A stretch of DNA of 64,000 nucleotides from Alphaproteobacteria bacterium (GTDB lineage Bacteria; Pseudomonadota; Alphaproteobacteria; RF32; CAG-239), in NCBI GenBank assembly GCA_045603405.1, contig JAZUMA010000032.1, forward strand, positions 102 through 64,101. Direction: 5' to 3'. Positions within the stretch are counted from its first letter, which is position 1, and every line of letters starts with the position of its first letter. The position numbers were made by a program, and so were the translations under genes. The notes under the pieces were generated by a model. The model searched no databases. It had not been told where the DNA came from and saw only the letters and a list, made by a program, of their open reading frames with translations. Below are positions 1 through 64,000 of this stretch, piece after piece.

Positions 1-1146
1 GGCTTTAGTGAACGGGTCATAACTCTCACGAGTTTCTCGGCTCGGTATTTCTAACTGCACATTTAATGCTAAACTTACATAACCTTTTCGTTGAGCATAC
101 GTTAAAAACTCTTTGAAAGAACGTAAATATTTCTTAACCGTGGTCGTAGAAATGTTCTTTTCTGTTATGTCTTCCGTCAGGCAATTTTTGAGTTTCTTTT
201 TCTTATAAAGGTCGGTCTTTTTCCAGTTCTTCGGAATGTAATAAATCTTCTGCGAGATAAAATCACAATCCTTTGCGGTCAGATTTTCAACGTACTTCTT
301 GTCAATCAAATCAAAAATGGCTTCAAGACAAGTATAATCCTTCTGTAGCGTAAGGTCACCGGTGCCTTTAATCTGCTGCTTGTATTCCTTAAACTTCTTA
401 AATAGGGTTTGCCAGTTGGTTTTGACTTGTGGTGCACGAACCGTATTAGCGGCACGTTCTTCTTCAATATAACTCAAACAGCGCTCAATCACGGCAGGAA
501 TATAGAAGTTGCGGTTATCGGTAACGATGGCATCAGCACGGTTTTGAGCGTATTCATCCGCCATTTTCATACCGTTTTCCAGTTTATCCAGCCAATCTGG
601 ACGGGCTTCATCTGGTTCAATGGCATTTTTCTTGACTGTGCGCTTTAAGAAATCAAATACGGACGGCGGAATACGTTTGTTATTTTTCATTGCCATCACA
701 TATTTCTTCACAAAACTGATAATTTGCTCGTCCTTAAATTCTTCATAAGAACCCATAAAGTCAGATTTAGCATAGTTTTTCTCGTCAAGCATTGTGATTT
801 CAGGAGCACGAGGGGACATTTCGCCATTTTTAATCTTATAATACGAATCGTCTAGTTTATCTTGGATTTCTTTGATTCGGTTAGAGATGATATTCTCAAT
901 ATCATCTTGCGATAAATGCAGTTTTCCGTTCCTAATTTCCATAATTAGCCACCTCACGTCATTGAGAAGCGTGTCAAACTTAAATGCTTCCCGTTTTACC
1001 AAGTGTACGGCGATATTATAATCGTTAGTGTTTAAAGAATACCTAAAATTCACGGTGCTAAAAAACTGCCGCATATTATTGGGTATCCAATACCTGAAAT
1101 AATAGGTATTCTTTCTGCGTTCTAAATGGTTCTGTTTTAAAGCCAT
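1..1146 (-). CDS. int: Phage-type tyrosine recombinase (integrase), N-terminal ~380 codons; catalytic C-terminus lies beyond the window edge
   Basis: Absent from the ORF track because it has no in-window stop. Hand translation of the minus strand from ATG (complement of 1144-1146) is open to position 1: MALKQNHLERRKNTYYFRYWIPNNMRQFF...TTVKKYLRSFKEFLTYAQRKGYV...SYDPFTKA. The YYFRxxIP N-terminus and core-binding-type helices are typical of island/phage integrases. It lies adjacent to a tRNA 3' end and looks more GC-rich than the rest of the window. Confidence 0.75.
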   Translation of the reverse strand, partial: MALKQNHLERRKNTYYFRYWIPNNMRQFFSTVNFRYSLNTNDYNIAVHLVKREAFKFDTLLNDVRWLIMEIRNGKLHLSQDDIENIISNRIKEIQDKLDDSYYKIKNGEMSPRAPEITMLDEKNYAKSDFMGSYEEFKDEQIISFVKKYVMAMKNNKRIPPSVFDFLKRTVKKNAIEPDEARPDWLDKLENGMKMADEYAQNRADAIVTDNRNFYIPAVIERCLSYIEEERAANTVRAPQVKTNWQTLFKKFKEYKQQIKGTGDLTLQKDYTCLEAIFDLIDKKYVENLTAKDCDFISQKIYYIPKNWKKTDLYKKKKLKNCLTEDITEKNISTTTVKKYLRSFKEFLTYAQRKGYVSLALNVQLEIPSRETRESYDPFTKA

Positions 1147-1170
1147 ACTGTCACACCCAACTGTCACACC
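1147..1170. repeat. Tandem 11-bp direct repeat ACTGTCACACC (1147-1157 and 1160-1170) abutting the integrase start codon
   Basis: Read directly from the sequence. On the integrase strand it reads GGTGTGACAGT-TG-GGTGTGACAGT-ATG. Confidence 0.6.
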
Positions 1171-1215
1171 TATGTTATTTTACCAAAAAAGTGCAATTTT
1201 GGGTGCTTTTAAACG

Positions 1216-1240
1216 AAAAAACCTCTGAAAAATCAGAGGT
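1216..1240 (-). terminator. Intrinsic terminator downstream of tRNA-Gln
   Basis: 8-bp stem ACCTCTGA/TCAGAGGT with a 4-nt loop. On the minus strand it is followed by TTTTT. Confidence 0.7.
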
Positions 1241-1253
1241 TTATCAAATTTCT

Positions 1254-1328
1254 TGGCTGGGGCGGCTGGATTCGAACCAACGAATGTCGGCACCAAAAGC
1301 CGATGCCTTACCACTTGGCGACGCCCCA
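1254..1328 (-). tRNA. tRNA-Gln (anticodon UUG), CCA encoded
   Basis: The reverse complement is TGGGGCGTCGCCAAGTGGTAAGGCATCGGCTTTTGGTGCCGACATTCGTTGGTTCGAATCCAGCCGCCCCAGCCA. It has anticodon stem TCGGC/GCCGA, loop TTTTGGT (anticodon TTG) and a T-loop GGTTCGAATCC. Confidence 0.9.
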
Positions 1329-1710
1329 ATGCTCTATTGTGGTAAGCTTGTTTGTTGCAAGCAAGGTATTTTCTATGATAAAAAAAATATAATTGCAAGT
1401 GTTTTTTTTGCAAATGTTAAAAAAAGTGATTAATCGGAGAAAAAGCAAAGAGGCGAGATACACGGGCAATAGTTTTTTTAATTCGAAGATGCCTGACCTC
1501 GATTGGGGAGGCCTGACAGCCACAATCTTTCAGGGTATGACAGTTTAAGAATATAGTAATGGGTGTCGAGCCGCCTTAACCGTCATCGGTATCTATGACA
1601 CCTCAAGGTATAACAATAAGAAGAGGTGCATAAATAAAATTGCGCTTTACAATGGGAAAAATGTTTCTATACTCCAGTCAGCTTTATCAAATAAAAAAAG
1701 AGGGGTTAAA

Positions 1711-2316
1711 ATGGATTTTATATCTGAATTTAGTTTACGAGAATTTTTGAGTGCGTTTGTGGTGTTATTTGCGATTACCGATGCGCCGGGTAATGTGCCG
1801 ATTGTGATTAGTATGCAAAACAGAAAAATACATATCAGTGCCAGACGTTCGCTATGGTATTCATTAGCCTTAATGTTGTTTTTCTTTTATGCCGGAGAAG
1901 CATTTTTGAAGTTATTCGGACTTGATATTCAATCTTTTGCTATTGCCGGTTCATTGGTGGTCTTTTTGATTAGTATTGAGCTAATCTTAGATGTTAATAT
2001 ATTTTGTGAAAGTCCGGATTTGAAAGATGACGGAACATTTGTGCCGGTGGTCTTTCCTTTATTTATTGGCGCAGGTGTGTTAACAACCTTGCTTTCTATT
2101 CGTTCACAATATGCCGATATTAACGTTTTGCTTGCCGTGGTGGCTAACAGTTTGTGTGTTTATGCTACAATTAAGCTATCGAGATTGCTCAAAAAATATT
2201 TGAAACCGGCAACCATTTATCTTTTGAAAAAGTTCTTCGGAATGATTTTATTGGCTATTTCGGTAAAATTATTTATAACCAATGTAACTGCGCTTATTTA
2301 TCACTTGAGCGCATAA
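1711..2316 (+). CDS. MarC family (UPF0056) integral membrane protein
   Basis: 201-aa multi-TM ORF. The N-terminal FAITDAPGNVPIV motif is typical of MarC/UPF0056. Confidence 0.7.
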   Translation: MDFISEFSLREFLSAFVVLFAITDAPGNVPIVISMQNRKIHISARRSLWYSLALMLFFFYAGEAFLKLFGLDIQSFAIAGSLVVFLISIELILDVNIFCESPDLKDDGTFVPVVFPLFIGAGVLTTLLSIRSQYADINVLLAVVANSLCVYATIKLSRLLKKYLKPATIYLLKKFFGMILLAISVKLFITNVTALIYHLSA

Positions 2317-2413
2317 ATAAAAAGGCCGGATAAAAATCCGTTTTTTTTATTAACGATTCTTAAATATTGTTAAGTGTAATATACAAAAAAACAAGACATT
2401 AAGGAGAAAATAA

Positions 2414-3229
2414 ATGGCAGAAGTTTATACTATTGATGGGCAAAGATATGAAGTAGAAGTAGAAAAAAGCTCTGACGGAAAACAAAAACTTGTTATTAAC
2501 GGTCAAGAAATAACACTTCAAACAAGTCGAGTTAATGAAAGAGGGTTCGGTGTTGAGTTAAATATAGTTGCCAGTGGAAAAAATGTAGAATTAGGAAAAA
2601 CAGCATATGAATTCGCATATAAAGGCCCGTCAATAGATGAAATTAATGCTGTGATGAAAGAACGTGTCGCTAGGGGGACTGCAACACAAATGGAAAGAGT
2701 TGCTGTTTACCAACAACAATACAATAATAGAGCTGTGGCAGAAGCATTAGCTAAAGGAAAATCAGAAACTGAAGCTGATTTATTGAAGTTAAAAGAGTCA
2801 CAGATTTCCGGAAAAGAACCATTGCCGGATATAAAGAAAAGATTTCCTTGGGCATATGCATCTAAAACAGAACGTGCAAAAGATTATATAACACAAAAAT
2901 TAAATAAAGACGCAGCTTATAGAGTAAAGTGTCGCCGTTTTTTAGAAGAAAAAAAGGAAGAAATGTTTGATCAGATGTATCGAGAAGGAAATAAAATTAT
3001 CATTAAAGATGGTTTTGCAAAAAATGAAGATCCCGCAGAAAATGATCTTCATAAAGATTTGGCCCTGCAGGAGAAAGCCAGCAAAGCATGGTCTGGATTG
3101 GATAATTCAAAAAACGATGAGAAAACAAAACGTCTTGTCGCTGCAGCTAATGCTAAGCAAAATCAGGAAAAGAAGGCAAGTCATCAAGTGCCTATACAAC
3201 AAATGACAGATGGTCACGACAGAGCATAA
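2414..3229 (+). CDS. Hypothetical protein (271 aa, hydrophilic, no recognised family)
   Basis: Long ORF with SD AAGGAG at 2401-2406 and a terminator at 3237-3264. Confidence 0.6.
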   Translation: MAEVYTIDGQRYEVEVEKSSDGKQKLVINGQEITLQTSRVNERGFGVELNIVASGKNVELGKTAYEFAYKGPSIDEINAVMKERVARGTATQMERVAVYQQQYNNRAVAEALAKGKSETEADLLKLKESQISGKEPLPDIKKRFPWAYASKTERAKDYITQKLNKDAAYRVKCRRFLEEKKEEMFDQMYREGNKIIIKDGFAKNEDPAENDLHKDLALQEKASKAWSGLDNSKNDEKTKRLVAAANAKQNQEKKASHQVPIQQMTDGHDRA

Positions 3230-3236
3230 TTTAAAA

Positions 3237-3264
3237 AAAGTGCCATAAGTGAGGCACTTTTTTT
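3237..3264 (+). terminator. Intrinsic terminator
   Basis: Stem AAAGTGCC/GGCACTTT followed by a T-run. Confidence 0.75.
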
Positions 3265-3284
3265 GTACCTGGTAATATATTTGC

Positions 3285-3313
3285 TTGACAACTAGTAGAA
3301 AACAAGTCAAAAT
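3285..3313 (+). promoter_or_regulatory. Sigma70-like promoter of the cysS leader transcript
   Basis: TTGACA (3285-3290), 17-nt spacer, CAAAAT (3308-3313). Confidence 0.45.
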
Positions 3314-3333
3314 CCACCTCAAAGAGAGGAAAA

Positions 3334-3384
3334 ATGCTTTATGATATGAAGAATATTTGTTGTTGCTGTTGCTTAAACTCCTAA
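3334..3384 (+). CDS. Putative cysS leader peptide MLYDMKNICCCCCLNS (16 codons, five consecutive Cys codons)
   Basis: ATG at 3334 is preceded by GAGAGG (3324-3329). Codons TGT TGT TGC TGT TGC span 3358-3372 and TAA is at 3382-3384. The ORF lies between a promoter and a terminator directly upstream of cysS. It is too short for the ORF track. Confidence 0.55.
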   Translation: MLYDMKNICCCCCLNS

Positions 3385-3424
3385 AGCTTTGCTGCCGGAG
3401 CTGGTTTCAGCTATAATAAAAATA

Positions 3425-3446
3425 GGCGGCGCAGAGCCGCTTTTTT
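3425..3446 (+). terminator. Attenuator-type intrinsic terminator 17 nt upstream of the cysS start
   Basis: GGCGGC-GCAGA-GCCGC followed by TTTTTT. GCTGCC (3391-3396) can alternatively pair with the left arm GGCGGC (one G-U pair). Confidence 0.6.
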
Positions 3447-3463
3447 AATTTAGAACAAAGGAT

Positions 3464-4888
3464 ATGATGATGAGCGTATATTTATATAACACTAAGACAA
3501 GAAACAAAGATGAGTTTATTCCGTTGAATGCGCCGGAAGTAACAATGTATTGTTGTGGCCCGACAGTATATAACTATGCGCATATCGGTAACCTGAGAAC
3601 TTATATATATGAAGATTTATTGGCAAATACTTTACGTTTAGCCGGATACAAAGTAAAACATGTGATGAACATAACCGACGTTGGTCATTTAACCAGTGAT
3701 GGCGATGAGGGTGAAGATAAGATGCAGGTTGCAGCCGAACGTGAAAAAAAGAGCGTTTTAGATATAGCGCGCATGTATGAAGACGCTTTTTTCCGTCACA
3801 CTGCGGCACTCGGACTTAAAAGACCGACAATAGTTTGCCGTGCAACTGAGCATATCCAAGATATGATAGAATTTGTAAAAGTACTTGAGGATAAAGGATT
3901 TGCCTATATTTCAAATGGTAACGTTTATTTTGATACAGCCAAATTTCCACGTTATGGTTGTTTATCAGGGCAAAGCAGAGATGATTTAAAGCATGGTGCC
4001 AGAACAGAACAAGATATGAATAAACGTAATCCGTCAGATTTTGTCCTTTGGTTTACTTCCTCAAAGTTTGAAAACCAAATTTTACAATGGGACAGCCCAT
4101 GGGGAAGGGGGTATCCTGGATGGCACATAGAATGCTCGACCATGGCAACCAAGTACTTAGGAGAGCGCATTGATATCCACTGCGGCGGAATAGACCATAT
4201 TCCGGTTCATCATGAAAATGAAATTGCTCAGTCAGAGGCGCGTTTAGGACACGAATGGGTGAATTATTGGGTGCACATGGAATTTTTAAATAACAAAAGC
4301 GGAAAGATGAGTAAATCAAAGGGCGGTTTCTTAACTTTAGATACATTAGAAGAAAAAGGTTACAAGCCGGTGCATTACAAATATTTCTGCTTAACTTCAC
4401 ATTATCGCAGTACAGCAATCTTTTCTGAAGAAGCAATGGATGCCGCTAAAAAAGCCTATGAAAATTTAGCAGATTATGTGGCAACATTTAAAGCAACCGC
4501 GAAAAATATGCTGACAGATAGTGAAAAAATAGAATTAGAGACACTAAAAAATGAATTTAATTTTTATTTATTTGATGATTTAAAAACACCCATGGCTCTT
4601 TCTTACATGTGGAATATTGTTAAAGATAATAAAAAATCTGAAACATTGCGTTTATCTTTCTTAATGCATATTGATGGTGTACTAAATCTGTTTTTGAAAG
4701 ATATAGCTCCCAAAGCAATAGCAAAAGTCGAAGTAACAACAGAAATTGCAGAATTATTAGCACAAAGAGCTGAAGCTCGTGCTGCTAAAGATTGGGTAAA
4801 ATCAGATGAAATAAGAGATAAATTGGCAGCCTTAGGAATAGGAGTTAAAGATCTGCCGAATAAAGAAATTGAATTAATTAAATTATGA
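3464..4888 (+). CDS. cysS: Cysteine--tRNA ligase
   Basis: Class I HIGH motif (YNYAHIGNLR) and KMSKS (GKMSKSKG). The 474-aa length is typical of CysRS. Confidence 0.95.
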   Translation: MMMSVYLYNTKTRNKDEFIPLNAPEVTMYCCGPTVYNYAHIGNLRTYIYEDLLANTLRLAGYKVKHVMNITDVGHLTSDGDEGEDKMQVAAEREKKSVLDIARMYEDAFFRHTAALGLKRPTIVCRATEHIQDMIEFVKVLEDKGFAYISNGNVYFDTAKFPRYGCLSGQSRDDLKHGARTEQDMNKRNPSDFVLWFTSSKFENQILQWDSPWGRGYPGWHIECSTMATKYLGERIDIHCGGIDHIPVHHENEIAQSEARLGHEWVNYWVHMEFLNNKSGKMSKSKGGFLTLDTLEEKGYKPVHYKYFCLTSHYRSTAIFSEEAMDAAKKAYENLADYVATFKATAKNMLTDSEKIELETLKNEFNFYLFDDLKTPMALSYMWNIVKDNKKSETLRLSFLMHIDGVLNLFLKDIAPKAIAKVEVTTEIAELLAQRAEARAAKDWVKSDEIRDKLAALGIGVKDLPNKEIELIKL

Positions 4889-5148
4889 GGAAGACAATGA
4901 CAAACGAAAATGAAAAAATAGAAGATTTAAGCTTTGAAGAAGCCTTAGCAAAGCTCGAGAGTATAGTGAGAGAGCTTGAAAGCGGTAAAATTAAACTGGA
5001 TGATGCCGTAAGCAGTTATGAGAGAGCCGTAGCATTAAAAAAACTCTGCCAAGACAAACTTAATGCGGCGGCGCTAAAGGTTGAAAAAATAGAAATAGCA
5101 AAAGACGGTACACTTTCAACTGCTCCATTGGAAAATGTTGAAGCTTGA
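4885..5148 (+). CDS. xseB: Exodeoxyribonuclease VII small subunit
   Basis: LSFEEALAKLESIVRELESG is the typical XseB N-terminus. The start overlaps the cysS stop (ATGA). Confidence 0.85.
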   Translation: MRKTMTNENEKIEDLSFEEALAKLESIVRELESGKIKLDDAVSSYERAVALKKLCQDKLNAAALKVEKIEIAKDGTLSTAPLENVEA

Positions 5149-5161
5149 TTAAGGGACCAAA

Positions 5162-6055
5162 ATGACTGAAATAGAAACAGTATTGAAAGAGTTTTCAAAG
5201 AAATTTAATCAAGATTTGGAAAAATATTTTCCTCAGACAGGGAACCTAGAACATCGTGCAGTTAGAGCAATGCAATACAGTCTGATGAATGGCGGAAAAA
5301 GGTTGCGTCCATTTTTATTGCATGAAACAGCTTCAATTTTCGGCGTTCCGTATGAAATAGCTTTTCCTATAGCCGCATCACTTGAAATGTTACATACATA
5401 CTCTTTAATACACGATGATTTACCGGCAATGGATAATGATAATTTCCGTCGTGGTAAGCCGACATGTCATAAGGCATTTGATGAAGCAACGGCGATTCTA
5501 GCCGGAGATGGACTTTTAACCTATGCTTTTGAAGTATTAAATAAAGCTATTTTAGAACCACATAAGAAGGTTGAACTGACATTGATGTTGGCAGAGGCTG
5601 CTGGTGCTTTTAGGGGAATGATAGCCGGACAAGTACTTGATTTATACACAGATATGCATCAATTAGTGGCAAATCCTGAACAATTAATTAAGCATATAGA
5701 GGAACTTAAAACGGGATGCTTGCTTCGCTATCCGTGTGAAGCCGGTGCAATTTTGGGAAATGCTACATCAGAAGAAAAGAAGCTTCTTATTAACTATTCG
5801 CGAAACATCGGCATAGCATTCCAAATAACGGATGATATCTTAGATGTCGAAGGGGATGAAAAATTGGTCGGTAAGACGCTGAATAAAGATAAAACTCAAC
5901 AAAAGCTAAATTTCGTCAGCATATATGGTGTCAGTAAAGCCAAACAAATGGCACAAGAACTAGTTAAGGAAGCTAAAGAAACAATTTCTGTTTTTGGTTC
6001 TCGCGCAGACCATTTAAAAGATTTGTCAAGCTATATTTTAACCAGAAATCATTAA
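5162..6055 (+). CDS. ispA: (2E,6E)-farnesyl/geranylgeranyl diphosphate synthase
   Basis: Two Asp-rich motifs, LIHDDLPAMDNDNFRRGKP and ITDDILD. The xseB-ispA adjacency is common. Confidence 0.9.
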   Translation: MTEIETVLKEFSKKFNQDLEKYFPQTGNLEHRAVRAMQYSLMNGGKRLRPFLLHETASIFGVPYEIAFPIAASLEMLHTYSLIHDDLPAMDNDNFRRGKPTCHKAFDEATAILAGDGLLTYAFEVLNKAILEPHKKVELTLMLAEAAGAFRGMIAGQVLDLYTDMHQLVANPEQLIKHIEELKTGCLLRYPCEAGAILGNATSEEKKLLINYSRNIGIAFQITDDILDVEGDEKLVGKTLNKDKTQQKLNFVSIYGVSKAKQMAQELVKEAKETISVFGSRADHLKDLSSYILTRNH

Positions 6056-6152
6056 AATATGACATTTTTGTTACAAAAAGTTCTTGCCAAACGGACAAAA
6101 ATATGTTAAACTTCCATTATAGGATGAAGAAATTATTATAAAGGAGGTTGTA

Positions 6153-6599
6153 ATGAGTAGGGGTAAACTAAGAGATGCTATAAGGAACGGTGATGGACAA
6201 TTACCGAAAATCACAGATGTTAGCAGTAAAGATTTTATTGATGCTTTAGATAAATGTCAAACACCGGAAGAAATATACAGCCTATTAGCTGATAATATGG
6301 ACAGTAAGACATTGGCTGATAGAGTAAGCCTCCTTCAGAAAAATTGCCATAACAATGATTTGATAGTAGCTTTAGAAAGTAATAAAGCAAGATGTAATTC
6401 CAATTTAGGGTTTAGGACATCTCATGAAGCAAAAGTGATTATGGCTGCAGATAGATTTCAAAAAATAACTCAAGGTAAAGCAGGGCATAAAGTTGAAGAG
6501 TTTGAGAAAGGGTTGGCAAAATACATGGCATCACATACTCAGGAAAAATCTGATGTAAAAGATATGGCTTTGCAGTTAGTAGCGTGGAGGACAAGATAA
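6153..6599 (+). CDS. Hypothetical protein (148 aa)
   Basis: ORF with SD AAGGAGG upstream and a terminator downstream. No family recognised. Confidence 0.55.
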   Translation: MSRGKLRDAIRNGDGQLPKITDVSSKDFIDALDKCQTPEEIYSLLADNMDSKTLADRVSLLQKNCHNNDLIVALESNKARCNSNLGFRTSHEAKVIMAADRFQKITQGKAGHKVEEFEKGLAKYMASHTQEKSDVKDMALQLVAWRTR

Positions 6600-6633
6600 G
6601 ATTACAGATTTAAAATTCATTATACACATAAAA

Positions 6634-6661
6634 ATACCCTCATAAAAGAGGGTATTTTTTG
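6634..6661. terminator. Bidirectional intrinsic terminator between convergent genes
   Basis: Stem ATACCCTC/GAGGGTAT flanked by an A-run and a T-run. Confidence 0.75.
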
Positions 6662-7087
6662 TTAATAGATGTTTTTACCAAATCGGTTATCTTTTTGATC
6701 ACCTTTGAAAAAAGGCAAAAAGAACACCGGAAAAATAAGCATAGACCACCAAGCACTCATATTGATATCATGAAAACGTCTAAAAGAAAGAGTAATTGAC
6801 GGTATAGAAATAATAAAACTGATAGCTAATCCACCATAATTAAATAAAGCAAAATTTTCAGGGTTTTCTACGTCTATCTCAAAATGAAATAAGATGATAT
6901 ATACATACAAAATATTAAGCAAAAATCCGAAAATAGCGCTTAATATTGAAAACGCCCACCACTCTTTTCTGGAAGCCCGTCCGTTAATGTTTAAATAATT
7001 ACGTCCGAACATGTCGGTTATAAAGATTTGAAACCAATCAGAACGAACTAATACAGCTCCTAAAGAACTATTTCCAGCATTTTCCAT
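6662..7087 (-). CDS. DUF805 (YhaH/YhaI-like) inner-membrane protein
   Basis: GRASRKEWWAF...RRFHDINMSAWW are signature motifs of DUF805. Confidence 0.75.
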   Translation of the reverse strand: MENAGNSSLGAVLVRSDWFQIFITDMFGRNYLNINGRASRKEWWAFSILSAIFGFLLNILYVYIILFHFEIDVENPENFALFNYGGLAISFIISIPSITLSFRRFHDINMSAWWSMLIFPVFFLPFFKGDQKDNRFGKNIY

Positions 7088-7127
7088 TGAAAAACCTCAA
7101 AAAAGACAGCAAAATATTACCATACAT

Positions 7128-7736
7128 CTACTCAATACAACAATCAACCGCTTTGCGTACAAAAGCTTTCATTTTGGCAAAACCTGACTTTGGTTCTTCA
7201 GCTATTGGAACAACAACATCTTTTTTGATTACAGAAGGAGCTTGTTCATTTAGCTTATCACTTATTTTTTTGATATCTTTCACACTGTCTTCAATCCATT
7301 TCATATCAGAAACATTAAGCATATTCATATTAAGTCCCCAAAACAGGCAATACAAATCATAAGCCTTGTTAAACAAGTCATAAGCTTGCTCTTTATTGCC
7401 CAAGGACTGTTGCTTTGTTCCGACTTCCATTAAACGCATTGAAGACGCAAGTAAATGTTTGGAAATACACCAAACTTCTCCCTCATAGCTTGGAATTATT
7501 TTTTGCATAAGCTTTTTACGAGTTTCTCTTACATCTTCAATCAAATCGTAAAAAGAATTTTTACCGGTTTTAGCACCTGAAAATACCAAATGCTCCTCAA
7601 TGGAAATTAGATTCATAATTGCAATTGTCAAATCTTGATCAGAAGACAAATCCTTGGGATTTATCTTTTTGGTAGCATCAATGCGCTCAACAAACTCTTT
7701 AACAGTTTCAGCTTTTTTCATATCTGTTATCTCCAT
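7128..7736 (-). CDS. Hypothetical soluble protein (202 aa, predicted helical)
   Basis: Long ORF whose start is 1 nt from the stop of the upstream gene (7738). No family recognised. Ends ...VDCCIE. Confidence 0.55.
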   Translation of the reverse strand: MEITDMKKAETVKEFVERIDATKKINPKDLSSDQDLTIAIMNLISIEEHLVFSGAKTGKNSFYDLIEDVRETRKKLMQKIIPSYEGEVWCISKHLLASSMRLMEVGTKQQSLGNKEQAYDLFNKAYDLYCLFWGLNMNMLNVSDMKWIEDSVKDIKKISDKLNEQAPSVIKKDVVVPIAEEPKSGFAKMKAFVRKAVDCCIE

Positions 7737-7737
7737 A

Positions 7738-8268
7738 TTACAAAAGACTTAAATCATCAACAGCCGGTGCACATAGTTGTAAATAAGAGAACAACCATGC
7801 CGTAAGGCATAAAGCAACAACTGGAACAACCACTTTTTCAAACGGAAAATGGGCATGTCCACCGTTTTTACGTTTCATCCATTGATAGAACTCGGAAGAA
7901 TAATGCAGAACCAAAGCCCCACAAATGGTAGCAAACAAAAAGGGATCAATCCAAAAAATGAGAATGGACTTAGGTGTATAAGTCAGCTGTGATATATACA
8001 TAAACAAAATCATTAAAACGGACGAAGTTAATATAATGAAATCGCGACCGGCGAATTTCCAACCTTTTTTATCCATCCATTTAAGCATCCAGTAGCCTAA
8101 AAGCAACAAAAAAGCACCGGCCCATACTCCGACAACACCATCATCAACACCTAAGCGACGAGCAATCTCCAAAGAGGCCCCGACAGCAACGGTACAAACA
8201 GCACAAGCCGGATTTGCATAAACTTGAAAACTTATTAAACATAAAACTAAAACCAATAAAATAGACAT
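7738..8268 (-). CDS. Hypothetical 4-5 TM membrane protein with N-terminal CAVC motif
   Basis: Hydrophobic 176-aa ORF. NPACAVCTVAVG follows a signal-like N-terminus. Confidence 0.55.
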   Translation of the reverse strand: MSILLVLVLCLISFQVYANPACAVCTVAVGASLEIARRLGVDDGVVGVWAGAFLLLLGYWMLKWMDKKGWKFAGRDFIILTSSVLMILFMYISQLTYTPKSILIFWIDPFLFATICGALVLHYSSEFYQWMKRKNGGHAHFPFEKVVVPVVALCLTAWLFSYLQLCAPAVDDLSLL

Positions 8269-8357
8269 TTCTTCCTCAATTCAAAAACAACTTATCATAA
8301 ACTACCAATAGTATACCGCTTAAGTCAACTATTTTTTAAGACTTATAAGCCGTGATA

Positions 8358-9842
8358 TCACTTTTTTGCTAAATATTGCCAAAATACATCAGTGTGATAG
8401 TTTTGAGCACTAAATTGATGATTTGCAGACCAACCAAACAGAGGCATTTGGACATAACGCTGATTAAGCGTATAAATCTCATCTTTAACCAAGTTGAATT
8501 GTTTCGCCAGCCAAGTATAATGAAAACCTCTGTAAAACTCCATTAATCCCGTAGCTGCGCCGATACTCCATAAAAGTAAAAGAAAATAACAAGCATATTT
8601 TTTGTGTGTTTCCCAATTATCGTTTAAATATGATAAACAGAAATAGGCTAAAGCAATAAGCATAGGCATAGAGGAACGCATACAAAAGTTATTTTGTTGA
8701 TCAAAACGAAACCACGGGATAAGTAACAAAAAGAATGTCATTGATATAAAAAATGGATTTTTGTAAAAATCACGCCATATCAAAGAGATATATACTAGAA
8801 ATTCAAGTATTAAAAAAAGAAAAACGTAAGATGCCGGAATAGTATCTGTAATAAATGAAAAACGATCAATTCCATCTGAGTTTGTTATAAAATAAAGAAA
8901 AACTAACGGGAAAAACCAAAAAATAGCAATTATATTTTGTATAGAGAAAACATAGGAGCAGATAAAAAGCCTTTTTTCCTGAGAGATACAAAATTGCCGT
9001 AAGGCAAAGAATAACATCAAAATAGCACAACTAATAGCGGGGTAAGGTGCTAAGAACAAGATAAAGGTAAAAAGAAGAGCAAAATTATGTATTTTACGCT
9101 CATTAAAAATTAAAAAAACAGCCAAAGCAACAGGAATAAATTGATTAAATACCCAGAACATAGCAGTTGTAAAAGAAGAATATTGTATAAATCCGGCCCA
9201 CCAATCTAAATGAAAGGCAAATGGTTGTGCGCCATTCATAAAAAATAAATAACCGATAATATCCAGACCGGAAAAAAATATAAAAAAGACACAAAAGTAT
9301 AAAAAATGTTTTAGAGTAGAAATTTGCCATGCAACAGCTATATGCAAAAAAATCAAAGTTACGCCGATAATGGCATAAAGTAACAAAATAAAATTACTTA
9401 AAATAAAAACGAGATGCTGATCACTCAGAAATAAGGCAAAAAACTTTCCGAATACCGCAGGAAAAAGCCAAAAACCGATATAATAGACTAAAGGTGTATT
9501 GGCTTTATCGTACATTACAGGCCAATTATAATTAATTAGGTCACGGAGTACGGCATTTCTGAAATGATAATCCCAAGATTGATAGTAAAAATAACCGATA
9601 CCGGCAAAAAAACACCATAAAGAAGCCAAAATAAAGGCGGCTACAATAAGTTTTTTAGGAACAAAATAAGGTGATAAATATTTTCCTGATTGTATATAAA
9701 GCTTAAAAAAAGCATATAAAAAAAGCAGGGAAAGAACAAAAGCAACACTATAATTAAGCCAACCGACAATAAATATAAACAAAGGTAGCCCTAAGTATAA
9801 ATAGGTAGCTTTATAAAGTGATGATGGTCTTATTCCCTGCAT
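8358..9842 (-). CDS. Large polytopic membrane protein (494 aa, >=12 TM), possible glycan polymerase / GT-C-type enzyme
   Basis: Extremely hydrophobic and aromatic-rich. Sits near galE. Family not recognised with certainty. Confidence 0.5.
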   Translation of the reverse strand: MQGIRPSSLYKATYLYLGLPLFIFIVGWLNYSVAFVLSLLFLYAFFKLYIQSGKYLSPYFVPKKLIVAAFILASLWCFFAGIGYFYYQSWDYHFRNAVLRDLINYNWPVMYDKANTPLVYYIGFWLFPAVFGKFFALFLSDQHLVFILSNFILLLYAIIGVTLIFLHIAVAWQISTLKHFLYFCVFFIFFSGLDIIGYLFFMNGAQPFAFHLDWWAGFIQYSSFTTAMFWVFNQFIPVALAVFLIFNERKIHNFALLFTFILFLAPYPAISCAILMLFFALRQFCISQEKRLFICSYVFSIQNIIAIFWFFPLVFLYFITNSDGIDRFSFITDTIPASYVFLFLILEFLVYISLIWRDFYKNPFFISMTFFLLLIPWFRFDQQNNFCMRSSMPMLIALAYFCLSYLNDNWETHKKYACYFLLLLWSIGAATGLMEFYRGFHYTWLAKQFNLVKDEIYTLNQRYVQMPLFGWSANHQFSAQNYHTDVFWQYLAKK

Positions 9843-9854
9843 AAATTTCCTTCC

Positions 9855-10841
9855 TTAAGCTTTTTCTTGTTTTTCCTTAAACAAAGATAAGAAAATTCCG
9901 CCGAACAGTAAAGCAAAAGTGATGGTCAGCGAATGCCAAGTTTGCAACTCAAGACCGATATGAGGCAAGAAAATTTTAATGCCGATGAAAATTAAAACAA
10001 TAGATAAGGCATGTTTAAGATATTTGAAGCGATATACGGCTGCCTCTAACAAGAAATATAGAGCTCGCAACCCTAAAATAGCGAAGATATTACTTGTATA
10101 AACAATAAAGACATCATTTGTAAGCAGGAAGATTGCAGGAATGCTATCAAGTGCAAAAACAACGTCCATTAATTCAATTGTAATAAGAGCAAACAACAAA
10201 GGTGTAATATAATGTTTTCCATTTTTCTTTGTAATAAAGTGAGGTCCATCAATTTCGTGCGTAACAGGTAAATATTTTTCAACCATTTTATAAATGCGGC
10301 TGTTCTTTATTTTTTCTTCACTGTCTTCTTCATTTTCTTCCTTGCCGTGATTTTCTATAGCCATATGGAAGCCAGTATAGATAAGAAAAGCAGAAAAGAT
10401 ATACAAAACCCAATGAAAATTTGAAATTAATACATCACCGATACCAATCATTAAAGCTCGCATAACAATAGCTCCGAGAATCCCCCAAAACAAAACACGG
10501 TGCTGATAAATTCTTGGTACCCCCAAACTGGCAAAAATAACGGACATAACAAAAATATTATCCATGGACAAACTTTTCTCAACTAAAAAACCTGTAAAAT
10601 ATTCCATTGCTTTTGTAACGCCTTCTTCATACCATACAAATACACCAAATAAAAGACCGGCTCCTATATAGGCAACACACACCCATAAAGTGTGTGCAAA
10701 ACTTGGCACCTCATTTTTACGATTAAAGACAAATAAGTCTAAAAACAATAAAACAACAACAGCTATGGCAAAGCAAGTCCACATTAAACCTTGCGATAAA
10801 ACAGCGTGATGAGTAAATGAATATTGTAATTGATCAAACAT
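9855..10841 (-). CDS. TerC family integral membrane protein
   Basis: The LSMDNIFV and ALDSIPAIF motifs and the internal acidic loop are typical of TerC/Alx. Confidence 0.85.
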   Translation of the reverse strand: MFDQLQYSFTHHAVLSQGLMWTCFAIAVVVLLFLDLFVFNRKNEVPSFAHTLWVCVAYIGAGLLFGVFVWYEEGVTKAMEYFTGFLVEKSLSMDNIFVMSVIFASLGVPRIYQHRVLFWGILGAIVMRALMIGIGDVLISNFHWVLYIFSAFLIYTGFHMAIENHGKEENEEDSEEKIKNSRIYKMVEKYLPVTHEIDGPHFITKKNGKHYITPLLFALITIELMDVVFALDSIPAIFLLTNDVFIVYTSNIFAILGLRALYFLLEAAVYRFKYLKHALSIVLIFIGIKIFLPHIGLELQTWHSLTITFALLFGGIFLSLFKEKQEKA

Positions 10842-10864
10842 TTTATTTCTTATCCTTCAAAATA

Positions 10865-11833
10865 TTAAATTTCTAAATTCCAAACTGTACGGATTATGTC
10901 TTCTATGTCTGTATATTCCGCTTTCCAACCAAGTAATTTAAAAGCTTTATCTGCTTTAGCCGTTAATATGCCAGGATCACCAGAACGTCGTGTTACATAG
11001 TCATAATTTAATTTCTTTCCAATAACTCTCTCAGTTGCATGAACAATTTCTAAAACACTTGTTCCTTGGCCTGTTCCTAAATTAACGGTAAAAGATTGAT
11101 TATCAGCCATAAGTTTATTTAAAGCTAAGGCATGGGCACGCGCAAGATCAGAAACATGAACGTAGTCGCGGATGCAAGTTCCATCAGGGGTATTATAGTC
11201 GTTACCGAAAATTGATAATTTTTCTCTTTTTCCGGTCGCAACTTCCATAATAATCGGTAAAAGATTCTGCGGATTGTGTTCACGGCCTGTTATAGATTTA
11301 TCTTTATCATAACCGACAGCATTAAAATATCTCAAAGCTGCATAAGAGATTTTCCCGAGCTGAGCGTACCAAGCCATATTTTGCTCGATGGCAAACTTTG
11401 TATAACCATAATAATTAATAGGGTTAATCGGATGGTTTTCATCAATTGGGTTGTATTGAGGCATACCGTAAACAGCAGCAGATGATGAAAAAACAATATA
11501 CCTGACATTATTTTTCACCATAGCATTCAATATATTTATTGAGCCTGAAATATTGTTCTCGGCATAAATTTCCGGATGAAGCATCGATTCGCCGACAGCT
11601 TTTTTAGCAGCCAAATGTACAACACCATCAATGTTTTGCTTCATAGCATAATTAAGCTTGTCTTTATCTAGAATGTCACCTTCAATAAATTCAGATTTCG
11701 GTAGCAGATTAATTTTGTCTCCACTGCTTAAATTATCATATACCAAGACTTCAAATCCTTCATCAAGGAGTTGCTTTTGTACATGACTGCCGATATATCC
11801 GGCACCACCAACTACTAAAATATGTTTATCCAT
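10865..11833 (-). CDS. galE: UDP-glucose 4-epimerase
   Basis: GGAGYIGSH Rossmann motif, YGYTK catalytic motif, 322 aa. Confidence 0.9.
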   Translation of the reverse strand: MDKHILVVGGAGYIGSHVQKQLLDEGFEVLVYDNLSSGDKINLLPKSEFIEGDILDKDKLNYAMKQNIDGVVHLAAKKAVGESMLHPEIYAENNISGSINILNAMVKNNVRYIVFSSSAAVYGMPQYNPIDENHPINPINYYGYTKFAIEQNMAWYAQLGKISYAALRYFNAVGYDKDKSITGREHNPQNLLPIIMEVATGKREKLSIFGNDYNTPDGTCIRDYVHVSDLARAHALALNKLMADNQSFTVNLGTGQGTSVLEIVHATERVIGKKLNYDYVTRRSGDPGILTAKADKAFKLLGWKAEYTDIEDIIRTVWNLEI

Positions 11834-11901
11834 CAGTTATCCTTTTCTAATTTTTTGCCTTTGTAACATGCTTTTGCTTAAAATAAAAGGAGTTAGCCAG
11901 A

Positions 11902-11919
11902 TTATCCACATAATCCACA
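11902..11919 (+). promoter_or_regulatory. Two abutting DnaA boxes (TTATCCACA, TAATCCACA) in the galE/dnaB divergent intergenic region
   Basis: A perfect 9/9 consensus R-box at 11902-11910 is immediately followed by an 8/9 box at 11911-11919. The pair lies 80-97 nt upstream of the dnaB ATG. Confidence 0.6.
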
Positions 11920-11998
11920 GCATAAAAAGTAAATTAATGCATAAACAAAATTTTTGCTGCATAACACGATAAAAGATATCAAAAAGGATTCGTTTAAA

Positions 11999-13474
11999 AT
12001 GGAAGAACTGGACGTTACAAAATTACCGCGCAATATTGAAGCGGAACAAGCACTCTTGGGTGCCTTATTAGCGAATAATAAAGCCTATGAAAAGATTTCT
12101 GAATTTTTATATGCAGAGCATTTTTCGGATCCGATTCATGCCAAAATCTATGATGTTGTTTCTCGTTTAATTACCAAAGGGCATGTGGCTGATGTTATAA
12201 CATTAAAAAACTATTTTGAACAAGAAGGGACACTAAATGATGTCGGGGGAATATCTTATTTGGTAAAGTTAGCTGAAACAGCTTCTCCTTTGACTAATAT
12301 AGAGTATTACGCACAATTTGTATATGATAAATATTTACGCCGTGAATTGATCGCAACAGGCTATGATATTGCAAGTGAGGCTATGAGCGAGGATATAGAT
12401 AGTACAACGGCAAGCCAGATAGAAAAAGCTGAGCGTAGATTGTTTAATATAGCTGAACATGGAGATGGACAAAGAGGTCTACAAGATTTCGGTAAAGTTC
12501 TAAATTCGGCTTTGCCGATGATTGAAAGAGCGTATCAAAGAAAAGGAAGAATATCAGGTTTATCTACAGGATTATATGATTTAGACCAAAAAATAGGGGG
12601 ATTGAATAATTCGGATTTATTGATTTTAGCCGGACGCCCCGGAATGGGAAAAACAGCATTAGCTATAAACATTGCTTATAATGTATCTACATCAATGCTC
12701 AAAGATGAAGGCGAAATGGAAGAAAAAGAAAAAGGTGTTGCAGTCTTTTCCCTGGAAATGTCAGCAGAGCAATTAGCAGAGCGTATTCTTTCAGATATAA
12801 CGGATACTGCCGGAGAAAAATTGCGCAAGGGAAACATTGATTTAAGCGAGTTTAATCGAATTGCGGCAGCAGTCAGTGAATATCAACAATTACCATTATA
12901 TATAGATGATACACCGGAAATTACCGTAGGCGCAATTCGTAATCGAGCAAGACGCTTAAAACGAACTAAGGGATTAGGATTGATTATTATTGATTACATT
13001 CAATTAATTAAGGGGTCTGGTACAAAAAAGAGTGAGGGAAATCGTGTACAAGAGATGTCTGAAATTTCCAGAGGCTTAAAAACATTGGCAAAAGAATTGA
13101 ATGTTCCTGTTATAGCTTTATCTCAGTTAAATCGTGGTGTTGAAAAACAGGAAGATAAGCGACCGGTAATGTCTGATTTGCGTGAGTCTGGTTCTATTGA
13201 ACAAGATGCTGACATAGTCATGTTTGTATTCAGAGAAAACTACTATATCCAAATGGCAGAACCGAAACGAATATTAGATGAAACCGAAGAACATTTTAAT
13301 AAAAGATGTGATGAATGGGTAGTAAGAAACCGTGAAACAGCAAATTTAGGAGAAGTTATAATTGGTAAAAATCGTCATGGAACAACTGGTACGATTAAAC
13401 TGTTCTGGAATGGAGAATATGCTCGTTTTGCAAATTTATCACACGAAAATCGCATGCCGGAACAGAGAGGATAA
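11999..13474 (+). CDS. dnaB: Replicative DNA helicase
   Basis: LPRNIEAEQALLGALL N-terminus and Walker A GRPGMGKT. ATG 11999 with AAGGA upstream is preferred over the TTG at 11954 given in the track. Confidence 0.95.
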   Translation: MEELDVTKLPRNIEAEQALLGALLANNKAYEKISEFLYAEHFSDPIHAKIYDVVSRLITKGHVADVITLKNYFEQEGTLNDVGGISYLVKLAETASPLTNIEYYAQFVYDKYLRRELIATGYDIASEAMSEDIDSTTASQIEKAERRLFNIAEHGDGQRGLQDFGKVLNSALPMIERAYQRKGRISGLSTGLYDLDQKIGGLNNSDLLILAGRPGMGKTALAINIAYNVSTSMLKDEGEMEEKEKGVAVFSLEMSAEQLAERILSDITDTAGEKLRKGNIDLSEFNRIAAAVSEYQQLPLYIDDTPEITVGAIRNRARRLKRTKGLGLIIIDYIQLIKGSGTKKSEGNRVQEMSEISRGLKTLAKELNVPVIALSQLNRGVEKQEDKRPVMSDLRESGSIEQDADIVMFVFRENYYIQMAEPKRILDETEEHFNKRCDEWVVRNRETANLGEVIIGKNRHGTTGTIKLFWNGEYARFANLSHENRMPEQRG

Positions 13475-13475
13475 T

Positions 13476-13844
13476 ATGAAAAAACTGTCCTCAAAAGAAT
13501 GGGAAAACATTTGTAATCATTGTGGAAAGTGTTGTTTAATTAAACTAGAAGATGAAAAAAGCGGAGAAATATATTATACAAATGTTATCTGCCGTTATTT
13601 TGATGAAGAAAAAATGTGTTGTTCCGTATATGACAAGCGTTGCGAACTGGTACCGGATTGCCTGAAATTATCGCTTCAAAATGTAGATAAAATAACTTGG
13701 ATGCCTAAAACTTGTGCATATCGAAAATTATTTGAAGAAAATTTTTCTTCGATTAATACAACAGTCAAAGGTTGAGTTATTTCAGAGAATATGATTAGTG
13801 AAGAAGAACTGGAAGATTATATTGTAGATTGGGATGATTTATGA
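13476..13844 (+). pseudogene. ycgN-like (UPF0260) paralog interrupted by an in-frame TGA at 13773-13775
   Basis: MKKLSSKEWENICNHCGKCCL...WMPKTCAY matches the downstream paralog. After the TGA the same frame continues VISENMISEEELEDYIVDWDDL. This matches the C-terminus of copy 2 (SEVEDYENYIVEWEDL) and ends in an ATGA overlap with the copy 2 start. The region between KTCAY and the C-terminus is also shortened. Confidence 0.55.
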
Positions 13845-14344
13845 TGACAGAGTATAGCCTTGATGAAGAATATGACCCCCAAAGCCGTTACAATGACTTA
13901 TCAGATATAGAATCTGAATTTTGGAAAAAAAAGAAATTAGAAGAAATGAATAAAAAAGAGTGGGAGCTGTTGTGCGATGGATGTGGAAAGTGCTGTCTTA
14001 ACAAGCTGGAAATAAAAGGAAAGATAAAATATACAAACACTTATTGTCGTTTTTTTGATGTAGATAATTGTTTATGTAAAATTTATGCACATCGTTTTCA
14101 AAAAGTTAACGATTGTCGTGATATAAACATATCCGCGATTCGAGAAAAGCCGCAATGGTTGCCGAAAACATGTGCATATGTATTACTGGATGAAGGTAAA
14201 GATTTACCAGACTGGCATCCTCTAAAGACAGGAAAAGCCATATCTGTTCACCAAGCCGGTGCTTCTCTTCAAGGAAGAAAATTAATAAACGAATCAGAGG
14301 TAGAAGATTATGAAAATTACATTGTTGAGTGGGAAGACCTTTGA
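13841..14344 (+). CDS. ycgN: YcgN family (UPF0260) Cys-rich protein, full length
   Basis: WELLCDGCGKCCLNKL...YTNTYCRFF...WLPKTCAYVLLDEGKDLPDWHPL closely follows the E. coli YcgN pattern. Confidence 0.8.
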   Translation: MMTEYSLDEEYDPQSRYNDLSDIESEFWKKKKLEEMNKKEWELLCDGCGKCCLNKLEIKGKIKYTNTYCRFFDVDNCLCKIYAHRFQKVNDCRDINISAIREKPQWLPKTCAYVLLDEGKDLPDWHPLKTGKAISVHQAGASLQGRKLINESEVEDYENYIVEWEDL

Positions 14345-15023
14345 TATTGATGCTGACTTAGGTTTTGATATGAAAGTAGTCTATTCTGCTCGCTCAAGAC
14401 GGTTAACATTAAGAATAGATAAAAAAGAGCGTATAGCCGTGTTGACAATACCTAAATATTGTTCGCGTAAAAAAGCTGTCTCTTTTGTTGAAAGCCATCA
14501 AAAATGGGTTTTGGATAATCTAAAGAAAATTCCTGAGTTAAAAACATTTAAAAACCACGATAAAATCAGTTTATTCGGTCAAGAATATATAATTGAACAT
14601 AGCCCGATTCGTGGAAATACCAGATTAGATAAGAAAAACCATATTCTATATGTATCAGGCGGCATAGAGTTTTTGCATCGACGCGTCAAAGATTTTATCA
14701 AAAAACTGGCATTAGAAGAATTTACGCGTCGTTCGCAACAAACTGCGGATAAAATTGGTAAAAAAATACATAACATATGTATTAAAGACACAAAATCACG
14801 TTGGGCAAGCTGTTCGACTCTTAACAATATAAATTATAGTTGGCGTTTAGCATTAGCTCCTGAATTTGTAATTAAATATATAGTAGCTCACGAAGTATCT
14901 CATTTAAAGCATCAAGACCATTCTGCTTATTTTTGGGCATTAGTAGAATTTTTAGATGAGAATGCAGAGAAAGGAAGAGAGTGGCTGGTAGAAAACGGAC
15001 AATCTCTTTATATTTACAAATAA
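14310..15023 (+). CDS. YgjP-like (DUF45/M48-related) metal-dependent hydrolase
   Basis: SRWASCS and HEVSHLKHQDHS (HExxH) motifs. The start is uncertain (14310 or 14370). Confidence 0.75.
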   Translation: MKITLLSGKTFDIDADLGFDMKVVYSARSRRLTLRIDKKERIAVLTIPKYCSRKKAVSFVESHQKWVLDNLKKIPELKTFKNHDKISLFGQEYIIEHSPIRGNTRLDKKNHILYVSGGIEFLHRRVKDFIKKLALEEFTRRSQQTADKIGKKIHNICIKDTKSRWASCSTLNNINYSWRLALAPEFVIKYIVAHEVSHLKHQDHSAYFWALVEFLDENAEKGREWLVENGQSLYIYK

Positions 15024-15063
15024 TTATCTATCAAAAGAGATAAGAATAAAGATTAAAACAACA

Positions 15064-15091
15064 TTGACACTGAATAAGAATAGCATAGAAT
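15064..15091 (+). promoter_or_regulatory. Sigma70-like promoter of kdsA
   Basis: TTGACA, 16-nt spacer, TAGAAT. Confidence 0.5.
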
Positions 15092-15124
15092 TCAAGTATA
15101 ATTAAATTTTATGAGGGAAAGTCA

Positions 15125-15967
15125 ATGGAACAGAGAATTGTAAATGTAAATGGAATAAAACTTGCAAATAACCTACCATTCGGATTATTGTGTGGTCCAT
15201 GCCAGATAGAGAGTCGTCAACATGCGATAGATATAGCAGGGAGTATGATAGAAATAACAAAAGAATTGAATATTCCTTACATATTCAAGGCTTCATTTGA
15301 TAAAGCAAATCGGACATCAATTCATGGGGCGAGAGGTGTTGGTTTGGAAGAGGGGATGCGTACGTTTGATGAAATCAAAAAAATCTATAATAATTTACCG
15401 ATTATAACGGATGTACATGAGAGTTGGCAATGCGCAGAAGTAGCAAAACATGTAGATATGTTGCAGATTCCGGCGTTTTTATGTCGACAAACAGATTTGG
15501 TGGTAGCTGCCGCTAAAACCGGTAAAGTAATAAATATCAAGAAAGGTCAGTTTTTAGCTCCGTGGGAGGCCAAAAACCTTGTGATAAAGTGTGATGAATC
15601 CGGTAACCATAATGTTTGCTTAACTGAGAGAGGAACAAGCTTTGGCTATAATACATTAGTAACAGATATGCGTGGGTTGCCGAGAATGGCACAAGACACC
15701 GGCTGTCCTATTATTATGGATGCGACGCATTCAGTACAACAACCTGGAGGAATGGGCGGCTCGTCCGGCGGACAGAGAGAGTTTGCGCCGGTATTAGCCA
15801 GAGCAGCAGTGGCTGTTGGGGTTGCGGCAGTCTTTATGGAAACCCATGAAAATCCGGATAAAGCTTTATCTGATGGTCCGAACACAATAGCTCTAAAAGA
15901 TATGAAAGGCGTACTTGAGGTGTTAAAACGCTTTGATGAAGTGAGAAAGAGCCTGGATATATTTTAG
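15125..15967 (+). CDS. kdsA: 3-deoxy-8-phosphooctulonate (KDO8P) synthase
   Basis: Typical KdsA sequence (FKASFDKANRTS, IPAFLCRQTDL, DATHSVQ), 280 aa. Confidence 0.95.
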   Translation: MEQRIVNVNGIKLANNLPFGLLCGPCQIESRQHAIDIAGSMIEITKELNIPYIFKASFDKANRTSIHGARGVGLEEGMRTFDEIKKIYNNLPIITDVHESWQCAEVAKHVDMLQIPAFLCRQTDLVVAAAKTGKVINIKKGQFLAPWEAKNLVIKCDESGNHNVCLTERGTSFGYNTLVTDMRGLPRMAQDTGCPIIMDATHSVQQPGGMGGSSGGQREFAPVLARAAVAVGVAAVFMETHENPDKALSDGPNTIALKDMKGVLEVLKRFDEVRKSLDIF

Positions 15968-16038
15968 GCTGTCGGACTTCCGACCGCTGGCAGCGAAGGC
16001 CTGCTCGCTGCAGAGGCGACGGCAACATTGTTGCCGTT
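15967..16038. repeat. GC-rich palindromic element made of three consecutive hairpins
   Basis: Hairpin 1 is GTCGG-ACTT-CCGAC (15971-15984). Hairpin 2 is GCAGCGA-AGGCCTGC-TCGCTGC (15990-16011). Hairpin 3 is ACGGCAAC-ATT-GTTGCCGT (16019-16037), followed by TTGTTG. The local GC content is far above the flanking sequence. Confidence 0.6.
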
Positions 16039-16055
16039 TGTTGAAATTAAAAAAA

Positions 16056-16090
16056 GCAAAAGGCAGATATTTTATCTGCTTTTTGCTTTG
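16056..16090. terminator. Intrinsic terminator (probably for bamE, bidirectional context)
   Basis: Imperfect stem GCAAAAGGCAGATA/TATCTGC-TTTTTGC flanked by A and T runs. Confidence 0.6.
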
Positions 16091-16123
16091 TGCTACGAAT
16101 ATTCCTAAATATCTTAGGCAAAT

Positions 16124-16591
16124 CTATAGCCCATCATTAGCCTTTGTCGGTTCCATTGGCAAATACTGTCCGACCCCGCCGAAGTATTTTTGCATAAATC
16201 CTTCTTCGTTGCTCATAACTGGTGTTTCATCGCCGGAAATACGAATATCAGCACCGTTTTCTTTGGTCAGCTGAACAACTTTTTCAACCTTACCATCTAA
16301 ATTAAATTCAACTGCGACAACGTTTCGTTCAAGTTCTTTAGGCTTAAAAAATGCCATTCTTTTCATAGTTGAATTCATATAAATCCACGAGCGATGATCC
16401 AAACTGGAAATAACCGAAGGGGACCCCATAATTTCCCGTACTTCGTCTTGAGTCATTCCTTTTTTTAATGCAATAATATCCTTTTGCGGAGGCATATTTC
16501 CTTCTGTCTGATTAAAAAAATCGGTAGAACAGCCGGTAAGCAAAATCATCGCCCCTGCAATAGTCGAAAAAACAATATTATGTGTTGACAT
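16124..16591 (-). CDS. bamE: Outer-membrane protein assembly factor BamE (SmpA/OmlA lipoprotein)
   Basis: Lipobox LLTGC and the GMTQDEVREIMGSPS motif. ATG 16591 is preferred over the track start at 16636. Confidence 0.8.
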   Translation of the reverse strand: MSTHNIVFSTIAGAMILLTGCSTDFFNQTEGNMPPQKDIIALKKGMTQDEVREIMGSPSVISSLDHRSWIYMNSTMKRMAFFKPKELERNVVAVEFNLDGKVEKVVQLTKENGADIRISGDETPVMSNEEGFMQKYFGGVGQYLPMEPTKANDGL

Positions 16592-16649
16592 CTCTACATC
16601 CCTACAATTATATAATACCTTATAGACATATATCATTAAGGAAAAAATA

Positions 16650-17162
16650 ATGCAAAAAGAATTTTCGTTTCCGCTGAAAATTGATGAACTTGGACAGGGA
16701 GAACAAACTTATAACCTTAGAGCAGACAAGGATCAGCTTGAATGGCTGACCAAAATTTTACAGGTTCCGGCTGTGAATAGTTTTCAAGCAGATATGAAAT
16801 TACACTTCCAAAAAAAGAAAGGAAAATTGGATATAACAGGGTGTGTAAAAGCAAATCTAGGTTTAATTAGTGTAATATCCTTAGAAGAGTTTAACAAAGA
16901 TTATACGGCAAATTTTTCTGTTATATATGATACAAATGCTAAATACGATGATATTTATCAAGATGATGAAGATATCAATTTAGATATTCCGGATATTGTG
17001 ATTAAAGGGAAAATAAATCTAGGAGATATAGCTATCGAGCAACTGGCCTTAGTTATAGAAGATCACCCGCGAAAAGAAGGTGAAATATTTGATTCTGTTA
17101 TTGAAGATGATACAGCTTTAAGTAATAATCCTTTCGCTGTGCTTGCAAAATTAAAAAAGTAG
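16650..17162 (+). CDS. yceD: YceD family (DUF177) protein
   Basis: Acidic 170-aa protein located immediately upstream of rpmF-plsX-fabH, the conserved yceD position. Confidence 0.75.
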   Translation: MQKEFSFPLKIDELGQGEQTYNLRADKDQLEWLTKILQVPAVNSFQADMKLHFQKKKGKLDITGCVKANLGLISVISLEEFNKDYTANFSVIYDTNAKYDDIYQDDEDINLDIPDIVIKGKINLGDIAIEQLALVIEDHPRKEGEIFDSVIEDDTALSNNPFAVLAKLKK

Positions 17163-17321
17163 TTAAATATTAAAATAAAGTCACAAAAATAAAAAACCGC
17201 AAAAAAACTCTTGCCTTTTATATTTTTTTTATATAAAAGCTAACTCAATAACCCCTGAGTCGTTGATGCAGACAGTCAGGAGTTAATTTGTGTCAAATAA
17301 TTTTAGATAAGAGATAAAGAA

Positions 17322-17519
17322 ATGGCTACACCAAAAAAGAAAACATCTCAATCTCGCCGCAACATGCGTCGTGCTCATGATGCTTTAACACCAAATGCAT
17401 ACCATGAATGTCCGAACTGTGGCGAATTGAAAAGACCTCATAATGTATGCCCTAAATGCGGCCAATATGATGGTAAAGAAATTATTGCTCAGAAGGCTGT
17501 AGAACAGTCAGAAGATTAA
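17322..17519 (+). CDS. rpmF: 50S ribosomal protein L32
   Basis: [20 protein letters not shown]-terminus and a CxxC...CxxC zinc ribbon. Confidence 0.95.
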
Positions 17520-17535
17520 TATTAATTCTATTTTT

Positions 17536-18600
17536 ATGGAGCGACTTGTGTCTGATAAGAATATAGTCATATCGATAGATGCTATGGGGGGAGATTATTC
17601 CCCCAAAGTGGTTATAGAAGGGCTGGCCTTAGCGCATAAAAGAAATCCGAATATACGTTTTTTAGTTTATGGAGATGAGGTTAAAGTCAAAGCTGAAATG
17701 GCAAAATTTCCTCAACTTGAAGAAGTTTGTGAGTTGTTTCATACACAAGAAGCCGTTAAAAATGAAGATAAACCATCGCATGTGATTCGTAATCGTGCAA
17801 CCAGCATGTATCAAGCGATTGAAGCTGTCAAATTAGGAAAAGCACAAGCTGTCGTATCAGCCGGAAATACAGGTGCATTAATGGCTATTTCTAAGATGGT
17901 TTTAAAAACAATACAAAAGATACATCGTCCGGCAATTATAACCATTATGCCACATGAAAATGGGCGTTATGCAATGTTAGATTTAGGTGCAAATACCGAA
18001 TGTGATGGTGTTAATTTAGCAGAATTTGCCTTAATGGGAAATATTTATGCTAAATGTGCTCTGAATGTAGAAAAACCGCGAGTCGCACTAATGAACATTG
18101 GTGCAGAAGAGATGAAGGGGAAAAATGAAATCCATATGGCAGCCCATATGCTGAAGAATTCGCACCTAAATATGAATTTTATCGGGTATATAGAACCGCA
18201 CGAGATTCCTCAAGGCAAAGCAGATGTTATTGTTGCAGATGGTTTTTCTGGTAATATTGCACTAAAATCAATAGAAGGAACATGTCATCTGATCAGTCAT
18301 ATGATAAAAGGCAGTATAAAAGAGTCTTTACTTGCAAAATTAGGATTACCTTTTATGTTTGGCGCGATTCGTAAACTGAAACAAAAAATTGATCCGCGCT
18401 CATATAATGGCGCTATGTTGGTCGGTCTAAATGGTTTATCAGTTAAAAGTCACGGCGGTACAGATGCTTTGGGCTTCTCTGTTGCTGTAGAAAATGCGGC
18501 TAAATTGGTTGCAAATGACTTTGTGGGAGCAATTCGGCGCGAACTCGAAAATGTTGATTTAGATGAAATTTCACAGGAAGCTTATTATGAAGTATATTAG
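17536..18600 (+). CDS. plsX: Phosphate acyltransferase PlsX
   Basis: IDAMGGD, SAGNTGA and DGFSGNI motifs. Confidence 0.95.
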   Translation: MERLVSDKNIVISIDAMGGDYSPKVVIEGLALAHKRNPNIRFLVYGDEVKVKAEMAKFPQLEEVCELFHTQEAVKNEDKPSHVIRNRATSMYQAIEAVKLGKAQAVVSAGNTGALMAISKMVLKTIQKIHRPAIITIMPHENGRYAMLDLGANTECDGVNLAEFALMGNIYAKCALNVEKPRVALMNIGAEEMKGKNEIHMAAHMLKNSHLNMNFIGYIEPHEIPQGKADVIVADGFSGNIALKSIEGTCHLISHMIKGSIKESLLAKLGLPFMFGAIRKLKQKIDPRSYNGAMLVGLNGLSVKSHGGTDALGFSVAVENAAKLVANDFVGAIRRELENVDLDEISQEAYYEVY

Positions 18601-19567
18601 AACAGAAATTATAGGTTGTGGTCATTATCTTCCAACCAAAGTATTAACGAATGACGATTTGTCACGAATGGTAGAGACAAATGATGAATGGATTAGCACA
18701 CGCACAGGTATAAGATCTCGTCATATTGCGGAAAAAAATGAGCTGACCTCAGATATGGCAATTCATGCCATAGACATGGCCATGGCAAATGCTAAAGTAA
18801 AAGCAGAAGAAATAGATTTAGTTTTAATTGCCACAGCAACACCGGATAAAACAACTCCGGCAACAGCTGCGATTGTTGCTGGTAAAATCGGGGTTAAGCA
18901 TGGAGCTCCGGCTTTTGATATAAATGCAGCTTGTTCAGGTTTTGTATATGCTCTAACTTTAGCTGATAATATGATAAGGTTAGGTCAGATTAAAACAGCT
19001 GTTGTAGCGGGAGTCGATAACCTTTCTAAAATTGTCGATTGGACAGATAGAAACACATGTGTCTTATTCGGTGATGGTGCAGGAGCGATGGTTATTCGTG
19101 CCAAAGAAGGTGAAGGAAATTCAAAAGATACAGGCATTTTAGCTACCAAAATATACGGGGATGGTACACAAGCTTGTAATTTATATGCTACCGGTGGCGT
19201 GGCAGAAACCCAAACAGCAGGATTCATTCAAATGAATGGAAAAGAAGTATTCAAATTTGCTGTCGGGGCTATGGCTGAGGCCAGTCATAGCGTACTCGAG
19301 CAGGCAGGTGTTAACGTCAGCGAAGTCGACTGGTTGTTACCCCACCAAGCAAATAGTCGTATTATTGCCGGTGTCGGGCAAAAACTAGAAATACCGGAAG
19401 AAAAAGTGATTATAACAGTTGATCATCACGGTAATACATCAGCCGCTTCAGTTCCTCTGGCTTTTTCCGAGTCGGTACATTCAGGTAAGATTAAGAAAGG
19501 TGACTTAGTGCTAATTCCGGCGATGGGAGCTGGTTTTACATGGGGCGGTTTGCTGATTAGACTGTGA
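18587..19567 (+). CDS. fabH: 3-oxoacyl-ACP synthase III
   Basis: NAACSGF (active-site Cys), HQAN and GNTSAAS motifs. ATG 18587 is preferred over 18563. Confidence 0.95.
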   Translation: MKYIRTEIIGCGHYLPTKVLTNDDLSRMVETNDEWISTRTGIRSRHIAEKNELTSDMAIHAIDMAMANAKVKAEEIDLVLIATATPDKTTPATAAIVAGKIGVKHGAPAFDINAACSGFVYALTLADNMIRLGQIKTAVVAGVDNLSKIVDWTDRNTCVLFGDGAGAMVIRAKEGEGNSKDTGILATKIYGDGTQACNLYATGGVAETQTAGFIQMNGKEVFKFAVGAMAEASHSVLEQAGVNVSEVDWLLPHQANSRIIAGVGQKLEIPEEKVIITVDHHGNTSAASVPLAFSESVHSGKIKKGDLVLIPAMGAGFTWGGLLIRL

Positions 19568-19673
19568 CTATAAAAAATTATATGCATAATTAACATAATT
19601 TGTTGAATAGTCGGACAAGTAAGATTACACTAAAACGCAGAAATGGAAATTATATTTTTAGGAAAGGTAAAAA

Positions 19674-19961
19674 ATGACAACAGTTACTCGTGCTGATATT
19701 ACAGAGAGCGTTTGTGCAGAGATAGGTTTGTCTCGTAAAGATGCTGGTGAAATTTTGGATATGGTAATTGATGAAATCAAAAATGGGCTGATAGCAGGAA
19801 AAGATGTAAAAATTTCTACATTTGGTTCTTTTTGGTTAAAAAAGAAGAATGCGCGTATCGGTAGAAATCCTAAGACCGGCGTTGAAGCAGAAATTACACC
19901 GAGAACGGTTATATCTTTCCGTCCGTCGCAAACCTTAAAAAAAGCAGTGAATAAAAATTAA
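19674..19961 (+). CDS. ihfA: Integration host factor subunit alpha
   Basis: FGSFWLKKKNARIGRNPKTGVEAEITPRTVISFRPS is the canonical IHF/HU arm. Confidence 0.9.
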   Translation: MTTVTRADITESVCAEIGLSRKDAGEILDMVIDEIKNGLIAGKDVKISTFGSFWLKKKNARIGRNPKTGVEAEITPRTVISFRPSQTLKKAVNKN

Positions 19962-19982
19962 TCTGTTTTTTAAACAAATGAA

Positions 19983-20018
19983 GGGCGGTTAAATGTGTAA
20001 GGTTAACCGTCCATTTTT
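19983..20018 (+). terminator. Intrinsic terminator after ihfA
   Basis: 10-bp stem GGGCGGTTAA/TTAACCGTCC (one G-U pair) followed by ATTTTT. Confidence 0.7.
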
Positions 20019-20036
20019 GTTAAAAAAGGAGAAGAA

Positions 20037-20441
20037 ATGGGAATTAATAAATCAAAATCAGCATTTAGGAGCATCGCCGAAGTTACGGAAGATTTAGGTG
20101 TTGCACCTCATGTTTTGCGTTTTTGGGAAACAAAATTTACACAAATTAAGCCAATGAAAACAAAATCCTCCCGACGTTATTATCGTCCGGATGATGTTGA
20201 ATTATTGGCATTAATAAAAGATTTACTTTATAATCGTCGCTATACAATAGAAGGTGTACAAAAACTTTTTAAAAATCGTAGTTTGAAAGATATTCTGGGT
20301 ACAGAAATTCAAAAAGATTTTTTTGAAGAAGAACAAGAAACTTCTGAAGGTGAAAACCAAATTATATCTGTGATTAAAGAAGCTGTTACAGGGTTATCAG
20401 AAGTCAAACGGGATTTATTGGCTTTAGCAGAAAATAAGTAA
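20037..20441 (+). CDS. MerR family transcriptional regulator
   Basis: The [22 protein letters not shown] helix-turn-helix. The gene pair ihfA-merR is conserved in alphaproteobacteria. Confidence 0.85.
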
Positions 20442-20450
20442 GGAATTTGT

Positions 20451-20660
20451 ATGACAGATACAGAAAAACGCTTTATTGATATAGAGATTGCTCTATCAAA
20501 TTTAGAGCGTATGGTTGATGATTTGAATGAAGTTATTATTCAACAAAGTAAAGATATTACTCTATTACAAAAACAAAATCATTATCTGATAGAAGCCTTG
20601 CGCAATGCTCAAAATGTTGTTAAGCCTTTAGAAGAAGAAACACCTCCACCGCATTATTAA
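20451..20660 (+). CDS. slyX: SlyX family protein
   Basis: 69-aa coiled-coil protein with the RFIDIEIALSNLERMVDDLNEVIIQQ pattern. Confidence 0.7.
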   Translation: MTDTEKRFIDIEIALSNLERMVDDLNEVIIQQSKDITLLQKQNHYLIEALRNAQNVVKPLEEETPPPHY

Positions 20661-20761
20661 ATCTTACTTTATATACCAGCACCTAAATATTGCAAGAGTT
20701 CTGAAATTTACTTTACAATTTGCTTATGATATTTATACTGAAAGCATCAAAGGTATAGTAG

Positions 20762-22240
20762 ATGGTAGTAGATAAAAAATATAGTAGAAATAATGTAAAG
20801 CTATGGCTTAGCCTTTTTGCTATTATAAATATCATTTTTTTGTTTTATCAAGTGCATTTTTTTTGGGGAAATCATGATTGGGATTGGATAAAAGGCACAA
20901 CGCAGGTTTTAAGCTTAAACACCGGCATGTTTGAGGGTAGATTTGCTAAATTTATTCTAAATAAAGTATTGTTTGGTGGGCAGGTATTACCGATATTTAA
21001 CAATATAATAGCGTTTGCTCTGCTTGCTTTAGGTGTAATATTATTAGTAGAATATTGGCAGATAAGAGGCATAAAAAACAAAATAATTTTAGCTTTATTT
21101 CCGATGGTATCACCATTTATTTTGGGGTGGCTTTATTTTCCGATAAACATATTAGGAAATTTTGCAGCAATCCCTTTGGTTGCAGGTGGTTTATGCTTAG
21201 CAGAAAAAAAGGCAATAGATAAAGTTACAGCGGTTATATGTTGGCTGATAGCACTGGGTACATATCCGAGCACCATGGAAATGATTATCATTTGTTTTTG
21301 TTTTCGTTGTATATTAAATCCGATAACATTTTCTGAAATAATAAAAATGACAATATTGATACTTGTATCGCTCTTGCTTTTCAAATTCTTATTGTGGAAT
21401 TTAGGCCAATTGCAATGGATTGTTAAAGATTATTATAATTTAAAGACGGTAACACTATCCGAATTAATAAATCGTACGCCGCAGATGATAAAACTGGCAT
21501 TTAGTCAACTGGTAACAACGTTACCTTTTATGGATTTAAAATTTAAAGTATTGGGTATAATAACCATTATTATTGCCTTTATAAGCTCAATTTGTAAATT
21601 CAAAACAGCTTTTTTATGGTTGTTTGCTTTTCTGACGACGGTATTAAGTACATGGCTGACAGGAACGCCGGAAGAAACTGCTTATATGCCACGGATAAAC
21701 TTTTACGGATTAAATTTCTTTTATACGGGTGCTATAGCTGTATTGTTGCAAAGAAAAGGATGGACACATAATTTAGGTTCTCTTTTAAGTATAGCACTTA
21801 TCTATCAGAGTATTATCGCAGATTTTAATGCACAAAAAGTTTGGTTATTAGGTAAAAAAGCTGAAGAAAATTTGATTGAAAGAATAAGTGCGAGAATAAC
21901 TTTTCAAACCTCACAACAAAAAATACCGATTGTTGCCGGAGAGATTTCTCTGCGTTCCAGGTATTATTTTGAAAAATATCAACAGCCAAGTCCGTATACA
22001 TTGCATGCACCATTTATAGTACGCCACATTCCATCTGGTATATTTAATTTTTATGCCATAAAGCCTTTATTTTATGGTATATCTCAGATTTCAAGTATAG
22101 ATACAGAATTATATAACTTTTTACAGTCAGCATACCAACCATGGCCGGCAGAAAAAGCAATATATATAGATGAAAATTACGCAATTATTTTACTCACATC
22201 TCAAGGTATACAAGCTATTCAGTCGCAACTACCGCAATAA
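20762..22240 (+). CDS. Polytopic membrane protein, GtrII-like glucosyltransferase family candidate (paralog A)
   Basis: 492 aa, multi-TM. Shares the blocks HDW..., FEGR..F....LFGGQVLPI.NN..(A/S)FA and C-terminal PWP...I(Y/F)ID with 56871-58448. Confidence 0.6.
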   Translation: MVVDKKYSRNNVKLWLSLFAIINIIFLFYQVHFFWGNHDWDWIKGTTQVLSLNTGMFEGRFAKFILNKVLFGGQVLPIFNNIIAFALLALGVILLVEYWQIRGIKNKIILALFPMVSPFILGWLYFPINILGNFAAIPLVAGGLCLAEKKAIDKVTAVICWLIALGTYPSTMEMIIICFCFRCILNPITFSEIIKMTILILVSLLLFKFLLWNLGQLQWIVKDYYNLKTVTLSELINRTPQMIKLAFSQLVTTLPFMDLKFKVLGIITIIIAFISSICKFKTAFLWLFAFLTTVLSTWLTGTPEETAYMPRINFYGLNFFYTGAIAVLLQRKGWTHNLGSLLSIALIYQSIIADFNAQKVWLLGKKAEENLIERISARITFQTSQQKIPIVAGEISLRSRYYFEKYQQPSPYTLHAPFIVRHIPSGIFNFYAIKPLFYGISQISSIDTELYNFLQSAYQPWPAEKAIYIDENYAIILLTSQGIQAIQSQLPQ

Positions 22241-22247
22241 ATATTTT

Positions 22248-22276
22248 TTGACCAGCACTTGATTTTTTCCTATAAG
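22248..22276 (+). promoter_or_regulatory. Candidate promoter of clpB
   Basis: TTGACC, 17-nt spacer, TATAAG. An overlapping CTTGAT-N18-CTACAT arrangement could alternatively be a sigma32-type promoter. Confidence 0.35.
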
Positions 22277-22309
22277 CTTTACTACATAAAAAGTATAAGG
22301 AGAAAAAAG

Positions 22310-24871
22310 ATGAATGCTGAAAAATTTACCATAAAATCGCAAGAAGCCGTAAAAAACTCTGTGGATATGGCTATCCGCCTAGGTCAGCAGTTTGTGACAC
22401 CATTGCACTTATTGGCTTCTATACTGGATATGAACGAACCTGTAGTAGAAAGTTTAATAACGACAAGCGGTGGACAGTTAAGTAACTTAAAAAACGACGT
22501 GAACAATGAAATAAAAAAAATACCTTCTGTAAGCGGTGAAAATATTCAAAGTTCTATTTCACAAGAGTACAGTCGTCTATTGTTAGAAGCAGAAAGCTTT
22601 GCAGAAAAGAATAATGATAAATTTGTGACATTAGAAAGATTATTGCAGGTATTAACTCAAAGTTCAGGAAATAAAGCCGCAGATTTATTGCATGCCAATG
22701 GGGTTAATCCGATAAAATTGAATCAAGCAATACAAGAATATCGCAAAGGAAGATTAGCTGATAGTGAAACAGCAGAAGATACATTTGAAAGCTTAAAAAA
22801 GTTTACCACAGATTTAACGGCACAAGCAAAAGAAGGAAAGTTGGATCCCGTTATTGGCAGAGATGCAGAAATAAGAAGGACTATTCAAGTGCTGTCTCGC
22901 CGCACCAAAAACAATCCGGTTTTAATAGGTGAACCTGGCGTAGGTAAAACAGCAATTGTTGAAGGGTTAGCAATGCGTATTATTAACAATGATGTACCGG
23001 AAAGCCTGAAACATAAAAGGTTGTTAGCTTTAGATATGGGTGCTCTGATTGCCGGAGCTAAATTCCGTGGTGAATTTGAAGAACGCTTAAAATCAGTATT
23101 AAAAGAAGTTGAAGAAGCCGCCGGACAAATCATTTTATTTATAGATGAAATGCATACCATAGTTGGTGCCGGCGCTAATGAAGGATCAATGGATGCGTCA
23201 AATTTGCTGAAACCTGCTTTGGCACGCGGAGAATTGCACTGTGTCGGAGCAACAACTTTAAACGAATACAAAAAATATGTAGAAAAGGATGCAGCCTTAG
23301 CCAGAAGATTCCAGCCGGTATATGTTGACGAACCTGATGTTGAAGAAACAATCACTATTTTGCGTGGTATTAAAGAAAAGTTTGAACTTCATCATGGTGT
23401 CAGAATTGCCGATTCAGCATTAATAGCAGCCGCAACATTAGCTAATCGTTATATTGCTGACAGATATATGCCTGATAAAGCAATAGACTTGATGGATGAG
23501 GCTGCGTCATCACTCCGCATGAGTATTGATTCTAAACCGGAAGAATTGGATACGCTCGATAGAAAAGTTTTACAGCTCAAAATCGAAAAAGAAGCGCTAA
23601 AAAAAGAAACGGATGAAAATTCTAAAAGTCGTCTGCAAGATGTGGAAAAGGAGCTGGCTAATTTAGAAGAAAAAGCACAAAATTTAGCGGCAAAATGGTC
23701 ACAGGAAAAACAAAATTTACAACAGATGACAGAAATAAAAGACAAGCTTGATAAAGCAAAAAATGAAGTGCAGATAGCAGAAAGAAATGGGCAATACGAA
23801 AGAGCAGGTGAATTACAATATGGTATAATTCCAGGGTTATCGGCAGAACTGGAAACACTCGAAAAAAATATCAAGAGAACAGAACAACAGACTGTTCAGT
23901 CGGAAGATATTGCTAAAGTTGTATCAAAATGGACAGGCATTCCCATTGAAAAAATGTTATCTTCCGAGCGCGAAAAGCTATTACAGTTAGAAGAACACTT
24001 GAAAAAGCGTGTCATTGGGCAGGATGAAGCAGTAGAAGCAGTAGCCAATGCCGTACGTCGTTCCCGTTCAGGTATATCGAATCCCAATCAACCGATAGGT
24101 TCATTTATGTTTTTAGGCCCGACTGGCGTGGGTAAAACGGAATTAAGCAAGAGCTTGGCAGAGTTTTTATTCAATGATGAAAATGCTATGTTAAGAGTTG
24201 ATATGTCCGAGTATATGGAAAAACATTCCGTTGCTCGCTTAATTGGCTCACCCCCTGGATATGTTGGTTATGACGAAGGCGGTATTTTAACTGAGAATGT
24301 TCGTCGCCGTCCTTATCAGGTCATTTTGTTTGATGAAGTAGAAAAAGCGCATCCGGATGTATTTAATATTTTACTTCAAGTACTGGATGACGGACGCTTA
24401 ACGGATAGTAAAGGTCGAACGGTAGATTTTAAAAATACCATTATCATCATGACTTCAAATTTAGGCGCAGAGTACCTTATTGATAGAGGTTTATCAGCAG
24501 ATGAACAGGTCGAAAAGGTGTTGGCAACACTAAAACAAGCTTTCCGACCGGAATTTATTAATCGTATAGATGATATTGTTGTATTTAAACGACTAAGCAA
24601 AGAGAATATCCGTGATATTGCAGGTTTAGCTTTGCAAAATATCGAAAAGCGATTAATAGATAAAGGAATTAGTTTAGAACTGACGCCAAAAGCTGAAGAC
24701 TGGATAGTCAATAACGGCTATGATGAAATTTATGGAGCTCGTCCGTTAAAGAGGTTGCTGAAACGTGAATTAGAAAATAAATTAGCCTACGCACTTTTAG
24801 CCGGAGATGTATCTGACAATTCTACAATTAAGGTAGATGTCGGTAAAGACGGGCTGGTTTTTAATAAATAA
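22310..24871 (+). CDS. clpB: ATP-dependent chaperone ClpB
   Basis: Two AAA+ modules ([16 protein letters not shown]) and a long middle coiled coil. ATG 22310 with AAGGAG upstream is preferred over the track start at 22259. Confidence 0.95.
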
Positions 24872-24875
24872 GTCT

Positions 24876-24910
24876 TAAATCCCCGCGGAAATAATTTTCG
24901 TGGGGATTTA
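24876..24910 (+). terminator. Hairpin terminator after clpB
   Basis: Stem TAAATCCCCGCG/CGTGGGGATTTA. No long T-run follows. Confidence 0.5.
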
Positions 24911-24916
24911 AATATG

Positions 24917-24945
24917 TTGCAACTGCTAAATATTTATGCTATAAT
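24917..24945 (+). promoter_or_regulatory. Sigma70-like promoter
   Basis: TTGCAA, 17-nt spacer, TATAAT. Confidence 0.55.
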
Positions 24946-24981
24946 AACACCATAGGTTAAAAATTGGTAGGGAGAATAGCC

Positions 24982-25833
24982 ATGTCAAAACTACAAGATG
25001 CTAGCGATACAGCTCAAAGAATGGCATACATGTATATGACAGGCCGCATAGAAGAAGCTAAAATGCTGGCTGAGCAGAAGTTTGGCATGATGGGACCTTT
25101 ATTATTAGAAGTTTTAGCAGAGCGAGGATATACCCCAGATGAAATAGCTAGAAAAATGAAAATAGTTGCCGGAGATATAAAAGCAAAAGCCGAAAAGCTG
25201 GAAAATAACGAACGTTTACAAAAAGAAAAAGCAAGCAAAGAAGCTGCTGAAGAAGCAACTCGTTTGGCTGAAGCCGAAGCCAGATTAAAAGCTGAAGCCG
25301 CTGAAAAAGAAAAGAGATTGGAAAGTTTTTTGGCAGATTTAGATAATTTAAGAGCTAGAAGAAAGAAATTGCAGGAGGAAAACAGAAAATTACGTCAAAA
25401 ACAAAAAGAAGAAGAAGAAAAACTAGAAAAATTGAAAAAAGAGAAAGAAGCATTGGCAAAGAAAGAAGAGATGGCCAAACGCAGAAAAAAGGATAGAAAA
25501 AAATTGCGTAAAAGAGAAAAGGATCCGCAAAAAATAAGAAAAATGGATATGGAAGAAATGCAGGATGATAGAGAGTTGGCAGAAATTAAAGCTGTTAAGA
25601 CAGAAATAGAAAAGAAACACAAACAACAAAAGAAGGTTGTAGAGAAAGCACAAAAAGAGGTAAGTAGCAATCAGTCAGAGATGGCAAAGCTTAATAAAGA
25701 AATTGAGCAAACGCAACAAAATATTGATAAAACAGTTAAAGAAATGGAAACAGTTAAACAAAAAGAAACAGCCCGGCAACAACCACAACAGAACACGGCA
25801 GTATTAAAAGTAGCTCAAGAACAATCTCGATAA
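24982..25833 (+). CDS. Lys/Glu-rich coiled-coil protein (hypothetical)
   Basis: ATG 24982 follows GGGAGA. The central ~200 aa are K/E/R-rich heptad-like sequence and include KRRKKDRKKLRKREK. Confidence 0.6.
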   Translation: MSKLQDASDTAQRMAYMYMTGRIEEAKMLAEQKFGMMGPLLLEVLAERGYTPDEIARKMKIVAGDIKAKAEKLENNERLQKEKASKEAAEEATRLAEAEARLKAEAAEKEKRLESFLADLDNLRARRKKLQEENRKLRQKQKEEEEKLEKLKKEKEALAKKEEMAKRRKKDRKKLRKREKDPQKIRKMDMEEMQDDRELAEIKAVKTEIEKKHKQQKKVVEKAQKEVSSNQSEMAKLNKEIEQTQQNIDKTVKEMETVKQKETARQQPQQNTAVLKVAQEQSR

Positions 25834-25848
25834 TGAATATATTTTAAA

Positions 25849-26037
25849 CTAATTCGCTAAAAATTCAAAAGCTGTAAAACAAAACATACCTGGCTGAATA
25901 AATTTCAAATGAGCCTTACAAAAACTAATTATTTCTGGAGCCGTCATTTCCTTTTCACCATCTTTGCGACGATAAATAACGCCCCATACAACTCCGACGA
26001 TAGTCGCAATAACGATTACAATAATGATTTTTTCCAT
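25849..26037 (-). CDS. Small single-TM membrane protein (62 aa), hypothetical
   Basis: The N-terminal hydrophobic helix MEKIIIVIVIATIVGVVWGVIY is followed by a basic stretch. Support is weak. Confidence 0.35.
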   Translation of the reverse strand: MEKIIIVIVIATIVGVVWGVIYRRKDGEKEMTAPEIISFCKAHLKFIQPGMFCFTAFEFLAN

Positions 26038-26333
26038 AATGATTTGATTTTTTTAATTTTGTTAATAATAAAATTTACCAAAGGCATGATAAAATTTTTT
26101 GTCAAGATAAAATACCGCGATGATGTATAAAAAAATTCGAGACAAAATCACTAGTTAATAAAGCAGATTGCTTTGCCTATAGTAGACGTAAAAGCGCGAA
26201 CCTTACGAAACAAGTTGCCAGCTAGAAAATGTCAGGTGAACATTTCTTTCGGATTATGATAGACCACAATTGACAAACAAGTATATACACAGTAGCATAA
26301 AACACAATTTCCGCAACCAAAAGGATATCGATA

Positions 26334-27716
26334 ATGAATATTGTAATTTTAGCCATATATTTGGTGTTGATTTTCGGTGTCACATTTTTAGTCAGTCGTC
26401 ACCAAACAGTAAAAAGCTATGCATTAAATGACAGGAAAACATCTCTTCCTATGATGGTCTTTTCCGGCTCAGCAACTTTTCTTGGCGCTGCTGCAACGGT
26501 ATTTGTTATTTCAGAAGCCGTTAAAGGTTCATTATTTACCGGTATAGTTATGATGATAGGCTTTCCCTTATCATTTGTTGTTTTAGGTTTCTTAGCGCCA
26601 AAAATAAGAGAAATGGGCAATAAGTTTAATGCCATGACAATTGCTGATTTCTATGCCAACCGCTTTGGAGAGAACAACAAAATCTTGATGGTTGTTTTTC
26701 AATTGATTTTTTATGTTATGGGAATAGGTATGCAGGTTATTGCGGTATCTTATTTACTGTCATCGCTATTTGGTATCAGTTATTTTTATGCGGCAGTTTT
26801 ACTGTTTGTAATTTCTGCCGCATATTCGGTAATCGGCGGATTAAAAACGGATATAATCACCGATGCCATACAATTTGGTTTTATTTTACTTACGTTCATT
26901 TTATTGGCAATATTTTTATCGGTAGACACCAATTTTACAACAGTTTTAGAAACAACACCGCAAAAAATGTTGCAACCTTTCAACTTAAAAAATATACCGA
27001 TAACGCTGTTAATGATGTGCGGAATTCTTCCTTATGAAATCGTATCGGCACATATCTGGCAAAGAACACTTTCAGCCGCAAACAGCAAAGTTGCGCGTGA
27101 TTCTTCTTTTTTAACGGCAGGTATGATTTTTTTAATTCAAGGTCTGATGGTATTTATAAGCTTATACGCTTTTTATAAATTAAAAGGGACAGATGTTCCG
27201 GATATGGCTTTATTTACGCTTATTGCCAATACAATGCCTAATGGATTGGGAAGTCTTGGTTTAGCCGCAATTCTTGCCATCACAATGTCTTCTTTAGACA
27301 GTTTGTTTGTTTCCGGTTCAGTTTTAATTTCTCACAACTTATTAAATAACAAGAACAAAATATGGCAGGCCAGAGGTGTGACATTGTTATTTGCCGTTGT
27401 AACATTTTCTGTTGCTTTAATCTTTCCGTCAGTCGCGACGCTTGGCTATTTTTCTATCGCTTGGAGCCTAATTCCACTGGCAACCATATTGTTTGGTATC
27501 TACAGTAAAAAACTCTCAAATGAAGGTGCATTTTGGGCATTACTTTTGCCGATGATTGTGACTCTGATAGCATATCCGTACATAAAATTTATATGTATTA
27601 TAGTCAGTCCGTTGTTATCACTACTGATAATTCTTGTATATGATAATTTTTTTAAGAAAAGCAAAAAAGCCGGCAAATACAACAAACTTGCCCGCAGTGC
27701 AGTAGGCGAGCTTTAG
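26334..27716 (+). CDS. Sodium:solute symporter (SSS) family transporter
   Basis: 460 aa, ~13 TM, with the GGLKTDIITDAIQ motif typical of SSS transporters. Confidence 0.8.
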   Translation: MNIVILAIYLVLIFGVTFLVSRHQTVKSYALNDRKTSLPMMVFSGSATFLGAAATVFVISEAVKGSLFTGIVMMIGFPLSFVVLGFLAPKIREMGNKFNAMTIADFYANRFGENNKILMVVFQLIFYVMGIGMQVIAVSYLLSSLFGISYFYAAVLLFVISAAYSVIGGLKTDIITDAIQFGFILLTFILLAIFLSVDTNFTTVLETTPQKMLQPFNLKNIPITLLMMCGILPYEIVSAHIWQRTLSAANSKVARDSSFLTAGMIFLIQGLMVFISLYAFYKLKGTDVPDMALFTLIANTMPNGLGSLGLAAILAITMSSLDSLFVSGSVLISHNLLNNKNKIWQARGVTLLFAVVTFSVALIFPSVATLGYFSIAWSLIPLATILFGIYSKKLSNEGAFWALLLPMIVTLIAYPYIKFICIIVSPLLSLLIILVYDNFFKKSKKAGKYNKLARSAVGEL

Positions 27717-27774
27717 AATGCGAGCCATACGGAACAAGACGAACCCGTAGGGTGAGAATCCCTGCAATAAACAC

Positions 27775-27804
27775 AAAAAAAGCTCGAGATAAAACCTCGA
27801 GCTT
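27775..27804 (-). terminator. Intrinsic terminator downstream of tRNA-Lys
   Basis: Stem AAGCTCGAG/CTCGAGCTT, followed on the minus strand by TTTTTTT. Confidence 0.75.
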
Positions 27805-27810
27805 ACAAAT

Positions 27811-27887
27811 TGGTAGGCGCGCAGGGATTCGAACCCTGGACCCACTGATTAAGAGTCAGTTGCTCTAGCCAACTGAGCTACGCACCC
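27811..27887 (-). tRNA. tRNA-Lys (anticodon CUU), CCA encoded
   Basis: The reverse complement is GGGTGCGTAGCTCAGTTGGCTAGAGCAACTGACTCTTAATCAGTGGGTCCAGGGTTCGAATCCCTGCGCGCCTACCA. It has anticodon stem ACTGA/TCAGT and loop CTCTTAA. Confidence 0.9.
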
Positions 27888-28031
27888 ATAACCAAATCTT
27901 GCCTAACTATAGCCAAAAGATTTTTATTTGCAACATTTTTTTTAGTATTTAAGAATATTTTTTTGTAAAACTGTTTTCCTCTTGCAAAATCAAGTACGAT
28001 TAGTTATATGGAATAGTGTAAAGGAGAAAAG

Positions 28032-29279
28032 ATGAAAATATATTTAGTGGGCGGAGCCGTAAGAGATAAACTCTTAGGAAAGCCTGTGCATGACAAAGAT
28101 TATGTAGTAATTGGTGCAACACCAGATGAAATGGTTGCTCTTGGTTTTAAGCAAGTAGGAAAGAGTTTTCCCGTATTTTTACATCCTGAGACCAATGAAG
28201 AATATGCCTTAGCACGAAAAGAAATTAAAACAGGAAAAGGCCATAAAGATTTTGAATTTGTTTTTACACCGGATGTTTCTCTAAAAGAAGATTCTTTAAG
28301 GCGTGATTTTACCTGCAATGCTATTTATCAAGATATAGAAAGTAAAGAAATAATAGATTATCACCAAGGAATAGATGATATTCAAAAAAAGGTGTTACGT
28401 CACGTTTCCGAGCATTTTGAAGAAGACCCGTTGCGCGTGTTAAGAATGTGCCGTTTTGCCGCGCAGTTGGATTTTTCGGTAGCCCCGGAAACCATGGATT
28501 TATGCCAAAAGATGGTAAAAGATGGTGCATTGAAAAATTTAAGCAAGGAGCGGATTTGGCAAGAGTTGGAAAAAGCTCTATCTTCAAAAACGTTTTATCA
28601 TTTTATAGAAGTGGCAAGAGAATGTGGTGCCCTAGAGGTAATTTTACCAGAGGTGGAACAATTATTTTCAATTCCGGAGAGGATTGATTATCATCCAGAA
28701 AAAAACAGCGGTGCACATACCTTATTGGCACTTAAAGCAGCCGATAGCAACGATCCGATGCTAAACTTTGCTGTTTTAATGCATGATATCGGTAAAATAA
28801 AAACAGATCCAACCTGCTGGCCGTCTCATCGTGGACACGATGAGTATGGTCCCGAGATAATAAAAAATATAGGAAAAAGATTACATATTCCGACATCTTT
28901 TATAGAATTTGCCTCATTAACAGCAGAAAACCATATGATTTATCATCGTAAAATAAATGAAGTTCAGAAAAAGATTGTACAAATATGCGTTAAATTGATG
29001 CGTTATCGTCAAAGAGAATATTTAAATAAATTTATTTCTGTTTTAAGAGCAGATAAAAATGGTCGAGGAAAACCTGCATCAGCCGAAGAGACGGAAACCT
29101 TTGAAAAATTTGCCGTATATATTGAAAAATTAGCAAATACAATTTGCTTAAAGAAACCATCGGATTTGCCGGAGTTTGACTGTCTTATAGAAGGCATTAA
29201 AAAAGGAACAATCGATGCGTCTAAACTTGAAGAAGCGTACATAAATGCTATAGTTAAAGCGACCCCTTTAACAGAATAA
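28032..29279 (+). CDS. cca: CCA-adding enzyme (multifunctional tRNA nucleotidyltransferase with HD domain)
   Basis: MKIYLVGGAVRDKLLG...DKDYVV head domain and an LMHDIGK HD motif. Confidence 0.9.
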   Translation: MKIYLVGGAVRDKLLGKPVHDKDYVVIGATPDEMVALGFKQVGKSFPVFLHPETNEEYALARKEIKTGKGHKDFEFVFTPDVSLKEDSLRRDFTCNAIYQDIESKEIIDYHQGIDDIQKKVLRHVSEHFEEDPLRVLRMCRFAAQLDFSVAPETMDLCQKMVKDGALKNLSKERIWQELEKALSSKTFYHFIEVARECGALEVILPEVEQLFSIPERIDYHPEKNSGAHTLLALKAADSNDPMLNFAVLMHDIGKIKTDPTCWPSHRGHDEYGPEIIKNIGKRLHIPTSFIEFASLTAENHMIYHRKINEVQKKIVQICVKLMRYRQREYLNKFISVLRADKNGRGKPASAEETETFEKFAVYIEKLANTICLKKPSDLPEFDCLIEGIKKGTIDASKLEEAYINAIVKATPLTE

Positions 29280-29378
29280 TATCTGTGTTAAAGTGTATTT
29301 AATGCTTTAAAAAAAAAGATAAATATGCTTAGATGAAGGCAATATATTTTGTATAATTTATTTGATTATGGTGCAGTT

Positions 29379-32300
29379 ATGAAAAAAGCCTTCGAATTAG
29401 CCTTTTTATTGACAATTTCAACCTCGGTATTAGCTTATGCCTCAACAGAGAATTCTACATCATCAACAAATTCTTCTGTTCAAATGATTGCAGAAGATCA
29501 AATTGATAAGCCTAAAATTATTACAGAAGAAATACCTAATGGTCGCATAGAAAAGTTATTAGATGAAAATAATAGGGTGATTGCCGAGAAAAAAATTGAA
29601 GGGGATAAAATAACTCAAAAGACATTAAATTATTATTATCCGACCGGACAATTAATGCGCAAAATAACCTCAGATGAAAACAATACAGGCTTTTATGCCA
29701 CAGAGTACTACCAAAACGGCAAAGTTGAAACAGAAGCAACTTATATAAATGAAAATAATAAAATCGGCATAGAAAAAAAGTATGACACTAATGGAACTTT
29801 ACGCCAAGAGATACCGTGGGTATTGCCTGAAAATGAGGAGGCACAAAATACAATCAGACAAGGAGAAATCATAACATATTATCCTAATGGCAGAAAAGCA
29901 GCGTCATTTCCTGTTGGGCAAAACGGAAAAACTATTTTTTACAATCAACAGGGAGAAGTTATAAAAGAAATTGCAGATAGCCAGATTCTGAGATTTGCAC
30001 ATGAATTAACAGATGATGATTGCCAGGGAAAAACGATACATCTTGATATGCAATCTTTAATAGAATTATATGAAGATGAAGGCGATATTAGTTATAACAG
30101 ATGTGGTATGCCTTATCGTGAAAACTTTGTGTATGAAGTATTGGAAACAACACCTCAATTAGAGAATATGGTAAGTTTTGATGAAACAGGAATGATAAGA
30201 CGGATTACGCCCTATCAAAATGGGGTAAAACAAGGTGTCGAGCAAAAATTTGATGCAAATGGCAATTTAATTGCAGAAATTACATATCAAAATGGTAAAA
30301 AGCATGGAGATGCCCGTGGATATTTTCCAACTAAAGAAGTTGCTTTTCAAAAACATTATGAAAATGGCAAAACAGAAGGAAAGTTGAGTTGCTTCTATCC
30401 GACTGGAGAGATTGCAGCCGAATTTAATTATCAGCAGGGCTTGAAAGAGGGAACGGCAATAATAAACAGTCCTATAAAAAAACAGCTGCAATTTACTAAC
30501 GGAAAACTATCAGATGAGCAAAATGACAACAAAGAAAGACAAATGGTTTCCGTCATACCGGTATTAAAAGAACAAACAGTGGAGTGTTTACCGTTTGCAG
30601 ATAAATTAGCGGAAATACAAAAGAACATTAATGAAAAAACAGCACAAATAGAGCAAGCATTGCTTATTCATTTACCGGAAGGCTGTGATAACATAAATAC
30701 GTTCATAACAGAGGACAATATGCTTGTTTGTAAAGATAGTCAAAATCAAAAAAGGGCAGATGTTTCAGTTGACTACAATCAAGGAAAAAATGTCATCGAA
30801 AAAATTTATACTTCATCTGGTTTGTTACAATATGATATTCCGTTAGTTAATCAAAAAAGGCAAGGATGGGCAAAAACATATGCCGAAGATGGTCGAATTA
30901 TAGCAGATATTTACTTCGTACAGGGAGAAAGAGCAGGGAATTCTCGAAGTTATTATCCGAATGGACAGGTTAAAGATATGCTAGTATCAGATGATGACAA
31001 TTTCCGCAAAGCTTGGATCACATATAATCAAGAAGGAAATGTAATATTTAATTTGACATCTAAAGAAAATGAAAAGAAAGAAGCCTATTATAATAATCCG
31101 GCAACAGGAAAAGAGGTTTCTATACGTTTTTATGATAATAAGCTTGATATTATTAGAGAAAATATCCCACAAAATCCATATGATTTTACAGAATATAACT
31201 TAGCATTAGGTGAGTATGCTGTTTACAATAATAATGAACTGATTAGCGGTGGACATTTATGTAATATTAAACCGGCTGAAAATATAACGATAACCAATTT
31301 ATCCGATAAAAATGATATCAAAGCAGAGCAAAATCCTACGACAACAGTTCAACAAATAGAACCTGAACAAGGTATAGCCGAGGCTCCGATTTTATTTCCG
31401 GAAGATGCGCCTTTGATTGATGAAAAGGAAATAAAACAAGTCATAGAAGAAGATAAGGCAGATTTGAATAATATGGATGCGATAATTCCATCAGAGAAGG
31501 AAAAACAGCAAGCCGAATTAGCGGCAAAAAATATTGGTCCGATTGCTAAACCTGATATAGAAAATATGTCTTCTGTAGTGCAGAGAGAAGTGCATGACAC
31601 AGATTTAAAGCGTGCTGAAGAAAATCTGGAGCCTAAAACGGAGAAACTCTATTACCCTAATGGTAATATTCGTAAAACAATTAAAACTAAAGGTTCGCGC
31701 ACAGAAGAAATAAAAGAATATTCCAAAAACGGCCTATTGCTGACAGATACACAATATAATAAAGATAAAATCATAATCGAAAAATATTTCGGTTCGGGAG
31801 AGATTCGTCGTAAAACTGAAAAGAATTATGATGACAATGCAGTAAACGCATTCGTTAAACGCGAAGATTTTTATGACAACGGCAATCCTCGTTATACTAT
31901 AGAAAGACAAGCACAAACGATGTTGTTTTCAGAAAAAACATATGATGCAGAAGGAAAGGTTAAAACTGAAACAGCGCAAACCGGTCCGTTAACTTTTAGC
32001 ATAAAAGAATATGATAAAGAAAAGGATACGGTAAAAGGGTATCTCTATCCTGAAGATAAAAATATCATAACAGGTAAAGATAGCCAAGCGATAAGAACAT
32101 ACTATGCCGGCGGAAAAACTCAAACAGAAGTAACTTGGTATAACAATGGTGAGATTGTTGTAAAGGAATATAATAAAGACGGCAGTTTAGCCAAATTTGC
32201 TTACTTAGCGGCATCTGATGGAAAATTACACATAGAAAAACCGGAATTGCGAATTATTCCGGCATATAGAGAACGCTACTGGGTAGACTATAATAATCCG

Positions 32301-32435
32301 CATTGGATAGAAAATCAGGATAAATATTCCATAAAATCTATTGCCAGATTAAACTTGGATATAGCAAGTAAAATTTTGGCAGAATTAAAAATAACAGATC
32401 CTCAAGCAATAAAAGTGTTGCGGGAAAAATATTAG
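29379..32435 (+). CDS. Large secreted MORN-variant (YwqK-like) repeat protein, ~1018 aa
   Basis: Signal peptide MKKAFELAFLLTISTSVLAYAS. Many repeats follow the pattern YYPNG..k.e..Y.nGk.eG. ATG 29379 is preferred over the track start at 29349. Confidence 0.7.
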   Translation: MKKAFELAFLLTISTSVLAYASTENSTSSTNSSVQMIAEDQIDKPKIITEEIPNGRIEKLLDENNRVIAEKKIEGDKITQKTLNYYYPTGQLMRKITSDENNTGFYATEYYQNGKVETEATYINENNKIGIEKKYDTNGTLRQEIPWVLPENEEAQNTIRQGEIITYYPNGRKAASFPVGQNGKTIFYNQQGEVIKEIADSQILRFAHELTDDDCQGKTIHLDMQSLIELYEDEGDISYNRCGMPYRENFVYEVLETTPQLENMVSFDETGMIRRITPYQNGVKQGVEQKFDANGNLIAEITYQNGKKHGDARGYFPTKEVAFQKHYENGKTEGKLSCFYPTGEIAAEFNYQQGLKEGTAIINSPIKKQLQFTNGKLSDEQNDNKERQMVSVIPVLKEQTVECLPFADKLAEIQKNINEKTAQIEQALLIHLPEGCDNINTFITEDNMLVCKDSQNQKRADVSVDYNQGKNVIEKIYTSSGLLQYDIPLVNQKRQGWAKTYAEDGRIIADIYFVQGERAGNSRSYYPNGQVKDMLVSDDDNFRKAWITYNQEGNVIFNLTSKENEKKEAYYNNPATGKEVSIRFYDNKLDIIRENIPQNPYDFTEYNLALGEYAVYNNNELISGGHLCNIKPAENITITNLSDKNDIKAEQNPTTTVQQIEPEQGIAEAPILFPEDAPLIDEKEIKQVIEEDKADLNNMDAIIPSEKEKQQAELAAKNIGPIAKPDIENMSSVVQREVHDTDLKRAEENLEPKTEKLYYPNGNIRKTIKTKGSRTEEIKEYSKNGLLLTDTQYNKDKIIIEKYFGSGEIRRKTEKNYDDNAVNAFVKREDFYDNGNPRYTIERQAQTMLFSEKTYDAEGKVKTETAQTGPLTFSIKEYDKEKDTVKGYLYPEDKNIITGKDSQAIRTYYAGGKTQTEVTWYNNGEIVVKEYNKDGSLAKFAYLAASDGKLHIEKPELRIIPAYRERYWVDYNNPHWIENQDKYSIKSIARLNLDIASKILAELKITDPQAIKVLREKY

Positions 32436-32522
32436 ACATAAAAATATTGACAATAAAATTTTGAATATATATAACAAGCCTAGAGAATGTATACATATGT
32501 TTAACAATTAAAATAAACTATT

Positions 32523-33287
32523 ATGGAAGAAAAAATGACACCTGAAGAAATTCAGGAAGTGAAAGGACGAGCTGAAAAGGAACGTCAAAAACATCATCGA
32601 ATTATGAGTATAATCCAAAACGTTAGTCCGATAAGCTATGATAAGCAATATGAAATTGTCAAGCGTCGACGAGATGATGAAGTTTTAGCACTGCTGAAAA
32701 AAGAGCGTACCATTGATGAAAAAGTGCAACTGTACATCTATGATAACAAGAATGTTCTCCCTCGATCATACGACTACATGTTAAGAAATACTAAGCTGTG
32801 CTTGATCATGGAGAAAAAGCTCTTTGATGAAAAAGTGTATCTCTATTCGACTGAGAATGATAACAAATGTTATTTGGTAGAATTTTCACCGGCAGGAGAG
32901 GAATATATGGTAGAGCAAACGCTTGCAAATTGTAAAGGTTGCAATAGAATTACTACGGAACTGACATTTTTGAATATTTATACTCAGCAACGCCAGCTTT
33001 CTTCTCAGGGAGATACAGCTCTAATGCAGTTCTTAAATGTTAATGCAGGACGAGACAGTACAATAAATACTTTGCAGAGATTTGTCATAGATTATATTGC
33101 AAAGTACAGAGGACTCTCTGATAATGCAGCCGTAGGCCTTATTGAAAGCGGTAATCACCATGTGATTATGTACTTTTTGGAACAAGTAAAAGAACTCCCG
33201 ACCACATCTTCGTTTACTAGTGCACTAGAAGAACGAGGTAATCGCAAAGAAATTGAAAAATACTATGAACGTTTCGCGTATGAATAA
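32523..33287 (+). CDS. Hypothetical protein (254 aa)
   Basis: Long ORF followed by a strong terminator. No family recognised. Confidence 0.55.
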   Translation: MEEKMTPEEIQEVKGRAEKERQKHHRIMSIIQNVSPISYDKQYEIVKRRRDDEVLALLKKERTIDEKVQLYIYDNKNVLPRSYDYMLRNTKLCLIMEKKLFDEKVYLYSTENDNKCYLVEFSPAGEEYMVEQTLANCKGCNRITTELTFLNIYTQQRQLSSQGDTALMQFLNVNAGRDSTINTLQRFVIDYIAKYRGLSDNAAVGLIESGNHHVIMYFLEQVKELPTTSSFTSALEERGNRKEIEKYYERFAYE

Positions 33288-33330
33288 TAAAATCCCCATT
33301 GAAAACTTGTTTTTCAATGGGGATTTTTTA
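33288..33330. terminator. Bidirectional intrinsic terminator
   Basis: 17-bp stem AAAATCCCCATTGAAAA/TTTTCAATGGGGATTTT. Confidence 0.8.
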
Positions 33331-33873
33331 AAATGTTTCCCAATGAATTTTATTTATTTTTAGCCTATCATCTGATATTTGCGGATTTTCTTCCGGATAA
33401 CCGATTGTAACAATAGCAATTGGTAACATTGTTTCCGGCATATTAAATTTTTGCTGCAAATTATGGACAACTAAAGGCATCGGAGCAGCTCCGCAAAAAC
33501 AAGCCCCTAATCCTTTTGCATGACAGGCCAAAAGTAAGTTCTGTGCCGCTAAAGCCCCATCAATTTGTGCATAATTCCAACCTTCTTTTTCACGGTGAAA
33601 AGTTTCTTCTGTATCAACACATACCACAATCGCACAAGAGGCATCTTTCGCAAAAGATGTCCAAGGCTGAATATGGCGTAAATTTTGCAAAACTTCTTTA
33701 TCTTGCAATACAAGAAAATGCCAAGGTTGTTTATTATGTGCAGATGGCGCATAACTGGCTGCCCGAATAAGTTCTAAAATTTGTTCTTTAGTAAGTGTCT
33801 TATCCGAATTGTATTTACGAATGGATCGTCTCGTTAGTAGACCTTCATATAATTCCATAATGTATCTCTCCAA
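33328..33873 (-). CDS. Nitroreductase family protein
   Basis: LLTRRSIRKY...APSAHNKQPWHF is the signature of the FMN nitroreductase fold. Confidence 0.85.
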   Translation of the reverse strand: MERYIMELYEGLLTRRSIRKYNSDKTLTKEQILELIRAASYAPSAHNKQPWHFLVLQDKEVLQNLRHIQPWTSFAKDASCAIVVCVDTEETFHREKEGWNYAQIDGALAAQNLLLACHAKGLGACFCGAAPMPLVVHNLQQKFNMPETMLPIAIVTIGYPEENPQISDDRLKINKIHWETF

Positions 33874-33875
33874 AT

Positions 33876-34487
33876 TTAATTTACGGTGCGTTCCAGCTTA
33901 GAAATATTCGGTAGCACCTGATGTTCAATCAAAAAATGAATTGTTTTTTCAACCATATCATCTGTATTTTGTATAACAGATAAAATTGTTTGAGGGGTAT
34001 CTTTTCCTTCAAGTCTATGTGCCAAAGTTTCATAAATGCCGGCCATATCAGAAAGTGAAGATATAAGCTCTGCGGCAAATGCAGGAATACTAAGTGTTTC
34101 ACAACCGCCCCAAAAACCCTCAATAAAACCAAATTCTAGTTGTTTAGCTCTATTATGACAAAATAGCATTAAATCATCTTTATTGTTAATTTTTCCTTTA
34201 TAAGCAGAAAGTTTTAAAGTGTTTGTGCGAATAATGAGAAACATTTCATCCCATAAACCCATAAAAAATTTAAAAAATAACTCTGCTTCAGTTTTTGTTG
34301 CCAAGCGTGGTTGCATATCTTCAAAAAATAATGAAGCAATAACATCCGTTGGGCGTAGATTGCTGTTAGGGCTGCAAATAGCACCGGCAAATTTAAGTTT
34401 AACCGTTTCAAGCGGTGTAGGGCACTGATAGTGGTCTAAAAACCTTTGAAATTTATCATCCCCAATATATTCATTTTCACTTTGCAT
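33876..34487 (-). CDS. Hypothetical protein, possibly UPF0149/YecA-like
   Basis: 203-aa ORF coupled to the nitroreductase gene. The family assignment is tentative. Confidence 0.4.
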   Translation of the reverse strand: MQSENEYIGDDKFQRFLDHYQCPTPLETVKLKFAGAICSPNSNLRPTDVIASLFFEDMQPRLATKTEAELFFKFFMGLWDEMFLIIRTNTLKLSAYKGKINNKDDLMLFCHNRAKQLEFGFIEGFWGGCETLSIPAFAAELISSLSDMAGIYETLAHRLEGKDTPQTILSVIQNTDDMVEKTIHFLIEHQVLPNISKLERTVN

Positions 34488-34546
34488 TTTTTTTCATCTT
34501 CATTTATACTGACTAACATAACGGAATTTAACTGGAGTTTTATAAA

Positions 34547-34861
34547 TTGTCTACTCTAAAATTATCAATATCATTTTTTCTTTTTTTTATAGTATCTGCT
34601 TGTGCTCAATTTCAAGCATTTGAAGATCGCAGAAGAGAGCCTGGGACAGAATATATATGGGTAGGTTCATCAAAACCAGGGGAACCGGCAATATGCTATA
34701 ACCCATTGTTTTATAACAAAGAAAAAATTAAAACAAAGGCGGATGAGCTATGCAAAAGTTACCAAACAGAAAGTCATGCGGAGTTAGTAGATGTTGATTA
34801 TTTTTCATGTAGATTACTAATACCATCTAAAGCTTATTATAAATGTGTCGTTGATAACTAG
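34547..34861 (+). CDS. Small lipoprotein (hypothetical)
   Basis: Signal peptide with lipobox IVSAC. Confidence 0.55.
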   Translation: MSTLKLSISFFLFFIVSACAQFQAFEDRRREPGTEYIWVGSSKPGEPAICYNPLFYNKEKIKTKADELCKSYQTESHAELVDVDYFSCRLLIPSKAYYKCVVDN

Positions 34862-34880
34862 GAGGAGAAAGGAGCAAGAT

Positions 34881-35594
34881 ATGAATATATATATTTTTGA
34901 TATGGACGGTACTTTAACTCCGGCCAGGCAGGTTATGTCACCTGATTTTGCACGTCGTTTTTTTCCATGGGTAAAGTCGCATATGGCTTATTTGGCAGCA
35001 GGTTCAAACTATGAAAAAATTGTGGAGCAGATTCCTGGTGATGCTATATCTACCGGTTTTAGCGGCATTTTTAGCTCTATGGGGAATGTATTTCATCAAA
35101 AAGGCAAAGAAATTTATCATAATGAAATTAAACTTAAAAAAGAATTGTTTCAAATATTGGAAAAATATCGCCGCAACACAAAATATAAAGGCAAACTCTA
35201 TGGAAATTATTTAGAATTACGTCCTGGTATGCTTAATTTTAGCATCTTGGGACGTAATTGCCCGTTTAGTGAACGTGCGAAATATAACGAATGGGATAAC
35301 ATTAACCATGAACGCGAAGCTGTAGTAAAAGAGGTTAATGCAACTTTTCCTGAATATGAAGCAAGTCTTGGCGGTAAAATATCTGTTGATATTGTGATGA
35401 AAGGTGGTGGAAAAGAGCAAATTGCTCAAAAAATAAGAGAATTCCATCCGAATGATAAGATAATATTTATTGGCGACAGAACAGAACCAGGTGGAAATGA
35501 TTATGCCTTGGCTGAAGCACTGCGAAATATGGAAAATACGGAAATTGTTTCAGTTAATTCTCCCGAAGATGTATTAAAGTATTTGCAAATATAG
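34881..35594 (+). CDS. Eukaryotic-type phosphomannomutase (HAD superfamily, PMM family)
   Basis: IFDMDGTLTPARQ, LELRPGMLNFSILGRNC, LGGKISVDIV and IFIGDRTEPGGND align block-by-block with my recollection of human PMM2 (FDVDGTLTAPRQ, IEFRNGMLNVSPIGRSC, IGGQISFDVF, YFFGDKTMPGGND). ATG 34881 follows AAAGGAG. Confidence 0.8.
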   Translation: MNIYIFDMDGTLTPARQVMSPDFARRFFPWVKSHMAYLAAGSNYEKIVEQIPGDAISTGFSGIFSSMGNVFHQKGKEIYHNEIKLKKELFQILEKYRRNTKYKGKLYGNYLELRPGMLNFSILGRNCPFSERAKYNEWDNINHEREAVVKEVNATFPEYEASLGGKISVDIVMKGGGKEQIAQKIREFHPNDKIIFIGDRTEPGGNDYALAEALRNMENTEIVSVNSPEDVLKYLQI

Positions 35595-35602
35595 CAAAAA
35601 AT

Positions 35603-36574
35603 ATGAGTTATGGTAAAATAGTGAAAACGCAAATTACATACTTGAATTATGCGGAAGAGTTACAAAGCTTTATTCTTGATAAAGATGAGATTGAAAAATT
35701 AAAAGAAGATGGAATAATCGCGGATATTCGTCTTCCGAGCAATATCTCTCAAAAAAAATCTGCAAATTCTCCACTTCTTGGCTTTTTGCTGGGAGAAGAT
35801 AAGCACGATAACGGAAAAGCGTGTTATTCGGTAAGTAAAAATTATATTCACGCAATGTTGAATACAGGGGCGCAGATATGTTTTTTGGACTATGAAAATC
35901 CCGCTGAACAATTGCAAACATGTGATGGCGTTGTTCTTCCTGGGGGAAATTTTGATTTTCCTGAAGATTTTTTTATTTCAGGAAAAAATTTAGGAACAGG
36001 AATTGGTAAGCGCTTTTTTGCCTATAAAACAGTTATTGAGGTCGCATACAAAAAGAAAATGCCTATGTTAGGGATATGTGCCGGTGCACAAATGATAGGG
36101 GCAGTTTTAGGAAAAATGAAAATGTATACTTTCTTAAAAGAAGAAATACCTCATCCGAATAAGCATAAACCGACGAAAAAAGGAGAAGTTTGTATGCATA
36201 AATTGAAATTAGTATCAAAAAGCCCGATATATTCAATTATGGATATTCCGGTAAACCAAGAATTTATAACGATAAACTCCCGTCATGCACAGGCTATGGT
36301 TCATAGTGAGTTACAAAGTAGAATAAAAACTGAACCGATAGTTAAAATGGAAATTTATGCCATTGATGATAGAGATGGTATTCCTGAAATTTGGGGTAAT
36401 GAAAATGACGGAATTCTCTGTGTGCAAGGTCATCCGGAAGATTTAGCTATAAAAGGTAACAAGTATATGCAGAATTTATATAATTATGTGATGCAACGTT
36501 CAGCAAGATATAAACAAAATCATATAGCTAAATTTAATAAAGTAAAAGATGAAGAAATTAAATTATTATATTGA
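35603..36574 (+). CDS. Class I glutamine amidotransferase-like / peptidase C26 (gamma-glutamyl hydrolase family) protein
   Basis: The MPMLGICAGAQM nucleophile elbow and a VQGHPE motif, with an N-terminal extension of ~90 aa. Confidence 0.7.
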   Translation: MSYGKIVKTQITYLNYAEELQSFILDKDEIEKLKEDGIIADIRLPSNISQKKSANSPLLGFLLGEDKHDNGKACYSVSKNYIHAMLNTGAQICFLDYENPAEQLQTCDGVVLPGGNFDFPEDFFISGKNLGTGIGKRFFAYKTVIEVAYKKKMPMLGICAGAQMIGAVLGKMKMYTFLKEEIPHPNKHKPTKKGEVCMHKLKLVSKSPIYSIMDIPVNQEFITINSRHAQAMVHSELQSRIKTEPIVKMEIYAIDDRDGIPEIWGNENDGILCVQGHPEDLAIKGNKYMQNLYNYVMQRSARYKQNHIAKFNKVKDEEIKLLY

Positions 36575-37060
36575 TTTTAATTGATTTATCCATATATTTT
36601 TTTTTGTTTCAAATGGAATAGATGCATTCGCCGGACTAGTTGATGGAAGTACAATAAATTCTTTTTTAAGAAGCAAGTCAGGATAAAACTTTTTAAACAA
36701 TTCAAAAGCTTTTTTACCATTAAATAAAAACTTTAATATATTTGGATAATTATTTGTTAAAAAATAAAAATTATTTGGTACTACCTTTTTGATATTTGTA
36801 TCTAAACTACCATTTCGTGAGCAATTTTTAACAACATCCCAAAGGCCGATATGATGTGCTGTTAAAAGGGATATTTTTTCATCATAGCTTGGTTTATGAT
36901 ATTCTGTATTAAAAGCTTCAAAAACATATTTCCAAAATAGATTTCGCGGATGAGCATAATATTCATTTGCCTCTAAAGAAGCTATACCGGGCATAGATCC
37001 TATAATAATAGCTTTTGTTTGTTTATTTGCAATAAAGTTAAAACTTTTAATCATTTCCAT
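36566..37060 (-). CDS. UDG-superfamily DNA glycosylase (deoxyinosine / mismatch-specific type)
   Basis: AIIIGSMPGIASL...YYAHPRNLFW and LPSTSPANA motifs. Confidence 0.65.
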   Translation of the reverse strand: MEMIKSFNFIANKQTKAIIIGSMPGIASLEANEYYAHPRNLFWKYVFEAFNTEYHKPSYDEKISLLTAHHIGLWDVVKNCSRNGSLDTNIKKVVPNNFYFLTNNYPNILKFLFNGKKAFELFKKFYPDLLLKKEFIVLPSTSPANASIPFETKKNIWINQLKSI

Positions 37061-37086
37061 GCTCCATACTTATAAAATTTAAAAGT

Positions 37087-37117
37087 AAAGTGTGTATTTT
37101 TTTTTAATACACACTTT
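37087..37117 (-). terminator. Hairpin terminator after the 37122-37784 gene
   Basis: 12-bp stem AAAGTGTGTATT/AATACACACTTT around a T-rich loop. Confidence 0.55.
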
Positions 37118-37121
37118 TACT

Positions 37122-37784
37122 TTACAATAAATCCCCTTCATCAATAATCCTGCCAGTCTGAGGAAGATTAGGTCGATTTCCTCTATGACAGGTACGTAAG
37201 AAACCAAGTTCATGCCTTAGTAAATAGTCTCGTAAAACAGAAGCATTAAGAGACTCACACTGGCGTTTACAGAGATTAAAAGCCGCTGTATCCATAAAAT
37301 TGACGGGTATAAGCAACTTTTGATATCCTTCTGCAGTAAAGTGCAAATAAGATGCAGTCGTTCCAAGGCAATCAAGACAATAAAGCTCAACATAATAAGT
37401 GTTGTCACACCTCTTTACAAAATGAGCTATTGCTTGTTTCTTATTATCAAGATAGTACCATCCTTCAAGATCTTTTTTGTAATCACGCAAATAGTCAATA
37501 AGGATGCCAAGAACTACCGGTCGTTCATCATTTACCATGGAGAGGCATTTATCCTCGCTTTCTGTAACAGTCTCTGTCACATTTTGTAACTGACAAGTAT
37601 TGGTGATATTGTCAATCCAATAAGTCAGTTGATCCAAAGAGAGATCCGGTAAACCGGATATGAAGGACATGAACTCGCATGGTAATGGGGTTTGTTTTAA
37701 TCCTTCACCCCAGACCCTTCGCGCTTCTTCAAGAAAAATAGCTCCGCCATTTTCCCAAGAAATTGTTTTAATTGTTGTTTTCAT
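37122..37784 (-). CDS. Hypothetical Cys-rich protein (220 aa)
   Basis: Monocistronic-looking ORF bracketed by hairpins. No family recognised. Confidence 0.5.
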   Translation of the reverse strand: MKTTIKTISWENGGAIFLEEARRVWGEGLKQTPLPCEFMSFISGLPDLSLDQLTYWIDNITNTCQLQNVTETVTESEDKCLSMVNDERPVVLGILIDYLRDYKKDLEGWYYLDNKKQAIAHFVKRCDNTYYVELYCLDCLGTTASYLHFTAEGYQKLLIPVNFMDTAAFNLCKRQCESLNASVLRDYLLRHELGFLRTCHRGNRPNLPQTGRIIDEGDLL

Positions 37785-37852
37785 AAGCTTAAAATATAAT
37801 AATATTAAACAATTGAGTATTACATAATGGAAAAAAATAAACTTGTCAAATA

Positions 37853-37878
37853 TAAAAAAATGAGGAGCATTGCTCCTC
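37853..37878 (-). terminator. Intrinsic terminator of the Mla/Pqi-like operon
   Basis: Stem GAGGAGC/GCTCCTC, followed on the minus strand by TTTTTTT. Confidence 0.75.
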
Positions 37879-37897
37879 TGAAAAGTTACAAAAAAAT

Positions 37898-38461
37898 CTA
37901 TAAATGTGATAAATCTTGCGCAATCTGATTAGCAAGAGCATCAAGCATTTGACTTTGTGCCAGTACATAATTATCGTAACCGAATTCTATATCAAGCTCT
38001 TCTTTTATATATCCGGTTTTTACCGTATTACCATTACGGTTCTTAATATAATAAGAGGCTGAGAAATAAGCTGTATTACCTAATTTTCCGGTCATCTCAT
38101 TGATTTCAATTGCTACAGCGTATTTATAATTTTTTCTGAGTGGGGTTTGAATTTCAATTGAGGCTTTCGGCAAATAATTAGCTAAATCTTGTGCGATAAT
38201 CCTCTGAAAAAGTTTGTCCGGTGCAGCACCCCACCGGTTAAACTCATCTATTTTTAACTCATAATCAGTTTGTCCGATAGTGGTAATCTGCGGGCGTGAG
38301 ATTTCAGCGGGTAACAATAAACGCTGTATGAGAATAGTGCCTGTAAATGCAGATGATATAATTGATCTGTTTTCTACAACTACTGGCTGATAAAAACGTG
38401 GAGCAGGGCTGGCACAACCGCTCATAATAAAGATAAGTATAAACGCAAATATTTTTTTCAT
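37898..38461 (-). CDS. PqiC-like ABC-transport auxiliary lipoprotein (DUF330)
   Basis: Lipobox IMSGC. Last gene of the MlaE-MlaF-MCE operon, the position typical of PqiC-type lipoproteins. Confidence 0.65.
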   Translation of the reverse strand: MKKIFAFILIFIMSGCASPAPRFYQPVVVENRSIISSAFTGTILIQRLLLPAEISRPQITTIGQTDYELKIDEFNRWGAAPDKLFQRIIAQDLANYLPKASIEIQTPLRKNYKYAVAIEINEMTGKLGNTAYFSASYYIKNRNGNTVKTGYIKEELDIEFGYDNYVLAQSQMLDALANQIAQDLSHL

Positions 38462-38462
38462 T

Positions 38463-39284
38463 TTAATAGTCCTTTCCTGTAATAATCGAACTTGGGTTAA
38501 TTTGCAAATAATCTGTTAGATTCTTCATTGAAGTAGCTGCTGCAGAAAAACTATCAAGCATCGTAGAGAAATTTGCAGAATTTTCATTGATTAAATTATC
38601 AAAAGCCTGCGCGGCAGAGCCAACTTGTCCAACCATTTGTGCCGTATTATTTTTATTGTCATTCAAAATAGTATTAACTGTAGTTAACGTTTCGTTCATA
38701 TGCTTTAGCAATGGTGGTAATTCTTTTTCAATGGACTTTGTTATATGATGAATATCCTGTGCAATTTTGGCCACCGGAATGACTTGTAAACGCTTTGAAA
38801 TCGCGGCAAAAGGAGAGTTGATTGTCGGAATTTCATAATTATTCCCTGCTTCTGTGTGTAAAACTACAGGGGAATCAGGATGCATATCCAATTCTATTAA
38901 CAGTTGACCGGTAATCATGGAATTTATAGCCAATTGCGCTCGTAATCCGGCATCAATAAAACGTTTTAATCTTTCATGTTCGTTTTCGGTATCTGTGATT
39001 AAGGACTTTCCATTATAAATTTTTGCGTAAACAGGAATAAGAAATTGCATGGTTTTTAAGTTAGCTTTTAAATGTACAGAAGATACCTCACCGATTTTAA
39101 CGCCTTTAAATAAAACAGGAGCACCTGTTTCTAAGCCCTTGACAGATTCATCAAAATACATAACGACTGTTGTTTCATTATTGCTAAATTTTGATTTAAG
39201 AAAATAGCCTAAAGTTAATATCACTATAGCAATACTAGCTATAATAAAAAGACCTATGAGTTTCATATTTGGTTGCTTAATCAT
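38463..39284 (-). CDS. MCE/MlaD family substrate-binding protein
   Basis: N-terminal TM anchor followed by an MCE domain (GLETGAPVLFKGVKIGEV). Confidence 0.8.
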   Translation of the reverse strand: MIKQPNMKLIGLFIIASIAIVILTLGYFLKSKFSNNETTVVMYFDESVKGLETGAPVLFKGVKIGEVSSVHLKANLKTMQFLIPVYAKIYNGKSLITDTENEHERLKRFIDAGLRAQLAINSMITGQLLIELDMHPDSPVVLHTEAGNNYEIPTINSPFAAISKRLQVIPVAKIAQDIHHITKSIEKELPPLLKHMNETLTTVNTILNDNKNNTAQMVGQVGSAAQAFDNLINENSANFSTMLDSFSAAATSMKNLTDYLQINPSSIITGKDY

Positions 39285-40032
39285 TGCTTTTTCCTCTGGT
39301 TAAAAACTCTAAAATTTCCGCATCTGGCGGATTTTTTAAGAGTTCGTTAGGATTACCTCTTCCGGTAATATTTTTGTGTTTACTGTTCAAAAAAATTGAA
39401 TTAGTGCCGATATTAAAAATAGATTGTAATTCATGCGTCACTATTACGAAAGTTGTTCCAAGTGATTGGTTAAGTTCTTTAATCAAATCATCTAAACGTT
39501 TTGAGCTTATAGGGTCTAAACCTGCAGAAGGTTCATCACAATAAAGAATCTTTGGATCTAAAGCAAGCGCTCTTGACAGTGCAGCTCTTTTTTTCATTCC
39601 GCCGGAAATTTCTGAAGGATAAAAATCATCAAATCCGGCAAGTCCGGTAAGAGCCAATTTATAAGAAGCTAGTTCATCAATCTCTTTAGGCGAATAATTA
39701 CTGTAAAGCTCCAACGGCATAGCTACATTTTCTTTTAGAGTCATTGATGAGAATAAAGCTCCGCTTTGATACATAACACCGCATTCTTTCATAATATTGG
39801 TTTTAAGCTCTTTATCAGCGGTAACAAAATCTCTGCCATTTATAAAAACTTGCCCTTTTACAGGTGTTACCAAGCCGGTTAAGACACGCAACATACTGCT
39901 TTTTCCACAACCACTGGCCCCCATAATGATAAAAATATCTTTTTCATTAACTGAAAAATTAATATCATCAAATAAAACAAAATCGCCGTAGGCTACACGC
40001 AAATTTTTTACCGTAATGATTTCTTTTGTCAT
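39277..40032 (-). CDS. ABC transporter ATP-binding protein (MlaF-like)
   Basis: Walker A GASGCGKS, signature SGGMKKR and Walker B LYCDEP. ATG 40032 makes an ATGA overlap with the upstream stop and is preferred over 40086. Confidence 0.9.
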   Translation of the reverse strand: MTKEIITVKNLRVAYGDFVLFDDINFSVNEKDIFIIMGASGCGKSSMLRVLTGLVTPVKGQVFINGRDFVTADKELKTNIMKECGVMYQSGALFSSMTLKENVAMPLELYSNYSPKEIDELASYKLALTGLAGFDDFYPSEISGGMKKRAALSRALALDPKILYCDEPSAGLDPISSKRLDDLIKELNQSLGTTFVIVTHELQSIFNIGTNSIFLNSKHKNITGRGNPNELLKNPPDAEILEFLTRGKSND

Positions 40033-41126
40033 AGCCCGAATATCTCCAATATAACAGTTAAAATACCCGTAGCAACAATCATCCATACTAAAGAAGTCAC
40101 TACCGCCCCTGTAGTTGCTTTTCCGACGGCATCTGCATCTCTGCCGGCATTTAATCCTTCATAACAACCGCAAATAGATATAATAATACCATAAATTACA
40201 CTATGCAGAAGACCGACTAAAATATTTGTCATATCGAGAGCCTTGATAGAATAATCAAAATAAGCCGTTGGAGATATACCTAAAAAAAGAACACCGACAA
40301 TAGCGCCGCCTAAGATTCCTAATAAATCTGCTAACAGAGTCAGAAAAGGGATGGTTAAAACCAATGAAACTAAGCGTGGAGTGACTAAATAATCAGTAAT
40401 TTTGATACCCAACGTTTTAAGTGCATCTATTTCTTCATTAACCTGCATTGTTCCTAATGTAGCGGCATAAGAAGAACCGGTTCTTCCGGCCATAATGATT
40501 CCGACCATAATAGCGGCCATAATTCTTGTCATTCCCAATGTGACCATACTTGCTACATATATTCCGGCGCCAAATGTTTTAAGTTGTAGAGCGCCGACAA
40601 AAGCTAGAATTAAGCCGACTAAAAAACTGACTAAAGCTGTTATGCCGATGGCCTTATAACTGCAATCTTCAAAAATAAACCAAAAATCTTTTGTGCGATA
40701 AATTGCTTTACCGCTCATAAAATGTAATAGAGAGATAAAAACATCTTTTATAAAAAGAAGAGCTAAGCAGATTTTTTTATAACAGGATATCCCCCATTGT
40801 CCGATACGAACAAAAAGATCTTGAGATCTATCGGTAACAGAAGGTGGGGTGTTAGCTGGTTTAAGAGAAAGTGTCAATAAATCTTGTAAATTTTTCGGTA
40901 AATGAGAAAAATCAAGACAAATATTTAATTTTTCCAAATCCTGCCGCGATTTATAAATTTCTGCCACTAGAAGTGAAGAGAAATCTGCTGTTTCAACTTC
41001 AGCATAAACAGTAGAGATGTTCTTTTGTTGCAAATCAGATAAAACAGAGGAAGAAACTTCATTTTCCTTATTATCAGTAAAGAGCATAATGATAGATTTA
41101 TCTTTATTTATTATTTTTGCAACCAT
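40029..41126 (-). CDS. MlaE-family ABC permease with an N-terminal ~110-aa STAS/MlaB-like extension
   Basis: The C-terminal 250 aa match the MlaE pattern (EIDALKTLGI...). The N-terminal soluble domain precedes the first TM. Confidence 0.8.
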   Translation of the reverse strand: MVAKIINKDKSIIMLFTDNKENEVSSSVLSDLQQKNISTVYAEVETADFSSLLVAEIYKSRQDLEKLNICLDFSHLPKNLQDLLTLSLKPANTPPSVTDRSQDLFVRIGQWGISCYKKICLALLFIKDVFISLLHFMSGKAIYRTKDFWFIFEDCSYKAIGITALVSFLVGLILAFVGALQLKTFGAGIYVASMVTLGMTRIMAAIMVGIIMAGRTGSSYAATLGTMQVNEEIDALKTLGIKITDYLVTPRLVSLVLTIPFLTLLADLLGILGGAIVGVLFLGISPTAYFDYSIKALDMTNILVGLLHSVIYGIIISICGCYEGLNAGRDADAVGKATTGAVVTSLVWMIVATGILTVILEIFGL

Positions 41127-41137
41127 CGCTTAATATT

Positions 41138-42010
41138 CTATCCTTTGCTCAACTGACAAATTTCAACTGCGGAATCATTTGCTGCTTGATGTGCTTCTTT
41201 TTGACTGCATCCTTGAAGAATAGCTCCCATAAAAGCTCCGGCAAAAGCATTACCTGCACCATAGGCAAAAGTTTGTTGCAAACTTGTATTTTTCATTGTT
41301 GTTAAACCATCTTCTCCCCAAATAAGACTCTCTTTAGCCATATTTGTTAAAATAACGTATTGCAGATGATAAGTATCCTTAAGCTGGACACATATATTCT
41401 CATTACTGCCGGAAAGTTTTAAATATGTCTTTAATATTTTAAGCTCTTCAGTGTTTAATTTCAAGATATTAGCGCGTTCCAACAATTGTTGAATAATCTC
41501 TGCATCATAATAGTTTAATCTGAGATTAATATCAAAAAAACGATAGGCATCTTTTGATGATGCATCAATAAGGTCTAAAATTGTATTACGAGAGTAAGAT
41601 TTTCTTAATGCTAAAGTATCAAAATAAAGAGCCTGCGCATTTTGAACGCATTTTTCTGCCTGTGAGGTAAAAGGAATATAATCCCAAGCGGAATTTTCTA
41701 AAATATGTGCTGTGTGTCCTGTCCCAAAGTTATTAAAAATCAAAACTCTGCCTGTCGGATAAGGCGTAACAGCCAAAACAGGTTTAATATCAAATTTATT
41801 GAGTTCGGCAACCACTTCACGTCCTAAATCATCAGCACCAATTGCACTGATGAGGCAACATTGAGCATTATACTTTGCTGCCGCGCGTAAAAAATCGGCC
41901 GGAGCACCGCCTAACTTACGGCTGTCCGGTAAAATATCAAAAACAACTTCTCCGATAGATACGATTTGTGGCTTATTTTTTTTCATTTTTAACAGCTCGA
42001 ATATTAACAA
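41138..42010 (-). CDS. PfkB-family carbohydrate kinase-like protein (fructokinase-like), catalytic motif degenerate
   Basis: IVSIGEVVFDIL...LGGAPADF N-terminus. The C-terminal motif reads FAYGAGNAFAGAF where DTxGAGDxF is expected. Confidence 0.65.
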   Translation of the reverse strand: MLIFELLKMKKNKPQIVSIGEVVFDILPDSRKLGGAPADFLRAAAKYNAQCCLISAIGADDLGREVVAELNKFDIKPVLAVTPYPTGRVLIFNNFGTGHTAHILENSAWDYIPFTSQAEKCVQNAQALYFDTLALRKSYSRNTILDLIDASSKDAYRFFDINLRLNYYDAEIIQQLLERANILKLNTEELKILKTYLKLSGSNENICVQLKDTYHLQYVILTNMAKESLIWGEDGLTTMKNTSLQQTFAYGAGNAFAGAFMGAILQGCSQKEAHQAANDSAVEICQLSKG

Positions 42011-42062
42011 TCTGTAAAATCAAACTATAACTGTTTTTTTTAAGAGTCAAGGTGTTTTAAGC

Positions 42063-43082
42063 CTATGGATATATATCAGCGACTGCATCAGAAATTTTTT
42101 GAGCAATAATATCATTCGTAAAATATTTAAGTGTGATTTTACGCGCTTTTTGAGCTAAGTCAATTCTTTCTTCATCATGCACGAGATAGTAATTCAATAA
42201 ATAAGCTAACTCTTCTTTTGTTTTATACATAGGTATACTATTACCATATATAGCCTCTATTTCCGGCATATAGTCAGAAATAACTAAAGCGCCGGACGCA
42301 GTGGCATCATAAATACGGTTATTTATAAATCCCCAAGATTTCATATCCGGACGATGATCATTTAAAACAATTTTAGCCGAACTGTAATATTTATTTAAGT
42401 CTGTATTTGCAATATAAGGAGCTTTATACATATCGTCAGGGACTATGTTCTGCCAATTGTAGCCATATACAGCGACATTAAATCCGCTTTCTATAGCATA
42501 ACGTAAACTTGTGCGATCATGCCAATTAGAGCCGACAAATAAAATATCCTGTCTTAAATTATCTTGAGGATTGGGATAAAATTTTTTAGGATTTGTAAAC
42601 TGGGGTACATAAATAGCATTAATACCACTTTTTTTTAGATTTTCAGCGTAAGTAGGTGAAGCCACGGCTATAATCTCATAATTTTGCCAATCATCATCAA
42701 GCGAACTGTCTGGTGGCATTTGCGCTCTTTTAGCTAGCTCTTTTTTGACCGGTTTATTACCGGAAGTTTTCCAAAAAGCCATCGGATAATAGCAATATAG
42801 AACATTAATCCCTTTAGGAAAAGGAGCAACAAATTTTGTATACCCCCGCATAAAAATATTAAATTTAGGTTCTGGTGTATGCAATCGATTATATTCACCT
42901 CGATAATCGATATCTACGGTTTTGCCTATTTGCTGAAAACCTTCAGCCAAATCCTCTCCAATCCAATAGTCGCCGATATTAATCTCATCTCTGTTTGTTG
43001 TAGATTTAATAACAACCTCGGCAGCAACAGCATTAAAAGCTAACATTAACATCATAAAAAAAAGATAAAATGTACGAAACAT
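42063..43082 (-). CDS. CgeB-family / GT1-like glycosyltransferase domain protein with an N-terminal signal or anchor
   Basis: The C-terminal NNRIYDATASGALVISD...KTKEEL pattern is typical of the Glyco_trans_1_2/CgeB family. Confidence 0.55.
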   Translation of the reverse strand: MFRTFYLFFMMLMLAFNAVAAEVVIKSTTNRDEINIGDYWIGEDLAEGFQQIGKTVDIDYRGEYNRLHTPEPKFNIFMRGYTKFVAPFPKGINVLYCYYPMAFWKTSGNKPVKKELAKRAQMPPDSSLDDDWQNYEIIAVASPTYAENLKKSGINAIYVPQFTNPKKFYPNPQDNLRQDILFVGSNWHDRTSLRYAIESGFNVAVYGYNWQNIVPDDMYKAPYIANTDLNKYYSSAKIVLNDHRPDMKSWGFINNRIYDATASGALVISDYMPEIEAIYGNSIPMYKTKEELAYLLNYYLVHDEERIDLAQKARKITLKYFTNDIIAQKISDAVADIYP

Positions 43083-43097
43083 TGTATTCCTATCAAG

Positions 43098-44426
43098 TTA
43101 AAAAAGTGAATCCTTGCGTTTGTCTTGCTCCATCTTAGCTTTTAAATCTTCAGCGCGTAATTTGATATCGGACCTTAAGGGAGATTTCAATGCTTTATTT
43201 AACATTTTTTGTGCTAAAGCGTTTTCTCCGATAGAATGGTTATATTCTGCTAAATAGTAATCAGCAACAGCTGGATTTCCTGTTTCGGCATAAATTTGCC
43301 CTAAATAAAGAAAAGCACTGGGAGAATTTCCATGTCTGCTGATATTCTCTAAAGAAGGGATAAGCGCTTCAATTTCTTGTCTAGATGGGGAATTGGCTAA
43401 TACTGCTTCGGCATAACTTAACTTAAATAAACTGGAATAAGGGCGCAACTCGACAGTTTTTTTATAAATAGTTGCTGCTTCTTTTGTACGTCCGCTCTCG
43501 AATAAAGCCTGAGCTTTAAGTTCATAAAAATAAGGATTGTTAGGTTCTCTAGCAATTAATTCATCAGCATATTTTAGCGTTTGTTCCAAATTTTTTTGCC
43601 GCATATAATAGACTGTATGCGCAATCAAACCATATATAGATTGGTCATTAAGAGGAAAACGATTTAAAACTCTCGGGAGTGGCTCTAAATAAGCAAAAAG
43701 CTTAGCTTGTATTCGTTTCAAGCGCTCATCCATTGAAGTGTTGGCTAAAATATGGTTTTCTTTTTTTATTTTTTCTTCAAAGAAAGCAATACGTTCCGTA
43801 GTAATCGGGTGCGTACGAAAATAAGGAGATTCCTCAATACCTTGTAAGCGATTACTATGTTGAATTTTAGTCATAAAATCTTTTAATCCCTTAACGGATT
43901 TATCTTTCTTTCCCAACAATAAAACTGCAGTTTCATCAGCTGCGCGTTCTTCGCTCATTTGATATGCGGTCATGGCATTAATGGCAGAACTTTGTGTTCC
44001 AAGTACAACTGCTATTGCCGCATCTCCGCGACCGCTGGCAACGGCAGCGCCTGCAGCAGCAACTAATGATGCTAAAGAAACTTTTTGCATATCTTGCATT
44101 TTAATTTTAAGTCTTAGGATATGTCCGCCCAAAATATGTCCGGTTTCATGAGCCAAAACACCTTCAAGTTCATTACTGTTAGAAGCCTCAACAAGAGTAC
44201 CTGTATGAATGAACATATGATTTTGATCGCCAACGAAAGCATTAAGACTATCATCTTTAACAATATGAATATGATCGCGATAAAGCGGTAACGAAGCTGC
44301 TTCAAAAATAGGGCGCAGTATATCAGTCAAAAAACTTTCTGTTTCTTCATCACTGATAATACTTAATGCCTGTGCATTATAGCTAAGAAGAAAACTCAAA
44401 ATAAAAATACCCAGTCGCCGTAACAT
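43098..44426 (-). CDS. M48-family metalloprotease with C-terminal TPR repeats (BepA-like)
   Basis: Signal peptide, the HETGHILGGH zinc motif and TPR-like repeats in the C-terminal half. Confidence 0.8.
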   Translation of the reverse strand: MLRRLGIFILSFLLSYNAQALSIISDEETESFLTDILRPIFEAASLPLYRDHIHIVKDDSLNAFVGDQNHMFIHTGTLVEASNSNELEGVLAHETGHILGGHILRLKIKMQDMQKVSLASLVAAAGAAVASGRGDAAIAVVLGTQSSAINAMTAYQMSEERAADETAVLLLGKKDKSVKGLKDFMTKIQHSNRLQGIEESPYFRTHPITTERIAFFEEKIKKENHILANTSMDERLKRIQAKLFAYLEPLPRVLNRFPLNDQSIYGLIAHTVYYMRQKNLEQTLKYADELIAREPNNPYFYELKAQALFESGRTKEAATIYKKTVELRPYSSLFKLSYAEAVLANSPSRQEIEALIPSLENISRHGNSPSAFLYLGQIYAETGNPAVADYYLAEYNHSIGENALAQKMLNKALKSPLRSDIKLRAEDLKAKMEQDKRKDSLF

Positions 44427-44509
44427 ATAACCTCCGTATATCGATAAAGATAAGATATAATCTTATTTTAGTCAAATCAAATAAATGAGGTGGGGATTTT
44501 TAGTAAAAA

Positions 44510-44886
44510 TTAGAAAGCCTTTTTTATATCTCTATCATCTTTAAAAAAGTTCACCAGCCATTCATAAAAAGGATTGTGAAATTCGTTATAGAGTTCTTGT
44601 GCTTTTTCTAAAGACAAATCTTTTTTGGCTAAAGCAGATTCTGTTAAGATGGTGCAGGTGTTTTCTTTTATATCAACAGCTCCATCGGCAACAAAATATT
44701 CATCAATTACTTCATCATTTTCATTTAAAATTTTGATAATTCCCATATCTAAAGCCAAAAGAGTAGGGGCTCTGTCTTCAATTACAGTCAAAGTCTTATC
44801 AGCATACGGCAAAACGACGCGATAGACTTGTTGTTCAAGCACTTTCTTTTCCGGCATATAGATAGTTAAAGTAATATTTTTAGCCA

Positions 44887-44887
<1 letters not shown>
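44510..44887 (-). CDS. atpC: F1 ATP synthase subunit epsilon
   Basis: Its position after atpD, its size, and the N-terminal beta-sandwich pattern. Confidence 0.8.
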
Positions 44888-46428
<1,541 letters not shown>

Positions 46429-46448
46429 TTATGTACTCCTTATCTTGA

Positions 46449-47360
46449 CTACATTGCTTCGGCCCCGGCAACTATCTCGACCAGTTCCGTCGTAATAGCT
46501 GATTGTCTGAGGCTGTTATATTTAAAGGTTAAAGATTTAATCATATCCTGAGCATTACGCGTCGCATTATCCATAGAAGACATTCGAGCGACGTGCTCAG
46601 AGGCTTGAGAATTAATTAAAATCTCAAACATAGACGTTCTTGAATAAATGCTGAGAAACTGATTAAGTGTCTCCATTGGATCAGGCAGATAGTCATAAAA
46701 TGCCTGTCCGAGTTTATTTGTATAAAGATCTTCCTCGTTAAGTTCAATATCAAAAGGAATAACTTGTTTGCATAAATAATTTTTTGCTAAACCGGATAAA
46801 AAATCACTATACACAATCTCACAAATATCCGCACTATATTGTTTCTTTTTATTCCAAACATCCCTTAAAAAGGATAAAGCTTCTGCATATGTCAAATGTT
46901 TCTTTATTACATTAGGATAAGCCCCTTCGATATTAGAAACACCATATCGCTTTAGACCGGCAGCAGCTTTTTTCCCATAACAAAAAACGACCACTTTTTT
47001 TCCGCTTTCTGTTAATTCATCAATACGCCGTTTAGCTTCTTTAGCTATCATCGAATTATAGCTGCCGCATAATCCTTTATCAGATGCTAAAACAAATAAA
47101 GCATATATTTTCGGATCATTTGGTTGCACAAGTAATTTAGGCATCAAAAATGCAACTTTCTTTTCGGCAGCCATCATTTTCAGTTCAGCTAAAATTTTTT
47201 TAATATTAGCCAGTAACATGTGTTGAAAAGCTTCACTCTTATCCAGCGTTAACTGAGCACGCCGAAATTTAGAGGCAGCAACCATTTTCATCGCAGAAGT
47301 AATCTTATGCGTAGACTTTATACTTTCAATCCTGGTTCTAAGTTCTTTTAATCCGGCCAT
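46449..47360 (-). CDS. atpG: F1 ATP synthase subunit gamma
   Basis: MAGLKELRTRIESIKSTHKITSAMKMVAASK N-terminus and ITTELVEIVAGAEA C-terminus. Confidence 0.95.
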   Translation of the reverse strand: MAGLKELRTRIESIKSTHKITSAMKMVAASKFRRAQLTLDKSEAFQHMLLANIKKILAELKMMAAEKKVAFLMPKLLVQPNDPKIYALFVLASDKGLCGSYNSMIAKEAKRRIDELTESGKKVVVFCYGKKAAAGLKRYGVSNIEGAYPNVIKKHLTYAEALSFLRDVWNKKKQYSADICEIVYSDFLSGLAKNYLCKQVIPFDIELNEEDLYTNKLGQAFYDYLPDPMETLNQFLSIYSRTSMFEILINSQASEHVARMSSMDNATRNAQDMIKSLTFKYNSLRQSAITTELVEIVAGAEAM

Positions 47361-47372
47361 GTTACTCTACCT

Positions 47373-48947
47373 TTAAGCTGTCTGCTGTTGCTTATTCAAC
47401 TTTATATCAGCGGTGTCTTTGAATTTTTTTAGCACCTTTCCGATATAATCAGACATTACCTGTGATAATTCATCTGAAATGACTTTTTTATCCCGAAGTT
47501 CTTTCAAAATACTATTCTTTTCACGTTTAGTACTCGCAAGTAAATAGGATTCGAAGTCTTTTATTTGCGTAATTTCCAAATCATCTAAGAATCCCCTGGA
47601 GCCTGCAAACAAAATAAGTATTTCATCTTCAACAGGTAAAGGATTATAAACCGGTTGTTTGAGCATCTCGGTTAATTTCGCGCCACGGTTAAGCAATTTT
47701 TTTGTAGAAGCATCGAGGTCAGATGAAAACTGAGCAAAGGCAGCCATTTCTCGATATTGAGCCAAATCAAGTTTCATCGTTCCTGCAACCTGTTTCATAG
47801 CCTTAACTTGCGCGGCTGATCCGACACGACTGACAGAAATACCAACATTAACAGCAGGTCTGATACCTTGGTAGAACAAAGAGGTCTCCAAGAAAATTTG
47901 TCCGTCAGTAATTGAAATAACATTTGTCGGAATATAAGCTGAAACATCACCTGCCTGTGTTTCAATAACCGGCAATGCAGTCAATGAACCACCGCCTTTT
48001 TCATCATTCAATTTAGCTGCACGTTCCAACAGTCTTGAGTGTAAATAAAAAACGTCTCCTGGATAAGCTTCGCGCCCTGGTGGACGTCTTAACAATAAAG
48101 ACATTTGTCTGTAGGCCGTAGCTTGTTTAGATAAATCATCATAAAAAATAACAGCATGCATGCCTCGGTCACGGAAATATTCTCCCATAGCACAACCGGA
48201 GTATGGCGCTAAGTATTGTAAAGGAGCAGAATCAGAAGCTGTTGCAGCTACCACAATCGTATAGTCTAAAGCTCCTGCATCTTTTAATGTTTTTACAACC
48301 TGCGCTACAGTAGATCGTTTTTGTCCGATGGCAACATAAATGCAAAACAGTTTGTCTTTATCAGATTTTGCTAAATCATTAATATTTTTCTGATTGATAA
48401 TGGTATCAACAATAATAGACGTTTTTCCTGTTTGTCGATCACCAATAATCAGTTCGCGTTGTCCACGTCCAATAGGAATAAGAGAATCTATGATTTTAAG
48501 ACCGGTCTGTACCGGCTCATGAACACTGCGACGCTCAATAATTCCAGGAGCTTTTATTTCAACATAAGATGATTCTGTTGCATTTATAGGCCCCATACCA
48601 TCAATAGGCATTCCTAAAGCATCAACCACTCGTCCTAGCAGATTCTTTCCGACAGGAACACTGACAATCTTATTTAGTCTTTTAACAGTATCTCCTTCCT
48701 TGATATCTGCATCGGAACCGAAAATAACCACCCCGATACTGTCTTCAGCTAAATTAAGAGCCATTCCTTTTATACCGGAGCTAAATTCAACCATTTCATT
48801 ATATTCAATTCCGTTTAATCCGTAAACAGTCGCAATACCATCACCGACAGAAAGAACCCTCCCAACCTCATTAAGTTCGGCATTAAAGTCATATTTTTCG
48901 ATTTTTTCTTTCAAAAGTGCGGAAATTTCCTCTGCTTTCATTGTCAT
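47373..48947 (-). CDS. atpA: F1 ATP synthase subunit alpha
   Basis: Walker A GDRQTGKT and typical alpha-subunit sequence throughout. Confidence 0.95.
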
Positions 48948-48989
48948 ATTTTATAGCCTTTCATTGCAATAAAGTTCACTGTAATCATC

Positions 48990-49550
48990 TTATAATTCCT
49001 CTTTTTTTAACATTAACTGCTTAATTTTATTAAGCTTGTAAGCTAATGTATCATTAATCTGAAAAGATTGAAAACGGATATTTAAGCCACCCAATATCTC
49101 AGGTTTAATACAATAATCAATCACAACAGAAGCTCCCAGCTTTTTTTCTAAAGCATTTAACAAAGAGACGTGTTGTGATTTATTCAAATCTATAGCCGTA
49201 TCAACAGTCACTTCAATGATACCATGATCAGAATAGTATAAATGACAAAATTCCTTCAAAATAGGTTCTAATAAATTAAGTCGTCTGTTTGTTGCAATCA
49301 ATTCAAGTGCTCCACAAGAGACTTTAGATAAAGAAATGTCATTGGCAAAATCTGTTATTAGGCGGACTAAATCTTTGTTATCTTCAGTCGGGGCAGACAA
49401 TATTGACCACTGCATTTCATCGTTTTGGATACTTTTTTGTAACAATCTTACCTCATCCAAAACTATATTTTCACTATTTTGCTCTTTGGCAGCATCAAGC
49501 CATGCACGCGCATATGTCGCAATTGTTTTATTTTTAGAAATTTTTTTCAC
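48990..49550 (-). CDS. atpH: F1 ATP synthase subunit delta (OSCP)
   Basis: First gene of the atpHAGDC cluster, 186 aa, with the YARAWLDAA-type N-terminus. Confidence 0.8.
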   Translation of the reverse strand: MKKISKNKTIATYARAWLDAAKEQNSENIVLDEVRLLQKSIQNDEMQWSILSAPTEDNKDLVRLITDFANDISLSKVSCGALELIATNRRLNLLEPILKEFCHLYYSDHGIIEVTVDTAIDLNKSQHVSLLNALEKKLGASVVIDYCIKPEILGGLNIRFQSFQINDTLAYKLNKIKQLMLKKEEL

Positions 49551-49718
49551 TTCTGTCCCACATTCTCAATTATTGATAGACCGATGTAACATAACAAATA
49601 ACTATAATGTAGAATTACTTATTTTAAATTAAAATTTCCACAAGAAATCAACTTTTTTCACAAGCATTTTTATAAAATAAAAAAAGATAATGTAATTTCA
49701 TGTGCTTAAAGGTAAAAA

Positions 49719-51899
49719 TTACATAAAAGAATAGGGGTTTATATCTACATCAATTCTTACATTATTTCTTATATGTACCATAGAAAGCCACTTTTTCAAA
49801 ACTTCTTGAATATTAACCATTTTAGCCGTTTTTAACAATAGACGATAGCGATATTTGCCTCGCAACAGAGCCATAGGTGCAGGAGCCGGACCAAAAGTTT
49901 CTATAGTTTCTGTATTTGGAGCGCATTTACCCAAATAATAAGCGACAGTTTCTGCTGCCTGTTGATTCGCAGATGAAACAATAACAGCTGCAAGTTTACC
50001 GAAAGGTGGCATCTTAAGTAATCGTCTGGAATTTTTTTCTATTTCTATAAATTTTGCACGATTATGCTCAATAACTGCTTGTAAGACTAAATTGTCAGGA
50101 TATAACGTTTGCAAGTAAACAACACCTTTTTTATCTCCGCGACCTGCACGTCCGGAAACTTGCGATAATAATTGAAAAGTTTGTTCACTTGCACGTAAAT
50201 CTGTTCCCATTAGTCCGAGATCAGCATCAACCACTCCAACCAGCGTCAAATCCGGAAAGTTATGCCCTTTGGCAAGAATTTGTGTGCCGATAAGTATATC
50301 TATTTCTTTACGAGCTATTTTTTGAATAACGGCAGAAATTGCATGATAATTAGTGGTAATATCAGAGGAAAGAATAGCTGTACGCGCATGAGGGAAACGA
50401 TATTTTACTTCTTCTGCAATACGTTCAACACCTGGACCGCATGCTGTTAATCCATCTGCAGAAGAACAGTGAGGACAATATTTGGGAGTAGGCATTCTAT
50501 AACCGCAATGATGACATATAAGTTCACCGCTAACTCTATGTTCTGCAAGCCAAGCTGTACAATGCGGGCATTGCATACGATGTCCGCATTCTCTACAGAT
50601 TAATAATGGAGCATATCCTCGCCGATTTAAAAAAAGCATAGACTGTTCTTGACGCTCTAAATTATGGTTAATTTCATTGACCAAAGTAGGTGACAAAAAA
50701 GAAATTCCCCATTCACCTTTAATAGGTTTATCTTTCTTTAAATCAATGATTTTTATGTCTGGCAAAACAGCTTTAGCGTAGCGCTTTTTTAATTTTACAC
50801 AATCATATTTACCTTCTTCAACATTGACAATGGTCTCTAAATCAGGTGTGGCAGTTGAAAGAATAGCTGGAATCTTTTCTAAATGTGCTCGCAAAACAGC
50901 CATATCTCTTCCTTGGTAAGTTACAAGGCTTTCTTGTTTAAATGAGTGATCATGGCTCTCATCGACTACAATCAAGCCAAGTTTGGCAAAAGGTAAGAAC
51001 AAGGCAGAGCGAGCCCCGATAACAACTTTAGCTTTATTTTGTGCGACGGCTTTCCATATCAGAGCTTTGTCTTTAATACTCACCTCGGAATGCCATATAA
51101 AAGGAGCTGTTCCAAAGCGATTCGTAAAACGATTTAGCCACTGTGTCGTCAAAGAAATTTCCGGCACTAAAACCAACACTTGTTTGTTTTTTGCTAAAAC
51201 ATCTGCAATGGCCTCAAAGTAAACTTCGGTTTTTCCTGAACCTGTTACGCCATCTAATAATGTTGTAGAATAGCCGATATCAATATGTTTAATTAAATAA
51301 TTTGCAGCATTTTGTTGTTCATCAGTGAGCTTAGCTTGCTTATGCAAATTAATAAACTGTTCATCACAATTTTCGTTAATTATAATTTCTTTTTTATATA
51401 AAAAACCACTCTTTACCAAGGTATTAATAACATTTTGAGAAACATTTGTCTGGTCAATGATTTCTTCCTTTTCAGCTTCCTTTCCGCCACTTAAAAAATC
51501 AAATACGGCACGGCGTGCTTCTGTAATGCGAATTCCCTCTAGATTTCCATCTTCAATATTTAATCCGTAAACAGAAATTTTTTGTTTAGGAAGTTGATTT
51601 GTTTTTGGGCCGAGAACCATTTTCAAAACCAAACCCAATGGCGAAAAATTATATAAAGCTACTTTTTTTATAAAAGCAATCATACTTTGTTTAAGAGGAG
51701 GTAAACCAATAATTTGTTTAATTTTTTTTATTTTTTTTTCTTCAATTTCGGCGCTTTTTCCTTTTTTCCAAATAACACCTACAAGTTCTTTTCGTCCGAA
51801 AGGTACAATAACTAATTGCCCTATAGATAACTCTGTATCCGAATGATAATCAAAAACATCGTTAAAAGGAAGAGGTAGAAGAATGCCGTATATTAACAT
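49719..51899 (-). CDS. priA: Primosomal protein N' (replication restart helicase PriA)
   Basis: Walker A GVTGSGKT, VVDESHD, and zinc-binding CxxC clusters (CRECGHRMQCPHC...CHHCG...CPHC). Confidence 0.95.
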   Translation of the reverse strand: MLIYGILLPLPFNDVFDYHSDTELSIGQLVIVPFGRKELVGVIWKKGKSAEIEEKKIKKIKQIIGLPPLKQSMIAFIKKVALYNFSPLGLVLKMVLGPKTNQLPKQKISVYGLNIEDGNLEGIRITEARRAVFDFLSGGKEAEKEEIIDQTNVSQNVINTLVKSGFLYKKEIIINENCDEQFINLHKQAKLTDEQQNAANYLIKHIDIGYSTTLLDGVTGSGKTEVYFEAIADVLAKNKQVLVLVPEISLTTQWLNRFTNRFGTAPFIWHSEVSIKDKALIWKAVAQNKAKVVIGARSALFLPFAKLGLIVVDESHDHSFKQESLVTYQGRDMAVLRAHLEKIPAILSTATPDLETIVNVEEGKYDCVKLKKRYAKAVLPDIKIIDLKKDKPIKGEWGISFLSPTLVNEINHNLERQEQSMLFLNRRGYAPLLICRECGHRMQCPHCTAWLAEHRVSGELICHHCGYRMPTPKYCPHCSSADGLTACGPGVERIAEEVKYRFPHARTAILSSDITTNYHAISAVIQKIARKEIDILIGTQILAKGHNFPDLTLVGVVDADLGLMGTDLRASEQTFQLLSQVSGRAGRGDKKGVVYLQTLYPDNLVLQAVIEHNRAKFIEIEKNSRRLLKMPPFGKLAAVIVSSANQQAAETVAYYLGKCAPNTETIETFGPAPAPMALLRGKYRYRLLLKTAKMVNIQEVLKKWLSMVHIRNNVRIDVDINPYSFM

Positions 51900-51905
51900 T
51901 AAGCC

Positions 51906-52511
51906 CTATTCTCCGATAATGAGTGTATTTTCTCTTCTGATTACAGGAACATGACTTTCGCTCAAATAGCTTAAAAGATAATAGAGAGGGGCAAAAGTAG
52001 AAGGATTTTCAGAAATTTCATGACCGGATATAATCAAATCCATTTGTTCCAATTTATTAGTGTTAAGTGGTGCTTTTGATGTAGCGGTTATATGAATACC
52101 ATGTTCCTTTTGCTCAACTTTAATATTACCTCCTTTTACAATCGTATCAGACATCATCATAACCGCAGACATTACAATTTTATATGCTTGTGAAGAAGAA
52201 ATTTGAAGATCAAGTGATATCGGAAGATGAGGATTACCTAAAGTTAACAAATAATCCTGTATTATTTTTTGCAAATCATTAATATCTTTAGGGGCAGAAT
52301 TAGATAAACCGAAACATAGACGAAAAAATTTTAATCTGCAACTTAGAACTCTAGAGCTGAAATTAAGAATATCATAGATTTCAGCTTTATCATCATCGTC
52401 GCTTTCATTAAGCAATTCAACCGCATTGGCAACAGCTCCGATATTCCCGATTAAATCGTGAGATAATCTCGTCGCAATAACTTCACTGATATAAATATTT
52501 TTCATTTTCAA
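51906..52511 (-). CDS. chpT: ChpT-type histidine phosphotransferase
   Basis: IATRLSHDLIGNIGAVANAVELL matches the HPTransfase (ChpT) phospho-His helix. ~200 aa with a degenerate HK-like C-terminal domain. Confidence 0.7.
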   Translation of the reverse strand: MKMKNIYISEVIATRLSHDLIGNIGAVANAVELLNESDDDDKAEIYDILNFSSRVLSCRLKFFRLCFGLSNSAPKDINDLQKIIQDYLLTLGNPHLPISLDLQISSSQAYKIVMSAVMMMSDTIVKGGNIKVEQKEHGIHITATSKAPLNTNKLEQMDLIISGHEISENPSTFAPLYYLLSYLSESHVPVIRRENTLIIGE

Positions 52512-52523
52512 TTCCTTTTAATG

Positions 52524-53453
52524 TTAAAAAGTATAATAAGGTGTGTTCGCTAATCTGGAATCCTCATTAAGCATTCGCGACACATCTAAATCTTGCAATA
52601 AAGGGTCAACCAATTCTAAATGTCCGGTGGTTGCTTTCAAAAAAGGTTTTTTTCCGCCTAAACCCCATTTAATTTCAGATATATTATCAGGTTGACCGTA
52701 GCGTAAATCAATACGTCGCCAGAAATCATAGATTTTAATATTATTTATATAAATATTTTGCGAGGCCTTACTGTTAGAGAAAGGAATGTGGCTGCTATAA
52801 GAGATGTAATGTGATAAATTATCTGTAAAAGTAGATGTATAACGAACTTCAATATTTTCACGAGTCGCTTGTCTGTTATAGATCTCTTTTGCAATATAAT
52901 TAAAACCGTTGGTTTTAGCTACTTCCTTAGAGCAAGCAGCCAATCTTTCATAACCGATAACACCATGGAGACGGCACAGTTCTTCGCTCCTCCACTTAAT
53001 AAAATTAGGGATACGTTCCTCTTGAACTAACCGATGATAACCATTTGCTAACATAATTTTTTCCACCTCTTCTGGAGACATCCGAAGTCTGATACCTGAA
53101 ATATCAAAATGAGCTACATTAGAGCGTTTTTTTTGCAAAACTTTGGCAATTCTTTTCTTCTCGGCTTGTTGAGTTTTTTTATCCTGAGATTTAAATAGAT
53201 CGCCGGTACCTCTTGAAATAAGACTCTCCAGCCACGTTTCTCTTTTTTGAGAATCATTTTTTTTATTAGTTGAGGATTTATCAGCATCCTTTTCTTGTAA
53301 AAGATTATCTGTAAATGATTTTTTTATATCAATGGTATGTGACGATGACGAAGAAGAATTTTGTGCCAAAACAGGAAAAGATAGCAGAAAAAGACTGTAC
53401 CCCAAGCTTAAAATATATGTTAAGTATCTGTTTATATGCATATCAATATCCAA
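52524..53453 (-). CDS. Hypothetical secreted protein (309 aa)
   Basis: Signal-like N-terminus followed by a Ser run. No family recognised. Confidence 0.5.
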   Translation of the reverse strand: MDIDMHINRYLTYILSLGYSLFLLSFPVLAQNSSSSSSHTIDIKKSFTDNLLQEKDADKSSTNKKNDSQKRETWLESLISRGTGDLFKSQDKKTQQAEKKRIAKVLQKKRSNVAHFDISGIRLRMSPEEVEKIMLANGYHRLVQEERIPNFIKWRSEELCRLHGVIGYERLAACSKEVAKTNGFNYIAKEIYNRQATRENIEVRYTSTFTDNLSHYISYSSHIPFSNSKASQNIYINNIKIYDFWRRIDLRYGQPDNISEIKWGLGGKKPFLKATTGHLELVDPLLQDLDVSRMLNEDSRLANTPYYTF

Positions 53454-53559
53454 CTTTCGCGCCCATTATAATGTTATTTTTTTAAAAATCATCTAATTTT
53501 TAATATTTACAAACCGAAGAACTGCAATTATAACAAAAAAATAAAATAAGGAGCATGGT

Positions 53560-54912
53560 ATGGCAGAAAAAGTAAATATAATCGGTGGCGGTTTAGCAGG
53601 AACAGAGGCAGCATGGCAGTTGGCTGAACGTGGTGTAAAAGTTAGCTTATATGATATGAAACCCCAAAAATATTCTTCTGCACACAAAAAAGAAAGTTTG
53701 GCTGAACTTGTTTGTTCTAATTCGTTACGCTCGGATGACTGTGTTAATAATGCAGTAGGCTTACTCCATCAAGAAATGCGTTTGGCAAAATCACTGATAA
53801 TGGAAAGCGCAGACAAAAACAGAGTGCCGGCAGGAGGAGCTTTGGCTGTAGATAGAGAAGGTTTTTCGGAATATATTACACAAAAAATAAAACAACATCC
53901 CAACATAGATATAATCACTAAAGAATTTACTGAAATTCCATCTCCGGAGTTTGGTTTGACAATTATTGCAACCGGTCCGTTAACTTCAGAAAGTTTAGCT
54001 AACAGCATAAGTCAGATAATTGGCAATGAAAAATTGTCTTTTTATGATGCAATTGCACCGGTAATTTATAAAGAAAGCATTGATTTTAATAAAGCATGGT
54101 ATCAATCAAGATATGATAAAGGCGATAAATACGATTACATTAACTGTCCTTTGGAAAAAGAAGAATATGAAAACTTTGTCGATGAATTGTTAAAAGGCGA
54201 AAAAATGCCTTTTCATGATTTTGAAAAGCCAACATATTTTGATGGATGTTTACCGATTGAAGTTATGGCAGAAAGAGGGAGAGATACACTGATGTACGGA
54301 CCGATGAAGCCCGTAGGGTTAACTAATCCGCATACTAAAAAACGACCTTATGCCGTCGTTCAATTAAGACAAGATAATAAAGAAGATACTTTGCGGAATA
54401 TTGTAGGGTTTCAAACTAAACTAAAACATACAGAACAAATAAGGATATTTAAAAAAATTCCCGGACTGGAAAATGCAGTTTTTGCGCGTTTGGGCGGTAT
54501 TCATAAAAATACTTTTATTAAATCACCATTGCTTCTCGATTCGTTCTTGCGCTTAAAAAAATTACCACATATAATATTTGCCGGCCAAATTACCGGTTGT
54601 GAAGGTTATGTAGAAAGTGCTTCAATTGGCTGGCTAGCTGGTTATTTTGCATCAGAGCTTGTTAATAAAAAGCAACCAATTTTACCGCCGAGAGAATGTG
54701 CTTTTGGTGCACAGTTGGCGCATCTGACTGATATAACAAATATTGAACAATATCAACCGATGAATATCAATTTTGGAATGTTTCCTGAATTAAAAGATGT
54801 TACAACAATAAACGGTAAGAAAAAGCATTTGAAGGGGGATGAAAGAAAGGCAGCATTAAGTTCAAGAGCCATTAAAATGGTTCAGAAATGGCTGGAAGAA
54901 ATAAAGGATTAA
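53560..54912 (+). CDS. trmFO: Methylenetetrahydrofolate--tRNA-(uracil54-C5)-methyltransferase TrmFO
   Basis: The VNIIGGGLAGTEAAWQLA FAD motif and the GQITGCEGYVESAS motif. Confidence 0.95.
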   Translation: MAEKVNIIGGGLAGTEAAWQLAERGVKVSLYDMKPQKYSSAHKKESLAELVCSNSLRSDDCVNNAVGLLHQEMRLAKSLIMESADKNRVPAGGALAVDREGFSEYITQKIKQHPNIDIITKEFTEIPSPEFGLTIIATGPLTSESLANSISQIIGNEKLSFYDAIAPVIYKESIDFNKAWYQSRYDKGDKYDYINCPLEKEEYENFVDELLKGEKMPFHDFEKPTYFDGCLPIEVMAERGRDTLMYGPMKPVGLTNPHTKKRPYAVVQLRQDNKEDTLRNIVGFQTKLKHTEQIRIFKKIPGLENAVFARLGGIHKNTFIKSPLLLDSFLRLKKLPHIIFAGQITGCEGYVESASIGWLAGYFASELVNKKQPILPPRECAFGAQLAHLTDITNIEQYQPMNINFGMFPELKDVTTINGKKKHLKGDERKAALSSRAIKMVQKWLEEIKD

Positions 54913-55016
54913 ATATATTGTCATCTTTATTTTATTTTGTTAATATATTTTTAGATGATTTATGTTAACACATATAAAGGGACATTTTCCCTAATTAATT
55001 GCAGGTAGGAAAATTT

Positions 55017-55862
55017 ATGAGTTCAATAGGTCGTTTAATAAGAAAAAATCATGCAGCCGTTTTTTGGTGTACCAGACATTATCCTAAAGCAAAACGTGAA
55101 GCCGTCTATACGCTTTATGCGTTGTTTAAACATTTTGATGACCTTAGTTCAAGCAATAAATCAGAAAAAGAAAAAGCTGAAATTTTCGAAGCGTGGAAAC
55201 GTGAAATTGTTAATATTCATGAAAAAAGAGTTCCTTCAACGGACATTGGACGCAAGATCTATAAGAATTGTATGCGATTCAAATTGGAGAAAGAATATTT
55301 TGAAGAAGTATTAAACGGTTTTTCTATGGACTGTCCTAAAGCTTTATTTTGTCCTACTGTTGAAGATTTCGATAAATATTGTCATGGCGTGGCAGAAGTA
55401 CCTTGCTATCTGATTTTAAAAATTATTGCTGAATTTTCGGAAAAAATAAAAAAAGATTTGAGTCACGATATTGGCAGAGCTGTCGAAATAACCCAAATTT
55501 TAAAAAATATAAAAGAAGATATTTTAGGCGGGCATGTATATATTCCGCAGGAAATATTAGCAAAAGCAGAAATAGAAGAAGGATTATCTCCTAAAGATAT
55601 TTTAATACACAAAAATTTATATATAGCTCGTTCGCAAATGGCAGATCTTGCGCGGCAGTCATTTGCCCAAGCCTATCATTTACTGGAAGAAAATCATAAT
55701 AAAAACTCAAAGCCTATCGTTTATATGCTCAATTTATATCATGCTTATTTTGAACAAATGGATAAACGTGGTTGGGAAATTATTTCTCCCAAGCCGGAAT
55801 TAAAATTTAAAGATAGGTGTCTTTTAGTTTACCGGGCTCTATTTAAACCGATTGCCGGGTAA
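55017..55862 (+). CDS. Squalene/phytoene synthase-family protein with degenerate Asp-rich motifs (NDUFAF6-like)
   Basis: REAVYTLYALFKHFDDLSS and ITQILKNIKEDILGGHVYIPQE correspond to the two SQS/PSY motifs, but neither retains a full DxxxD. ATG 55017 is preferred over the TTG at 54999. Confidence 0.65.
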   Translation: MSSIGRLIRKNHAAVFWCTRHYPKAKREAVYTLYALFKHFDDLSSSNKSEKEKAEIFEAWKREIVNIHEKRVPSTDIGRKIYKNCMRFKLEKEYFEEVLNGFSMDCPKALFCPTVEDFDKYCHGVAEVPCYLILKIIAEFSEKIKKDLSHDIGRAVEITQILKNIKEDILGGHVYIPQEILAKAEIEEGLSPKDILIHKNLYIARSQMADLARQSFAQAYHLLEENHNKNSKPIVYMLNLYHAYFEQMDKRGWEIISPKPELKFKDRCLLVYRALFKPIAG

Positions 55863-55951
55863 AATCATTTAATCGTTGATAAGTACATAAAATCTTTTGC
55901 TAAACTGTATAAAACAGCTAAATTTATCATGTGTGTAACTATAAATAGGAC

Positions 55952-56848
55952 ATGATGATGAAAAAAATGATAAAATCTTTAGTTGTTTGTTCAGCTTTAT
56001 TATTACCTTTTGCAGCCGTTGCAGAAGAAACGACCACTAACGAAGTAGTTGATGAAGCTATTACAAAGGCAAGTTCTTTAACAGCCAATATCAAAAGAGT
56101 AGCTTTAGAGTATCTAGAGCATAGTGTGAGTAACCGCAATGATCCGAATTATCCGGATACATATAATGCTTCCGAAGAACGCACCATCGGGGGTGTTTTC
56201 GATGGTAATTTAACTTATGAAACAAATCAAATGGTTTGGATAAACGGTTTATTTATGAATTACAGTAAGAGTAAAACCAAAGAAGATGATATTACTACAG
56301 AAAATGAGAAGAACGATGAAATATTGCTCTTTACGGATTATACCCATAAAGTCTGGCAGTTAGAACATGGAATTATTGGTCCGTTTGCTTATTTAGGTTA
56401 TGAAACGGAGTTTACAGATTTTGAGTTAAATGATGAAAACTATCGTACCTCAATCATTCGTGGTAAAGCCGGTTTAAAGCTCTATGATGGAAAATATTTC
56501 AAACAATTATATATCGCTGTTGTTGAAGAAGACGATATGACATATAATGATGATAATATGAAGACCGGTGGTGAAATTGGTTATGAGTTTAATTATCCTA
56601 TAAATGAAACAACTGCGTTTATTTCTGAAGGCTTTTATCGTCATTTCTTTGAATATTCAAAAAGAAATCCGACTGATTTCAAATACAAGTTAGAATTAAA
56701 CAACCGAATTGAAACAAAACTGACCGGTGACCTATACTTAGCTCCGTTTTACAATTATGAATTGGCAGAAACCAGAGGTGCTCGTCGTTCAAGAGCACAA
56801 AGTACCTTTGGCTTATCTTTAACTTATAATAAAAGTTTTGATTTATAA
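55952..56848 (+). CDS. Putative outer-membrane beta-barrel protein
   Basis: Signal peptide ending AVA-EE, alternating aromatic/hydrophilic strands, and a C-terminal ...GLSLTYNKSFDL. Confidence 0.5.
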   Translation: MMMKKMIKSLVVCSALLLPFAAVAEETTTNEVVDEAITKASSLTANIKRVALEYLEHSVSNRNDPNYPDTYNASEERTIGGVFDGNLTYETNQMVWINGLFMNYSKSKTKEDDITTENEKNDEILLFTDYTHKVWQLEHGIIGPFAYLGYETEFTDFELNDENYRTSIIRGKAGLKLYDGKYFKQLYIAVVEEDDMTYNDDNMKTGGEIGYEFNYPINETTAFISEGFYRHFFEYSKRNPTDFKYKLELNNRIETKLTGDLYLAPFYNYELAETRGARRSRAQSTFGLSLTYNKSFDL

Positions 56849-56870
56849 TTGAGACAAAGGGAAACCGAAC

Positions 56871-58448
56871 ATGAAATATTTAGAGATGGAAAAGAAAGCA
56901 AAGAATTGGTTTAAGAAGCTGAATCCGGCTTATAAAAAATCATTTTGGATAACTTTTGTATTTATCAATCTTATTTTTTTATTTCATACTATAAATTTCA
57001 TGTTCGGTGATCATGATTGGAATTATGTTCGTTCCGCAAATTACTGGAATGAAGGTGCTTTTGAAGGTAGACCTTTGCATTTTTTATTACAGTCGTTATT
57101 TTTTGGCGGGCAGGTCTTACCTATATTAAATAATTTGCTCTCTTTTGCTGCTTTGAGTTTAAGTGGAATATTACTTGCAAAATATTGGAGAGTACCTTTA
57201 ACAGTTTTAAATTATACATTGGTCGCCACTTTTACTGCTGCTCTGCCTTTAACAATGGTTTGGCTTTTTTATGCAAAGGATTGTTTAATTAATTTAAGTC
57301 TTCCGCTCATTGCTATTGGAGGATTATTATTAGCAGAGAAACCATGGAATGATAAAAAATACTTAGAACATATATTAGCTGTTATCTTATTTTATTTTGC
57401 TTTTTCCTCTTATGTTGCGGTTATAAATCTGATAGCCGTTTGTTTGTTGGGGCGTGTACTGATCGAATATGCAACAGGAGAAAAACTAACCAAAATTATA
57501 AAAGAAAAGAGTATCGTTATTGCAGATGTTATCATTGCTCTTGTCTTTTTCAAACTGACTCTGAGATTCTCAAATCTGTCTTCTGCCTATAATACAGATA
57601 CAATATCATTAGATATGCTGCCGCAAAAAATTGCTGAGACAATACCTGTTATGTTTACGCAGTTTGTGATTCCGATTCCTTTTATGGAATATAAATATAA
57701 AATTTTATTATTGGTATTATGTCTATTTGGTTTAGGTACTTTACTGTGTAATATAAATATAAAGCGTCTTCCTATCGTCATCATATTGATTTTAGGAGTG
57801 CTGTTTGCTTCTAAATTAGCGTTTTTTATTGCTGATGAACGCGGAAAAATTTTAGCAGAAATGGAAAATTTTGCTTTTGTTCCGAGATTGGATTTTTACG
57901 GTTTATCGTATGTTTATGCCTTGGGTTTGGCCTTAATACTGCTGATGAGTAAAGGAAATTGGTATAAAATCGGAGCAGGTATTGCTATTATTCTGACCTT
58001 TATGTCTGGTGTGCGTGATATGTATGCACAAAAAGTATGGAAACTGGGTTTTGATGCAGAGATGAAAGCGCACGAACGTATTGTCAGCAGATTAGAGCAA
58101 ATGCCTGATTTTCATGTGGATAAAAAATATAAAATATTACAGTTAGGAAGTTTATCATTAAGACAAAACTATTATCGTGAACAGGTAGGAGAGCAAACAA
58201 GTTTAGATTTGCTGAGCACCTCGTTTACGCCGCAATTTATGTCCCGCATTGTTTATAATTTCTATTATCCTCAAGATATTTTCTATAATAACGCCGGTAC
58301 AAAAGAATTGTCAGCTAAAGGGAAGGAATATATACAACATCAAGCCAAACCATGGCCATCACAAGATTCCATCTTTATCGATGGGGACATAATCATTATT
58401 GTTTTAACAGAAGAGGACTTGGCTAAAGCAAAAGATAGTATTCATTAA
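56871..58448 (+). CDS. Polytopic membrane protein, GtrII-like glucosyltransferase family candidate (paralog B)
   Basis: 525 aa, paralogous to 20762-22240. FMFGDHDWNY...FEGRPLHFLLQSLFFGGQVLPILNNLLSFA matches FFWGNHDWDW...FEGRFAKFILNKVLFGGQVLPIFNNIIAFA. Confidence 0.6.
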   Translation: MKYLEMEKKAKNWFKKLNPAYKKSFWITFVFINLIFLFHTINFMFGDHDWNYVRSANYWNEGAFEGRPLHFLLQSLFFGGQVLPILNNLLSFAALSLSGILLAKYWRVPLTVLNYTLVATFTAALPLTMVWLFYAKDCLINLSLPLIAIGGLLLAEKPWNDKKYLEHILAVILFYFAFSSYVAVINLIAVCLLGRVLIEYATGEKLTKIIKEKSIVIADVIIALVFFKLTLRFSNLSSAYNTDTISLDMLPQKIAETIPVMFTQFVIPIPFMEYKYKILLLVLCLFGLGTLLCNINIKRLPIVIILILGVLFASKLAFFIADERGKILAEMENFAFVPRLDFYGLSYVYALGLALILLMSKGNWYKIGAGIAIILTFMSGVRDMYAQKVWKLGFDAEMKAHERIVSRLEQMPDFHVDKKYKILQLGSLSLRQNYYREQVGEQTSLDLLSTSFTPQFMSRIVYNFYYPQDIFYNNAGTKELSAKGKEYIQHQAKPWPSQDSIFIDGDIIIIVLTEEDLAKAKDSIH

Positions 58449-58453
58449 ATTAT

Positions 58454-59716
58454 CTAAGCCAATATTGCCTTTATCTCCTCATAGCTCGGATATGTTCCGC
58501 CGTTACAGCCGAGCAGGGCATAAGTTGGGGTTGAAGTAAATATTTTTTGTGCCAAATTTTGAATATCAACAGCCGTAATACGTTCAATTTTTTCAACAAT
58601 TTCTTCTGTCGGAATAACTCTGCCGAAAAGTAACATTTGTCGCGCAATAATTTCAGCTGTTGTAGATGAACTCTCTAAAGACATAAGTAAGCTTGCCTTA
58701 ATTTGTGTTTTGGCGCGTTGTAGCTCAATAGCTTCAACCGGCTCCTGCATCATCTTTTTAACCTCTTGAGCCACTACTGGCAACAATTCTTGCAATTCTT
58801 TCGGAGTCGTGCCTGCATAGATACCAAAAACACCGGTATCTTTCAACGCTTGATTAAAACTGTTTATCGTATAAACCAAACCGCGCTTTTCTCTAATCTC
58901 TTGGAAAAGTCTTGACGACATTCCACCACCGAAAATTGTTGAAAGAACAGAGTATTGATAATAATCAGGATTCTGATAAGATGCTCCTTGAAATCCTAAT
59001 ACCAAATGCGTTTGTTCAATATCTTTGCACTCAGTCCTAAAACCGCCGCGATAAATTTGTTCATCAGCAATAAATTGGCTATGCGTAGGGATAGAAGTCA
59101 TTCTTTGTTCAATCATTTTTACAAAATCATCATGTTTAACATTACCGACAGCCGCCACCAACATATTATCAGCTGTGTAATGTGTTTTCATATAGTGATG
59201 CATTCGTTCGGCGGTAAACCCGCGTACATACTCAATCGGTCCTAAAATAGTGCGTCCAGTTGCCTGATTCGGAAATGCTGCCTCTTGAAAATAATCAAAA
59301 ACCAAGTCATCTGGTGTATCGGTTGATTGTTTAATCTCCTGCACAACAACTTCTTTTTCTTTTATCATTTCTTCACTGTCAAAAGTAGGATTTGTTATAA
59401 AATCACAAATAACGTCAGCTGCTAACTCGACGTCATTTTTTAACATTTTAGCATAAAAACAGGTAAAATGGCGAGAAGTATAAGCATTTGTTGCCCCTCC
59501 CACATTCTCAATGTCCTCTGATATTTGTCGGGAAGTCCTTTTTTTTGTTCCTTTAAACACCATATGCTCAATAAAATGAGAAATGCCATTGTCTTCTTTT
59601 GTTTCAGCCGCAGAGCCTGTATTTACCCAAATACCTAGTGAAACTGTTTCAATTTGCGGTCTTTCAGCGGTTATAATGCGTAATCCGTTTTTTAAAGTTG
59701 TTTGTTTGATATCCAT
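58454..59716 (-). CDS. M16-family zinc peptidase (mitochondrial-processing-peptidase-like)
   Basis: Inverted zinc motif HFIEHMVFKGT (HxxEH), 420 aa. Confidence 0.9.
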   Translation of the reverse strand: MDIKQTTLKNGLRIITAERPQIETVSLGIWVNTGSAAETKEDNGISHFIEHMVFKGTKKRTSRQISEDIENVGGATNAYTSRHFTCFYAKMLKNDVELAADVICDFITNPTFDSEEMIKEKEVVVQEIKQSTDTPDDLVFDYFQEAAFPNQATGRTILGPIEYVRGFTAERMHHYMKTHYTADNMLVAAVGNVKHDDFVKMIEQRMTSIPTHSQFIADEQIYRGGFRTECKDIEQTHLVLGFQGASYQNPDYYQYSVLSTIFGGGMSSRLFQEIREKRGLVYTINSFNQALKDTGVFGIYAGTTPKELQELLPVVAQEVKKMMQEPVEAIELQRAKTQIKASLLMSLESSSTTAEIIARQMLLFGRVIPTEEIVEKIERITAVDIQNLAQKIFTSTPTYALLGCNGGTYPSYEEIKAILA

Positions 59717-59874
59717 AATAAACCAATCTCAAATAAGTTAATGTTAAATCTTTTAGTAGATAAAGAAAAAATATCCATATCTACACCTTATAATAAAATA
59801 ATACTATTTAAAAATTTTTAATGCTATATATCTTATATATAAAAAAAAGTATTTTTTATCTAAGGAGAAAGTAA

Positions 59875-60546
59875 ATGAAAGAAATGCCTCGTTTTGCAGT
59901 TATTTTATCCGGTTGCGGTCGTGCGGATGGATCTGAAATATATGAAACTGTAACAGCTTTGTTAGCAATAGATAAAGCCGGTTGTACTTACCAATGTTTT
60001 GCACCAAATATAGAGCAGGCAGCTGTGATCAATCATTTTAATTCAGAAAAAACAGAAGAAAGGAGAAATGTTTTAGTAGAGTCGGCACGTTTGGCACGCG
60101 GTAATATTAAATCATTAGCAGAATTAGATATCAAAAAGTTTGATTGCCTTCTGTTTCCAGGCGGACTGGGCGCAATTACCAACTGGTGTGATTTTGCAAA
60201 ATCAGGAGTAAACTGTAAGGTGGAGACATCAATTCAATATTTATTGGAAGAGGCTTATCACAATAACGTTGTAATCGGTGCAATGTGTATTGCTCCGGTT
60301 GTTATAGCTAAGGTTCTAGGTAAATATGGTATAAAAGTAACAATCGGCAATGATAAGACTGTAGCTGCGGCAATTACTCAAGCTGGAGCTATTCATGAAA
60401 ATACCAAGGTTGATGCCGCATGTGTAGATGATGAACATTATATAGTAACAACACCGGCATATATGCTTGCCCGTTCAATAAAAGAAGTTTCCGCTGGTGC
60501 TGAAGCAATGGTTAATGCAATGATAAAGTTTGCACAAGAAAAGTAA
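59875..60546 (+). CDS. elbB: ElbB-type DJ-1/PfpI family protein (isoprenoid biosynthesis glyoxalase)
   Basis: FAVILSGCGRADGSEIYE...FPGG...AMCIAP pattern. Confidence 0.8.
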   Translation: MKEMPRFAVILSGCGRADGSEIYETVTALLAIDKAGCTYQCFAPNIEQAAVINHFNSEKTEERRNVLVESARLARGNIKSLAELDIKKFDCLLFPGGLGAITNWCDFAKSGVNCKVETSIQYLLEEAYHNNVVIGAMCIAPVVIAKVLGKYGIKVTIGNDKTVAAAITQAGAIHENTKVDAACVDDEHYIVTTPAYMLARSIKEVSAGAEAMVNAMIKFAQEK

Positions 60547-60555
60547 GAAAGATAC

Positions 60556-60583
60556 TTGACAAAACATCAAAGAGACATATACT
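60556..60583 (+). promoter_or_regulatory. Sigma70-like promoter of hydG
   Basis: TTGACA, 16-nt spacer, TATACT. Confidence 0.5.
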
Positions 60584-60624
60584 TCGGCAAAAGAATTTAA
60601 TTGAATTATATCGAGTATTTTATA

Positions 60625-62043
60625 ATGGAAGAATTTAATTTAAAATCAAATAAAGCGGAAAACTTTATTAATCAGGCAGAGATAAAAAGGGTATTGCAAT
60701 ATGCCCAAGAACATAAATCTGATAAAAAACTTATAGAAGAAATCTTAGCAAAAGCAAAATTAATGCAGGGAATTAAAGCATCAGAAGCAGCCTTATTGTT
60801 GTTAAATGAAGATGTTTTAGTAACGCAGCAGATTTTTTCTTTAGCCGAAGACATAAAAAATACATACTATGGCAATAGAATAGTTTTGTTTGCACCGCTG
60901 TATTTAAGTAATTATTGTGTAAATTCATGCACATATTGCCCGTACCATGCGGCAAATCTCCATATTCCGCGTAAAAAGATGACTCAGGAAGAAATTCGTC
61001 AAGAAGTTATCGCTTTGCAAGATATGGGACATAAGAGACTTGCTTTGGAAGCTGGTGAACATCCGCTCTACAATCCTTTGGAATATATACTGGAAAGTAT
61101 TGATACGATTTATAGTATTCATCATAAATCTGGCTCTATCCGTCGTGTAAATGTTAATATTGCGGCTACAACAATAGAGGAATATAAGCGCTTACATGCT
61201 GCTAAAATCGGAACTTATATCCTGTTTCAGGAAACATATAACAAAGAAGAATATGAACATTTACATCCTAAAGGACCGAAGTCAAATTATGCATGGCATA
61301 CCGAAGCTATGGATCGCGCTATGCAGGCAGGAATAGAAGATGTTGGATTAGGTGTGCTGTTTGGGTTGCATAATTATGCCTATGAAATGGTTGCATTGTT
61401 AATGCATGCTGAGCATTTGGAAACACTTTACGGTGCCGGACCGCATACTATTAGTGTACCTCGTTTACGGCCTGCAGATGGCATTAATGTTTCTGATTTT
61501 AAAGATGCGCTGCCTGATGATATTTTCTTAAAAATAGTGGCATTATTGCGTATTGCTGTTCCTTATACAGGTCTGATAATGTCAACCAGAGAAAGTGAGT
61601 TAATAAGAGGAAAAGCATTACATTTAGGTATATCACAAATTAGTGGCGGTTCTAAAACATCTGTCGGTGGTTATGCATCTAAAGATGAAGATACGGCAGA
61701 AAGCGCTCAATTTGAATTAGCCGATACCCGTACACTTGATGAGATTGTCTGTTGGTTGATGAATTTAGGCTATATCCCGAGTTTTTGTACTGCATGTTAT
61801 GGTAAAGGACGTCAAGGTGTAGATTTTATGGATATCTGTAAACAAAAGCAGATTCATAATTTTTGCTCTCCGAATGCTTTGATGACATTGGCCGAGTATT
61901 TACATAACTATGCATCACCACAAACTAAAGAAGTAGGAAAGAAATTGTTTAATGCCGAGCTTGAAAAATTAGCTGATGCGCCAAAGAGAGTTTTATCACA
62001 AAGATTGGATCAAGCTGAACAAGGAAATGTTATTTTCTTCTAA
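60625..62043 (+). CDS. hydG: [FeFe]-hydrogenase H-cluster maturase HydG (radical SAM tyrosine lyase)
   Basis: Radical SAM CVNSCTYC and the GSIRRVNVNIAATT and HTISVPRLRP blocks. The C-terminal auxiliary-cluster motif is SFCTACYGKGRQGVDFMDICKQKQIHNFCSPNAL (CX2CX22C). The protein appears collinear with my recollection of clostridial-type HydG to the last residues. ATG 60625 is preferred over the TTG at 60601. Confidence 0.85.
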   Translation: MEEFNLKSNKAENFINQAEIKRVLQYAQEHKSDKKLIEEILAKAKLMQGIKASEAALLLLNEDVLVTQQIFSLAEDIKNTYYGNRIVLFAPLYLSNYCVNSCTYCPYHAANLHIPRKKMTQEEIRQEVIALQDMGHKRLALEAGEHPLYNPLEYILESIDTIYSIHHKSGSIRRVNVNIAATTIEEYKRLHAAKIGTYILFQETYNKEEYEHLHPKGPKSNYAWHTEAMDRAMQAGIEDVGLGVLFGLHNYAYEMVALLMHAEHLETLYGAGPHTISVPRLRPADGINVSDFKDALPDDIFLKIVALLRIAVPYTGLIMSTRESELIRGKALHLGISQISGGSKTSVGGYASKDEDTAESAQFELADTRTLDEIVCWLMNLGYIPSFCTACYGKGRQGVDFMDICKQKQIHNFCSPNALMTLAEYLHNYASPQTKEVGKKLFNAELEKLADAPKRVLSQRLDQAEQGNVIFF

Positions 62044-62133
62044 GATTGTTATTTATTGATATGAAAAACAATGCTTGGAAAATAATTGCAAAATAAAAAA
62101 ATTATTATAACCTATTATTAGAAAGGAAAAATT

Positions 62134-62700
62134 ATGGAAAAATTTAAACCGCAAAAAATAATACACACTAAGCGTTTAATATTGATAAAGCGCTCTCATG
62201 AACATGATAACGATATGTTCTCAGCTATTGATGAAAGTCGTAGAGAAATCGGTGAATACTTATTTTGGGTTGATAGTCAAAAAAGCCTGGAAGATATTAA
62301 AAAAGCAACAGATATGTTTATGGACGAGTGGGAAACAGATAAAGAATGGGCATATGTTATATACCGCATAGAAGACAATCGTCTTCTGGGGTGTGTCGGC
62401 CCTCACAATATCAATTTCAGAAACCAATCAGCAGAATTTGGCTATTGGCTACGCACTTCTGCAATAGGCAAAGGATATATGACAGAAGCTGTTTTGGCTG
62501 TAGAAAAAGAATTGTTTGCCAAAGGAATGCATCGTTTAACAATTTGCTGTGACATTAATAACAAAGCTTCGGCCGGTGTTGCTGTAAGGGCAGAGTACAC
62601 ATTAGAAAGTACAGCCAAAGAGGCTACTTATCATCGCACCGGTCTACATGATTTACTGACATATGTTAAATTCAGCCCATATCCGATAAAGAATATTTAA
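62134..62700 (+). CDS. GNAT family N-acetyltransferase (RimJ/RimL-like)
   Basis: 188 aa. The FGYWLRTSAIGKGYMTEAV acetyl-CoA binding region is typical of the RimJ/L subgroup. Confidence 0.75.
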   Translation: MEKFKPQKIIHTKRLILIKRSHEHDNDMFSAIDESRREIGEYLFWVDSQKSLEDIKKATDMFMDEWETDKEWAYVIYRIEDNRLLGCVGPHNINFRNQSAEFGYWLRTSAIGKGYMTEAVLAVEKELFAKGMHRLTICCDINNKASAGVAVRAEYTLESTAKEATYHRTGLHDLLTYVKFSPYPIKNI

Positions 62701-62725
62701 TAAAAGCTTTCTTTAAAGAAAGCTT

Positions 62726-63982
62726 TTATTCTTTTGATGAATGTGGAAAATAATTTTTTATAAATAAAGACGGAAATTTTGATGGAGCTTTTTCTTTTGT
62801 CTGAGTAACAATTATTTTTGGATTTTCTTCAAAATAATTACATTTTTCATCTGGATGATTTTTTCTATATTCTTCTTGTTTTTCTGTATTCGTGCTACGA
62901 AAAACAGTAGGAATAGCTTCAAAGCTCTTAAATAGATTAGATATTTCTTGCAATTGCTGTGTGCTCATAGCTTTATCACATAAAATATTTTCTTCAAAAT
63001 TAGGTAATTGTATATATAAGTCCGTAGATAATCTGCGTGGTTTAACAGGAGAATTGACTGTAGCAGGAATAGAAGAATTTTCTTTTTTTTGTAGAACATC
63101 TTCTCCACTAGGCATTAATTTAGCGTCTTCAAATAAGGTATTAACATCATAACTATGATCATTAAACAAGAGAGGAATATTCAACACGGGAAATAAATTC
63201 TCAAAAGTAAAATTATTTTTGACCGGCGTTTTCTCTGCATCAAAGGTATTTAAATAATCCAATAAATCGGTTCCTTTATACTTATAAAATTTTGCAATAA
63301 TAGCCTTATCATTATTAGAAAGAGTGTCTGTAGAAAATTCTGAATCTCTGTTAGAATCGTATACATAAGAAGAAATGATAGTCTTTTCGTATTCTCTAAC
63401 GAATTCGAAAAAAGTCTTATCATTAGCGAGTTCAAGCATAACTTTATTATAGCAAGCAGATATAACAGATTGTGTTAAAGGTATATTAGATTTCTCTAAC
63501 TTATAAATTTCATATTTAAGTTTGGCCGCAATAAAGATGTGCTGGAACGCTGATTTTTTCCCCTTAATACTGTTTTTTTTCAATAGAGGAAGATTGTTAA
63601 AACAATCTTCGGCTAAAATAATTTTTATATTAGAATCTTTAACTAAAGAATGAACATAAGGAATTTTATCCAAAACATATAGCTGGTTATCCATATAATT
63701 GATATCTGCATTTAACAATTTAGATAAGTCAACACCACCAATCGTACACATATAAGAAAGAATCCTTTTATAAGTATGCGGATGAGAAACAGAAAAACCA
63801 GTACGTTGCAAATAACTTTTAAGCATCTTATTGTGTGCAGAACTATATGTCTTCTGAAATGATTGCATCCACATTTTGGCAGTGCCAACCGCAATGAAGC
63901 GTTGCACCTTAAATTGATCAAATCTAGATTGTGAGAAAGGATCTATTTTTCCATTTTTTATAGCTTTAATGAAAAATTTCAT
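62726..63982 (-). CDS. Hypothetical protein (418 aa), no recognised family
   Basis: Long uninterrupted ORF in very AT-rich DNA. Confidence 0.5.
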   Translation of the reverse strand: MKFFIKAIKNGKIDPFSQSRFDQFKVQRFIAVGTAKMWMQSFQKTYSSAHNKMLKSYLQRTGFSVSHPHTYKRILSYMCTIGGVDLSKLLNADINYMDNQLYVLDKIPYVHSLVKDSNIKIILAEDCFNNLPLLKKNSIKGKKSAFQHIFIAAKLKYEIYKLEKSNIPLTQSVISACYNKVMLELANDKTFFEFVREYEKTIISSYVYDSNRDSEFSTDTLSNNDKAIIAKFYKYKGTDLLDYLNTFDAEKTPVKNNFTFENLFPVLNIPLLFNDHSYDVNTLFEDAKLMPSGEDVLQKKENSSIPATVNSPVKPRRLSTDLYIQLPNFEENILCDKAMSTQQLQEISNLFKSFEAIPTVFRSTNTEKQEEYRKNHPDEKCNYFEENPKIIVTQTKEKAPSKFPSLFIKNYFPHSSKE

Positions 63983-64000
63983 GTATGTGTTTTCGTATTT

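Follow-up and report, generated by a model that had tools for sequence, protein, structure and literature searches.

The window, by which we mean the whole 64,000-nt stretch of DNA analyzed here, carries cysS, the gene for cysteine-tRNA ligase, as an open reading frame (ORF) at positions 3464 to 4888; all features described below lie on the same, forward strand. The ORF matches the Pfam domains tRNA-synt_1e (E = 7e-98) and CysS_C, in agreement with an earlier, sequence-only reading of this DNA that had placed cysS downstream of a regulatory leader. The same reading took ATG 3464 as the start codon, which is probably incorrect: the third in-frame ATG, at 3470, is the more probable true start because a Shine-Dalgarno (SD) sequence, AAGGA, occupies 3457 to 3461 and all homologues align from "MS." The stop codon of cysS overlaps the first candidate start codon of xseB (ATGA, 4885 to 4888), so xseB and ispA are probably cotranscribed with cysS. 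The cysS-xseB-ispA linkage recurs in 21 of 25 related genomes. Upstream, a 271-amino-acid gene (ORF 2414 to 3229) is followed by its own terminator at 3233 to 3264 (A7-GTGCC-ATAAGTGA-GGCAC-T7), where Rfam returned just weak terminator-type small RNA matches. This terminator delimits the cysS regulatory unit on its 5' side and lies outside the attenuator proposed below.

The unit begins with a sigma-70-type promoter at 3285 to 3313, composed of the -35 element TTGACA (3285 to 3290), a 17-nt spacer, and the -10 element CAAAAT (3308 to 3313). It was also picked up by a promoter scan (10/12 matches), and transcription would start at about position 3320. An SD sequence, GAGAGG (3324 to 3329), precedes a leader peptide ORF of 16 codons at 3334 to 3384 (ATG at 3334 and TAA at 3382 to 3384), which encodes MLYDMKNICCCCCLNS and contains five consecutive Cys codons (TGT TGT TGC TGT TGC) at 3358 to 3372. 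We found promoter, SD sequence, ORF, and Cys run just as the sequence-only reading had described them, and its judgment that five Cys codons in a row are unlikely to arise by chance was also sound. There is a single (TGY)5 in the 64 kb of the window, compared with 0.01 expected from shuffled sequence, and chance is therefore excluded. Other leader ORFs with runs of one amino acid were also sought across the window, but the output was too noisy to single out candidates.

Two further elements separate the leader ORF from cysS. The predicted 5' strand of an antiterminator spans 3387 to 3396, with its core, GCUGCC (3391 to 3396), lying 6 nt past the stop codon. An intrinsic terminator at 3424 to 3446 has a stem formed by 3424 to 3430 and 3436 to 3442; its core consists of GGCGGC (3425 to 3430), the loop GCAGA (3431 to 3435), GCCGC (3436 to 3440), and a run of six T's (the U-run of the transcript, 3441 to 3446). 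A terminator scan independently listed a site at 3424 to 3442 with seven pairs, five of them G-C, and the free energy of the hairpin is -11.3 kcal/mol. The GCUGCC core can pair with GGCGGC, and the left arm of the terminator is thereby common to both helices, which makes them mutually exclusive. Elsewhere in the window, the extended motif GCTGCCRGAG has one-mismatch matches only, none of them accompanied by a Cys run.

To place these elements in an evolutionary context, we compared the window with 25 relatives, each a separate GTDB species representative. The hosts of this 26-locus set (CysS 77 to 100% identical) are uncultured gut and rumen Alphaproteobacteria represented by metagenome-assembled genomes (MAGs). 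Each of the 25 species-level relatives recovered (CysS 77 to 89% identical) carries the whole unit, in the order TTGACA promoter, SD sequence, Cys-run ORF, stop codon, GCUGCC-like strand, and terminator. The conservation check that the earlier reading had proposed came out in its favor, with the Cys-run ORF, GCUGCC, and terminator kept in 26/26 related genomes. The sequence (C)TTGACA(A) stands at the equivalent spot in 25/25 relatives despite a differing upstream neighbor gene. Since the nearest ORFs upstream of the unit belong to 14 unrelated groups, on either strand, across the set, the unit travels with cysS. It is absent from the next-nearest relatives, in which CysS is 59 to 64% identical.

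Orthologous leader ORFs of 14 to 16 codons, each with its own start codon and SD sequence, occur at 26/26 loci. In the relatives, the SD-like motif is purine rich (GAGG, AAGGA, or AGGA) and lies no more than 15 nt 5' of the AUG. The Cys run comprises two to five consecutive codons at about codons 7 to 13, with only two Cys codons in three relatives, and is written in 11 synonymous spellings. Exactly three sense codons follow the run at 23 of the 26 loci, and indels in the coding part of the alignment are mostly multiples of 3 nt. An SD-led ORF conserved in 26 genomes could in principle encode a functional Cys-rich micropeptide (e.g., one that is metal- or redox-active), its place before cysS being incidental or a matter of coexpression, and Cys-rich small peptides occur in nature. 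We regard this as extremely unlikely. Conservation of the peptide is limited to Met1, a Cys run that varies in length, and an Asn-Ser often found at the C terminus; the Asn-Ser codons overlap a CUCC strand that is the partner of GGAG, so RNA pairing explains their conservation. Moreover, the antiterminator and terminator strands always follow the ORF at a fixed distance. Beyond the Cys run, there appears to be little selection on the leader peptide. Gene callers miss this small ORF, and annotating it as a micropeptide gene would be a mistake.

The two competing helices are both supported by covariation. The antiterminator core (GCUGCC:GGCAGC across the alignment) is paired in 151/151 alignment cells, compared with 10 to 63% in controls in which the strand was slid, and two of its pairs have compensatory changes (G-C to A-U in locus L009 and C-G to U-A in loci L017, L019, and L020). 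What the earlier reading had offered as a possible antiterminator strand, GCTGCC, is thus well supported. The terminator is paired in 94% of alignment cells, with three compensatory pairs, one of which is the window's own change from A-U to G-C. This change also illustrates the double constraint on the shared strand: the A-to-G substitution is offset by a U-to-C substitution in the terminator and tolerated as a U-G pair in the antiterminator. At all 26 loci, the terminator has a free energy of -8.5 to -13.8 kcal/mol and is followed by six to eight U's, and the GC hairpin with T6 that had been noted at 3425 to 3446 is therefore confirmed by direct reading, by the terminator scan, and by its conservation. 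Spacing is also constrained across the set: GCUGCC lies 4 to 7 nt past the stop codon and 17 to 22 nt past the last Cys codon.

The third pairing, a "1:2" hairpin that would act as an anti-antiterminator, is more variable. In the window, it spans 3356 to 3420 in both the minimum free energy (MFE) and centroid folds (-20.6 kcal/mol; z = -2.5). Its 5' arm consists of the Cys codons and CUCC (3378 to 3381), its 3' arm consists of GGAG (3397 to 3400), CAGC, and AUAAUAA, and the apical part contains GCUGCC. Most relatives form a hairpin of this topology in their free-leader MFE fold, with z-scores across sequences of -0.1 to -3.0, which are not significant in many. CUCC:GGAG is paired in 82% of cells and has two compensatory pairs. 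RNAalifold recovered the terminator alone from the leader alignment, and the 1:2 hairpin, which was absent from this consensus and gave no single alignable helix across the 26 leaders, was assessed sequence by sequence.

As the Cys codons lie in the 5' arm of a hairpin, they might be a by-product of a U/G-rich RNA strand, in which case the element would be either a terminator that leaks constitutively or an RNA whose ligand is a protein or small molecule, in the manner of a riboswitch or T-box. Bacillus cysS is under T-box control. However, the reading frame, start, stop, and SD sequence of the leader ORF are conserved and the Cys codons vary synonymously only, whereas a pure RNA strand would tolerate UGG, UGA, and frame-breaking indels. 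The coding sequence and the three pairings together account for the conserved nucleotides. Rfam likewise offers no family that explains the leader: at positions 2900 to 3800, with E values up to 10, all matches were below threshold and none was to a T-box, the best leader-type match being Phe_leader (RF01859; 16.5 bits against a gathering score of 55; E = 8). Over the whole window, matches at the gathering score were two tRNAs and nothing else, with no T-box among them. An RNA element of this kind is in our view highly improbable.

We then asked how the position of a ribosome on the leader would shift the balance between the helices, modeling ribosomes as masks at the last Cys codon, at the stop codon, or nowhere on each of the 26 sequences. 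A measure that counted the left arm of the terminator as paired with anything in region 2 was discarded, as it did not discriminate between the stop and stalled states on truncated RNAs; the energy cost of losing the terminator was used in its place. On average, this cost was 3.9 kcal/mol for a ribosome on the last Cys codon, 9.2 kcal/mol for one on the stop codon, and 11.0 kcal/mol when no ribosome was present, and it was lower in the stalled than in the stop state in 26/26 sequences, by about 5 kcal/mol. In transcripts ending 5' of the right arm, the antiterminator formed with P > 0.5 in 22/26 sequences in the aligned register and in 26/26 once a shifted register was allowed. In the truncated, stalled-ribosome fold of the window, 3387 to 3396 paired with 3425 to 3434. 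The truncated RNA of the window was still predicted to form the antiterminator when free of ribosomes (P = 0.82), which counts against the model.

The sequence-only reading had looked to folding for mutually exclusive helices and for sequestration by a ribosome at the stop codon. The former stands, with the energy shift seen in every sequence, and the latter stands in part: at a conservative footprint of +12, a ribosome at the stop codon masks GCUGCC just partially, and under a loose definition of region 2, the left arm retains some pairing in the stop state. At equilibrium, the terminator is still favored by about 4 kcal/mol when the ribosome is stalled, and only 8 of the 26 full-length stalled folds choose the antiterminator. 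The model consequently rests on the usual kinetic argument.

That equilibrium folding alone does not turn the terminator off would also suit a Cys-run upstream ORF (uORF) that acts via translation or Rho instead of the intrinsic terminator, either by unmasking a ribosome-binding site (RBS), as in mycobacterial poly-Cys leaderless small ORFs (sORFs), or through Rho-dependent polarity, as in tna. Cys-run uORFs have been tied experimentally to translational attenuation in mycobacteria (bioRxiv 10.1101/834739), and terminator-less Cys leader peptides, for which Rho was suggested, have been reported in Actinobacteria (PMC1262725). Here, however, a canonical hairpin with its U-run is kept at every locus, and covariation links the left arm of this hairpin to the antiterminator strand. 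Neither the MFE nor the centroid fold pairs the cysS SD sequence, which lies outside all predicted helices, and the uORF is SD led rather than leaderless. We therefore judge a translational or Rho-dependent mode of action to be very unlikely.

Taken together, the unit is very probably a ribosome-mediated leader-peptide transcription attenuator that senses how much Cys-tRNA(Cys) is available and controls transcription into cysS, and probably into xseB-ispA with it. The mechanism is supported by the compensatory changes in the antiterminator and terminator and by the energy shift in the ribosome model. The central proposal of the sequence-only reading, a Cys-sensing, ribosome-stalling attenuator, has thus gained computational support from conservation, covariation, spacing, and the fold shift. 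From these we infer that the uORF is translated, that transcription ends at the U-run, that translation and transcription are kinetically coupled, and that the switch responds to cysteine in vivo. In the proposed sequence of events, a ribosome would load at the SD sequence of the nascent leader and translate the 16 codons behind the moving RNA polymerase. With plentiful Cys-tRNA(Cys), it would clear the five Cys codons and reach the stop codon, its footprint covering most of GCUGCC. Upon its release, the Cys-codon region would re-pair with 3397 to 3420. In either case GGCGGC would stay free and pair with GCCGC, and the hairpin and U6 would terminate transcription about 17 to 23 nt 5' of cysS, leaving a leader RNA of about 125 nt. 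When Cys-tRNA(Cys) is scarce, either because cysteine is short or because CysRS activity is low, the ribosome would stall with a Cys codon in its A site. Its front edge would then be at least 5 nt short of GCUGCC, and the 5' arm of the 1:2 hairpin would be occupied. The freed GCUGCC would pair with GGCGGC as the latter emerges, the terminator would be blocked, and polymerase would read into cysS.

We also built a covariance model (R1) from the 26 leaders. R1 found neither another copy within the window nor a credible match among 99 further cysS loci, and it picked up none of the one-mismatch GCTGCCRGAG sites. A weak match in the window, at 42962 to 43098, falls within a signal-peptide coding region, and the best match outside the set (E = 0.06) is not upstream of cysS; both were rejected. 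A metagenome scan seeded with the Paracoccus CysS yielded diverse cysS loci (39 to 61% identical). Among 74 metagenomic cysS loci, uORFs with Cys-Cys were at background (5/74 on the forward strand and 5/74 in the reverse-complement control), and such uORFs are not general upstream of cysS. The one Rhodobacterales cysS retrieved, the plasmid-borne cysS of Paracoccus (L086), is a second copy that lies 49 nt behind another gene and is without a leader. We also observed poly-Cys leaders, hitherto undescribed, upstream of cysS in several Clostridiaceae. An Rfam search of 20 loci (10 from Clostridiaceae, the rest spirochaete, alphaproteobacterial MAG, and other loci) returned no family and hence gave no T-box contrast.

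The CysS protein of the window shares 57% identity with CysS from a spirochaete and from a Clostridium and 36 to 42% identity with CysS from Paracoccus (36%), Sinorhizobium, and Sphingomonas; judged by these identities, it is of a different subtype from the latter three. A tentative view, for which we see a reasonable though not an even case, is that poly-Cys cysS attenuators are recurrent and evolved independently in distant lineages, where they may be largely unannotated. The lineages concerned may be the alphaproteobacterial clade from the gut, Rhodobacterales, Deinococcus, and several Clostridiaceae, for which a T-box is expected. Alternatively, the alphaproteobacterial unit may have been brought in by horizontal transfer with a Clostridia/Spirochaete-type cysS and then have diverged beyond recognition. 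If either view is true, leader-peptide control would be more widely spread for cysS than is known for any other synthetase gene, and attenuators and T-boxes would replace one another on the same gene.

As it stands, predicted control of cysS by Cys-tRNA sensing now reaches beyond Rhodobacterales, to a clade of uncultured Alphaproteobacteria from gut and rumen in which at least 25 species carry the unit. Taken with the leaders seen in Clostridiaceae, this suggests that leader-peptide control of cysS is more widespread than annotated. As a predicted attenuator, the unit is unusually complete and of textbook quality: it has five cognate codons, its antiterminator and terminator covary, and its ribosome geometry is fixed. 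It may also have practical use as a small switch (about 130 nt) that is driven by sigma-70 and responds to cysteine and as a possible sensor of Cys-tRNA charging, testable in Escherichia coli.

The novelty claim of the sequence-only reading has to be withdrawn. It knew of no leader-peptide attenuator of cysS in Proteobacteria, and one was predicted in 2021: uORFC-8-2, a tandem-Cys uORF with a terminator that in Rhodobacterales precedes cysS exclusively (Brewer et al. 2021, RNA Biol, PMC8632094). It also took poly-Cys uORFs to have been discussed only for cysteine-biosynthesis operons in mycobacteria; Cys leaders on cysS have been reported from Rhodobacterales in that study and from Deinococcus deserti (de Groot et al. 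2014, PMC4007540). uORFC-8-2 is likewise a computational prediction, in which stalling at the Cys codons was proposed to cause read-through. It shares with the unit described here the gene, the class Alphaproteobacteria, an AUG-initiated uORF with tandem Cys codons, and the stalling logic; its first stem holds the Cys codons (here 3356 to 3420) and its second is the terminator with the U-run. It differs in having two Cys codons, usually at positions 14 and 15, and in having been reported from Rhodobacterales only, whereas our set comes from the uncultured gut and rumen clade and has an explicit, covarying antiterminator. Because the CysS subtypes differ, common descent with uORFC-8-2, which we compared by its published description, is doubtful. 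The leader peptide of D. deserti cysS mRNA, for which attenuation was suggested, is leaderless and 10 amino acids long with two Cys residues only, and the available part of the report describes neither a terminator nor an antiterminator (PMC4007540).

The only experimentally tested Cys-codon attenuator that we found in the literature is the mycobacterial "Cys ribulon," whose poly-Cys leaderless sORFs sense cysteine by stalling (Canestrari et al. 2020, bioRxiv 10.1101/834739). These sORFs unmask an RBS, have no intrinsic terminator, and precede cysteine-metabolism operons rather than cysS, whereas the present uORF is SD led, the cysS SD sequence is unpaired, and the terminator is canonical. A functional analogue is the T-box of cysE-cysS in Bacillus and other Firmicutes, in which uncharged tRNA-Cys raises read-through of a terminator. 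The T-box senses the tRNA by RNA-tRNA pairing and without a uORF, unlike the uORF-based unit here. Among synthetase genes, trpS and leuS of Streptomyces have predicted classical attenuators (PMC1262725) that resemble ours in their cognate-codon leader peptides and terminator/antiterminator pairs, the amino acid being different. The pheM-pheST system of E. coli similarly joins a synthetase gene to a leader rich in its own amino acid and to alternative hairpins; the amino acid again differs, and there is no sequence relationship. The trp, his, leu, thr, and ilv attenuators serve biosynthetic pathways, whereas the gene controlled here encodes a synthetase and the 1:2 hairpin is weakly supported. 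In its predicted form, the unit follows their 1:2, 2:3, 3:4 design, with the regulatory codons in strand 1 and the stop codon just 5' of strand 2, and its run of five cognate codons resembles the designs of his (seven His codons) and pheA.

We reread the forward strand and found every element that the sequence-only reading had placed upstream of cysS at the coordinates it gave. They comprise a promoter (-35 TTGACA, 3285-3290, and -10 CAAAAT, 3308-3313, spaced by 17 nt; 10/12 matches in a promoter scan), an SD-like GAGAGG (3324-3329), a 16-codon leader ORF encoding MLYDMKNICCCCCLNS (3334-3384) with five consecutive Cys codons (3358-3372), the strand GCTGCC (3391-3396), and GGCGGC-GCAGA-GCCGC-T6 (3425-3446; a scan also lists a terminator-like site). 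The Cys run had been thought unlikely to arise by chance, and the 64-kb window indeed holds a single (TGY)5, where 0.01 would be expected. The gene that follows on the same strand is cysS, as had been read (3464-4888; Pfam tRNA-synt_1e at 7e-98, plus CysS_C), but its start had been put at the first of three in-frame ATGs (3464, 3467, and 3470). The third is probably the true start, shortening the protein from 474 to 472 aa, since an SD (AAGGA) occupies 3457-3461 and the alignment with every homologue begins at Met-Ser. The gene directly upstream of the leader (2414-3229) encodes a 271-aa protein without a Pfam match. It has its own terminator (3233-3264), which gives the cysS leader unit a clean 5' boundary.

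The CysS protein was scanned against one genome per GTDB species, yielding 28 alphaproteobacterial loci with 63 to 89% identity. All came from metagenome-assembled genomes (MAGs) of human, mouse, and ruminant gut origin whose labels read uncultured Alphaproteobacteria or, in some cases, 'Acetobacter sp.' or 'Rickettsiales'; we take this clade to be the RF32 group. The other matches were Clostridium, spirochaete, and other CysS proteins (51 to 58% identity). In a large protein database, CysS homologues formed two blocks, at 76 to 90% and at ≤64%, with a gap between them. Conservation was counted among the 25 relatives with CysS identity of ≥77% and an intact upstream region. When these upstream regions were aligned, as the sequence-only reading had suggested, the Cys-run ORF and terminator were kept in 25/25, within the same promoter-uORF-antiterminator-terminator unit directly before cysS. 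The next-nearest relatives (five loci with CysS 59 to 64% identical) had a plain promoter and no leader.

In the relatives, the promoter consists of (C)TTGACA(A) and a -10 box, and a purine-rich SD precedes the leader ORF. Across all 26 loci (the window plus the 25 relatives), the ORFs are ATG initiated and 14 to 16 codons long, with two (3 loci), three (10), four (9), or five (4) consecutive Cys codons, and in 23 loci three sense codons separate the Cys run from the stop. A GCUGCC-type strand follows 4 to 7 nt past the stop, and a hairpin plus U6-8 ends 19 to 34 nt ahead of the aligned CysS N terminus. Only Met1 and the Cys run are conserved in the peptide, apart from a frequent C-terminal Asn-Ser (AAC UCC), which overlies a CUCC strand pairing with GGAG just 3' of GCUGCC. 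The N-terminal halves are unrelated (e.g., MLQINEIKA, MYINLN, MVSRFQKYF, and MLTVTVISF), the Cys codons have 11 different TGT/TGC spellings, and most indels in the coding region are multiples of three. The 271-aa gene is missing at that position in the relatives, where 13 other groups account for the nearest upstream ORF; with 14 unrelated groups on either strand overall, the leader unit belongs to cysS. In two relatives (L010 and L011), a 66-nt unit holding a promoter-like TTGACA...CAAACT lies just upstream of the leader (2.2 tandem copies at 2692-2836 in L011, which has a second array farther upstream at 2511-2655). These repeats may be stacked promoters for the cysS leader.

Covariation was computed on the alignment of the 26 leaders (A1). 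The proposed pairing of GCTGCC with GGCGGC as antiterminator held up: columns 78-83 and 119-124 form a standard pair in 151/151 cells, and two of the pairs show compensatory changes (G-C to A-U in L009; C-G to U-A in L017, L019, and L020). The observed covariation score was above that of every shuffle, and slid-register controls gave only 10 to 63% pairing. In the terminator core, 94% of cells pair and three pairs show compensatory changes; terminator ΔG ranges from -8.5 to -13.8 kcal/mol in 26/26 sequences. The strand shared by the two helices is GGCGGC in the window where GGCAGC is usual; this A-to-G change has a U-to-C counterpart in the terminator right arm and is accommodated in the antiterminator as U-G, as selection on both helices would predict. 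For free RNA, the MFE fold of most of the 26 sequences contains a long hairpin with a 5' arm that includes the Cys codons (strand 1) and a 3' arm after GCUGCC (strand 2). This 1:2 hairpin (-20.6 kcal/mol in the window; z = -2.5) appears convincing in the window and some relatives but not in others (weakest z, -0.1). It does not align as a single helix, and the terminator is all that RNAalifold recovers.

The sequence-only reading had also called for a folding test of terminator and antiterminator as alternatives. We masked the RNA covered by the ribosome and folded the remainder, using truncated transcripts ending just past the terminator left arm (strand 3) to represent the moment of decision. 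With the ribosomal A site at the last Cys codon, the aligned antiterminator had P > 0.5 in 22/26 truncated RNAs. The four exceptions use a shifted register (in the relative L017, AAGGGUUGCUCU pairs with GGAGCAGCUUUU), giving 26/26 with any register allowed. A ribosome at the stop codon abolished the aligned helix in the masked fold; with a conservative +12 footprint, GCUGCC is masked only in part. A looser measure of pairing failed to distinguish the states, and in the window the antiterminator is still predicted in truncated RNA without a ribosome (P = 0.82). In full-length leaders, the mean cost of having no terminator was 3.9 kcal/mol (0.3 to 6.9) for a ribosome on the last Cys codon, 9.2 kcal/mol (5.7 to 14.2) for one at the stop codon, and 11.0 kcal/mol (8 to 15) without a ribosome, and was lower in the stalled state in 26/26 sequences.

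The masked folds are consistent with a classical attenuation scheme. Stalling at the Cys codons would leave strand 2 free to capture strand 3 before the right arm (strand 4) is made, and completion of the peptide, or no translation, would favor the terminator. Because folding favors the terminator thermodynamically even with a stalled ribosome, the switch would have to work kinetically, like that of trp. The element itself is real, and its conservation is strong. Conservation, covariation, and ribosome-masked folding together support the original proposal computationally, making it very likely that this is a leader-peptide transcription attenuator that senses Cys-tRNA(Cys) and controls cysS.

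The stop codon of cysS overlaps the first candidate start of xseB (ATGA, 4885-4888), and xseB is followed by ispA (4885-6055 for the two together). This order is found in 21/25 relatives, eight of them with an insert of ~0.7 kb. Given the overlap and the kept gene order, the attenuator may also gate xseB-ispA, unless an internal promoter exists, and so may reach the exonuclease VII small subunit and farnesyl-diphosphate synthase. We compared the window CysS (3464-4888) with those of five other fetched loci (L028, L031, and L085 to L087). Its identity to one spirochaete and one Clostridium CysS is 57%, compared to 36 to 42% for Paracoccus, Sinorhizobium, and Sphingomonas, which suggests that cysS is xenologous in these gut Alphaproteobacteria.

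Among Clostridiaceae loci from the CysS scan, at least nine have SD-led poly-Cys uORFs upstream of cysS (L029 2807-2857, L030 2835-2882, L039 2751-2795, L046 2806-2847, L053 44-85, L035 2814-2876, L036 2735-2818, L038 2709-2789, and L051 2751-2855). Examples are MCRCCCCCYCCEKIKI, MFMCCCCCYNIKILT, MCICCCCCYYKNI, MTCCCCCCLSGC..., and MCCCCCCCCCCRIV..., with 3 to 10 consecutive Cys codons (ten in Haloimpatiens). A hairpin plus U-run follows the uORF in all ten folded loci but L063, and in stalled-state folds a strand near the stop codon pairs with the terminator left arm as a possible antiterminator. Cys-Cys uORFs occurred in 11/51 non-alphaproteobacterial cysS loci versus 3/51 in the reverse-complement control. 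An Rfam scan of Clostridiaceae loci, four with poly-Cys uORFs, found no T-box within 3 kb. A covariance model of the alphaproteobacterial leaders did not detect the clostridial poly-Cys leaders, which may be convergent or may be relatives that travelled with the gene and diverged. In the literature that could be searched, we found no description of them. Together with the alphaproteobacterial clade, they hint at a broader, unannotated distribution of cysS leaders. Eight loci from other Clostridium species (L032, L034, L041, L044, L049, L050, L052, and L057) share another conserved leader ~60 to 140 nt upstream of cysS, ending in a motif similar to ...TTTATACTTTGAAGnTTAAAGCTGCAGCAnGCCTGTAGCTTTTTATATT, with a promoter TTGCAT...TA(A/G)AAT ahead and no Cys-run uORF; L032 and L034 had no Rfam match.

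No Rfam 15 family matches the window leader (best leader-type match, Phe_leader, 16.5 bits versus a gathering score of 55). Seliverstov et al. 2005 (PMC1262725) predicted leader peptides with Cys runs but no terminators upstream of cys operons in Actinobacteria, and attenuators of the classical type upstream of trpS and leuS. Mycobacterial poly-Cys leaderless sORFs were found by experiment to act translationally (Canestrari et al. 2020, bioRxiv 10.1101/834739). De Groot et al. 2014 (PMC4007540) noted a leaderless 10-aa peptide with two Cys on the D. deserti cysS mRNA. Cys-containing short ORFs also lie upstream of cysS in Sinorhizobium meliloti (L087, ~650-700; MKTVICIICRNIIR, right after a promoter-like TTGACC...GATAAG), Sphingomonas (L085, ~941-1043; MPDMNALVMWRPCCGD...), and a metagenomic contig (L113, 687-734; METLRPKPRPCCRRC, right after TATAAT); hairpins follow, with a clear U-run terminator in none of the three. 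The sequence-only reading knew of no cysS leader-peptide attenuator in Proteobacteria. This was incorrect, because uORFC-8-2 of Rhodobacterales (Brewer et al. 2021, PMC8632094) is already an element of this kind, and the mechanism would not surprise a specialist. Its 145 examples, all upstream of cysS, have an AUG uORF whose two tandem Cys codons lie within a first stem, plus a terminator, which the authors read as ribosome-mediated attenuation (PMC8632094); our literature search found no follow-up paper on it. Shared ancestry with the window leader is doubtful, since the window CysS is nearer to those of a spirochaete and a Clostridium than to those of Paracoccus, Sinorhizobium, and Sphingomonas. 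By description, both leaders combine a Cys-codon AUG uORF with a terminator before cysS, and the window provides an unusually clean example from an uncultured gut clade.
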